The notes under the pieces: generated by a model
The model's database searches: none
Told to the model about the DNA's origin: nothing
Seen by the model: only the letters and a program-made list of their open reading frames with translations
Position numbers and translations under genes: made by a program
In this document: piece after piece, positions 1-44,583 of the stretch
How the letters are laid out: every line of letters begins with the position of its first letter
Numbering within the stretch: the first letter of the stretch is position 1
Assembly (NCBI GenBank): GCA_016839945.1
Contig: JAEOTE010000161.1
Coordinates: 1-44,583 of the forward strand
Origin: Candidatus Heimdallarchaeota archaeon
GTDB taxonomy: Archaea > Asgardarchaeota > Heimdallarchaeia > Heimdallarchaeales > Heimdallarchaeaceae
Reading direction: 5' to 3'
Length of the DNA stretch: 44,583 nt

Positions 1-3000
1 AGTTTTTCTATTCTGCGAAGAATTTTCACTCTAGCATCTGTGGATACTGGAACCTCGCTTAACCTCATAGTAAATCTATACTCATCTCTTCCTGTTCTAT
101 TTGAACGATCAACTTTCATTATTATTACTGGTTCTCTAAAAATAGTGTTTTTAGCAACTACTTCCATTTCTATGATATCATTTTCCTTGATATTGTTCTC
201 ATCTACAAAGGAGTTAGGTAAACGAATAATCTTGTCCTCAGAGATTTTTACAGGAATATGCTCTACTTGATAAACGTAACAATGAGCTTCTTTACCTATC
301 AATGAGTGTTTCTTGCACAATTCTTTGGATATGTAAAATCCCCATGATCCTTTGTTTATACGTAGAGGAATTGCGAAAATAAAAGGTTCTAAATCAGAAA
401 CAATCAAAGTTAGTTCATAAATAGACCCCGGCTCTAATCCTTCACGCAAATCATTTGGGAGTTTGATCCATCCTGTCCCTTGACCGCTTCCTCTTCTGAT
501 AATTCTTTGCCATTCGATTACTTTAGTAATTTCTGGTTCCTCCGTTGCTTCGTCATATTCTTCCGCAAAAGCTTCTGAGGACATTTCCCCTACAGTTTCT
601 ATCTGTTCTCTCTCTGATTCTTGAATATTGGTTGAAACATTATTAACACCAACATTTTCGTTAGAAGGATTTTTTATGAAAATCTGCTCATCTTGATAAT
701 ATTTCCCAAAACTAGGAACATCATTTAATAGACCTATAAGCAATTTTTCTGTCTTTGATGCTGAAAATTCAGTTAGTTCTGCAAGACGTTTCAAGGGAAC
801 TTGGATGTTAGGATTGATTTTGGCGATTATGATGCTGATAAGTTTGTTTCTATCTCTTTCATTTTGAAAAGGTTCCCATTTTATACGTGATTTTATATCT
901 AAAACCAAAGCTTGGTTGAGTTCTTCTTTTTTAGTAAATAACTTCCCTGCTTTTTGGAATTTAGTAAAAGAAACATCAAGCTGATCAGCTTTAAGTTGCC
1001 CCAATTTATTACATAATATCAGATTAGCAACCAAAATTCCAGGATAAATAACAGTTCCAAAAGAACCAAAATCGGATGCTGAAATCAGTGATATTAGAAT
1101 TGCTATCCAGAAAACTAGTAAAAGAATAAACGAAGATGTTCCGAATATTCTAACACGACGTAAATTATCTTCATGAAATGTGAAATTCCATGCGAAATGA
1201 AGCATAAAATAAGAAGCAAGAAGTGTGAAAACTACTGAAGTGTAAAGAAAGAAATAACCTTGCCAGACACTTTTAAAAATGAAAGTAGTGAAATCAAGAT
1301 TATTACTCACTGACTCAATCCTTGAAGTTAGAAACTGTAAAAACCAAACTGTTAACCCTACATAAACAAATACAAGCATAGTTATTATTGTGCTATAAGA
1401 TAGAAGTCGGGTAGCAAAAAACCATTCTTTTATTTTTCTAACAAAACTGCGAAAAGAGTTGATTTCTTCAAGAAAATCAGATATTTTCCTCTTTATGGTT
1501 TTAGGATCCAAGAACTTGAAATCAATTAGAGTGCCTAGCTCTCCGCCAACAAGAGCACAAATGAATGCGATACTACAAACAATCCACAAATCTAATCTTA
1601 AGAACCATCCAACTGTAAAGAAGAATCCCCAAACAACCAAAGCTGTTAAAAGTTGCTTAAGGTACTCTACAATTTCTTTTCCCTTCTTCTTTTCTTCTAA
1701 TTCCAAATCTTCTATGTTAGAATTCTTGGCTTCCCTTTTTATCTTCTTTCTATTAACGATTTGTCTTGTTAGTAATAGAATTAGGAAGCCGTATAAACAT
1801 ATAATCCACTCGATACCCCCTCTAAGAGAGAAATAATCTGGTTGCTGTTCTGGTATGATATCAATTTGATAACGAAGATTCTGGAAAGCTATTTCTTCAC
1901 CTTCTCCATAGAAAGTAAATATTATTTTTACTTCATTAGGACCAGGAGAGAGTAAAAATGAATCTCTTGTGAAATTTATTTTTCCATTATTAGAGATACT
2001 CTTTGAAAAAACTTGATTTCCTTCTATTTTCATCAAGATGCCAACATAATGATTTATTGAGCTAAAACCAATAATTAAGTCAAATGAAAATTCGACTTTA
2101 ACTTTTATTTCTTTAGTACCTCCTACATAAAGAACATCATAGTATTCAAGAGTTGTAACACCAAAAACAGGGGTGACTACTTCAACATATTGCTCCTCTA
2201 ATACTCTTTCAAGATTCTCTTCTGTCAATTCTGGAATAGGTTCAATAGTAATTTTACTAGTATCAAAGATGTAGATTGTTCCATTTTTATCTGTATGTCC
2301 ATATATCCTTAGTAGTAGTTTCTCTTTGTAATCACACGTATAGGTATCAATTGTAATTTTTTGAATTGTTTGGTACTGATTCCATTCACTTATAGACCCC
2401 GCAAATATCTTTTCAGTATTTGAGTAGAATTCATAGCTTAATGAAGGCAAAATCTTTATTCCTAAACAAAGATAGTCTATTGAAACATGCAGAATTTGTT
2501 TTGAGTTAATATTAACAGATTTTAGTGGAGAAAGATCAAAATACTCGTCTATTTCCCCATTCTCAATCTCTTTCCAATCAAAAATATTTTCATAGAGTTC
2601 TCCCATTGAGAAGTAATTAGCAAAAAGTTTGATATCAGAAATCTCAAACAAATCTATACTATATTGAATAATAAAATTAAAACTGATTTTGTTTAAACTA
2701 TTTTTCAGAGGAAGAATAACGGAACAACAAAAATCACCCCCATCATAAAATGCTTCTTCTACTGTAGTTTCATTATTTATCACTATACTAATGTATCTCG
2801 TGCCAGCGAAAATATCAGTTGAAGAAAAAGAAAGTGAGAGGTTTAGTTTGTTACTCTCATTTGATAAGTAATAAAAAGCTGTTTCCATACATGCAAAGCT
2901 TTCAGAAAAGCCCTTACCTTTAAGAATCAACCAATTTGGAACAGCGGGAAGAGAAGTAAGTGTATTTTGCAAAACAGGGACATTAACAACATCAATTCGT

Positions 3001-3464
3001 GTATTTTTAAGGATAGTAAAAATTCCTGATAGTTCCGAAGATTTTCCTTCAAAAATAATTGAAAGATTCATTGGTCCTGAATAATAATCAGAATACTGAA
3101 ATGATTTTGTTAAATTGTGAACAACATGATCTTGGTAAAAGGTTTCTATAACAAATTCAATCTCAACTTGATTAAAAAGAAAAATTACAGTTATTCCGTT
3201 AGAATCTGTTTCTTCACCAGAACCATTGAAAAAAATAGTCAAACTATTGAATGCATCTAGTTCAATGGAAGGGATTTCAACAAAGAATTCTTTTCTGATT
3301 AATGTAGAATTATAATGGAAAACAATTTCATTATCCAAAAAAGAAGTAGGTTGAAAATTTGTATCATTAACATTAGAATTACTGTTGATTGTAAATGCAG
3401 TGACACCTAATAAGATTAAAACAACCAGAATAACATATTTGGTCTTAACAGTATTGTAAGTCAT
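1..3464 (-). CDS. Large membrane protein, 3' end runs off the window (>1150 aa): signal peptide, ~550-aa ectodomain, 7 predicted TM helices, PCI-like winged helix, AbrB/SpoVT-like repeats
   Basis: Not in the ORF track (no stop inside the window). Hand translation from ATG 3464 (MTYNTVKTKYVILVVLILLGVTAF...) stays open to the left edge. The ectodomain has many N-x-S/T sequons. Hydrophobic segments lie at ~1820-1010, followed by VPLKRLAELTEFSASKTEKLLIGLL..GKYYQDEQIF, GWIKLPNDLREGLEPGSIYEL and KIIRLPNSFVDENNIKENDIIEM. Confidence 0.85.
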   Translation of the reverse strand, partial: MTYNTVKTKYVILVVLILLGVTAFTINSNSNVNDTNFQPTSFLDNEIVFHYNSTLIRKEFFVEIPSIELDAFNSLTIFFNGSGEETDSNGITVIFLFNQVEIEFVIETFYQDHVVHNLTKSFQYSDYYSGPMNLSIIFEGKSSELSGIFTILKNTRIDVVNVPVLQNTLTSLPAVPNWLILKGKGFSESFACMETAFYYLSNESNKLNLSLSFSSTDIFAGTRYISIVINNETTVEEAFYDGGDFCCSVILPLKNSLNKISFNFIIQYSIDLFEISDIKLFANYFSMGELYENIFDWKEIENGEIDEYFDLSPLKSVNINSKQILHVSIDYLCLGIKILPSLSYEFYSNTEKIFAGSISEWNQYQTIQKITIDTYTCDYKEKLLLRIYGHTDKNGTIYIFDTSKITIEPIPELTEENLERVLEEQYVEVVTPVFGVTTLEYYDVLYVGGTKEIKVKVEFSFDLIIGFSSINHYVGILMKIEGNQVFSKSISNNGKINFTRDSFLLSPGPNEVKIIFTFYGEGEEIAFQNLRYQIDIIPEQQPDYFSLRGGIEWIICLYGFLILLLTRQIVNRKKIKREAKNSNIEDLELEEKKKGKEIVEYLKQLLTALVVWGFFFTVGWFLRLDLWIVCSIAFICALVGGELGTLIDFKFLDPKTIKRKISDFLEEINSFRSFVRKIKEWFFATRLLSYSTIITMLVFVYVGLTVWFLQFLTSRIESVSNNLDFTTFIFKSVWQGYFFLYTSVVFTLLASYFMLHFAWNFTFHEDNLRRVRIFGTSSFILLLVFWIAILISLISASDFGSFGTVIYPGILVANLILCNKLGQLKADQLDVSFTKFQKAGKLFTKKEELNQALVLDIKSRIKWEPFQNERDRNKLISIIIAKINPNIQVPLKRLAELTEFSASKTEKLLIGLLNDVPSFGKYYQDEQIFIKNPSNENVGVNNVSTNIQESEREQIETVGEMSSEAFAEEYDEATEEPEITKVIEWQRIIRRGSGQGTGWIKLPNDLREGLEPGSIYELTLIVSDLEPFIFAIPLRINKGSWGFYISKELCKKHSLIGKEAHCYVYQVEHIPVKISEDKIIRLPNSFVDENNIKENDIIEMEVVAKNTIFREPVIIMKVDRSNRTGRDEYRFTMRLSEVPVSTDARVKILRRIEK

Positions 3465-3557
3465 ATCTTAATTTTATTATCCGAAAAATCGTTTAAAAAA
3501 TCGTGAAATATAGTTTTTTAGTTTTTATATGATGGTTAAACAAAATTATAGAGATAA

Positions 3558-4733
3558 ATGAATAAATCCCATAGAAAAACAGCTATAATTATTGTTACAA
3601 TTATCTTTTGTTTTTCCCTGAATCATTCTTTTTCATTTCAAAAAGATTCAATTATTCTACCTTTAGTTTCAAAGAATTATACTTTGAGTAATCCCATTGA
3701 GATAACTTCTGATAGTGATTTTTCTTCTTTCAACGGTTCTGGGGCGATTGATGATCCCTATCTGATAGAAGGTTTGAATATAACTACAACAAAACGTTAT
3801 GGTATTCATGTTAGTTATACAACGAAATATTTTGCGATAGTAAATTGCTATGTCAGCGCCAGATTAGCAGGAATCTGTGTTGAATATGTAGTAAAAGGAA
3901 CAGCTGCAATTGTAGGAAATATCTGTAAAAACAGTTATGAAACAAATGGTAAAGGAATTGTTCTTTTTTTCTGTCCTGGTTCTTCAGTTATGAAAAATAT
4001 CTGTTCAGATAACCAACAACTTGGGATATATCTAGCTTTTTCCACTATTTCTTTTATTAGTAATAATCTTTGCAATAATAATGGAGAGTATGGCATGGTG
4101 ATTCATTACTCAAATTCTTCGTTCATCACTCAAAATATTTGCAATGAAAATAGTGATTATGGTATTTATTTTGCTGGATCAGATGAATCTTATATTACTC
4201 ATAATACTTGTTCCAAGAACAAAGGTATTGGATTAGTCTTGGATTATTCCAGTTTTTCGATTCTCATTAATAATACATTAGATAATAATAGTGATTGTGG
4301 AATAGTTTCTTTAGAAACAGATAATTGTACTTTCAATTATAATTGGTTGCAGAATCATAAATTTCATGGGTTCTATTTAAATGAAAATTGTAATGGTAAT
4401 GAAATCTATTATAACAATTTCGTAAACAACAATCTAAATGGCAATTCTCAAGCAATGGATGAAGGATTAAGGAATCTATGGTGTAATGATTTAGAACAAA
4501 TTGGCAATTACTGGTCTAATTTAGAAGGAAAAAAGAGCTATTTAGTTGATGGAGAAGGAAATTCTGTGGATTACTATCCGCGAAAAAATCCATTTAAATA
4601 TGAATCATTTTCTAATGGGGATACAAAAGAAACTAGTTTTGGGTTTGTTTCTTCCATTATTGGCATTCTTGTTTATTTTAAAAGAAGTAAAAAAGAGATT
4701 TGCATAAAGAAAGAAGATTTGCTGATAGAATAG
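3558..4733 (+). CDS. Secreted/membrane-anchored right-handed parallel beta-helix (NosD/CASH-type) surface protein
   Basis: Signal peptide; GSGAIDDPYLIE motif; repeated N-x-C-x-x-N-x-x-x-G-I units; GNYW...DYYP motif; C-terminal hydrophobic anchor with basic tail. Confidence 0.85.
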   Translation: MNKSHRKTAIIIVTIIFCFSLNHSFSFQKDSIILPLVSKNYTLSNPIEITSDSDFSSFNGSGAIDDPYLIEGLNITTTKRYGIHVSYTTKYFAIVNCYVSARLAGICVEYVVKGTAAIVGNICKNSYETNGKGIVLFFCPGSSVMKNICSDNQQLGIYLAFSTISFISNNLCNNNGEYGMVIHYSNSSFITQNICNENSDYGIYFAGSDESYITHNTCSKNKGIGLVLDYSSFSILINNTLDNNSDCGIVSLETDNCTFNYNWLQNHKFHGFYLNENCNGNEIYYNNFVNNNLNGNSQAMDEGLRNLWCNDLEQIGNYWSNLEGKKSYLVDGEGNSVDYYPRKNPFKYESFSNGDTKETSFGFVSSIIGILVYFKRSKKEICIKKEDLLIE

Positions 4734-4881
4734 TAAGTCTTTGTAAAAACTTCTAAGTAGTTGTCATATGTACACTAGATTTGAAAAGCTTTATAAGCTT
4801 TAGTTTTAAGCCCTCTAGTAGCAATATTCATGTTATTGTACCCCATTAAAGAACAACACAATAGTAGAGAGTGGAGCTAAT

Positions 4882-5172
4882 ATGGAAGAAGATGAACAAG
4901 AAAAAATCGAAGCTTTAGATATTAAACGCGGAGATAAAATTAGATTCAAAGTCAAACCTTGGCTAGCTGAACGTGTAGGATTGTATTATGGTGTGGGTAA
5001 TGAGAACATAGGTGTTGACATTGGTGTTGTAGACATTGTTACTGATTCGAGTGTTCACATTAATTATTGTGAGATACATGATAAACGCGATATTTGGTTA
5101 GCTAAATCTCAATTTATCTATGTATATAGGTACAAGAATTGGAAAAGGAAAGATTGGTTTAAAGAAAAATAA
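4882..5172 (+). CDS. Small hypothetical protein, possibly SH3/KOW-like beta-barrel
   Basis: 96-aa ORF with GGAG upstream; IKRGDKIRF and IWLAKSQ motifs. Confidence 0.6.
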   Translation: MEEDEQEKIEALDIKRGDKIRFKVKPWLAERVGLYYGVGNENIGVDIGVVDIVTDSSVHINYCEIHDKRDIWLAKSQFIYVYRYKNWKRKDWFKEK

Positions 5173-5195
5173 ATACAATATTTTAAAAATCACAA

Positions 5196-6602
5196 ATGCC
5201 ATTTAACTTGATGAAAAAGAGGAAGAGAGAATATCAAAATTATCTTTTTGGAGAGGATATGTTATTATCCTTTGTTTTAGTAATTATACTCTTAATGATA
5301 ACAGTTCATCCTTTCATAAATGAAACAAAGATAATAAAAGAAATTGATCTTAAACCAACAAACTTTACTCAAAAAGAAATTATTTCTAATTCTTTACCAA
5401 TTACTATCCTTTCTAATCAAGATTTCATAGATTTAAGTTTTCCTGGCTCAGGAACAGAAGAAGATCCTTATAGAATAGAAAATTATACAATTAGTACAAT
5501 TGAAGATAATGCTATCACTATTAAAAACACCAGAAAATTCTTTACAATCAGAAATTGTTCTGTTTCTGCATATAGATATGGGATATTTATTGAAAATGTA
5601 ACAGAAGACTCTTATGATGAGATGATTAACAGTTTTAGTATCACAAACAACACTTGTTATAATTGTTGGAATGGAATTCAAATAATTTCTTCGTGGTATG
5701 CTTATGTATACAACAATACCTGTATAAATAATGACAATGATGGCATTAATATCTACAGTTGTTGGTTTTCTACAGTTGAAAACAACACTTGTATAGAAAA
5801 CGAGTATGGATTAGTTTTTCATAAATCAGATTCCTTTGTTTCGAAAAACAATTGTTCATTCAATGAAAAAGATGGTTTGATCATTTGGGAATCTTCTGGA
5901 ACTATAAGTCAAAACATGTGCATAAAAAATGGTTATGGACTTACAGCTTTAATCTGCTATGGTTACACCTATTTTGTAAACAATATTTGTTTAAATAATA
6001 GTCTTTATGGTCTTTATTTAAGCGGGTCTTCTTCTTCAATTACCTCTAATAATACTTGTTCATACAATGGATATGGAATTTACCACAGTGAGTGCTTTTG
6101 GTCAAACATTGTAAATAACACTTGTACATTCAATGGATATGGGATTTACTTTACTCAAGGTTCATGGTATGACACTATAGCAAACAATACTTGCGCAAAC
6201 AATACTAAGGATGGGATCTATGTTGAAAAGGGACGAGAGTGTACTATTACTCACAACAAACTTATGGATAATGAGGGTTATGGTGTGTATTTAGAAGGAA
6301 GAACCAATGATAGTGTTATAGCTTATAACTCTTTTATCAGAAACAACCCCACTGGTAACTCCCAAGGATTTGATGATGGGTTTAGAAATGTTTGGTATGA
6401 TAAAGAAACCAAAATGGGCAATTACTGGTTTGATTTGAATAGTAGAAGTTCTTACAAAATAGATGGTAGAGCTAAATCCAAAGATCGATTTCCTCTAAAT
6501 AGCAATCTAGAGAGAATTAATGTCTCTTTCCTTATTATTATTCTAGGATTGTTAGGTATTTCAGCAATTCTGAATTATTATTTCTCTATTAAGCAAAAGT
6601 GA
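5196..6602 (+). CDS. Membrane-anchored parallel beta-helix (NosD/CASH-type) surface protein, paralogue of 3558..4733
   Basis: GSGTEEDPYRIE motif, many NNTC..N..GI repeats, GNYW..Y.IDG..DRFP, and a C-terminal TM. The exact start is uncertain. Confidence 0.85.
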   Translation: MPFNLMKKRKREYQNYLFGEDMLLSFVLVIILLMITVHPFINETKIIKEIDLKPTNFTQKEIISNSLPITILSNQDFIDLSFPGSGTEEDPYRIENYTISTIEDNAITIKNTRKFFTIRNCSVSAYRYGIFIENVTEDSYDEMINSFSITNNTCYNCWNGIQIISSWYAYVYNNTCINNDNDGINIYSCWFSTVENNTCIENEYGLVFHKSDSFVSKNNCSFNEKDGLIIWESSGTISQNMCIKNGYGLTALICYGYTYFVNNICLNNSLYGLYLSGSSSSITSNNTCSYNGYGIYHSECFWSNIVNNTCTFNGYGIYFTQGSWYDTIANNTCANNTKDGIYVEKGRECTITHNKLMDNEGYGVYLEGRTNDSVIAYNSFIRNNPTGNSQGFDDGFRNVWYDKETKMGNYWFDLNSRSSYKIDGRAKSKDRFPLNSNLERINVSFLIIILGLLGISAILNYYFSIKQK

Positions 6603-6643
6603 AAAAGCTATAAAAAGGACACGAATATAATTTCTGATAGGGA

Positions 6644-7111
6644 GTGATAGGAATTCAATCACAATCACTAATTCAACCTGATATAGTTAAAAATAAAATG
6701 TGTTTTGTGAGAATTTACTGTTACTTGAGTGAAACAGCTTTTCTTCTTTGTATTATTGGGAGCTACAGCTGGATTTTTTGTCATTATAGTAATTTAGTTT
6801 ATATACAAGTTGTAGGATTTTTTATTACACTAAAGCTTTGGGAACTTATATTATTAAGCAGTTCTAGCTTTCTAATTTTTTTCAACACATTGATTTATGC
6901 ATTTTTTAAAATAGACTTTAATTACATTTTTTTTCTTCGTCTAATATCCATTCCTATTTGTATTCTTGGTGCATATTTTAGCATTTCAGTAGCTCCTTGG
7001 GGAAAAATGTCCATTTTTGTACTAGCTGTTCCATTCTTTACTACAGGTTTTGCTTTCTTCTTTAAACAATATAGAACAGGAATAAGAAACCGCATAAAAA
7101 AAAGAAAGTAA
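6644..7111 (+). CDS. Hypothetical membrane protein (~4 TM)
   Basis: Hydrophobic ORF with a basic C-terminal tail that fills the intergenic gap. Confidence 0.55.
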   Translation: MIGIQSQSLIQPDIVKNKMCFVRIYCYLSETAFLLCIIGSYSWIFCHYSNLVYIQVVGFFITLKLWELILLSSSSFLIFFNTLIYAFFKIDFNYIFFLRLISIPICILGAYFSISVAPWGKMSIFVLAVPFFTTGFAFFFKQYRTGIRNRIKKRK

Positions 7112-7297
7112 AATAAACAATTTTTTTAACATTCTTTACTACAATTTATAACAAGAAAATACTTAATGGGCTTTCTATGAAAAAAGTTATATACTCTTTT
7201 TGAGTAAAAAATAGTGAAAAGAAAATTAATGAGTTCCGTAACAGTTCTCTAATTAAATAACAAATTAGGAAAAAAAGATATATTGGTGTAATAATTA

Positions 7298-8530
7298 ATG
7301 AGTAGAAAAAGAATGAAAGCGGTTATTTTAGCAGGAGGAAAGGGATTAGATTTGTTTCCTTTGACTCAAACTCGTCCAAAGCCTATGATTACTTTATTAG
7401 GTAAACCTATTCTTCAATATATTATTGAAGAGCTTAGGGAGATGGGTTTAACAGACATAATCATAGTAACAGGTTATAAAGGGGATCAAATTAAGGAGTA
7501 TTTCAAAAAAGGATCTGACCTTAATGTATGCATCCGTTATGCTGATCAAGGTGAAAAGGAGGGTATTCAATCTGCGTTTTTAGCTGCAGAGGAACATGTT
7601 AAGAACGAAACAGAGTTTTTGTTACTTTTCGGAGATATTGTCTCAGAGAAAGGATTAATTCAAAGAGCTCTGAATGCTTTTGAAAACACTCAAGCAGATA
7701 TGACCATGACCTTAACCTTGCAAGGAGACACTGGTGATTTTGGTATAGTTGATATTGATTCAACAGGTATGGTAAACAAAGCAGGGATTCCTAAAGAAGA
7801 CTCTTCACACAGCAATTATGTTGATGCTGGATGCTTCATAATGCGTACTGAAATATTTGATGAAGTTAAGAAACAGATATCTCTTGGTCAAGCTATTAAT
7901 AATAGAATAGAAAAAGGAGACAAAGTCGCTGCCGCTATTTGGGAAAAAGAATGGATAGATATTGGAAAACCTTGGAATATAATTGAAGCAAATAGAATGT
8001 TATTATCTAAAATAAAGGAATCAAAAATATCTAAAGATGTTACACTTGAACCAAATGTAGAAATAAAGAATGCTGTTATTATTGGGGAGAATGTTACAAT
8101 CTCTTCTGGAGCTGTTTTAAATGGACCTTTATATATTGGACCAGATACATATGTTGGGAACAATGTTTTAATTCGAGATCACTGTTCCATTGGGAGAGAA
8201 TCAATAATAGGTTTTGGAAGTGAAGTGAAAAACTCTGTCTTATTTGAAGGTGTGAAAGTTTATGGTCTATGTTATGTTGGAGATAGCATAATTGGGCAAA
8301 ATACTATTCTTTCTTCAGGAGTTACTACAGTAAATACTGAAACACCCAGTAAAGAGATAACTATGACTATTAACAATAAACAACTAAAAACTGGTTTTAT
8401 GAAACTTGGAGCAATAATTGGAGATGATTGTGAGATAGGTGTAAACTCACTAATTTTTCCAGGAAGGAAAATAGCTTCTGGAAGTACAATAAAACCCGGT
8501 ACCACTGTTGAACAAGATTATGAAGTATGA
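7298..8530 (+). CDS. Sugar-phosphate nucleotidyltransferase-like protein with C-terminal left-handed beta-helix (archaeal GlmU/GCD1 family)
   Basis: KAVILAGGKG..PLT..RPKPM, FGD, WIDIGKPW, hexapeptide repeats and KLGAIIGD. The signature Arg and the EKP motif are altered (see findings). Confidence 0.85.
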   Translation: MSRKRMKAVILAGGKGLDLFPLTQTRPKPMITLLGKPILQYIIEELREMGLTDIIIVTGYKGDQIKEYFKKGSDLNVCIRYADQGEKEGIQSAFLAAEEHVKNETEFLLLFGDIVSEKGLIQRALNAFENTQADMTMTLTLQGDTGDFGIVDIDSTGMVNKAGIPKEDSSHSNYVDAGCFIMRTEIFDEVKKQISLGQAINNRIEKGDKVAAAIWEKEWIDIGKPWNIIEANRMLLSKIKESKISKDVTLEPNVEIKNAVIIGENVTISSGAVLNGPLYIGPDTYVGNNVLIRDHCSIGRESIIGFGSEVKNSVLFEGVKVYGLCYVGDSIIGQNTILSSGVTTVNTETPSKEITMTINNKQLKTGFMKLGAIIGDDCEIGVNSLIFPGRKIASGSTIKPGTTVEQDYEV

Positions 8531-8534
8531 TTTT

Positions 8535-8568
8535 AGAAAAAGAGAGCAAGAAAGAAAAAGAGAGCAAG
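8535..8568. repeat. 16-bp direct repeat AGAAAAAGAGAGCAAG x2 between convergent genes
   Basis: Copies at 8535-8550 and 8553-8568. T-rich on the minus strand, consistent with a terminator region. Confidence 0.6.
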
Positions 8569-8598
8569 TATGGGTAAATCCCTAAAGCTCCGTTTTAT

Positions 8599-8871
8599 TT
8601 AGTCAAAATCTGTTATTTCAAGAAGAGTAATTATTTGCAGTAACATGGTTCTTGCATGAGCAGGACAATTTGGATCCTGAGATATTTCATCAAGAATTTC
8701 TATTGCGTTATTTGCTTTTACAGCTAAACTAAGTTCAGGATCTGGTTCTCTTATGATCTCTAGCGAGTTGGTTGCAGCTCTTCTAATATTCCGAGGTACT
8801 GTAGTATCCTCACTTATTCTCTCTAATAATTGAATTGCTTCGTCTACTTGTTCGAGGGTCTCATCGCTCAT
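8599..8871 (-). CDS. UPF0147 family protein
   Basis: D.TVPRNIRRAA ... LDEISQDPNCPAHART motif. The start is moved to ATG 8871 because the track's GTG lies inside a GAGGTG SD. Confidence 0.9.
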   Translation of the reverse strand: MSDETLEQVDEAIQLLERISEDTTVPRNIRRAATNSLEIIREPDPELSLAVKANNAIEILDEISQDPNCPAHARTMLLQIITLLEITDFD

Positions 8872-9035
8872 TTTAAACACCTCTACGAAAAGTTATATTC
8901 AGTATCTTCACTACATGACTGTTTTTTAATCGTTTCGGTCAAATATACAAAAAACTATCAAATATCAGGTTTTATTAAGTGCTATAGCTCTTGTTTCTTT
9001 GGGCAAAGGGGGAAAGAAGTTAAATCAAACAAGAT

Positions 9036-10301
9036 TTAATCTATTACTTTTGCGAAATTTTCCAGTTCTGTTAAGAATATATCAATCTCATTCATAGTGT
9101 TATAAATATATAGGGAAGCTCTAACAACACCCTCACCTTTTCCGGGATTTATTCCTATCTGATATTGAAATGGATGAACGCACATATTTCCTGAGCGCAT
9201 AAGAATCTTGTAATTAGGTATCATTTCATTAAAATATTCAGTGATATCAAGGTGGTTTACAGCATCTGATTCTGGTCGGAATGATACTAACGCAGCTCTT
9301 TGTTTATAATCTAAAGGTCCTAATACTTCAAATTTTTCCAGTTCAAGTATTCCTTCTAGTAATTTGCGAGAAAATGTCTGTTCTCGATTGTGTACATTTT
9401 TCATTCCTATTTCTTGGAGATAGTCTACAGCTGCTCCAGCACCAAGCATCCCCCCGTAATTTTGTAATCCTGCTTCGAATTTATGAGGTGGGGGGAGATA
9501 TTTTGGAATAACTTCACCACCTTCATAGACTACATCTTCAATTACATCTCCACCTACCATATACATATCTAACTTTTTTAGTAGGTCATATTTACCATAC
9601 AAAACACCAATACCAGTAGGTCCACAAGCTTTGTGAACGCTTAAGACACAGAAATCAACATCAATATCTCTTACATCTAATTTTTGATGTGGTGCAAATT
9701 GTGCTTCATCAGATACTACAAGAGCATCGTGCTCATGAGCAATTTTGATAACTTCCTCTAAAGGTGCTACAGTTCCAGTTAGATTTGATGCATGAACAAA
9801 AGAGACTATCTTGGTTTTATCATCAATTTTTTCTTCAAAATCTGCAGGATCCAATGTACCATCTTCTTTAGCTTCAACTAACCTGAGTTCACTTCCTGTT
9901 TCTTTACATCTTTTGTAGAATGGAAGCATTCCGCTATGGTGTTCTAATGTTGTAGTTACAACATTTTCATCTTTGCTCAAGGGTATAGTTGCAGCAACTA
10001 AGTTTAATCCCTCAGTTGCATTTCTAGTCCAAATTATTTCATTTGGGCTTTCAGCATTAATGAAAGATGCCATTTTGTTTCTTGCATCCTCTGTCAACAT
10101 ACTTGTCTCAGAACCTAAACTATGTGTTGATCTTCCAGCTCCACCACATGCCCCCAAATATTTATAATAATATTCCATTGCTTCCCATACTTGAACAGGT
10201 TTTAATGCCATGCAAGCAGAATCAAAATAAATTAGACTTTTACCATCATAAAGCTGACCTAAAACAGGAAAATCTCTTCTTATTCTTTCCCAAACTACCA
10301 T
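9036..10301 (-). CDS. sufS: Cysteine desulfurase, class V PLP enzyme (SufS-like group II)
   Basis: IRRDFPVL, YFDSA, NATEGLN, EHHS, SVHK(PLP)ACGPTGIG, FEAG, RSGNMC (catalytic Cys), RASLYIYN. Confidence 0.88.
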   Translation of the reverse strand: MVVWERIRRDFPVLGQLYDGKSLIYFDSACMALKPVQVWEAMEYYYKYLGACGGAGRSTHSLGSETSMLTEDARNKMASFINAESPNEIIWTRNATEGLNLVAATIPLSKDENVVTTTLEHHSGMLPFYKRCKETGSELRLVEAKEDGTLDPADFEEKIDDKTKIVSFVHASNLTGTVAPLEEVIKIAHEHDALVVSDEAQFAPHQKLDVRDIDVDFCVLSVHKACGPTGIGVLYGKYDLLKKLDMYMVGGDVIEDVVYEGGEVIPKYLPPPHKFEAGLQNYGGMLGAGAAVDYLQEIGMKNVHNREQTFSRKLLEGILELEKFEVLGPLDYKQRAALVSFRPESDAVNHLDITEYFNEMIPNYKILMRSGNMCVHPFQYQIGINPGKGEGVVRASLYIYNTMNEIDIFLTELENFAKVID

Positions 10302-10313
10302 TTTACATCACTT

Positions 10314-10556
10314 TCATTCAATTTCTGGTTCTTTAAGTAACTTCCAAGCAAAACCAACAGAAGTCCATTTTTTCTCTACATAACCTTGTTCTGCTAATTC
10401 TTTCCCGGCTAACATTACATCCCCTCCAGATGTACATCCTGCACATAAATCAGGGAATAAATCCCTCATAGCCAAAATCTCTTTTGTAGTAGCAGGATTT
10501 TGTTTTTTAAGTATCTCAATAACACACTTAATATTACGATCTTTGAAGTTGCTCAT
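10314..10556 (-). CDS. Small winged-helix-like protein with three Cys (C11, CxxC)
   Basis: ILKKQNPATTKEI...ELAEQGYVEK...WKL pattern; ends 12 bp upstream of sufS on the same strand. Confidence 0.7.
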   Translation of the reverse strand: MSNFKDRNIKCVIEILKKQNPATTKEILAMRDLFPDLCAGCTSGGDVMLAGKELAEQGYVEKKWTSVGFAWKLLKEPEIE

Positions 10557-10627
10557 GATATCAAATAACCAATTTTTGTAAGTAATTTAAATTATTCTAC
10601 TAAAACACATTGAATAACCAAAACGTC

Positions 10628-11554
10628 TCAATTAAAAAAATCTGATAAGGATTTCTGACCTTTTAATTTCAAAGGTTTAGAAGAGAAGAAAAGTATATTT
10701 CCAATTATTTTGTTAAGATTGGTTACGTAATAACTGTTATTTATTGCAGTAACTAGGAGTTTACCTTTCATACCAATTATCTCTCCAACGACCTGTAGAG
10801 TTTTTTCAACATCATTAAAAATGGGGTTAACTGAGAGTGAAGGTATGTTGCCATAAAAGGGAGTTAAATCTGTTTCATTATGTAGCAAGTCTGATTCATG
10901 TGATTCGTATGTTGATTTTTCTAGTAGTTCTTTTACTTGTTTTATTATCTCTCTGAACATTGGTAAAGATCTTGTAAGATCATAATTCAATGTTTTTGCT
11001 TTTTGTGTTTTTCTTATTGTTTGGGGAATACTCAATGTAGAAGATACCATTTTTTCAAGTTCTCGAGCTTCAAATCCATTCTTTGCTCGAAAAACTTCTA
11101 TAGCCTTGTCAGCTCCTTGATTCACCCAACGTTTTAAAGGATTAAAGGATACACCAACTTTAATGTTATTTGCTATTAAAGCTAGGTAGACAGAACAAGG
11201 ATGTGTTTTACAATACTCATAAGCTGCAGGATTTTGAGAACAATTACCAAAGGGTTTTGAAGCATCACAAAATAAAAAGCATTTCTCAAAATCTGATTGT
11301 TCACAATTATAACATCTCACATATTGATTTTCCACAAAATTTGAACAGAGATAATATTCCTTTTTATTGAGAGAATGACCAATACATACTCTTTCTTTAG
11401 TAACTTCTACGTTGAATTCTTGATTAGGAATTATAGGCTTCTTATAAACTGTTTTTGGATCTTCGTCCATATTTCGTAAAAAAAGGAATGAATAGGGAGG
11501 AGTATCTGGATCCCATTTAACAGCAACTAGATGTTCTCTCAAAATAATCTCCAT
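10628..11554 (-). CDS. DUF2797-family protein (Cys-rich, GIY-YIG-like core, C-terminal PIP box)
   Basis: R.CIG...C...CYNC...C, VYLA...IKVGVS...RW.NQGA, G.IIG.KG, C-terminal QKSLSDFF. Confidence 0.8.
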   Translation of the reverse strand: MEIILREHLVAVKWDPDTPPYSFLFLRNMDEDPKTVYKKPIIPNQEFNVEVTKERVCIGHSLNKKEYYLCSNFVENQYVRCYNCEQSDFEKCFLFCDASKPFGNCSQNPAAYEYCKTHPCSVYLALIANNIKVGVSFNPLKRWVNQGADKAIEVFRAKNGFEARELEKMVSSTLSIPQTIRKTQKAKTLNYDLTRSLPMFREIIKQVKELLEKSTYESHESDLLHNETDLTPFYGNIPSLSVNPIFNDVEKTLQVVGEIIGMKGKLLVTAINNSYYVTNLNKIIGNILFFSSKPLKLKGQKSLSDFFN

Positions 11555-11556
11555 TG

Positions 11557-12999
11557 TTATTTTTCAGCTAATACAAGAATGTTATCCTCGCCTTTATCCA
11601 ACTTCTTTTGGCATTCATCATAAATTGAATATATTTTTTCTTTTAATTTATCAGATATTATCCCTTTTTGAGCTAATTCGTTAATTACGCCTTCGTCTTT
11701 GGTCTCAATTTCGTCTTCTTTTCTAACAAGCATTAATCCTAAATCTATATATCGAAGTTTTCCCCCATTACATAACTCAATTGGAGTAATTACTTTGATT
11801 ATTTCACCTATTGTAGAATCTTTTCTTTGTATTTTAATGTGAATTGACCAACTGCCTTCTTTTGCTACTACTATAGATGTGTCACCTTGTTGGATTTCTT
11901 CGCTTAAACCATAATGTAATCCTCGTGATGAACGGAAACTTCGTTTAATTATTAAACAATCGTCTAACCAGTTCAACTGCCCAAGTATTCTTTCTTGAGG
12001 TGGAGATGTTAATTTATATTCTTCTAGATGAATTAATGCGTTTTCAGCAAAATCATTCTCTAAAATGGTTTGTTTCAGAACTGAGGAAATTTTCTCACCG
12101 TTTGCTTCTGAGGAAATTCTTTCAGCAAAGGTTGTAGTTAGCTTTAATTCTGCTGAATAAGACATAAACCAATGATGCATTGGGATTGTTGGAACTACTT
12201 CTGCCCTGATTGAAGTCAATTTGTCTTTAGCATCTTTCACAAACAATGCATGTGCCACAGTATATCCTGGTTGGAGAATACCTGGACCATACGAAGATCC
12301 AGATATGAGTAAATCTAATTCTTCAGCTCTATGAACTAGTTGCTCTATATCTGCTTGGATAGCTTCTACTGAAGCTTTAGTTGCACTTGTTCTCATTATT
12401 AATCCGTGATCATGAGGTCTAAGTTGTTTTCCTAATGAAAATAACTTATCCCTATCATCTTTTGGTAATTTTCTGGAAACACGAACAAAATTTGCGTCTC
12501 TTTCTAATATTACTGCTTGACCTGGAAAATGAATAACTGTAGAGCATACTGGAAGTTGATTCTCGAATATGTTCAATTGCTTAATTTGAACTATAACTTT
12601 TTGTCCTCTATGAAAGTCAGCACCAAATAGAATTGCATTAATTTCTTCTCCAATATCAACTACAGAAAGGTTTTTTTCAGGATTTACATGAATAACTTTT
12701 CCGTTATACACTGCATGTAATTGTACAGGATGTTTTAGAATGATTGAATTTGGAACCTCTTTCAGAAGCAAATTAGTGATTGTTAAAACATATTCTTCAT
12801 CTCCCTCTATTGAAATACCATATCCATCTAAAACATCTTGAATTTCAACATCATATGGATCAATCTTTTCCTCAATTCCAAAGACCTTTGATTGTTCTGG
12901 AAGAGGTTGAATAAGTACATAATTAAGATTATCTGATATCATTTTAATGAGAGCGATATCATAAATACTTCTAACTCGAAAGGTTGGAGAAACCATCAT
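11557..12999 (-). CDS. fau-1: RNA-binding protein/ribonuclease FAU-1 (RNase E/G-like region plus DUF402 domain)
   Basis: N-terminal RVRSIYDIAL (cf. RVRGIYSTAL), S1-like region, VSRKL..G..RTSA, HH, C-terminal TPIE...RYIDL; AGGTGA SD. Confidence 0.8.
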   Translation of the reverse strand: MMVSPTFRVRSIYDIALIKMISDNLNYVLIQPLPEQSKVFGIEEKIDPYDVEIQDVLDGYGISIEGDEEYVLTITNLLLKEVPNSIILKHPVQLHAVYNGKVIHVNPEKNLSVVDIGEEINAILFGADFHRGQKVIVQIKQLNIFENQLPVCSTVIHFPGQAVILERDANFVRVSRKLPKDDRDKLFSLGKQLRPHDHGLIMRTSATKASVEAIQADIEQLVHRAEELDLLISGSSYGPGILQPGYTVAHALFVKDAKDKLTSIRAEVVPTIPMHHWFMSYSAELKLTTTFAERISSEANGEKISSVLKQTILENDFAENALIHLEEYKLTSPPQERILGQLNWLDDCLIIKRSFRSSRGLHYGLSEEIQQGDTSIVVAKEGSWSIHIKIQRKDSTIGEIIKVITPIELCNGGKLRYIDLGLMLVRKEDEIETKDEGVINELAQKGIISDKLKEKIYSIYDECQKKLDKGEDNILVLAEK

Positions 13000-13089
13000 T
13001 TATCACCTTTAGGCAAAGTAGGATAATATTGAATAAAAAGTTAATGAAATCAAAGTCTCTTTAAATCACTATTCGAAGATTAGAAAAAT

Positions 13090-13172
13090 TGGAGCCAAGA
13101 CGGGGATTTGAACCCCGGCGGCTAATGCCAGTGGTTTTCGAGACCACCACCGTACCACTTGGTTATCTTGGC
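13090..13172 (-). tRNA. tRNA-Ser(CGA), class II, encoded CCA
   Basis: GCCAAGA/TCTTGGC acceptor stem; GTGGT-CT-CGA-AA-ACCAC anticodon arm; variable arm GGC-ATTA-GCC; CGGGG-TTCAAAT-CCCCG T arm; T73 then CCA. Confidence 0.92.
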
Positions 13173-13262
13173 TCATAAGCGGTTTCGCATGATATAATAG
13201 TAATAAAATGCTTGTAAAAGGATAGTAAAGGAGTTAAAAAATCTTCGTTTAAGAAATATTAT

Positions 13263-13859
13263 CTAGAGTCGTATAAATTTCATGTTTCCACATTCAGGAC
13301 ATCCTTTTGTTCCACATTCTGAACAGATAATATAAGCACACTTTGCACATTTCGATGTAGCTGTGTTTCCACATTTTGTACATTTCTTAATTAGAATTTT
13401 ACTTCTCATTTTATAAATAACATAGATTGTACCAACGCCAAGTCCTAAACCTGCAATTACTGCAAATGCTATAAGAAAAATCCTTCCCACAGATCTATCA
13501 GGAGAAGTATCTTTAACAATTTTAACTATTTTTGTGTCATAATATTCGATTACACTTGGTACACCATCGTTTTGAACGGTCCAAGTAATATATGGTTTAA
13601 CTTCTCCAATTTTCATACCAACAAGTTCATCAATAAAATTTTTGTTGATGTAATTTTCATTTACTGTAACTTCAAATGGTCCTTCTTCTGTATATTCGCT
13701 AGTAAATTCTCCATCAATATAGCTAGTAAATGCAACTTCAATCACATCTTCGTATTCAACTCCTAAGAGATCATCATATGCTTGTGTCTTTGAGAGTGAA
13801 GGTATAAAGACCATAGCTAGGATGATTAGAAGCACGAAATTTCGTGTACTCTTTTTCAT
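13263..13859 (-). CDS. Signal peptide - FKBP-like domain - TM - C8 zinc finger protein (paralogue A)
   Basis: Start revised to ATG 13859 (MKKSTRNF) by promoter spacing. FKBP-like D.I.V.F..Y.DG..PF...ELVGMKIGE.K, a TM, and C-x2-C-x7-C-x2-C-x4-C-x2-C-x4-C-x2-C. Confidence 0.85.
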   Translation of the reverse strand: MKKSTRNFVLLIILAMVFIPSLSKTQAYDDLLGVEYEDVIEVAFTSYIDGEFTSEYTEEGPFEVTVNENYINKNFIDELVGMKIGEVKPYITWTVQNDGVPSVIEYYDTKIVKIVKDTSPDRSVGRIFLIAFAVIAGLGLGVGTIYVIYKMRSKILIKKCTKCGNTATSKCAKCAYIICSECGTKGCPECGNMKFIRL

Positions 13860-13881
13860 CGAATATCTTGATGAATAGAAA

Positions 13882-13896
13882 CTTAAAAAAATTTCG
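13882..13896 (-). promoter_or_regulatory. BRE-TATA promoter (CGAAA-N3-TTTTAAG), leaderless, for paralogue A
   Basis: TATA ends ~23 nt before ATG 13859; same motif and spacing as at 14541-14555. Confidence 0.7.
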
Positions 13897-13918
13897 AAGA
13901 ATGAGAGGAATATCAATA

Positions 13919-14518
13919 TTAGAATTTTAACATAGTACGACTCTTACAATAAGGACACCCATTAGAATAGCATCTTTCACAAAAAGTTCTACCGCATTTC
14001 TTACAAGTTCCAACAGCGACTATTTTACATATAACGCATTTTTTAGCAAATACAGTTTTTCTTGCCTTATAAGCTAAATAACCAAAACCAGCAGCTGCTC
14101 CTAATCCTCCAATTACTGAAAGAGCTATGATAACCCCCCTACCAATTGGTTTTTCCGGTGTAGAATCTACTATTATTCGATATATTGTTGTATCAAAATA
14201 TTCTACAGTCGTTATTGTCCCATTTTGATAGTCAATTAACCAAGTGATATATGATTTTGTTTCGCCTACTTTCAATCCAATAACAGCATCTACTAAAATC
14301 CTGTTAACTATGTATTCATTTACTTGAAATCTAAAAGGAGCTAGTTCAGTGAATTCGCCAACAAGTTCTGAATCCATATAGATATCACAAGTAACGTCAA
14401 TGACATCATCATATTCAATTCCATTAATATCGCTATAAGCTTGTGTTGTTGTTAAAATAGAAATCATTAGTAATAGAGTAATTCCCAAAATAAGGAATTT
14501 TCGTGTCACAATATTCAT
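13919..14518 (-). CDS. Signal peptide - FKBP-like domain - TM - C8 zinc finger protein (paralogue B)
   Basis: Same architecture; AVIGLKVGETKSYITW; CVIC-x7-CKKCGRTFCERCYSNGCPYC. Confidence 0.85.
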   Translation of the reverse strand: MNIVTRKFLILGITLLLMISILTTTQAYSDINGIEYDDVIDVTCDIYMDSELVGEFTELAPFRFQVNEYIVNRILVDAVIGLKVGETKSYITWLIDYQNGTITTVEYFDTTIYRIIVDSTPEKPIGRGVIIALSVIGGLGAAAGFGYLAYKARKTVFAKKCVICKIVAVGTCKKCGRTFCERCYSNGCPYCKSRTMLKF

Positions 14519-14540
14519 TGTGGAGAGGGAATTAAAATAA

Positions 14541-14555
14541 CTTAAAAGAATTTCG
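14541..14555 (-). promoter_or_regulatory. BRE-TATA promoter (CGAAA-N3-TTTTAAG), leaderless, for paralogue B
   Basis: TATA ends ~23 nt before ATG 14518. Confidence 0.7.
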
Positions 14556-14568
14556 AAGAAGAAGAGAA

Positions 14569-15225
14569 TTAAGATTTAAATCTTAATAAGGTTCTACTCT
14601 TGCAAGCGGGACATCCATTGGAATAACATTTTTCACAGAAGTTTTCACCGCATTTCTTACATGCTCCAATAGCTAATGTTTTGCAGACCATACATTTCTT
14701 TCCTAAAATTCGTGGATATAATTTGTATCCTCCATAAACCAGAAATACTACCGCAGCAGCTCCTAAAAGACCTCCTGCTATTCGTATGAAATAATAACCA
14801 AAGGAACCGGGGAGAAAACCATTTGTATTAAGATCTGTATAGTAAATATTGTTTAACATAACAACTTTCAAATCGTTATAATATAGAGTAGTATTAAACA
14901 GATAACCATATGTGGGATCAGAAATTGGAAATCCCCTTTCTGGGGGGATAACAGCATCTTTTATTTCCCCTAGTTTCATATCTACTAATTCATCATATAT
15001 ACCAGGAGGAGAGATAGTAGGATTTAGAAATACTTTTTCCGGCTCTTCTTCAGTCTTAACCTCAACTAATGTGCCAATAGCTACCAACCTATAACTGAAA
15101 CCAATCAAATCACCAGGTTTAGCAACAGGTATGGCTGCTTTAGACATTTTTAATGAAGAGGAGAAGGATAAACCTATGGTTAATAAGGCGATTAAAACTG
15201 ATAAGATTATAATGGATCTTCTCAT
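14569..15225 (-). CDS. Signal peptide - FKBP-like domain - TM - C8 zinc finger protein (paralogue C)
   Basis: Most FKBP/SlyD-like copy: AKPGDLIGFSYRL...PGIYDELVDMKLGEIKDAVIPPERGF; CMVC-x7-CKKCGENFCEKCYSNGCPAC. Confidence 0.85.
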   Translation of the reverse strand: MRRSIIILSVLIALLTIGLSFSSSLKMSKAAIPVAKPGDLIGFSYRLVAIGTLVEVKTEEEPEKVFLNPTISPPGIYDELVDMKLGEIKDAVIPPERGFPISDPTYGYLFNTTLYYNDLKVVMLNNIYYTDLNTNGFLPGSFGYYFIRIAGGLLGAAAVVFLVYGGYKLYPRILGKKCMVCKTLAIGACKKCGENFCEKCYSNGCPACKSRTLLRFKS

Positions 15226-15248
15226 TAATTGAGAGTCAAAACAGAACT

Positions 15249-15263
15249 ATTAAAAATTTATCG
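15249..15263 (-). promoter_or_regulatory. BRE-TATA promoter (CGATA-N2-TTTTTAAT) for paralogue C
   Basis: TATA ends ~24 nt before ATG 15225. Confidence 0.55.
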
Positions 15264-15376
15264 AATTAAGAAAAAAGCTTAAACTTCCCTAAACCGTAAT
15301 TTGTTGCTTTTTAGTATACTAAACGACATGTTTAAAAGAGATATTTTTAGAAAAGAAACGGAAAAACTAAAATTGA

Positions 15377-15483
15377 GGGGCAGTAGTTTAGCTCGGTCGA
15401 TGATCGTGGACTGTCAAACTTTTTGCTGTTGCAAAAAATGCTGAACTCCATGGACCCGGGTTCAAATCCCGGCTGCCTCGCCA
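15377..15483 (+). tRNA. tRNA-Asp(GTC) with 29-nt intron at 37/38 (15417-15445), encoded CCA
   Basis: GGGGCAG/CTGCCTC acceptor; GTGGA-CT-GTC-A^C-TCCAT; CCGGG-TTCAAAT-CCCGG; G73-CCA. The intron has a TTTTTGC/GCAAAAA hairpin and a relaxed bulge-helix-bulge. Confidence 0.9.
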
Positions 15484-15544
15484 TTTTAAAACATTTATTT
15501 GTTTCTAGAGATTTTCTTTCAGTAAAGATGTTAAATAAAAAAAA

Positions 15545-16150
15545 TTAATTTGAACTTAAATCTACTCTTTTTTGTTCTACTGCTTTCATTAGTTCTATCG
15601 CAAATGTAACAAAAGCTTCTTCTACTTTTTCACCTGTTTTTGCAGAAGTGATGAAAAATGAATCTTTTGGAATGTTGAGCTCCCTAACCATATTTTCAAT
15701 ACTTTCATCGGAAACAGCAATTTGTTCCTTGAGATCAGCTTTGTTTCCGATCAAGAAATATATTACTTCCTCTTCTACGCCTTCTAGACCCTTTTGCCAT
15801 TCCTTTATAGAAGCAAGAGTGTTACTGCGAGTTAGATCAAAAACTAGAAAACAACCTCGTGCCCCTCGATAAAATTTTTCTCTAACTGAAGCAAATCTTT
15901 CTTGTCCACCAATGTCGCTTATTAAGAAAAGTACTTCATCTTTTATAGATTCTTCAGAGGAATCTGTGTTTTTCTTTTCTCTTTCAACAAATAGTTGTTT
16001 ACTTAGAATATCAACCCCTATAGTCATCAAATAAGATGCTTGAAATCTGTTGTGAACAAATCTAGTTATAAGAGAACTTTTACCTACACCTGGATCACCT
16101 AGTAACACGATTTTGAAGATATATTTCTTCTCTTGCACCTCTTCTGTCAT
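15545..16150 (-). CDS. Rab-like small GTPase (Ras superfamily)
   Basis: FKIVLLGDPGVGKS, TIGVD, DIGGQERF, FYRGA, LVFDLT, GNKAD, TSAKTG; no C-terminal Cys. Confidence 0.95.
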   Translation of the reverse strand: MTEEVQEKKYIFKIVLLGDPGVGKSSLITRFVHNRFQASYLMTIGVDILSKQLFVEREKKNTDSSEESIKDEVLFLISDIGGQERFASVREKFYRGARGCFLVFDLTRSNTLASIKEWQKGLEGVEEEVIYFLIGNKADLKEQIAVSDESIENMVRELNIPKDSFFITSAKTGEKVEEAFVTFAIELMKAVEQKRVDLSSN

Positions 16151-16200
16151 GATTATCCCCTATTGTTCTCTTGTTTTCTTACTTATTATTAATCTTTTTA

Positions 16201-16656
16201 TCATTTCTGAAAGTTCTCTACTATTGGTTTTGCTTCATCATCAGATAATTGTGCTTTTGGAACAAGAGTCATTAATTGATCATCAGGGTACCTAGGTATT
16301 AAGTGAAAATGAATGTGTTCTATAATTTGTCCTGCATCCTTCCCATTACTTTGTAATATGTTTAAACCTGTAGCATTTACTGCACCCCTAAGTTTTTTTG
16401 CAATCATGGGGAGTTTTTTTAAAAACCCCATTTTATTCTCTGATATATCGTATAAAGTTGAAACATGCTCTTTTGGAATGTAGAGAGTATGTCCTTTTGA
16501 GGCGGGATAAAGATCTAAGAACACTAAGATTTCATCATCTTCATATAGAGTATGGCTTGGTAACTCTTTTCTTACTATTTTGCAAAATATACATTCATCA
16601 TTCATCTTTATCATTTCACTGTCTTTTCGATTTAGTGTACCACGACACTTTTTCAA
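16201..16656 (-). CDS. HIT family nucleotide hydrolase (Hint-like)
   Basis: CIFCKIV, GHTL.IPK.H, AGQ.I.HIHFHLIPR. The true start is probably 16605 or 16614. Confidence 0.92.
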   Translation of the reverse strand: MKKCRGTLNRKDSEMIKMNDECIFCKIVRKELPSHTLYEDDEILVFLDLYPASKGHTLYIPKEHVSTLYDISENKMGFLKKLPMIAKKLRGAVNATGLNILQSNGKDAGQIIEHIHFHLIPRYPDDQLMTLVPKAQLSDDEAKPIVENFQK

Positions 16657-16688
16657 TTTTATTGTGCTATTATTGATTTTGATGCAGA

Positions 16689-17747
16689 TTAAGAGTATTG
16701 CAATCCTTTATCTTGACACACTAAATACGCATCTCCCCCACCTTTTGAAATAGATTCTATAACTTCTTTTTCTTTTCCTGGAGCATATGCGAGAAAAGAT
16801 CCACCATTACCACTCCCTAATAGTTTACAACCTAGAGCACCCGCTTCTTTGGATTTTTCTATCAAATTTTGCATTTTTCTAGTAACGTTCTCAAAATACT
16901 TTTGCTGGAAAGTATTGTGGTTGTTTATTAATTCAGAGAACTTGTCTTTTTGTGTTCCTCCTTGCTTCATTAGGTGATATCCTTTTCTAACAACATCACG
17001 AATCCCACAAATTCCAATCAATCTTCTTAATCCTACAGTTGAGTTTTTTTTGTAGATTTCTTGTATTTCTTTTAATGGAAAATTTAGTAAATTGAAATTC
17101 TGGTTTTCTTTTTTTATTTCCTCAATTCCTTGCTTTATCTCATTTTTTCTTTTTCGGATTGTTTCTACAGTTTCTTTTCTTTCAAGACTATCTCCTATCA
17201 CTAGGCTAGAAAAATCTACGTTCAATTTCTCAAAAAAATAAGGATCTCTACATTCTAGATACAATACATTACCAAAAATACTTGCAAAGTGATCCATCAT
17301 ACCTCCTGCTTCGCCTAAATTCACAACTTCAGCTGAATATGCTTTCAAAGCTAATTCTTTTTTAGAGGAATTGAGTTTAGCAGCCTTATCGAAAAATGCA
17401 ACTAATGCTGAACAAAAAGCTGATGATGATGAAAGCCCTTTTCCTATGAGGATTGTGGAACTTACATCTATCTCTGCTCCAAAATTTCTCTTTAAGAAAG
17501 GTTGGTAAAGATTGAATGAAGAAGCAATATAATCCCTTTTTGACTTTATTGTTTGTAATTCATTGTTAAATTCAAGTTCTTTATTGGAATCTTTCAGATT
17601 TATACTGATTTTTCCATTATCAGTTATTCTTCCTTTAACTGTTATTCTTCTATCAACTGCAAGTGTTATAACTTCCAAGTTCATATAGTCAACATCTTCA
17701 CCAAAAAGACATACTCTTCCAGGAGTAGAAACAGATATTTCTCTCAT
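16689..17747 (-). CDS. GHMP-family sugar kinase, galactokinase-like, substrate uncertain
   Basis: PGRVCLFGEDVDY, GKGLSSSSA, GGMMD, GALGCKLLGSGNGG. Confidence 0.85.
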   Translation of the reverse strand: MREISVSTPGRVCLFGEDVDYMNLEVITLAVDRRITVKGRITDNGKISINLKDSNKELEFNNELQTIKSKRDYIASSFNLYQPFLKRNFGAEIDVSSTILIGKGLSSSSAFCSALVAFFDKAAKLNSSKKELALKAYSAEVVNLGEAGGMMDHFASIFGNVLYLECRDPYFFEKLNVDFSSLVIGDSLERKETVETIRKRKNEIKQGIEEIKKENQNFNLLNFPLKEIQEIYKKNSTVGLRRLIGICGIRDVVRKGYHLMKQGGTQKDKFSELINNHNTFQQKYFENVTRKMQNLIEKSKEAGALGCKLLGSGNGGSFLAYAPGKEKEVIESISKGGGDAYLVCQDKGLQYS

Positions 17748-17748
17748 G

Positions 17749-19089
17749 TCAGTCAGACCACTTTTTTTGATATTTTGCGACTTCTTCCTTTATTTTACTG
17801 ATATTTATTGTTGTAAAAACATTATTTTGAAAAACGATTTTACCGTCAATCATTGTCATACTAACATCTTTTCCTGAAGCTGAGTAGACTAAATGAGATA
17901 TTGGTTCATAACAAGGTAAAGCATTTACATCACTCAAATCAACTTGGATAACGTCAGCTTTTTTGCCAACTTCTATTGAACCTATATTATTCCCCAAATT
18001 GATAGCGTTTGCACCTTCAATAGTAGCCATTCGCAAGATTTGTTTTGCAGGCAATATTCTTTCATCTAGATGTTTAATCTTTTGAAGATAAGTAGCTAAT
18101 CTCATTTCTCTAAAAATATCTAAATTGTTATTACAAGGAGCACCATCAGTTGCTAAGCCAACAATAACACCATCTTCAAGATATCTTTTTACATCACAAA
18201 TTCCTGAAGCTAATTTACTATTGCTAGACGGATTATGAGAGATTCTTGTATTGGTTTGTTTAATTATCTCATACTCTTCATTATCTAACCAAATACCATG
18301 TGCTATAATCGTTTCATCCCCCAAAGCGCCTATATCTTTAAGAGCTCTAATATATGATTTTTTATAGATTCTTTCAACTTCTTTGCATTCTGCTTTAGAT
18401 TCGGAAGCATGAGTATGTATCATTAGATCCTCATGTTGATTATGAGTTTCCACAATCAATTTCATAAGTTTTGGAGTGCATGAAAGAAGAAAACGTGCAT
18501 TCAATGAATATTGTATTCGATTGTTTTCTGTCCTATGATACTGATCAATATGTTTTATAGCTTCTTCCATTACTTCATCAGCATTTTTTATCATGGATTT
18601 TGGATAACCTTGATTTGAATCCATTAGCATCTTGCCTATTCTGGTTCTTACTCCGCTCTCGATTGCAGCTTCTACACCTTTTTCACTGTCATGTGTTGTT
18701 AACATGTCATTTGCTGTTGTTGTACCTGTTCTAATCATTTCAGCAAAACCAAGGAGTGAAGACACATATATTTCATGTGAAGTAAAGTTAGCTTCACCTG
18801 GGAGAATAACTTCCTTCAACCAGTCTAGAAGTGCTAAATCATCAGCTTTTCCTCTTAGTAATGTTTGTACACTATGACTGTGTGTATTCACTAAACCAGG
18901 CATAAGGATTTTGTTTTCACCATCAATAATCTTTGATGTGCTGTAATCCTTATGAATTTCTTTTTGAGTTCCTAAGGCAGTTATTATTCCATTTACTACA
19001 TAGATAGCTGCATCCTTAATCACTTTGTTAGAAGGATCGCATGTTACTAGATAATCTGCTTCTACAATTACTTCTTTCAATCTTACCAC
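17749..19089 (-). CDS. Metal-dependent amidohydrolase, MTA/SAH/5'-deoxyadenosine deaminase (MtaD/DadD-like)
   Basis: MPGLVNTHSH, HTHASES, AHGIW, SHNPSSNSKLASG, LATDGAPCNN.LD, GSIEVGKKAD; GTG start. Confidence 0.88.
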   Translation of the reverse strand: MVRLKEVIVEADYLVTCDPSNKVIKDAAIYVVNGIITALGTQKEIHKDYSTSKIIDGENKILMPGLVNTHSHSVQTLLRGKADDLALLDWLKEVILPGEANFTSHEIYVSSLLGFAEMIRTGTTTANDMLTTHDSEKGVEAAIESGVRTRIGKMLMDSNQGYPKSMIKNADEVMEEAIKHIDQYHRTENNRIQYSLNARFLLSCTPKLMKLIVETHNQHEDLMIHTHASESKAECKEVERIYKKSYIRALKDIGALGDETIIAHGIWLDNEEYEIIKQTNTRISHNPSSNSKLASGICDVKRYLEDGVIVGLATDGAPCNNNLDIFREMRLATYLQKIKHLDERILPAKQILRMATIEGANAINLGNNIGSIEVGKKADVIQVDLSDVNALPCYEPISHLVYSASGKDVSMTMIDGKIVFQNNVFTTINISKIKEEVAKYQKKWSD

Positions 19090-19139
19090 TGCTGTAATTG
19101 GGAATATATTAATAAACCCTATTTTTTAGTTGTTTTATT

Positions 19140-19817
19140 GTGAAGAATGGTATGACAAACGAATTAGAAATACTAACTAAAGAAATTCTTGTTTGCGAGG
19201 AGTGTCATCTTAAGCTAGGGAGAACACAAGTAGTTCCAGGAATTTATGGCCCTCAGAAAAGTATATGTTTTGTAGGAGAGGCACCTGGATATTATGAAGA
19301 TCAGCAAGGGCTTCCTTTTGTAGGTAAATCAGGAGAGCTTCTAGATAATATGTTAAAAGACACAGGTTTAGCAAGAGAGAAAGATGTAAGTATTCTTAAT
19401 GTAATTAAATGTCGTCCTACTACTGATAATGGACAAAATCGAACGCCTACAGATTCAGAACTGAGATTTTGCGGAGAAACATGGTTACATAAGCAACTAT
19501 CTTTGCTTTCTCCAAGATTAATAGTTACTCTAGGGGGAATAGCCCTTAAATTTTTTATTCCTAATGGAAAGGTTACACAACTTGCTGGACAACTTGTCAA
19601 ATTCGATGAATCAAATTACGTCTTTGTTACTTACCATCCAGCTTATATTTTGAGGAAAAAAACCTTAGAAATGATGGAAGAATATAATTCTCATTTTGAA
19701 CAGATATTAAGTTTATATCAAAAAGAAACGTTTGATCAAGAGTACGAACAAGTTATAGGAAAAGATGGGCAATCAAGCATGAAGACAAATCAGAAGTCAC
19801 TAAAAGATTTTCTGTGA
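19140..19817 (+). CDS. udg: Uracil-DNA glycosylase family 4 (Fe-S) with C-terminal PIP box
   Basis: CEECHL, FVGEAPG..ED.QG.PFVGKSG, NVIKCRP..NRTP..E..C, TYHPAY; ends QKSLKDFL. Confidence 0.92.
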   Translation: MKNGMTNELEILTKEILVCEECHLKLGRTQVVPGIYGPQKSICFVGEAPGYYEDQQGLPFVGKSGELLDNMLKDTGLAREKDVSILNVIKCRPTTDNGQNRTPTDSELRFCGETWLHKQLSLLSPRLIVTLGGIALKFFIPNGKVTQLAGQLVKFDESNYVFVTYHPAYILRKKTLEMMEEYNSHFEQILSLYQKETFDQEYEQVIGKDGQSSMKTNQKSLKDFL

Positions 19818-19960
19818 AGTTTCCCTTTTGGAGAAAAACACACGTTATGAAACTTGGTTAAACTTACCAGAGGTTTTTTAACCGTCGTTTAAGAGGATCC
19901 CCTCACGTGTGTTGAGGGGAAGAGATCGTAAGGAAGGAGAGTACCTTGGAGGGAAGCAAT
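19794..19960 (-). ncRNA. Putative omegaRNA (right-end RNA) with guide AGAAAAUCUUUUAGUGACUU
   Basis: Hairpin 19898-19920 whose loop is complementary to 19838-19844 (pseudoknot); hairpin 19856-19883; terminal hairpin 19820-19836; then TTCAC. The 5' boundary is approximate. Confidence 0.65.
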
Positions 19961-21902
19961 ATTCATAGTAGCATTCTTGTGAGTGTTAACTTGTTGTCCG
20001 CACTTTCTACATGGAGCAAAGTCATGATGCTTGTCATCACGAACAATCATCCCTCCACAACCATAATGCTTGGAGCTAGTATGATAGGGGGAAACTGTTT
20101 CTAACTCTACATCATAGCCTAACTCTAAAGAGGCTAACCAAACAGCTTTCTTATAGATATACAAAGAATCAGGCATGTTGTAAATTGCTTTAGCTAACGC
20201 TCCTTTCGTACCAGCAGGATCAGAAGTTAATTTCTCAATCTTCAAGGTTTGACACTGCTTCTTCACCAGCGCTGCAGCTAAGAAGTGAGGTAAAAGACGA
20301 GTGATTTCTCGAAGAAGACAACTACGACGCTTATAGACTCGATTAAGCTCTCCCTTAAGCTTACAAGCACCTTTAACATCGTAAACTTTACGTTTGTTAA
20401 AGAATCCTTTATTTAACTCATTGAGAACCTTTTCTGTTAACTGTTTGTAACGTTTAGCTAAATGCAACAAATCTGGTGGAAGAGGTATAGGAGTGTTGAA
20501 CACTACCATATATTGGCCTAAGCGGTTAATATCTATCCCTAACACTTTATTCCTCCCTTTTGGAATTTGAGAGAGATAACAGTGAAGAAGGGTAAAGGAT
20601 CGGAAACAGTCGTGGGCACCTTCTAGTACCACATCTACGCGAGGTTTGAAACTAGGTGCACTACCACTACTCACTTGAAAGACCTTGATTTCTGCACCGT
20701 TTTTAAGATATTCTAACACTTTTGGGGGGAATAACACCTGAGCTGTAAGTTTTTTCTTGCCTTTTAGAGGGAATCCCAAAGTGGTGGTTCCTTGTTTCTT
20801 TACTTGTCTGGTCAAGTCGCTTGCATTACCTTCACGGGAAATAACATAATCTTTTTTCATTAACAATTTTATTGGTAATCTTCCTTTCTTTTTTCTTTTA
20901 AATGGGAGAGGAACAAGCTTAGCTGCAGGTAAACCTTTGAGTAACTGAGGGACACTCTGCATGAAATGATCAAAGAGTGTGAAAACAACTATCTGCCTGA
21001 CAGCAGAGAAAAGTTTTCGATTAGGTTTGCCTATAATTGTAGCTAGTTCCTTAGATAGTTTTTTGAGACTTTTCCAACGAGAAGATTGATAGCTATTAAT
21101 CCACGAAGTTACAAACGGTACAACTACTTGTCGTTCTTGTTTCAGAAGATGCAGTTTGTTCAGAAACGTTTGCTGGTTCTTCGAGAGGGTAGGTAAAAGT
21201 GCGAAAGTGTTAGTTTGGTAAGCTAGCGCATCGTCAATCCCTTGCACAACATCTAGTTGTGTATAAGTCGGTAACGCCCCATTAAACACCAAGGTTTTAG
21301 AGAAATAGTAATCTCTCTTTTTCTTTCTATTATAAGAATCTAGCTGAAGTCTCGAACTGGTTAGCAAGTTAATAACATACCTTCTGTTCAATTTCCAGTA
21401 TTTCCCCATACTACATTCAGTATAGGGTGATCTTCCAAACACCATCCACTCCACCAGTTGTTGGGGATTTTTCTGCATGAAGTTGAGCATCCCTTCCACT
21501 TTCTGTTCTTTATCTATCTTCCCCTTTACTGCTATCTGGAGCCAGTGATAAGCGCTTTCAGCTATGTTAGGATTCTTCCTTACTGCCTTCCCTACTTGGC
21601 GCACAAAGAACCGTTCTTTGGGATTAGCTCGATAGAGTGCTACAGCTTGCTTAACAACATTTTGAGTAAGAAGGTGGTGTTGCCTTTCTTCTAATCCCCG
21701 TATGCGTTGGTTGATTTCTTCTCGTTGAACTGGTGAGTCACACTTTAGTACCACCTGGTAACTCCTCATCACTGTATCTAAGATACGCGGTTGAGAAGTG
21801 TGAGGGTTGGTAGTTGTTTGTGTGCCCATCTTTTCGTCATTATAATGTACAGATTGTTATTTAAACCCGGTAAAATTTCAGATAATGTTTATGTTTTTTT
21901 TG
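19814..21902 (-). mobile_element. IS200/IS605-superfamily TnpB-only element (IS1341-like, non-autonomous)
   Basis: On the minus strand the left flank ends TTAC (21906-21903) and the right end is ...GGGAAACTTCAC (to 19814). Excision restores udg ...GAT TTT CTG TAA. The interior is visibly more GC-rich than the flanks. No TnpA is present. Confidence 0.75.
19889..21829 (-). CDS. tnpB: Large TnpB/Cas12-like RNA-guided RuvC protein (646 aa)
   Basis: WED strand VMRSYQVVLK, PFKRKK linker, RuvC-I VLGIDIN, RuvC-II LKIEKL, VSPYHTSS-HxxC..CxxC zinc finger, RuvC-III NTHKNATMNIA (His at the Asp position). Confidence 0.88.
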   Translation of the reverse strand: MGTQTTTNPHTSQPRILDTVMRSYQVVLKCDSPVQREEINQRIRGLEERQHHLLTQNVVKQAVALYRANPKERFFVRQVGKAVRKNPNIAESAYHWLQIAVKGKIDKEQKVEGMLNFMQKNPQQLVEWMVFGRSPYTECSMGKYWKLNRRYVINLLTSSRLQLDSYNRKKKRDYYFSKTLVFNGALPTYTQLDVVQGIDDALAYQTNTFALLPTLSKNQQTFLNKLHLLKQERQVVVPFVTSWINSYQSSRWKSLKKLSKELATIIGKPNRKLFSAVRQIVVFTLFDHFMQSVPQLLKGLPAAKLVPLPFKRKKKGRLPIKLLMKKDYVISREGNASDLTRQVKKQGTTTLGFPLKGKKKLTAQVLFPPKVLEYLKNGAEIKVFQVSSGSAPSFKPRVDVVLEGAHDCFRSFTLLHCYLSQIPKGRNKVLGIDINRLGQYMVVFNTPIPLPPDLLHLAKRYKQLTEKVLNELNKGFFNKRKVYDVKGACKLKGELNRVYKRRSCLLREITRLLPHFLAAALVKKQCQTLKIEKLTSDPAGTKGALAKAIYNMPDSLYIYKKAVWLASLELGYDVELETVSPYHTSSKHYGCGGMIVRDDKHHDFAPCRKCGQQVNTHKNATMNIASLQGTLLPYDLFPSTHVRGSS

Positions 21903-21966
21903 GTAAGATTGAGTAGATTTCGCTCAATAGTTGACAACAGTTATATGTCGCAGCGAGTGCAGAAAA

Positions 21967-23367
21967 ATGATGGGTAAAGGTTTGAGATTATTTGGAACTG
22001 CAGGTATTAGAGGTCCTTTTGGAGTTAAAGTTACAGCAGAACTAGTTTTTGAGGTCAGTCAAGCTGTTACAGAACTCTATCCTTCCAAAGGGATAGTTAT
22101 AGGACATGATGCTAGAACTTCATCAGAGTCATTAAGTCAATGCGCTAAAGCTGCTGTTTCACTTGCAGGTGGAAAGGTTTTTTCTACGGGCTTATGTTCT
22201 TTCCCTGTTATAGCAAATCTAACATTGAATACTAATCATTCTGTTGCAATTTACATAACCGCATCTCATAATCCCCCTCAGGATAATGGAATCAAAGTTC
22301 TTAGAAATGGAAGAGAGTTTACCAAAGAAGAACAAAATCAAATTGAAGAATTGATAGAGAGAAGGAGAGAAGAGGAAAGATTAATTCAGCATGAACAATG
22401 GAGCAATCTAATCCCTCAGAAAGAGATAGAAGAAGCGAATGAAAGATACATCAAGAGGATTATGAGAGATTTAGATTTCAAAGGAGATGGAAGGAAGATA
22501 ATCTTGGATTGTGCTAATGGTCCAATGTCTAATCTAGCACCAATTTTACTAACGCAATTTGGTTTTCAAGCTGTGACTATAAATTCCCACATAGATGGTC
22601 ATTTTCCTGGAAGGTTGGCAGAACCTAGTCCACAGAATCTTAGCGTACTTATTGATCTGTGTAAGAAAGAGAAGGTTTTGGGAGTTGCTTTTGATGGTGA
22701 TGGTGATCGAATAGCTTTAGTAAATGAAGAAGGTGAATTTGTAGAATTATCCAGAACAAACGCTCTTTTAGCTACTTTTGCTATAGAAGAACACGGACCT
22801 GGCAAAATTATTCTAAGTATTGATTCCTCAACTACTGTGGATAAAGCAGTTCAAAATTTAGGAGGGATAATTGTTAGAACACAGTTAGGTGAACTTCATG
22901 GTAAAGCAAAAGAAATCATAGAAAATAAAGAAAAAGTAGTTTTTGCTGCTGAACCATGGAAACCTATTTTTCCAAATTGGGGTTTGTGGATAGATGGTTT
23001 GTATGCTTTTTCTAAATTGTTGAAAGTGATAATAAAGCGTAAAACAACTGTTTCTGAAATAATGGAGGACATCCCAAAGCACATTGCAGAGAGAAAAGCT
23101 TTTCTTGTAAACGAGGAACGAGTAACAATAATTTATGAAAAGTGCCAACAAACTCTTAAAGAATTCATGAAAAATGAAGAAAAACAGATCTTAACAATAG
23201 ATGGACTTCGATATGATTTAAAAGACGGTACTTGGATTTTGATCAGAAAATCTGGTACAGAACCTAAAATCAGAATTTATTATGAATCACCCACTCCAGA
23301 TAGATTTGATTGGATTGAGAACATAGTAAAACAAATTGAGAATATAATCAAGAATGAAGGTAATTAA
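21967..23367 (+). CDS. Alpha-D-phosphohexomutase superfamily enzyme (PMM/PGM; possibly phosphopentomutase-type)
   Basis: LFGTAGIRG, ITASHNPPQDNGIK, FDGDGDR, IRKSGTEPKIRIY; sugar loop AAEPWK. Start revised from TTG 21931 to ATG 21967. Confidence 0.9.
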   Translation: MMGKGLRLFGTAGIRGPFGVKVTAELVFEVSQAVTELYPSKGIVIGHDARTSSESLSQCAKAAVSLAGGKVFSTGLCSFPVIANLTLNTNHSVAIYITASHNPPQDNGIKVLRNGREFTKEEQNQIEELIERRREEERLIQHEQWSNLIPQKEIEEANERYIKRIMRDLDFKGDGRKIILDCANGPMSNLAPILLTQFGFQAVTINSHIDGHFPGRLAEPSPQNLSVLIDLCKKEKVLGVAFDGDGDRIALVNEEGEFVELSRTNALLATFAIEEHGPGKIILSIDSSTTVDKAVQNLGGIIVRTQLGELHGKAKEIIENKEKVVFAAEPWKPIFPNWGLWIDGLYAFSKLLKVIIKRKTTVSEIMEDIPKHIAERKAFLVNEERVTIIYEKCQQTLKEFMKNEEKQILTIDGLRYDLKDGTWILIRKSGTEPKIRIYYESPTPDRFDWIENIVKQIENIIKNEGN

Positions 23368-23746
23368 GATGGTATCTGAAACAATGAAAAGTGAATTAAG
23401 ATTGGTTAATGAACGCTTGAGAATAACTCTAGTCATTCTATTCTTTTGGGCATTAGTAGTAACCTTAGATATTACTGGAGCCATAGTACTAGAAGCTGAA
23501 GGGATAAACTTCCTTGTCTATGCAATTCTAGCAACAACTTCTGTTGTCTTCCTTATACTGGCATTAGGTATACAAATTGAGCCATTTGTAAGAGAGATGA
23601 TTAAGAAAAGAAAGGAAATTGAGAAATTTTGGGAAAGTAAAGAGGCGTTAAAACCAAGTTTAGAAAAGAGAACCAAGATTAGTGAGATTGTATTAATAAC
23701 TGCAATTATTTTAATGATGGTTTCTTTGTTGTTTGTCGTAGTTTAG
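23354..23746 (+). CDS. Hypothetical membrane protein (3 TM)
   Basis: Three hydrophobic segments; overlaps the end of the mutase gene. Confidence 0.65.
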   Translation: MKVIKMVSETMKSELRLVNERLRITLVILFFWALVVTLDITGAIVLEAEGINFLVYAILATTSVVFLILALGIQIEPFVREMIKKRKEIEKFWESKEALKPSLEKRTKISEIVLITAIILMMVSLLFVVV

Positions 23747-23762
23747 TTCTAATTGGAGATTA

Positions 23763-24746
23763 TTACTCCCTTTTTAACTTCTTTTCGAATTCAGCAAGAG
23801 AAGGAGGGATGCCATCTTCTTTCAATACTTTAGAAAATTCTAACACAGTTAACCCCATTAAACGCTCTCTTCGTGATTCATCTGTTTTCATGAAAAGAAA
23901 TCTACCATTAGGAATCTCTTTAGCTGTTTTTGGATAATCTGTTTGTTCATGAATTTTATCTTGGGTTCCATTATTGACGAATACTTCTTCTTCTATTGCG
24001 GACAATTTTCCGAATAGTTCAAAATCTTTTACTGCAATGGAAGCTTTCTTCCATTTCCAAGCTTCTGCATTTTCAATAAAGGCTTCTGCTCTTTTTCTTT
24101 GAACTTCCTCTTTCATACCTCTTAATTGCATTTTTGCAAGAATTGGTTTTATTATTTCAGCAGCAACAACAGGCAAGAAGGGAGCGAGATAATTTAAGAT
24201 CCACTTTGGGAACCATAAGGTGTGCATAGGATCATGAGTAACAATAGTAGGTGCTTTTATTATCTTATTAATTAGCCCATGTAGAACTATTGCTCCTCCC
24301 CAACAAGTACCAAACAACACGAAATCGGTTTTATCAAGTCCTAGATGTTTAATAACATCTTGAACATCTTTTGCTTTTTGATCCATATCCATTTTTGCAT
24401 TTTTTCTATCTATTCTGCTAGTGTGTTTTTCTCTTGTTTCAATATAATAAAACTCCACCAAATCGTGTACAACTTCGTAATAATCAACGTATCCTTCTGG
24501 AAGACCACCCCAGCCTGGAACAAAAACTACGGGTCTTTTAGAGATAGGTTTTTTTGGTTTTACATGTAATACTCTTATCTCACCATCATCAACAGGAACG
24601 AAAAAACTCTCACTTATTTCTTCATCCCAGAAATTTGGAGTTGCTCTCCTTGTTGCTTCAAGCATTTTATATATTTTTTTCTCTTTTTCTTTGGAAATTG
24701 TTAACTCAGGAGGAAGTTGTGTTGAAACAGTTTTTTTCTTTGCCAT
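23763..24746 (-). CDS. Alpha/beta-hydrolase fold protein with Cys nucleophile elbow
   Basis: VVFVPGWGG, FGTCWGG, GTQDKIH; GAGG SD. Confidence 0.8.
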   Translation of the reverse strand: MAKKKTVSTQLPPELTISKEKEKKIYKMLEATRRATPNFWDEEISESFFVPVDDGEIRVLHVKPKKPISKRPVVFVPGWGGLPEGYVDYYEVVHDLVEFYYIETREKHTSRIDRKNAKMDMDQKAKDVQDVIKHLGLDKTDFVLFGTCWGGAIVLHGLINKIIKAPTIVTHDPMHTLWFPKWILNYLAPFLPVVAAEIIKPILAKMQLRGMKEEVQRKRAEAFIENAEAWKWKKASIAVKDFELFGKLSAIEEEVFVNNGTQDKIHEQTDYPKTAKEIPNGRFLFMKTDESRRERLMGLTVLEFSKVLKEDGIPPSLAEFEKKLKRE

Positions 24747-24839
24747 TGTTCTTCCTCATTTCCGTCTTATTATTAATCTTTTCATAATCCAAATTTCCAC
24801 TAAAGATACTATTGCCTGTCTTTTCTCAGTATTTGCTGT

Positions 24840-26291
24840 TTACTTATCATAGATGTCTTTGTATGGCGCTCTTTCACCTTTCATATATCTTTGATGAGGA
24901 TCTCTGATGAACCATGCAACCAAAATACCTATTGAGAAAAGAATTAGCAAGCTTGCAAGAGCAATTCTCATTGGAGTAGGTGTTGGTAAATGATTAGTCG
25001 CAAAGATTATTCCTCCAAACATGAGTGGAGATACAATTGCACTAACTCTTCCTGCAATTTTCTGGAAACCACCATATTGTGCAAGTCTTGATGGTGGTGC
25101 AAGAATCATAATAAATTGTCTTCCTACAATCCATATTCCACCAAATCCTATTCCTATGAAAACTGCACCGAACCATATCACCCAAGAAGGAATTGGTCCC
25201 AATCCACTAACAACAAATATAGTTATTGCAATAAACCACGATATAGCTACTCCCAAGAATAATTTCTTTGGTCCCATTCTATTCATAAGTTTTCCAACAA
25301 TTATACCGAAGATTATAGAGAAAACTATTCCTCCAAGAATGATATAATTAGTCATATCTGCGAGTGTTTCTCCGCCCATTGTTGCAACTACTGGTACCAT
25401 ATAAAGAATAGTTGTATTTGCTGCGTCCGTAATGAAGAACCAAGCTAAGAAGAATAACCATGAATTCCTATCTGAAATAATTGTTTTAAAAGAGGTTTTA
25501 AAATCATCAAATGCTGCATTCATATAATCTCTAGCTGTTAATTCTTTTTCAGGAGGGTTTTCTACTTCTTTATGGAAAAGATAAGGGATACTAATCAAAA
25601 TTATGACTATTGCTGATATCAGGAATAACCACCTTAAACCTCCATAGTTCAAATTTTCACGATCAAGAACTACACTGTCCAAGTTCCACATTTCATGAGG
25701 TTGATTAACTAAATCATGAGAGCCAAATACACTTTCAAGACCTATAACAATACTAATTACTATTGCAATTACTGAACCAAAAGCTGCAATAGCACCACCG
25801 ATTGCTTGCATAAAACCTCTTTTTTCAGTTTCAGCGATGAATGGAATTTGAGCATCATAAAACATTCGACCTGCTTGATAACAAAAATTTGCAATAACAA
25901 ATAAGCCACTTGCCCACCAGAAGTTTGTCCAAACAGTCATCATTGCCGTCATAGTTATCATTATTCCCGCAGAAATTAATACTGCGGGTTTTCTTTTTCC
26001 TGCTCTATCAGAGATGGCACCTAAAATTGGTCCCATAATAGCTATTAAGAGATTTGAACCTGCCATAAATGCCGACATCACAATAAATACTGTAGAAAGT
26101 TCCCAACCTAGTTTATAACCGGTTAGTAAAGCAAATGGGGTATAGGCTAGGCTTATTACAGATTGTGAGAAGAATGTATCAGCCATATCATAGCTATACC
26201 AAAATATTGCGTTTTTTCTACTAGTTCCCTTCGATTCTAGCTCTGTTTCTTTAATATCTTGTTCATCCAATGCAACCTCAACATTACTCAT
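24840..26291 (-). CDS. MFS transporter (UMF1/Atg22-like)
   Basis: WYSYDMA, PILGAISDRAGKRK, FYDA, 12-TM pattern; GGTGA SD. Confidence 0.88.
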   Translation of the reverse strand: MSNVEVALDEQDIKETELESKGTSRKNAIFWYSYDMADTFFSQSVISLAYTPFALLTGYKLGWELSTVFIVMSAFMAGSNLLIAIMGPILGAISDRAGKRKPAVLISAGIMITMTAMMTVWTNFWWASGLFVIANFCYQAGRMFYDAQIPFIAETEKRGFMQAIGGAIAAFGSVIAIVISIVIGLESVFGSHDLVNQPHEMWNLDSVVLDRENLNYGGLRWLFLISAIVIILISIPYLFHKEVENPPEKELTARDYMNAAFDDFKTSFKTIISDRNSWLFFLAWFFITDAANTTILYMVPVVATMGGETLADMTNYIILGGIVFSIIFGIIVGKLMNRMGPKKLFLGVAISWFIAITIFVVSGLGPIPSWVIWFGAVFIGIGFGGIWIVGRQFIMILAPPSRLAQYGGFQKIAGRVSAIVSPLMFGGIIFATNHLPTPTPMRIALASLLILFSIGILVAWFIRDPHQRYMKGERAPYKDIYDK

Positions 26292-26590
26292 ATAATCACC
26301 ATGAAAAACTACCCTTAGAAGAGAAGTTTAACTTTTATAAAATAGCTATCTTTTAAATTTTCACTTGAAAAATAATAAAATCCTAGTTTCTACCCTTCTT
26401 TCTCCATTTTTCTTTATAAAAAGCTCTATCTTACTTCTAATAAGGTGAGGTTCTAATTTCCAGTCGAAGAAGAGGGGTTTTTTCTGTTATAGAGGTTAAT
26501 GAAAGTATTTTATCGAGTTTTAGAACTTTAGGAACAAAAATCACTGCGCATAAATTTATTTAGTAGTAATTAAGAGGAAGCAAGACTTTA

Positions 26591-27340
26591 ATGAATTTCG
26601 CGGAATTTACTTTATTCTTCGATGATGGGGGAGTAATGAACGATAATCAAATACGTGGTATTCATTTTCAAAAAATGATTGGAGATTTTTTTGTACCCAT
26701 TTACGGTGGAGAAAGGCACCAATGGGCAGAAGCTAATTTTAGTTTTGTACAAGAGATAGTAAGAGAATATATCGAAATTATTGAAGAAGAAAGAATCATA
26801 GATTATCAAACATATCATAATGATTTTATTACTAGATGGATAGAGGATATGTTTGAATATGTAGGTGTAAAGCTTCCTAACAAAAATGAATACAAGAGAA
26901 TCTACATGGAAGCTATGGAGTCTATTACACCAAATGTGAGAGCTTCGTTTCCAGGTGTGATCGATAGTATAAAGAAACTCAAAAAGCTAGGATTTCGATT
27001 GTATACTGCATCAGGAGAAGCTTCTTGGGAACTAAAAGGATATTTGAGAGGTATGGGTGTTAAAGATTGTTTTGAAGAATTTTATGGACCTGACTTGATA
27101 AATACCCATAAAATTAATGAAACATTCTATCAGAAAATTTTTGACAGAGCATATGTTGAATCAAAAAAGGCTATTGTTATCGAAGATAATCCTAAATTCA
27201 TTGAATATGCTCAGAGTTTAGGAGCCAATGTAATACAAGCATGTGTAACAGAAAATCATGAGCCAAGTTATCCGTTTTTTGTAACAGATATGAAAGATCT
27301 CCCAGAAGTTGTGATAAAACTAGTTAACAAGAAAAAGTGA
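26591..27340 (+). CDS. HAD-superfamily hydrolase
   Basis: LFFDDGGVM, FPGV, LYTASG, K, VIEDNP motifs. Confidence 0.85.
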   Translation: MNFAEFTLFFDDGGVMNDNQIRGIHFQKMIGDFFVPIYGGERHQWAEANFSFVQEIVREYIEIIEEERIIDYQTYHNDFITRWIEDMFEYVGVKLPNKNEYKRIYMEAMESITPNVRASFPGVIDSIKKLKKLGFRLYTASGEASWELKGYLRGMGVKDCFEEFYGPDLINTHKINETFYQKIFDRAYVESKKAIVIEDNPKFIEYAQSLGANVIQACVTENHEPSYPFFVTDMKDLPEVVIKLVNKKK

Positions 27341-27413
27341 TTCCACCTTATTAGAAGAGTAGTTTGTTCTGAAAATAACCTTGTTGTTTAGGTCACTTTC
27401 TGGTGAAGGAACC

Positions 27414-27875
27414 TTACTGCAAGGATTTTCTTTTTGCAATAATCTTCTTGACAATTAAACTGAGGAAGGCTAGAAGAAGCGAACATGTGGCAGATATAGA
27501 GAAATAAACAAAATTTGTTCTAGAACTTGGGAAAAGGATTGGATCAATTATAAAATATAGCACAATACTAATTATCATAAAACCAAGAGCTGTTGAGCTA
27601 AAAATAAATAATTTAAGATTTGTTTCTTTATCTTGATGTCCATAAAAATAAAAAAATAAGGCAACAATAAGAGGGATGGGAATACCAATATACCAAATTG
27701 AGGAAGTCATTTTTTCAAGGAAATCTTCTACAAAACTAAAAGCTTCTTCCATACTAGTAATTAACATAACTTGTATAATTACAGTATATACCACTATCAA
27801 AGCTGTTGTAATCCAAGGAGAGATTTTACCTCTAGACCTTGATCTAACCTCTGGTATCTCTCCTTTGGCAATCAT
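27414..27875 (-). CDS. Hypothetical membrane protein (4 TM)
   Basis: Four hydrophobic segments; GAGGTAGG upstream. Confidence 0.65.
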   Translation of the reverse strand: MIAKGEIPEVRSRSRGKISPWITTALIVVYTVIIQVMLITSMEEAFSFVEDFLEKMTSSIWYIGIPIPLIVALFFYFYGHQDKETNLKLFIFSSTALGFMIISIVLYFIIDPILFPSSRTNFVYFSISATCSLLLAFLSLIVKKIIAKRKSLQ

Positions 27876-27996
27876 TATACCTACCTCATTAGTTTGATAT
27901 GCTAGGCAATTCCTTGCGAAATAAAAGTGTTTACCGTTATTGCTTCATCAGTATATATATAAAACCCTTCATGTGCACATTTTTGAGGAGAAATAA

Positions 27997-28470
27997 ATGA
28001 CTAAAGCAATTATGGAAACTAATAAGGGAACTATTAAAATTGAATTTTTTGATGAACACACTCCAAATACAGTCAAGAATTTTGTAGAGCTTGCCAAATC
28101 CGATTACTATAATGGTGTTACATTCCATAGAGTAATTCCAGACTTTGTTGTTCAAGGTGGAGATCCAACTGGCTCAGGAGGTGGAGGACCAGGTTATCAA
28201 ATAGCTGATGAAGTTGACAATCCTGTTCAAATTCATGAATTAGGTGCTTTAAGTATGGCTAACGCTGGTCCAAATACAAATGGATCTCAGTTTTTCATTG
28301 TGTTAAATCCAAACAGCTGTAGACACTTAAATGGAAAACATACAGTTTTTGGTAAAGTAATCGATGGATTGAAAGTAGTATATAATATTGCTCAAAGAGA
28401 TTCAATGTTAAAGGTAACAATAGAAGATGAATCAGAAATTATTAAGAATCATCAACTAAAGAAACTCTAA
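27997..28470 (+). CDS. Cyclophilin-type peptidyl-prolyl isomerase
   Basis: [51 protein letters not shown]. Confidence 0.95.
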
Positions 28471-28491
28471 AAATGTAAAAACAAAAGAAAG

Positions 28492-28617
28492 TGGTGGCTC
28501 GAGCGAGTTTCGATCTCGCGACCTCGAGATGTGCTCATCTGAGGGACACAGCTGTTTTTACTAGCCCTTGTTTTCTAGATTATGAGTCTCGCGCTCTTCC
28601 AGCTGAGCTACCGAGCC
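28492..28617 (-). tRNA. tRNA(CAT), probably elongator Met, with 50-nt intron (28531-28580), encoded CCA
   Basis: GGCTCGG/TCGAGCC; GCTC/GAGC D stem; CGAGA-CT-CAT-A^A-TCTCG; GCGAG-ATCGAAA-CTCGC; A73-CCA. CTCA pairs with intron TGAG. Confidence 0.9.
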
Positions 28618-28732
28618 ATGTCTAAAATCATCTCGACGCCTCATTTTTATCTTTTTTGTTTACATCAACTTGTAATTTTCAAAAATCAAAGACAAAGACG
28701 TAAAGGATTATTATTCTATTGTCTTACGTACT

Positions 28733-28766
28733 AAAAAAAGAGACGACTACTATTGAGTTATAGTAG
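28733..28766 (-). terminator. Possible terminator after rps7-rpl10e
   Basis: CTACTAT/ATAGTAG hairpin followed by a T7 run on the minus strand. Confidence 0.4.
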
Positions 28767-28796
28767 AAACAAATAAAAGAAAAACAGTAAAGGTCA

Positions 28797-29465
28797 TTAT
28801 TTTTGTTCTTCGTCTGTCTCGACTTCTTCTGCGGATTCTTCGTCTGTCTCGACTTCTTCTGCGGATTCTTCGTCTGTCTTGACTTCTTCTTTTGGTTCTT
28901 TGATCTTTTGCAATTGTTTTGCGAATTTTCCTGTCTTCTGCAGTTCTTTTACAAGCTCTTCTCCTTTACCTATTTTATATGTGCAAGGAGTTGGGAATCT
29001 ATCAGACGCTCTCTTGAGGGCTTCAATAGCAACACGATAATATCTAGCATATGTTCTCACTGTTACTAACTCTTGCCTTTCTTTTACTCTCGCAGCTCTA
29101 TCAATAGGTTTACCAAAGGATTTTCTCATTCCATCTTGAATTCTATCTGCACCAGCTACAGCCATCATCCTGTTCTCCCTTAAAATGTGATGTGGATGGA
29201 TTCTTATTGTCATGTGATAATTTTCAGTACCTACGTTTCTTTGCAACTGTCTATTTACTGCAATTCTTGCAGCTTCTAAAGCTGTATGTCTTATCTGGCA
29301 TTTTTCTTTTGACACTAGATGAATATGTATAGGAAAATCTCCTTTTCTGTTTCCAGCATCATAAGCTCTTATTCTAGAATCTGGTACTCCTCTAACATAT
29401 TTACCTACTCTTGTATTTGCTGGTCCTCTGACACGAGTATAACAGCGAGCTGGTCTTTTACCCAT
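28797..29465 (-). CDS. rpl10e: 50S ribosomal protein uL16 (L10e) with acidic repeat tail
   Basis: MGKRPARCY, QIRHTALEAAR, HILRENRM..AGADRIQDGMRKSFGKP. Confidence 0.97.
   Translation of the reverse strand: MGKRPARCYTRVRGPANTRVGKYVRGVPDSRIRAYDAGNRKGDFPIHIHLVSKEKCQIRHTALEAARIAVNRQLQRNVGTENYHMTIRIHPHHILRENRMMAVAGADRIQDGMRKSFGKPIDRAARVKERQELVTVRTYARYYRVAIEALKRASDRFPTPCTYKIGKGEELVKELQKTGKFAKQLQKIKEPKEEVKTDEESAEEVETDEESAEEVETDEEQK
28806..28890. repeat. 30-bp tandem repeat (~2.8 copies) encoding EEVETDEESA
   Basis: TTCTTCGTCTGTCTCGACTTCTTCTGCGGA at 28806 and 28836, plus a partial copy with one mismatch at 28866. Confidence 0.95.
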
Positions 29466-29482
29466 TTTTTACACCTTTTTCT

Positions 29483-30052
29483 TTATCTTGCAGAAAGTGC
29501 AATTCTTTCTATTTCTTGTTTTTTCTTAACTGCAGCGCTAGATGAGTCACCTTTTGCTGCTAGAACTAATTCTTCAGCAACAACTTCTTCAACACTTTTA
29601 ACGTTGTTAAAACTTTTTTGTTTTATTGCAGCAGCTAAAAATCTTAAAGCTAAATCTACTCTTCTTGATGGTGAGACATCAACAGAAATGTGTTGAGCAA
29701 CGCCTCCATAAGTAAGACGAGTGGTTTCTTCTCTAGGAGCTACATTACTAATAGCATCAGCTAATACTTGAACGGGATTTTGTCCTGTTCTTTCGTGTAT
29801 TATTTCAAATGCTACTCTCACTATGTTGATCGATCTTTGTTTTTTCCCAGCATTTTTCCCTCTACTCATTAGTTTATTGATAAATCTTTCAACTATGCTC
29901 ATTTCAGCTTTCTTAAATCGTTGATCTTGATAACGACCACCAGAATGCGGAAAATAGACTGGACGTAAAGAGATGTATCTTTGCAACCCTAGATCATTGA
30001 TTGAAACTTCATTGAAATCCCATTTTCCGAAGAGTTTGATTTCATCACTCAT
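29483..30052 (-). CDS. rps7: 30S ribosomal protein uS7
   Basis: KLFGKW, PHSGGR, IVER..NKLM, NP.QVL, PREETTR, VDVSPSRRVD.ALR, KKQEIERIA.SAR. Confidence 0.97.
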   Translation of the reverse strand: MSDEIKLFGKWDFNEVSINDLGLQRYISLRPVYFPHSGGRYQDQRFKKAEMSIVERFINKLMSRGKNAGKKQRSINIVRVAFEIIHERTGQNPVQVLADAISNVAPREETTRLTYGGVAQHISVDVSPSRRVDLALRFLAAAIKQKSFNNVKSVEEVVAEELVLAAKGDSSSAAVKKKQEIERIALSAR

Positions 30053-30176
30053 TTACTTAGCCTCTTTCAACTAAATTAGCAAAACCCAATTTGCTTTAAA
30101 AATCTAATGTTGAAAGACAGAAAGCTACTATTAATGGATTTAGTAAATAAAAGAAAAAGAGGAGAAGAGTCTTTGA

Positions 30177-31184
30177 TTACCAATTTAATTTTTTAATTAT
30201 CCATGGGAATAATAGGAAAAGTATCGGCCCCATAATTGCATAAACAACCATGTCTAGTGAGATTTTCAGAGCATCTAATGTCATATCTTTTGTTATTATT
30301 TGATCATATACATACATAATTGTTATAGGAATAATTACTATTAGAATCCTCAAAATTATTTTCCACCATCTGTCTGCTTTACTGTTGTAATCCACTACCT
30401 TACCTTCTACCACATATGATAAAGATCCTGTAGTAAAGAGAACAAGAACCTTCAAGATGTTGATTTCTTGTTCAAATTCGTTAGGTATGTAATTTTTGTG
30501 AAGGAATATTGTTGGAATAGCAAATACTACAAATAACAAAAAAATAAACAACATTTTGATTTTTATCGATTGTTTTTCTATATAGTTTGATACAGATTCT
30601 TCTAGAAATATAAATAACCCAATAATAATCAATCCAATTCCAAAACCCATAATCACATCGGTAAACCAGTGCACTACTAAGAAAATTCTAGAAAATCCTA
30701 TGAGTATTGGCAAGGCTACCCCCACTAAAAGCATTCCCCACTTTGGGATTATCGTCGCTAGAACTCCCCAGAAAGTTGTACTTAATTGTGTATGGCCACT
30801 AGGTAATCCATTGGAGGTTTCACCTGTGGGATCATATCCCCAAAGTTCATCTGGTCTGTCTAAATGAAAAGAGGCTTTTGCTGTTGCTACGACAAACACT
30901 GAAGAGATTAATATTACAATGGTTTTGTAAGCCTTGTTTTTATCCCAAACGTAGTAAAGTATTACCAAAACTGCGATATACACTATTGATTCACCTAAGT
31001 ACGTTATGACCTCCATTACTGTAGTTAATGTTCCATTATCATATGAGAAAAAAAAATCAGCAATTGCTTTGTCGATAGGGTTTGCTCTATTAGGATAATG
31101 TAAGAAAACAATTACCAAAGCTGTTGTTACGAGAGCAGCACCTAGTGGTAAAAATATAGTAGCTATAATATTGCGCCTTTTCAT
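30177..31184 (-). CDS. PAP2-family membrane lipid-phosphate phosphatase
   Basis: K-x6-RP, PSGH and SR-x5-H-x3-D motifs; multi-TM; TATA-like TTTTAAT ~23 nt upstream. Confidence 0.92.
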   Translation of the reverse strand: MKRRNIIATIFLPLGAALVTTALVIVFLHYPNRANPIDKAIADFFFSYDNGTLTTVMEVITYLGESIVYIAVLVILYYVWDKNKAYKTIVILISSVFVVATAKASFHLDRPDELWGYDPTGETSNGLPSGHTQLSTTFWGVLATIIPKWGMLLVGVALPILIGFSRIFLVVHWFTDVIMGFGIGLIIIGLFIFLEESVSNYIEKQSIKIKMLFIFLLFVVFAIPTIFLHKNYIPNEFEQEINILKVLVLFTTGSLSYVVEGKVVDYNSKADRWWKIILRILIVIIPITIMYVYDQIITKDMTLDALKISLDMVVYAIMGPILFLLFPWIIKKLNW

Positions 31185-31265
31185 GAAGCAGAAATTTCTT
31201 TAAGTAATTAAAAGGATTTTGTGAGTTTTATATTTATAAAAAAATAACTCCCTCTCTAATTGAAA

Positions 31266-32306
31266 TTATATTTTTAGTTTCTTGATAAGCCAAGGTATGA
31301 AGAGTATTATGAATGGACCTAGTAGAGCATATACTATTAAATCAACTATCACTGTTATAGTATAATCAACACTTACATAGTCAAATATCATATTATAACC
31401 ATAAATAAGCGCAATTACTACTATTCCTATTGCGATACGTAATAAAATGTGCCACCATTTTTCCTTTTTGTTTTCAAAATTGACAATCTTTTCTTCAAAT
31501 ATGTATGATATAGAAACTGTAGTAAATAATACTATAAACCTTAGAGTACTAATCATCCGTTTGAAATTCTCACCATCGATATCATAACTTAAAAAGACAG
31601 GATCATAGTGAAGAAGAATTACAGGAGCAGCAAGAACTACCATTATAAGTAAAGCATAAAGCACTTTTATTACAGTTGATGTTTTTTCTAAATGCCTTGT
31701 AATCGGTTCTTCAACATACATATAAATAACTAGTATAACCAAACCAATACCAAGACCCATAATTACATCAGTAAACCAATGAACTCTTAGGAAAATTCTG
31801 GAGAAACCTAGTATTAATGGTAGAAGTATTGCAATTATTAGCATTCCCCATTTAGTAACAAATATACCAAGCATACCCCAAAAAGTAGTACCTACTTGAG
31901 CATGACCACTTGGGAAACCATATGTTTTAAGATCTTCAGCCTCTATTCCTCCACCCCATATTGATGAAGGTGGTCGTTCCATTCTAAAACCTGCTTTTGT
32001 AGAATAAACAACCGCTGTAGAAGTTATTACAACTGTTATAGCCCTATATCCTTTTCTTTTATCCCAAGCATAGTATAAAATAAGCAGTAAGCCAACAAAT
32101 ACTATTGGTTCTCCTAAATAGGTTATATATTTCATTATTTTTTCAATAGTATTAGATGAGTTGTTTTGGAAAAAAGTTGCAATGTTGTTATCAATGTTAT
32201 TTGCTCTGTTTGGAGGATAAGTAGTATAAACTATTCCCAAAGCAGTTGCAATTAATGCAAAACCAAGAACTATCATTATAATAGAAATAATGTGTTGTTT
32301 TTTCAT
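31266..32306 (-). CDS. PAP2-family membrane lipid-phosphate phosphatase (tandem paralogue)
   Basis: KAGFRMERP, FPSGH, SRIFLRVHWFTD; BRE-TATA CCGAAAAACTTTTTAAT ~24 nt upstream. Confidence 0.92.
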   Translation of the reverse strand: MKKQHIISIIMIVLGFALIATALGIVYTTYPPNRANNIDNNIATFFQNNSSNTIEKIMKYITYLGEPIVFVGLLLILYYAWDKRKGYRAITVVITSTAVVYSTKAGFRMERPPSSIWGGGIEAEDLKTYGFPSGHAQVGTTFWGMLGIFVTKWGMLIIAILLPLILGFSRIFLRVHWFTDVIMGLGIGLVILVIYMYVEEPITRHLEKTSTVIKVLYALLIMVVLAAPVILLHYDPVFLSYDIDGENFKRMISTLRFIVLFTTVSISYIFEEKIVNFENKKEKWWHILLRIAIGIVVIALIYGYNMIFDYVSVDYTITVIVDLIVYALLGPFIILFIPWLIKKLKI

Positions 32307-32512
32307 AAGCGTTTAAATTTTCTTCGGCAATTAAAAAGTTTTTCGGAATCACCTTTTTCAGCATTTTCAAATTGTATTTTTATTGTATTATTTTTGTGAT
32401 GCTTTATTGTACGTTTTTTCCCATTCTTTAATTTCCGCTTTTCTTGTTTAGTATTACAATTATTAGCGAAAAAATAAAAAGGTATAGTCAAAAGTACAAT
32501 ATAGTGGTAAAA

Positions 32513-33280
32513 ATGACCATATACAAAGATCTTGAAGGGAAGAAAGTTGTAATTACAGGAGGAGCGAGTGGAATTGGCTTGGCAACAGCTAAACGTTTTG
32601 TTGACGAAGGAGCTAAAGTTGTTATTCTTGATTGGAATCAAGAAGAGCTTGAGAAGACATTATCTATTATTCCTGAGCTCAAAAGTGGTGTTTTTGCAGA
32701 TGTGAGTAATCCAGATGAAGTCAAGAGTGCCTTTAAGAAAATAGACGAGATTTTAGGAGGGATTGACATTCTAATTTCTAATGCAGGAATTTGTTTTCGT
32801 AGCCCATTTTTGAAAATTGACTATGAACAATGGTCAAAGGTTCTCCGTGTTAATCTAGATGGGATGTTTCTCTGCTCGAAAGAAGCAATAATAAGAATGA
32901 AAAAACAACGTTCTGGAGTTGTTTTGTTAATGGCTTCTACAAATGGAATCGAAGGTCACCCATTGTATGCAGATTACAACAGCTCAAAGGCTGGAGTAAT
33001 TCTTTTAGCAAAATCATTAGCATTAGAATTTGCCCCATGGTTAAGAGTAAATGCTGTTTGTCCTGGTTATGTCCTTACACCAATGCAAAAAGCTGAATAT
33101 ACTCCTGAAATGCTAGAGATTGTTAATTCCAAAATCCCCTTAAAACGTCATGCTGAACCAGAGGAAGTGGCAGCTTTATTTGCGTTTCTTGCATCTTCTG
33201 AAGCAGCTTTTATAACTGGGCAAGCTATTGCTATTGATGGAGGGGAAACAGCAGGACTCTACACACCTATGGAGGAGTAA
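32513..33280 (+). CDS. Short-chain dehydrogenase/reductase
   Basis: TGGASGIG, SNAG, YNSSK, RVNAVCPG, ITGQ..IDGG. Start revised to ATG 32513. Confidence 0.93.
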   Translation: MTIYKDLEGKKVVITGGASGIGLATAKRFVDEGAKVVILDWNQEELEKTLSIIPELKSGVFADVSNPDEVKSAFKKIDEILGGIDILISNAGICFRSPFLKIDYEQWSKVLRVNLDGMFLCSKEAIIRMKKQRSGVVLLMASTNGIEGHPLYADYNSSKAGVILLAKSLALEFAPWLRVNAVCPGYVLTPMQKAEYTPEMLEIVNSKIPLKRHAEPEEVAALFAFLASSEAAFITGQAIAIDGGETAGLYTPMEE

Positions 33281-33321
33281 GTTAAAGATTCCAAAAGTGC
33301 AAGATACAGAGGTAAAAATGT

Positions 33322-34113
33322 ATGAATAATAAAAAGAACCAAATTTTAAATCTCATATCTTTAGATAATAAAACCGCTATAGTTACTGGTGCGGCTTCTG
33401 GTATTGGGTTAGCAACAGCAAAACTTTTCGCAGAAATGGGAGCTAATGTGGCTTTAATAGATATCAACGAATCAGATGGTATAAAGGTAACAGAACAAAT
33501 AAAGGAATTAGGAGGAAAAGCAAAATTCTTCCTTTGTGAAGTAACATCTGATTCTGATTGTAAGAAGACAGTTGATGTAATTTATGAAGAGTTTGGAAAA
33601 ATAGATATTCTGTTCAATAATGCTGGTATAATCCTTCGCAAGAACGTTTTAGAGTTAGATGAAAAGGATTGGGATTTAACTATAGATGTTAACTTAAAAT
33701 CGATTTATTTACTTTCTCGACATGTGATACCAATCATGATTAAAAACAAAGGAGGGACCATCATTAACACTGGATCAGGTTGGGGTATTAAGGGAGGGGT
33801 TAATGCTGTCGCTTATTGTGCTGCTAAAGGAGGTGTTGTAAATATGACTCGAGCAATGGCAATCGATCACGGTAAACACGGAATTCGTGTTAACTGTGTT
33901 TGCCCTGGTGATGTTGATACACCACTTTTGCGAGGAGAAGCAGAACAGTTAGGTATTGAGGAAGATATTTTTATGAAAGAAGCTGCAGAACGTCCTCTAG
34001 GTCGTGTAGGTAGCCCTCAAGACGTTGCTTATACTGTTCTTTACTTGGCTAGTGACCTTTCTAGTTGGGTTACTGGTAGCTCTATAATTGTTGATGGTGG
34101 GGGTTTAGCTTAG
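33322..34113 (+). CDS. Short-chain dehydrogenase/reductase
   Basis: TGAASGIG, NNAG, YCAAK, RVNCVCPG, VTG..VDGG. Confidence 0.93.
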   Translation: MNNKKNQILNLISLDNKTAIVTGAASGIGLATAKLFAEMGANVALIDINESDGIKVTEQIKELGGKAKFFLCEVTSDSDCKKTVDVIYEEFGKIDILFNNAGIILRKNVLELDEKDWDLTIDVNLKSIYLLSRHVIPIMIKNKGGTIINTGSGWGIKGGVNAVAYCAAKGGVVNMTRAMAIDHGKHGIRVNCVCPGDVDTPLLRGEAEQLGIEEDIFMKEAAERPLGRVGSPQDVAYTVLYLASDLSSWVTGSSIIVDGGGLA

Positions 34114-34151
34114 ATTAGATTTGATACATTCAAAATACTGGAGTTTTTATT

Positions 34152-35564
34152 ATGAATAAAAAGAAAAACATAATTCATCCTTACATTCCTAATTCTGTTC
34201 CCGAAATAAAAACAAAAATGCTTGAAGAAATTGGTGTAGAAGATATTGAAACTCTTTATGAAGACATTCCTGAGATCTTAAGGTTTAAAGATGAAATGAA
34301 TTTGCCAAATCCTTTTCTCTCTGAAATTGAACTGAAAAAACATGTTGAACAAATTCTTGCTAAAAATCAAACATGCCAAGAAAACCTTAGTTTTTTAGGT
34401 GGAGATTGTTGGCAACATTATGTTCCAGCGATATGCGATGAAATTAATCAACGTTCTGAATTTTTGACTGCTTATGCAGGAGAACCTTATGAGGATCATG
34501 GAAGATTTCAATCTCTTTTCGAGTATGCTAGCATGATGGGAGAACTTCTAAATATGGACGTTGTAAATGTTCCAACATATGATTGGGGACAAGCAGCAAG
34601 CACTTCTTTAAGAATGGCTGCAAGAATTACAGGACGTACTGAAGCACTAGTTGCGGAATCCATCTCACCAGATAGACTATTAATAATCAAAAATTATTGT
34701 AAACCAATTATAAAAATTCAATTAGTTAAATATAACGAAAAAACTGGAAAACTTGATTTAGATGACTTAAAAACTAAAATATCATCTAACACTGCTGCAA
34801 TCTATTTTGAGAACCCTTCTTATCATGGCTGTATTGAAGATCAAGGCAAGATTATTTCAGATATCGCACACGAATATGGTGCATTAAGTCTTGTAGGCGT
34901 AGACCCTATTTCTTTGGGAATACTGATTCCCCCAAATAATTACGGAGCTGATATTGTTTGTGGAGACATTCAAGGATTAGGTATGCATATGCAATATGGA
35001 GGAGGACATGCGGGTTTCATTGCTACTAGAGATGAAGAAAAATATGTTATGGAATATCCTTCTCGGCTTTTTGGTATAACTACTACAGCTGTAGAAGGTG
35101 AACATGGTTTTGGTGATGTTACTTATGATAGAACATCCTTTCATGATAGAATTGAGGGTAAAGAGTTCATTGGAACAGCTGCTGCTTTATGGGGAATTAC
35201 CGCAGGAGTGTATTTAGCACTTGTTGGTCCTCAAGGTATGCAAGAATTAGGGAAATTAATCGTTCAGAGATCCCAATATGCTATGAAGAAACTATCAGAG
35301 ATTGATGGTTTAAATATTCCATTTAATGAGACATCTCACTTCAAAGAATTTGTTATAGACTTTAGCACCTCAGGCAAAACAACTAAGGAAATAAACAAAT
35401 CTTTACTCAAGAAAGGTATTTTTGGTGGGAAAGATATCTCTAGCGAGTTTCCTGAATTGGGAAACTGTGCGGTTTATTGTGTTACTGAAACTCATACCAA
35501 AGAAGACATTGATAGACTTGTCCAAGCGGTAATTGATTGTTTGAAAGAGGAGGAGATAAAATGA
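34152..35564 (+). CDS. gcvPA: Glycine cleavage P-protein subunit 1-like (divergent)
   Basis: HPYIP, SFLGG..HYVP, RSEFLTAY, GADIVCGD.Q.LG..YGG, VTE.HTKEDID. Confidence 0.85.
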   Translation: MNKKKNIIHPYIPNSVPEIKTKMLEEIGVEDIETLYEDIPEILRFKDEMNLPNPFLSEIELKKHVEQILAKNQTCQENLSFLGGDCWQHYVPAICDEINQRSEFLTAYAGEPYEDHGRFQSLFEYASMMGELLNMDVVNVPTYDWGQAASTSLRMAARITGRTEALVAESISPDRLLIIKNYCKPIIKIQLVKYNEKTGKLDLDDLKTKISSNTAAIYFENPSYHGCIEDQGKIISDIAHEYGALSLVGVDPISLGILIPPNNYGADIVCGDIQGLGMHMQYGGGHAGFIATRDEEKYVMEYPSRLFGITTTAVEGEHGFGDVTYDRTSFHDRIEGKEFIGTAAALWGITAGVYLALVGPQGMQELGKLIVQRSQYAMKKLSEIDGLNIPFNETSHFKEFVIDFSTSGKTTKEINKSLLKKGIFGGKDISSEFPELGNCAVYCVTETHTKEDIDRLVQAVIDCLKEEEIK

Positions 35565-37105
35565 GCAGAGAGATCAAAGTAAGAAATTTCCACCAAGCTA
35601 AATGGGATGAACCAGTGATTTTTGAATTAAGTAGTAAAGGAGAACGAGGAATTTTATTTCCAGAGATTGAGAAAGAAATCGAAGAAATTATTGGTGATGG
35701 AATTTCCAATTTACCGAAAAATATGGTAAGAGAACAACCACCTAATCTCCCAGAACTTTCTCAAATGCAGGTTCTAAAACACTATCTTCGTTTATCACAA
35801 CAAACTCTAGGAGCAGATTTGAATGTTGATATTGGACAAGGAACATGCACAATGAAATATAGTCCAAAAATTAATGAAAAATTCGCTACATCTCCAAAGC
35901 TTACTGAGCTTCATCCTTCGCAAGATGAAACTACTGTTCAAGGGATTCTGGAGATAATCTACAAATTAGATCTTTTTCTAAGAGAAATATCGGGATTAGA
36001 TAAATTTACTTTCCAACCAGGAGGAGGAAGTCAAGCTATATTTGCAATGGCTTCTATTATTTATACACATCATGAAAATAACGGTGAAACAGAAAAACGC
36101 GATGAAATAATTTCTACGATGTTTTCTCACCCTTCAGATGCAGCAGCACCAAATGTCAAAGGATATAGAGTTATCAATATTTATCCCAATGAAGACGGAT
36201 TACCTGATGTAGAAGCTCTCAAAGAAGCTGTTTCTGATCGTACAGCTGGATTGTTAATTACTAATCCAGAAGATACAGGAATTTTTAATCCTAAAATAAA
36301 AGAGTTCACAAGAATTGTTCACGAGGTTGGAGGGGTTTGTGGTTATGATCAAGCGAATGCTAATGGTATTCTAGGTATTACTAGAGCAAAAGAAGCTGAT
36401 TTCGATCTTTGTTTCTTTAATCTGCACAAAACCTTTTCATCTCCTCACGGCTGTGGAGGTCCTGCAACGGGAGCTCTTGGTGTAACTAAAGAATTTATAC
36501 AATATTTACCTGTTCCTTTAGTAGAATTTGATGAGAAAAAATACTATTTCAATTATGATATCCCTAAAAGCATTGGAAAAGTGAGAGCATACTATGGTGT
36601 AGTTCCTGCTATATTGAGAGCATATTCTTGGATTATGAGTTTAGGTAATGATGGATTAAAAGAAGCATCTCAAATTGCTGTGCTCAACAACAATTACCTC
36701 TTAAAGAAAGTACTAAAAATTCGTGGAGCAAGTGCACCGTACGCAGAGGAAAGACATCGAATTGAGCAAGTTCGTTTTAGTTGGGAAGAGCTTTACAAAG
36801 AAACAGGAATAACTACAGAGGACGTTACATGCCGTATGGTTGATTTTGGTTTTCATATGTGGTCTAGTCATCATCCGTTTATTGTTCCACAACCTTTCAC
36901 ACTTGAACCCACTGAATCTTACTCAAAAGCTGAATTAGATGAATATATTGCTGGATTGAAGAAAGTTGTTGAAGAAGCATATGAAAATCCAGAGGTGGTT
37001 AAGAGCGCACCTCATAGAAGTGTTGTACACAAAATTGATGCAGATTCATTGGATGATCCATCAAAGTGGGCTATTACTTGGAGAGCTTATTTGAAAAAAA
37101 AGTAG
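35561..37105 (+). CDS. gcvPB: Glycine cleavage P-protein subunit 2-like (divergent; PLP Lys retained)
   Basis: EPVIFE, HY.RLSQ, GTCTMKY.PK.NE, NLHKTFSSPHGCGGP, EPTES.SK.ELD. Start revised to ATG 35561 (GGAGGAG SD, ATGA overlap with gcvPA). Confidence 0.87.
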   Translation: MSREIKVRNFHQAKWDEPVIFELSSKGERGILFPEIEKEIEEIIGDGISNLPKNMVREQPPNLPELSQMQVLKHYLRLSQQTLGADLNVDIGQGTCTMKYSPKINEKFATSPKLTELHPSQDETTVQGILEIIYKLDLFLREISGLDKFTFQPGGGSQAIFAMASIIYTHHENNGETEKRDEIISTMFSHPSDAAAPNVKGYRVINIYPNEDGLPDVEALKEAVSDRTAGLLITNPEDTGIFNPKIKEFTRIVHEVGGVCGYDQANANGILGITRAKEADFDLCFFNLHKTFSSPHGCGGPATGALGVTKEFIQYLPVPLVEFDEKKYYFNYDIPKSIGKVRAYYGVVPAILRAYSWIMSLGNDGLKEASQIAVLNNNYLLKKVLKIRGASAPYAEERHRIEQVRFSWEELYKETGITTEDVTCRMVDFGFHMWSSHHPFIVPQPFTLEPTESYSKAELDEYIAGLKKVVEEAYENPEVVKSAPHRSVVHKIDADSLDDPSKWAITWRAYLKKK

Positions 37106-37134
37106 AATCAGGAATTGTATAAAGTTGAGTTGAA

Positions 37135-38250
37135 ATGAAGAAGCTAGGTTTAATAGTAAATCCAATCGCTGGCATGGGAGGTAAAGTAGGGCTTAAAGGA
37201 ACTGATGGACTAGCTATTTTACAAAAAGCAAGAAGTTTAGGCGCAAAACCCATATCACCGAAACGAACTATTGAGGCATTGGAAAGACTTGTTTTTCTCA
37301 AAGATGAGATTGAGATAATTACTTATCCTGGTGAAATGGGAGAAAATGTAACTAAACAATGCGGATTTAACCCAAAAGTTATAGGAGCCATAATAGAAGG
37401 AAAAACCACCGCCCACGACACTCAGCAAGCATGTAAAGATTTTCTCAACTATAAAATTGATTTCTTACTTTTTGCTGGGGGGGACGGAACAGCAAGAGAC
37501 ATCTACAAGACTATTGGAGACAAAGTAGTTGTTCTTGGAATTCCAACCGGTGTTAAAATCCATTCAGCTGTTTATGCTTGTAATCCAATGAGAGCAGGGG
37601 ATCTAGCCGCATTGTATCTACAAGGAAAGACAAAAGAGCTAAAAGAAGCAGAAGTTATGGATGTCGATGAAGAAGCATTCAGAGACGGAATCGTATCTGC
37701 AAAACTATATGGTTACTTAAGAATCCCATTTGAGAGAAAACATATCCAAGGATCAAAAACAGGCAGCTCAACAACTGAAAAGTATTCGCAAGAAGCAATA
37801 GCCCAAGAAATTATCGAAAATATGGATGACGATTTCTTCTATATCATTGGACCTGGCACAACTACTAGAACAATTATGGAAAAATTAGAGTTAGATTATA
37901 CTTTGTTAGGTGTAGACCTTATTTTAAGAAAAAAACTTATCAAAAAAGACCTAAATGAAGAAGAACTTCTTGAGCTTATAGGAGAAAATAAAGCTAAAAT
38001 CATTGTCACTCCTATAGGTGGTCAAGGTTTCTTATTAGGAAGAGGTAATCAACAATTGAGTCCAGAAGTAATTAAGAAAATTGGAAAAGATAATATCATA
38101 GTTATAGCCACTAAACAGAAAATTAATTCCTTAAATGGAAAACCATTTTTAATTGACTCAGGAGACAATAAGTTAGATTTAGCACTAAGTGGTTATGTTA
38201 TTGTAACTACTGGATATCGTGAAAGTGCTGTTTATAGAATATCCTTATAG
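37135..38250 (+). CDS. ATP-NAD kinase-like protein (AcoX/COG3199-type)
   Basis: [48 protein letters not shown]. Confidence 0.88.
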
Positions 38251-38369
38251 AAAGTAAAAAATAACCCACTTTCTGTGATTAGACGCTTCTAGAGGCTAAA
38301 ATTCTCCTTCTCTTCATGTCTTTTATGAATTTATGAGTTTAAATATTAATCTCTGTTTAATATATCAGG

Positions 38370-39320
38370 ATGTCCCGCTACGCTACGCTTCTACTCTTGT
38401 TAAAGCATATGGGATACGTTAATGGGAGAGTGCAGTTTCAAAAACTTGTCTTTTTACTAGAAAAAAATTACCATATTAATAGTGGCTATGATTTTATTCC
38501 ATTCAAATTTGGCCCTTATTGCCAAACAATTCAAGAGGACATCCAACATTTGATAGATTACGGTTATGTAGAGCATGAGGAAGTGGAAAAACCTGCAGGG
38601 GAGTTTTTACATCGTTATCAAATAACAGAATATGGAGAACAATATATTCTAGAAAACGATTTTGGTGAAATTTACGATCAAGTTATACAAGATTTATGTT
38701 ATGATTTCAAGAATTACAGCACAAGACAAATCGTTGAATATGTTTATGAAAATTATCCTGAATATACAGCCCATTCTGAAATAAAAGAGTTATACTTCCA
38801 ACCGAAACCTAAGAGAGAAGAGTTTACTTCAGCTGATAAGCTGCTCGATAGAAAGCCCATTATTACTCCGTCCTTTGTAAAATGGTTAGATGAAGAAATC
38901 AAAACAACAACAAAAGAACTAGATGTGACTGAGGTCCCTATGGAACAACAATCAGATGAGTTGTATATTGATGATTTAGTAATAGAAATGTTAGACATTG
39001 CTTATGAAGACATCGCTTCTAAAGCTCAGGAAATTTCGACCAAAATTATGCTTGAGGATTATAGTGAATCAGGAGCTATAAACAACAAAATGTATTATAT
39101 CTTCGAGATTTTAGAAAATCTACTCAGTGCACTCCAAGAAAAAGATCTAATAGGAATATATACAGAATTTGCTAATACTAAAACTAATATACAAATGCTA
39201 GATGAGCTTATAGCACTGTATAGAACTTCTTTGAAATCTGATCTAGTTAGATTGCTTTTTGAATTCATAGAAGATGTTGGATTTTTCTTAGATAGTATAG
39301 ACAAAATAGTTACTCTTTGA
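38370..39320 (+). CDS. DUF4065/Panacea (SocA/YwgA-like) winged-helix protein with acidic helical C-terminal extension
   Basis: GRVQFQKLVFLL, YDF.P.KFGPY, Y.IT..G, YVY..YPEY. Confidence 0.75.
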   Translation: MSRYATLLLLLKHMGYVNGRVQFQKLVFLLEKNYHINSGYDFIPFKFGPYCQTIQEDIQHLIDYGYVEHEEVEKPAGEFLHRYQITEYGEQYILENDFGEIYDQVIQDLCYDFKNYSTRQIVEYVYENYPEYTAHSEIKELYFQPKPKREEFTSADKLLDRKPIITPSFVKWLDEEIKTTTKELDVTEVPMEQQSDELYIDDLVIEMLDIAYEDIASKAQEISTKIMLEDYSESGAINNKMYYIFEILENLLSALQEKDLIGIYTEFANTKTNIQMLDELIALYRTSLKSDLVRLLFEFIEDVGFFLDSIDKIVTL

Positions 39321-39348
39321 TGTTTAGTTAAAAATCATGTAAAAAGAG

Positions 39349-39368
39349 AAAAAAAGGAGTTTTCTCCT
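39349..39368 (-). terminator. Possible terminator of ppdK
   Basis: AGGAG-N4-CTCCT hairpin directly after the stop, followed by a T-run. Confidence 0.4.
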
Positions 39369-42074
39369 CTATTTATTTCTTAAAGTTGCTTGAGCAGCTG
39401 AAAGACGAGCTATTGGAACACGGAAGGGACTACAGGAAACATAATCCAAACCGATTCTGTAACAGAAATCAATAGATTTAGGATCCCCGCCCTGCTCACC
39501 GCAAATTCCACACTCTAAACCTGGTCTTGCTTCTCTTCCTTCATCCACACACATTTTCATTAGTCTTCCTACACCTTTTTCTTCAATAGAAACAAAAGGA
39601 TCGTTTTCTATTATTCCCTTTTCCATATATTGTGAAATAAATGGACCCGCATCATCTCTACTGAAACCAAGTGTCATTTGATGAAGATCGTTTGTACCAA
39701 AACTATAAAATTCCGCACCATTTTCACCGCTTGCCACTTCAGCACTTGTTAAGGCAGCTCTAGGTACTTCAATCATTGTTCCGACTAGATATTTGAATTC
39801 AACACCTTCATTTTGCATTACTTCTTTTGCAATTCGATCTATGATCTTCTTTTGATTTTGGAATTCTTTAGCAAAGCCAATAAGAGGTACCATAACTTCT
39901 GGATAAACGTCTATATCACTTTTCAGTATCTTTGCAGCAGCTTTGAAAATTGCTCTAGCTTGCATTTCAGTGACAATAGGCATTGTTATTCCAAGTCTAC
40001 ATCCTCTCAGCCCTAACATAGGATTTTGTTCTTTCATGTCTCGTACTACATCTAACAGACTATATTGCTCGCTAAGTTCATCATCTTTCTTTCCTTCAAG
40101 CTTTGATTCATAGATTTCAACTAGAAGCTCTTCTTCACTTGGTAAGAACTCATGTAGCGGTGGATCAATTAAACGAATTATAACAGGGAGCCCTTTTGCT
40201 ACTTCAAAAAGACCTTCAAAATCTGCTTTTTGAATTGGTTCTAGTTGATCTACAAAATGCTTTCTCTCTTCATCATTCTTCGCAAGTATCATTCCTCTTA
40301 CAAGATCTAGGTTATCAAAGAACATATGTTCAGTACGACAAAGACCTATTCCTTGTGCCCCAAATTCTAATGCTTTCTTAAATTGATCTGGCTTATCTGC
40401 ATTAGCTTTTACTCCAAGTTTTGCTACTTCATCACACCATTCAAGTAAAGTACTCATTGATGGTGGTAATTTAGCAGGTTTTGTAGGTAATTTTTCTGCG
40501 TAGATTGATCCATCTTCTCCATCAATTGTTATCCAATCACCTTCTTTGACTATCTGATTATTGGCAGTTAATGCTCGTTTTTCGACATCAATAGAGATTC
40601 CTCCCTTTTCACTTCCTACTATGCATGCTTTACCAATTTGACGTGCAACAATAGCTGCATGGCTAGTCAAACCACCTTTCATTGTAAGAATACCATTGCT
40701 TGCAGCCATCCCATGGAAATCCTCAGGTGTGGTTTCTACTCTTACCAAAATTACATCGAATTGTTTATTAGCTTGCTCTTGAGCTTTGTCTGCATCAAAA
40801 ATTGCGATCCCTGTTGCAGCTGCTGCTCCAGCAGCTAAACCTGAGCCTAGGTATTTGTCTTTTAATTTTTCTTTGATTTGACTAATTTGAGCGTTAGAAT
40901 CTATTTTACTCCAATCAACTGATGGAAAGAGTGCATTTTCTACATCACTTGGTTCGATTCTTAGAATTGCTTCCTCCTTTGTAATAAAACCTTCATTGAA
41001 CATATCGTAAGCAATTTGTCCAGCAGCGATACCTGTTCTTTTTCCGCTTCTTGTTTGTAGCATATAGAGTTTTCCTTGTTGAATCGTAAACTCCATATCT
41101 TGCATGTCTCTGTATCTTTTTTCCAATATTTCAGAGATTTCAACCAACTGTTCATAAGACTCAGGCATATCTTCCTTTAGGTTATCAATTGGTTCAGGAG
41201 TACGAATTCCTGCAACAACATCTTCTCCTTGTGCATTTATAAGATATTCACCATAAAGCATTTTCATGCCATCGGATGGATCACGTGTGAATGCTACACC
41301 TGTAGCAGAAGTTTCTCCTAAATTACCATAAACCATAGTTACAATATTTATAGCTGTACCCAAATCATGGGGGATTCCTTGGTAATTTCTATAATCTACT
41401 GCTCTTTTAGTATTCCAGCTTCTAAAAACTGCACGAATTGCATCATCAAGTTGTTTCTTTGGATCTTGAGGAAAATCTTCTCCTAATTGTTCTTTATAAA
41501 TTTCTTTATACTTTATGATTAGTTTCTTTAGTTCTTCAGCTGGTATTTCAGTATCTGATTCTACCCGCAGTTCTTCTTTCAGTTTTTCTAATTCTTTCTC
41601 AAAATGCTCTTTACTGACACCCTTAACTACATCAGCATACATGTAGAAAAACCGTCTATAAGAATCATAAGCAAATCTTGGATCATTCGAGATTTTAGCT
41701 AGTCCTTCTACTGAAGCATCATTCAATCCCAGATTCAAAACTGTATCCATCATACCAGGCATGGATATTCTTGCACCAGATCGAACAGAAACCAACAATG
41801 GATCTTCGTTATCTCCTAATTTCTTACCAACAAAATCTTCTAATGAAACCAGTACATCATCTATTTCTTCCTTCAAACCTTCTGGGTAAGTTTCGTTCTT
41901 CTCTAGAAAATGAAGGCATGCATTTGTAGAGATTACAAAACCTGATGGGACAGGTAATCCTATAGAAGTCATTTCTGCTAGATTTGCACCTTTTCCACCT
42001 AACAAATCTTTCAAATCTGCACTTCCTTCACATATTTCCTTGTTAAAGAATTTGTAAACATATTTTTCAGTCAT
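39369..42074 (-). CDS. ppdK: Pyruvate, phosphate dikinase
   Basis: LLGGKGANLAEM, SVRSGARISMPGMMDT, GGLTSHAA (phospho-His), GIGLCRTEHMF, SFGTNDL, CGE.GGDP. Confidence 0.97.
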   Translation of the reverse strand: MTEKYVYKFFNKEICEGSADLKDLLGGKGANLAEMTSIGLPVPSGFVISTNACLHFLEKNETYPEGLKEEIDDVLVSLEDFVGKKLGDNEDPLLVSVRSGARISMPGMMDTVLNLGLNDASVEGLAKISNDPRFAYDSYRRFFYMYADVVKGVSKEHFEKELEKLKEELRVESDTEIPAEELKKLIIKYKEIYKEQLGEDFPQDPKKQLDDAIRAVFRSWNTKRAVDYRNYQGIPHDLGTAINIVTMVYGNLGETSATGVAFTRDPSDGMKMLYGEYLINAQGEDVVAGIRTPEPIDNLKEDMPESYEQLVEISEILEKRYRDMQDMEFTIQQGKLYMLQTRSGKRTGIAAGQIAYDMFNEGFITKEEAILRIEPSDVENALFPSVDWSKIDSNAQISQIKEKLKDKYLGSGLAAGAAAATGIAIFDADKAQEQANKQFDVILVRVETTPEDFHGMAASNGILTMKGGLTSHAAIVARQIGKACIVGSEKGGISIDVEKRALTANNQIVKEGDWITIDGEDGSIYAEKLPTKPAKLPPSMSTLLEWCDEVAKLGVKANADKPDQFKKALEFGAQGIGLCRTEHMFFDNLDLVRGMILAKNDEERKHFVDQLEPIQKADFEGLFEVAKGLPVIIRLIDPPLHEFLPSEEELLVEIYESKLEGKKDDELSEQYSLLDVVRDMKEQNPMLGLRGCRLGITMPIVTEMQARAIFKAAAKILKSDIDVYPEVMVPLIGFAKEFQNQKKIIDRIAKEVMQNEGVEFKYLVGTMIEVPRAALTSAEVASGENGAEFYSFGTNDLHQMTLGFSRDDAGPFISQYMEKGIIENDPFVSIEEKGVGRLMKMCVDEGREARPGLECGICGEQGGDPKSIDFCYRIGLDYVSCSPFRVPIARLSAAQATLRNK

Positions 42075-42183
42075 TAATATTACACCTATGGATTTTTCAA
42101 ACTAAGCTAGTATTTTGAACATTATGTTTTATGTTTTTCTTTATAAAGATAAAGTTTAACAAAGAACAAAAATCTACTAAACT

Positions 42184-42990
42184 GTGAAAGATTATTTAAT
42201 TTTACTAACAAATGATGACGGTATTAAATCCGAAGGTTTAATGTCTCTTAGAAAATACTTGAGCAAAACATCGAAAGTAATTTGTGTAGCGCCTGCTGAA
42301 CCAAGTTCTGCAGTATCGAAAGCTTTGACATTTCACAAACCACTTCGTTTCTTCCCCGTTACATTTGAGGACGGTGATGCTGGATACAGCACTACTGGTT
42401 CACCTGCAGATAATGTTCATGTTGGATTTCATATATTAAAGAAAAAACCAGATATTGTTGTGAGTGGAATAAACTATGGAGACAATTCTTCGATTCACTC
42501 AATATTAACAAGTGGAACATGTGCTGCTGCGTTTGAAGCAGCTTTTAATGATGTTCCCGCTATTGCTTTTTCTGCTGATGTTGCAGAGGATATTCAACTT
42601 ACTCAAATAGGGATAAATTTTGAAAAAATGGCTCAGATTTCTCAAAATATCGTTGATTTTACACTTAAAATGGATTGGCCAAAAGGATTAGCTTTTCTGA
42701 ACGTGAATTATCCTACTGAAATTAATAATAAAACTGAAATCTATATCACCAAACCTATTTTGTACAAATATGATAATTACATGGTTGAGAAAAAGGATCC
42801 TAGAGGAGTTCCATACCTTTGGCTTTGGGGAGAGAAGAAAAGAAATTTTCCTGAATATACCGATACATGGTCCGTATGTGATAAGAAAGGTATCAGTATT
42901 TCACCCATTGGAATAAATCTCAATATTGAAACAGATCAATCACTTATGTTAGTAGAATCAGTAAAAACACAGATAGAAAGCAGTTTGTGA
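42184..42990 (+). CDS. surE: 5'/3'-nucleotidase SurE
   Basis: ILLTNDDG, GSPAD, VSGINYGDN, SGT.AAA.EA, LNVNYP. Confidence 0.95.
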   Translation: MKDYLILLTNDDGIKSEGLMSLRKYLSKTSKVICVAPAEPSSAVSKALTFHKPLRFFPVTFEDGDAGYSTTGSPADNVHVGFHILKKKPDIVVSGINYGDNSSIHSILTSGTCAAAFEAAFNDVPAIAFSADVAEDIQLTQIGINFEKMAQISQNIVDFTLKMDWPKGLAFLNVNYPTEINNKTEIYITKPILYKYDNYMVEKKDPRGVPYLWLWGEKKRNFPEYTDTWSVCDKKGISISPIGINLNIETDQSLMLVESVKTQIESSL

Positions 42991-43059
42991 ATAATTTTTT
43001 TTCTTTGATTTTTCACTACCTCTTTAAATACTAATATCAGAAATACCAATTGATAGAGT

Positions 43060-44460
43060 GTGTCCATCGAATCACGAGAATATCAGGATTATATTGTTGA
43101 AAAAATCTCTGAATTAGTGGATACAAAAAATAACGTTATTCTTGAACTTGATTGTGGTATGGGAAAACGCGTTTTAATTTATCGTCTTCTTACTGAAATC
43201 TTTAGTGAAAAAAAAGTGGTAGTTTTTCTTCAAACACATTCTTCTCTTGAAGAAACAATCCAATATTTAGAAAAAGAATATGGTGGAGTAGAGGGGCTTA
43301 CAGCCATTAAGAGTGGGTCTAATGCATCTTATAGAAAATATATCATTGCAAACAATAGAGTTATCTTAACACTTCCTACTGTTTTTTCTAATACGCTTCA
43401 GAAATTTCCTGAATTAGCTGATGAAATTGAGATATGCATAATAAATGAAGTAGATCAAATAATTCGTCGCGTTTCTCATCGTAGAATATTATGTGTTCCA
43501 TGGAACAAAATTATCCAACAGATGAGTGATAAAGTGTTCATTGGCATGAGTGGGACTTTGCGAGACAATCATCTTGTTCTAGATGAAAATCAACTTCTCT
43601 TACGAAATGAGTTAAAAACTTTGATAGATTTTATTCCAAAAAGCTCCATTATTACAATTGAGGATTTTATTGACACTGACTTACAAGATTACATAAGACA
43701 TACAGAAGTCGCTATACAGCCTGTTGTTGATGAAAAAACTGCTGAAATTATACAAATGCTAACAGAACAAATTGAAAATCTTAAAAATGAGATAATCCAA
43801 GAGGTAAAAGAAACATCTCCAAAAGATTTTCATCAACTCGAAAGAGAGTTTTACCAAAAATTACCATTATTATCTGTAGAAACTGAGTTAATTGAGAAGT
43901 TTAATCGTCTTCTTCTTTTGAGAAAATATGTTTATTCGATGCCTGCGAATACTTACAGAAATTATCTTCTTCGATATGGTATTGATAAAAACATACTCAA
44001 AAATCTTCCAGAAATAAGTGGAAAGGAAGCAGAAGTAATAAATTTAGTAAAGCAAACACAGAAAGCCACAATACTTTGTTCATTTCTGTCTACAGTAGAT
44101 TCTCTAACTGATCTTCTAGGAAAGGAAGGCATAACTACGTTCAAAGTTACTGGAAAAATAAAAAATAAGAACGAGATTATTAATTCTTTTAAGAAATCAA
44201 AAGAGAAATCAACTCTTGTTTTATCTCCCATAGGAGAAAGAGATATTGACATTCCGCAAACAGATTTAATTATTGTTTTTGATCTTGTCAATTCACCTAA
44301 GACAGTATATCAGAAAATGAAAAGGAGTAGAGGAGGTAAAGTGGTTTTATTGTTTTATGAAAATACATCAGAAAAGAAGAAAGTTAAGAGGGTTGTAAGT
44401 GAAATAGCTGTTCGGTACCCTTGGTCTTTAATTATGTATTCAAACGAGGAAAAACAATGA
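43060..44460 (+). CDS. SF2 (Hef/FANCM/XPB-like) helicase-fold protein with degenerate ATPase motifs
   Basis: REYQ Q-motif, LDCGMGKR, INEVD, GMSGT, GERDIDIP, QKMKRSRG. Confidence 0.75.
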   Translation: MSIESREYQDYIVEKISELVDTKNNVILELDCGMGKRVLIYRLLTEIFSEKKVVVFLQTHSSLEETIQYLEKEYGGVEGLTAIKSGSNASYRKYIIANNRVILTLPTVFSNTLQKFPELADEIEICIINEVDQIIRRVSHRRILCVPWNKIIQQMSDKVFIGMSGTLRDNHLVLDENQLLLRNELKTLIDFIPKSSIITIEDFIDTDLQDYIRHTEVAIQPVVDEKTAEIIQMLTEQIENLKNEIIQEVKETSPKDFHQLEREFYQKLPLLSVETELIEKFNRLLLLRKYVYSMPANTYRNYLLRYGIDKNILKNLPEISGKEAEVINLVKQTQKATILCSFLSTVDSLTDLLGKEGITTFKVTGKIKNKNEIINSFKKSKEKSTLVLSPIGERDIDIPQTDLIIVFDLVNSPKTVYQKMKRSRGGKVVLLFYENTSEKKKVKRVVSEIAVRYPWSLIMYSNEEKQ

Positions 44461-44556
44461 AATTTTTCTGGTCATAATTCATAAGCTTTTTAATATATCA
44501 AAAATCCCCTTTAGAGCGAGGACAATTTAGTTTTTATCTTGCGCATGGGTGTTAAA

Positions 44557-44583
44557 ATGTCTAAGAAAAAGGATAAAACAGAT
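44557..44583 (+). CDS. Possible start of the next gene, truncated by the window edge
   Basis: ATG TCT AAG AAA AAG... stays open to the end; GGGTG upstream. Confidence 0.3.

Follow-up and report, generated by a model that had tools for sequence, protein, structure and literature searches.

A large, transposon-borne TnpB-family protein of Asgard archaea with a conserved histidine at the RuvC-III position

Introduction

A tnpB-like ORF encoding 646 amino acids lies at positions 19889–21829 on the minus strand, exactly where the initial annotation had placed it, in the window analyzed here (the whole 44,583-nucleotide stretch of Heimdallarchaeota DNA), and a His occupies the RuvC-III position of its product in place of the canonical Asp. 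The locus raises the question of whether this His is an error or private mutation, the mark of a binding-only protein or of an Asgard lineage of large RNA-guided effectors, all of which had been put forward, or whether the gene serves a mobile element. The reading that best explains the evidence below, to which we assign a probability of about 80%, is that the ORF encodes a TnpB-type RNA-guided endonuclease belonging to a tnpA-less IS607-family element inserted between udg and glmM. Positions are those of the window, and the features described are on the minus strand.

Fold and domain organization

The AF2 model of the protein (pLDDT 85.5) begins with a WED strand (residues 20–29), followed by an all-helical REC region (33–305), the linker PFKRKKKGRLP (309–319), the WED barrel (320–404), and RuvC (429–630), within which the TNB zinc ribbon (588–610) is inserted. 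This bilobed WED–REC–RuvC fold is borne out by structural comparison: the best Foldseek matches are Cas12f and TnpB (E ~1e-9), and VIA, in alignments spanning model residues 19–630, gives Z-scores of 13.5 for AsCas12f, 12.1 for ISDra2 TnpB, and 10.7 for Fanzor2 (ApmFanzor2), the comparison with these three groups that had been suggested earlier thus yielding matches to all of them (Z 10.7–13.5). At the sequence level, the RuvC-II/TNB/RuvC-III region is aligned by HMMER with Cas12f and TnpB chains. Only ~340–360 residues align with whole Cas12f or ISDra2 TnpB chains, although the alignments span model residues 19–630, and the extra length must therefore sit in REC, as the initial annotation had proposed; the REC lobe, ~275 aa long, exceeds the usual length by ~150 aa. 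The protein scores below the curated family cut-offs of NF040570 (guided_TnpB; 30.2 bits versus 100) and PF07282 (TNB; 24.7 versus 26.3). Altogether, the model and the alignments support the assignment of the ORF product to the TnpB family, as a large member whose REC lobe is expanded. Several database proteins begin at Met324, which brought up the idea of a natural short isoform; this is unsupported, because such proteins are better explained by assembly breaks in the conserved mid-ORF repeat, within which loose contig ends are found at 20805–20940.

RuvC active site and zinc ribbon

The three RuvC codons had been read correctly at the outset. RuvC-I Asp433 (GAT, 20531–20533) is Asp in all 222 relatives covering the position, and RuvC-II Glu532 (GAG, 20234–20236), at the canonical position, is Glu in 221 and Asp in 13. 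The third residue, His617 (CAC, 19979–19981), is contained in the motif N-T-H-x-N-A-x-x-N-I, and the canonical D-E-D triad is absent: among 230 relatives, the RuvC-III residue is His in 225, Gln in 5, and Asp in none, which answers the question of its conservation among homologues. His617 is present in 58 of 58 aligned homologues, down to 38% identity, and TH.N is carried by all five paralogues of the source genome. HMMER places VNTHKNATMNIA onto VNADYNAARNIA, the RuvC-III motif of CnCas12f1, and likewise onto those of other Cas12f/TnpB chains. The RuvC-III His is hence fixed throughout the family, and the sequence alignment predicts that His617 is positioned beside D433 and E532 in the active site.

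The zinc ribbon (20000–20068) has the form H588-x2-C591...C607-x2-C610 (HCCC), with H588 encoded by CAT, and its HxxC opening agrees with the earlier description; the first ligand position is His in 217 relatives and Cys in 17. D603 was considered as a special compensating acidic residue and rejected, because the motif DF.C..CG that includes it also occurs in Cas12f with a D-E-D site.

Family distribution

When 1.84 billion proteins were searched with a profile, only 275 were matched. The family is almost confined to Asgard archaea, the hosts being Asgard MAGs, and has diverged to 24–40% identity. Members from Thor-, Odin-, and Hodarchaeales reach 1200–1800 aa and could represent a new class of large RNA-guided effectors. 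A second subfamily occupies one conserved site beside tRNA-Cys in several genomes.

The insertion element

In 23 of 23 other udg-bearing genomes of the genus, udg directly adjoins glmM with no tnpB-like gene between them, and these empty sites define the exact junctions of the element in the window. The empty sites in two of the genomes (G016 and G003) read CATATAACTGTTTTTCTC, and the occupied site is the same sequence split around an insertion of 2095 bp (19841–21935), whose boundaries are ambiguous within a 4-nt TGTT overlap (AACA on the plus strand) at 19837–19840 and 21936–21939. The element was thus inserted between the housekeeping genes udg and glmM in the source lineage only, and recently. 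Its left end carries the block GTCAACTATTGAGCGAAATCTACTCAATCTTACC (21902–21935), which is common to tnpA-bearing copies. A BRE/TATA-like box (GGGTTTAAATA, 21852–21868), which is kept in 16 of 16 upstream alignments and whose TATA element ends 28 nt before the ATG start codon, is probably the promoter.

The source genome contains five matches to the 646-aa protein, and 1–17 are present in each of 18 further genomes of the genus queried with it, many of these matches being located at contig ends. Upstream of one sister copy (L006), and in the same orientation, is a protein with MerR (39.4 bits) and Resolvase (69.7 bits) domains; about nine copies have a gap of tnpA length between the left end and the ATG, and others have decayed tnpA remnants. 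The window copy is without tnpA, and in the source assembly (88% complete) no intact tnpA was found but only a 63-aa remnant, so that the window copy may be stranded. The 5′ flank contains 5′-ACTGT (21937–21941), a candidate target or TAM, which is native in the empty site; the corresponding flank is AC-YGT in all 18 copies with a clear left end, and this family consensus is presumably the TAM. In the same 18 copies, the core Y is the same in the left flank and at the right end (7 T/T and 11 C/C), as the crossover core of a serine recombinase requires. No RNA run was found to contain the locus, and the joint left by excision was not seen in contigs of the DNA runs covering it. A MerR + resolvase TnpA in sister copies and a short shared core with no long target duplication are traits of the IS607 family, and the 646-aa ORF is the cargo of a tnpA-less, non-autonomous IS607-family insertion sequence.

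Guide RNA scaffold at the right end

Conservation, structure, and covariation together delimit a candidate minimal omegaRNA scaffold at 19838–19919, which overlaps the 3′ end of the ORF (the last ~10 codons) and ends exactly at the element boundary; at least 82 nt are seen, and its 5′ limit may lie further inside the ORF. An outer hairpin is formed by CCCCUCA (19913–19919) and UGAGGGG (19899–19905), and a pseudoknot arises by pairing of its loop, ACACACG(U), with the terminal ACGUGUGU (19838–19845), with an inner hairpin (UUAAAC/GUUUAA) located between the outer hairpin and the terminal pseudoknot strand. Nucleotide conservation runs ~50 nt beyond the stop codon and then stops abruptly at ...CAUAACGUGYGU, the flank differing in every copy directly after ...GYGU. 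By analogy with other TnpB systems, the 3′ flank read through from the scaffold, here UUUUCUCCAAAAGGGAAACU (19818–19837) in the spacer between udg and the element, would be the guide.

Across 50 copies, the two strands of the pseudoknot helix make up 36 distinct combinations, and on average 7.0 of the 8 positions are paired, as compared with 6.3 ± 0.1 for permuted partners, none of 2000 permutations reaching the observed value. Deep subfamilies have fully different yet complementary strands (e.g., CGCAUAC/GUAUGCG and CACAUGC/GCAUGUG), and the covariation signal appears only when they are included; for the main subfamily alone, RNAalifold finds modest covariation with two compensatory pairs. 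The single-sequence folding z-score of the 3′ RNA is weak (−1.0), and no Rfam family was matched when 19500–22200 was scanned with E-values up to 1 allowed. An omegaRNA is presumably made from this region.

A constrained block within the ORF

Almost no synonymous change is seen in a mid-ORF block at 20815–21090 (codons ~240–347). It includes a conserved hairpin, ACACUCU-N15-AGAGUGU (20952–20980), which is kept by compensatory amino-acid changes, and some 300 nt are all but free of synonymous change; the folding z-score of the block (−1.65) is unremarkable. An overlapping ORF as the source of the constraint was rejected, no alternative frame being open for more than 65 codons. The block could serve as a promoter within the ORF, as a signal for RNA processing, or as an accessory site in recombination. 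We know of nothing comparable described for TnpB elements.

Discussion

The results described above are best explained by a transposon-borne nuclease, and its predicted mode of action can be outlined by analogy with characterized TnpB elements. The element would be transcribed from its own TATA-type promoter, and the 3′ end of the transcript, from the last ~10 codons to the right end, would fold into the pseudoknotted omegaRNA scaffold. Because the 3′ strand of the scaffold abuts the flank, read-through would supply a guide of ~20 nt that matches the flanking DNA exactly. Supplied in trans, a MerR-resolvase TnpA would excise the element with crossover in the YG/YGT core, restoring the joint of AC-YGT and flank; the TnpB–omegaRNA complex would then take AC-YGT as the TAM and cut the joint with the D433–E532–H617 RuvC site, and recombinational repair from a sister copy would put the element back.

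The alternative that survives best, although we consider it rather unlikely, is that the protein binds and perhaps processes the omegaRNA while the His abolishes or strongly reduces cleavage, leaving a binder or nickase that, for example, tethers or marks the donor joint. Substitution of His for Asp does remove the carboxylate that normally holds a metal ion, and five relatives have Gln at this position; moreover, a direct assay of a D-E-H RuvC was not found among the searchable papers, so that cleavage by such a site is an assumption here. In other nucleases with an RNase H fold, however, His coordinates a metal, as in the Argonaute PIWI domain (DEDH) and the RuvC domain of Cas9 (His983), and the joint conservation of D433, E532, and H617 across a family diverged to 24–40% identity, whose elements keep proliferating, argues against loss of function. 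In addition, dead TnpBs (the TldR, Cas12k, and Ri branches) lose several catalytic residues, whereas clades with a conserved RuvC-III Asp-to-His replacement are predicted to keep activity (PMC10691335). We infer that the D-E-H site cleaves DNA.

Considerably less probable is a domesticated, immobile, TldR-like regulator, or a host effector evolving toward a system of the Cas12 or Fanzor type. The large REC lobe, the lack of tnpA in the window copy, the tight spacing to the neighboring genes, and the tRNA-Cys site of the second subfamily would be compatible with domestication, but the insertion is absent from 23 of 23 other udg-bearing genomes of the genus, the flanks carry transposon ends common to tnpA-bearing copies, the guide region differs at each locus, and the RuvC-II Glu is canonical, unlike that of Fanzor. 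Furthermore, the 44.6-kb window contains no CRISPR-like array, as had been observed before. TldRs, which share with the present protein a descent from TnpB and a changed RuvC residue, are reportedly, according to Wiegand et al. in 2024, immobile and truncated, with catalytic residues lost and guides matching host promoters; the element described here is mobile and full-length, with conserved D/E/H and a putative guide that is flank-derived and locus-specific. A binding-only, TldR-like protein, as once envisaged for this ORF, fits poorly with a mobile IS607-type element that shows insertion polymorphism, multiple copies, and flank-set guides. The earlier proposal of an Asgard lineage of large D-E-H RNA-guided effectors holds as regards the Asgard distribution, the large size, and the conserved D-E-H residues, but the protein is transposon cargo and not a host effector. 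Finally, the idea that an ordinary D-E-D TnpB acquired His by private mutation, or only seems to carry it through faulty sequencing or assembly, which had been raised as a caveat since CAC is one base from GAC, has a negligible chance of being correct, given that none of 230 relatives has Asp, that 58 of 58 aligned homologues have His, and that contigs of three metagenome runs (one study) span the codon, for which no variant is listed.

The transposon nuclease proposed here is worth comparing with known systems. The Asp-to-His replacement did not prove to be new: the RIIIr-4 clade of TnpBs, with a conserved RuvC-III Asp-to-His and predicted activity, has already been described (Altae-Tran et al. 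2023, PNAS, PMC10691335), and the present family is therefore a mostly Asgard, large addition to a known variant. Likened by description, both have His for the RuvC-III Asp with RuvC-I Asp and RuvC-II Glu intact. RIIIr-4 is said to lack the C4 zinc finger, whereas the Asgard family keeps a ribbon that is H-C-C-C and not of the canonical C4 type. Archaeal RIIIr-4 members are linked to MazE/AbrB-type proteins (PMC10691335), and two distant relatives of the Asgard family have weak fused MazE-like matches. The present family differs further in being almost only Asgard, ~640 aa long with a REC of ~275 aa, and isolated in sequence. In ISDra2 TnpB and the IS200–IS605–IS607 OMEGA systems (PDB 8H1J, 8EXA), the WED–REC–RuvC–TNB architecture is shared (Z 12.1, 338 residues aligned), as are, by prediction for the present family, a guide RNA that overlaps the 3′ end of the ORF, has a pseudoknot, and ends at the transposon right end, a TAM that is the transposon target motif, and a presumed role in transposon retention. 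In contrast, ISDra2 TnpB has 408 aa and D-E-D, as against 646 aa and D-E-H here, and is associated with a Y1 TnpA and a TTGAT target instead of a serine recombinase and AC-YGT; the scaffold seen here also looks short. Cas12f (AsCas12f 8DZJ, CnCas12f1 8HR5) is the closest match in both structure (Z 13.5) and sequence (profile E 1.7e-7), but here neither a CRISPR array nor adaptation genes are present, the gene is carried by a transposon, and the RuvC-III residue is His. Fanzor1 and Fanzor2 are likewise larger than TnpB, Fanzor2 rides IS607-type elements, and ApmFanzor2 is matched at Z 10.7; however, the RuvC-II Glu of Fanzors is relocated ~45 residues away (PMC10530073), whereas Glu532 is canonical, so that the suggested Cas12/Fanzor1-like framing fails, and the hosts are Asgard MAGs and not a eukaryote or giant virus. 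A PDB profile search revealed no sequence-level affinity to Fanzor, and a special Asgard-to-eukaryote link is supported by nothing found here.

A more speculative extension, which we regard as possible but doubtful, joins two linked options, that these proteins are active D-E-H nucleases with altered chemistry (for example, a different use of metals, nicking, or no collateral cutting) and that the mid-ORF block acts as a further functional element, at the nucleic-acid level, within the coding sequence. With regard to the question raised by this locus, the His is a lineage trait and not an error, and the gene is most probably that of a transposon nuclease, not of a new host effector. With the window copy, a RuvC variant that has apparently never been assayed becomes available as a complete and readable system, with exact ends, a 5′-AC-YGT TAM candidate, a pseudoknotted scaffold, and a 20-nt putative guide, and the wild type can therefore be tested directly against H617D. 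For the organisms themselves, the findings mean that Heimdall-type Asgard archaea harbor active IS607/TnpB elements that are diversifying.

Active site and fold of the TnpB-like protein

The open reading frame (ORF) at 19889-21829 on the minus strand encodes a TnpB-like protein of 646 residues, and re-reading of the sequence placed the codons of its three RuvC residues on that strand just where the initial annotation had them: D433 of RuvC-I (GAT, 20531-33), E532 of RuvC-II (GAG, 20234-36), and H617 of RuvC-III (CAC, 19979-81). The zinc ribbon begins with H588-x2-C591 and ends with C607-x2-C610. The curated profiles PF07282 (24.7 bits, cut-off 26.3) and NF040570 (30 bits, cut-off 100) match only the C-terminal part, in both cases below the cut-off. 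In a HMMER comparison with PDB sequences, '...CGQQVNTHKNATMNIA' of the window protein was aligned with '...CGYKVNADYNAARNIA' of CnCas12f1 and also with other Cas12f/TnpB chains, which assigns His617 to the RuvC-III Asp position. An AlphaFold2 model obtained from 58 homologues as input (mean pLDDT 85.5) matched Cas12f and TnpB in Foldseek (E about 1e-9), and its residues about 19-630 were aligned by VIA-align with AsCas12f (Z 13.5, 356 residues), ISDra2 TnpB (Z 12.1, 338 residues), and mimivirus Fanzor2 (Z 10.7). Judged from this coverage, about 350 of about 610 model residues span the whole of TnpB, and those beyond the match form an all-helical stretch (residues 33-305), which follows the first WED strand (20-29) and leads into the PFKRKKKGRLP linker (309-319); the protein was thus correctly described as oversized and REC-expanded, the helical stretch being its surplus length.

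Conservation and distribution

The caveat that the His might be a private mutation is removed by the homologues collected as a check: in an alignment of 58 sequences (down to 38% identity), D433, E532, H588, C591, D603, C607, and H617 are invariant, and on realignment of all homologues fetched, position 617 is His in 225 relatives, Gln in 5, and Asp in none. In the same realignment, D433 is kept in 222 of 222 relatives, and position 532 is Glu in 221 and Asp in 13. Every paralogue of this genome reads TH.N, and the CAC codon is covered by contigs of three metagenome runs (one study) with no variant listed at the codon. D603 was considered as a compensating residue and rejected, the 'DF.C..CG' motif being present also in D-E-D Cas12f proteins.

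A word-indexed search yielded 129 homologues, from which the 58 aligned sequences were taken; all of those with a source name are from Heimdallarchaeota or Heimdallarchaeaceae MAGs. Just 275 hits came from a profile search run exhaustively over 1.84 billion representative proteins. In a sample of 301 genomes of the phylum, this one included, 47 contain a match at an E of 1e-10 or better; apart from this genome, the genus contributes 22 of 22, the family has matches in 26 of 28, and further hits are scattered elsewhere. The named distant relatives are from Heimdall-, Hod-, Thor-, Odin-, and Helarchaeales MAGs and one MAG labelled Methanobacteriota. A second subfamily (loci L004, at G000:C47:1965-6539, L023, and L078-L081), also D-E-H and sharing about 40% identity with the window protein, has a convergent tRNA-Cys(GCA) 65-140 nt away in two genomes. 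In at least six genomes, the 18-20 nt directly after its own pseudoknot (a structure described below for the element) are nearly identical (ACGCATAGCCGCTCTGCT-like), which points to either vertical fixation of a copy whose guide is conserved or site-specific homing. Giant relatives occur in Hodarchaeales, Odinarchaeota, and Thorarchaeota MAGs (proteins P0174, 1669 aa; P0182, 1784 aa; P0156/P0270, 1327/1344 aa; P0148; P0144), with the D-E-H TnpB-like module at the C-terminus behind 600-1000 residues that have no known fold and a weak AbrB/MazE-like hit.

Boundaries and copies of the IS607-type element

Apart from this genome, udg was found in 23 of 24 genomes of the genus, all 23 of which share the order amidohydrolase-udg-glmM with udg and glmM immediately adjacent; the TnpB-like gene stands between udg and glmM in this genome only. 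The empty site of the closest relatives (udg 84-87% identity) reads, in element orientation, ...TGA(udg stop)-N20-CATATAACTGTTTTTCTC, and the occupied site reads CATATAAC-TGTT|GTCAAC...(element)...ACGTG|TGTT-TTTCTCC. Because the empty-site sequence is split there, with a 4-nt overlap at both junctions, the element is delimited to 19841-21935 (-; 2095 bp). The TGA stop of udg is native, with the right-end junction 20-23 nt downstream (empty sites in two related genomes; window 19815-19841). The TTG listed as the glmM start (21931-21966, +) is probably artefactual: the first codons read from it correspond to the 4-nt overlap and to target DNA adjoining the left end of the element, and glmM of the empty-site genomes begins at an ATG matching window 21967 or 21970.

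The window protein has five matches in this genome (35-84% identity); the same search in 18 further genomes of the genus gave 1-17 matches in each, many of which are truncated where a contig ends. Flank alignments of 16-18 copies revealed a conserved BRE/TATA-like box (GGGTTTAAATA), whose TATA element ends 28 nt before the ATG. Upstream of many copies lies a full gene or decayed gene pieces ending ...EDMIALVTSFAGRLHRQRRGK; the intact gene in copy L006 encodes a 204-residue MerR-HTH and Resolvase protein (39.4 and 69.7 bits, respectively), which is an IS607-type serine-recombinase TnpA. Where the left end can be recognised, its distance to the ATG is of tnpA length in about nine copies, and the remainder, including the window copy, are without tnpA; the assembly of this genome (88% complete) contains only a 63-residue TnpA remnant.

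Where the left end is clear (18 copies), the 5' flank always reads AC-YGT, whose Y equals that of the right end ...GTG-YGT (7 T/T, 11 C/C, 0 discordant). Such matching is what a serine recombinase requires, since element and target need an identical crossover core, and it makes AC-YGT the insertion motif and an obvious candidate for the TAM. At the intact right-end junction, YGT is preceded by TG in place of AC, a difference that would shield the resident copy. Among copies L001-L068, T-type elements combine target ACTGT, right end GTGTGT, and loop ACACACG or ACGCACG, and C-type elements combine target ACCGT with right end GTGCGT, the core pyrimidine being common to recombination site, target, and pseudoknot helix.

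Predicted guide RNA

In the flank alignment, nucleotide conservation extends about 50 nt beyond the tnpB stop codon and then breaks off sharply at ...CAAGTTTCATAACGTGYGT. Within the final codons of the ORF lies the hairpin CCCCUCA/UGAGGGG (19913-19899, -), whose loop ACRCACG(U) is complementary to the element's last 8 nt, ACGUGYGU (19845-19838, -), in a predicted pseudoknot with its 3' strand abutting the variable flank. The main subfamily alone gives modest evidence, with two compensatory pairs and a covariation score equalled in only 3 of 500 shuffles. Deep subfamilies (24-47% protein identity) share this architecture but build it from other sequences that again complement each other, for example CGCAUAC/GUAUGCG, CACAUAC/GUAUGUG, CGCAUGU/ACAUGCG, CACAUGC/GCAUGUG, and UGCACGU/ACGUGCA; in 50 copies, which give 36 distinct combinations, the mean number of paired positions is 7.0 of 8, versus 6.3 +/- 0.1 with partners permuted, and the observed mean is reached by 0 of 2000 permutations. 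The covariation test supports the pseudoknot in the predicted guide RNA, which matches no family in Rfam. The conserved C-terminal peptide P-S-x-H-x-R-G (19889-19919, -, and copies L002, L006, L010, L011, L013-L015, L021; also P-S-x-H-V-R-G) is the translation of this putative omegaRNA hairpin. In many copies, a 1-nt insertion converts the Arg codon to TAG (GTG-TAG-GGG), ending the protein 3-5 residues early and leaving the RNA stem intact, so that it is the RNA rather than the peptide tail that selection maintains.

Discussion

Of the five major TnpB clades of Altae-Tran et al. 2023 (PMC10691335), RIIIr-4 is defined by the RuvC-III Asp-to-His change, is without a C4 zinc finger, and has MazE/RHH-associated TnpBs of archaea among its members. 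Its activity is predicted to be retained, and it is also among the four clades that contain both Y1- and serine-recombinase-associated members. The His of the window protein is thus a published feature and not a discovery. The H-C-C-C finger of the window family and weak fused MazE-like hits in two distant relatives are compatible with this clade. Fanzor proteins differ in their hallmark, a relocated RuvC-II Glu (PMC10530073), Glu532 being canonical in the window family. A literature search found neither an assay of a D-E-H TnpB nor a report of TnpB together with Heimdallarchaeota.

Of the proposed Asgard lineage of large D-E-H effectors, a conserved, large, mostly Asgard TnpB lineage with D-E-H stands; what does not hold is its novelty as an effector, the His being already described and the gene belonging to an IS607-type element. 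As initially annotated, no CRISPR-like array was found anywhere in the window. The TnpB-like gene is a predicted transposon nuclease of that element, ordinary in kind.

Within the ORF, a block of about 300 nt (20815-21090, -) has near-zero synonymous change among 15-16 copies of 65-83% protein identity, codon identity at codons about 240-347 being 0.72-0.79, against an expected 0.36 and a value of about 0.5 in the rest of the gene. An overlapping ORF was rejected as the cause, no alternative frame being open for more than 65 codons. A 7-bp hairpin (20952-20980, -) lies in the block, and a hairpin of 6-7 bp recurs at this one alignment column, and nowhere else in the ORF, in all six deep subfamilies, conserved in position and not in sequence and maintained by paired amino-acid changes (FP..GK, SP..GG, SS..EE, TLF..QSV); the block has a folding z-score of only -1.65. 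It is also where unitigs from other paralogues branch in the metagenomes. Possible roles of the block are those of an internal promoter (with a TTTAAA box at 20895-20905), a site of RNA processing, or an accessory site for the recombinase.
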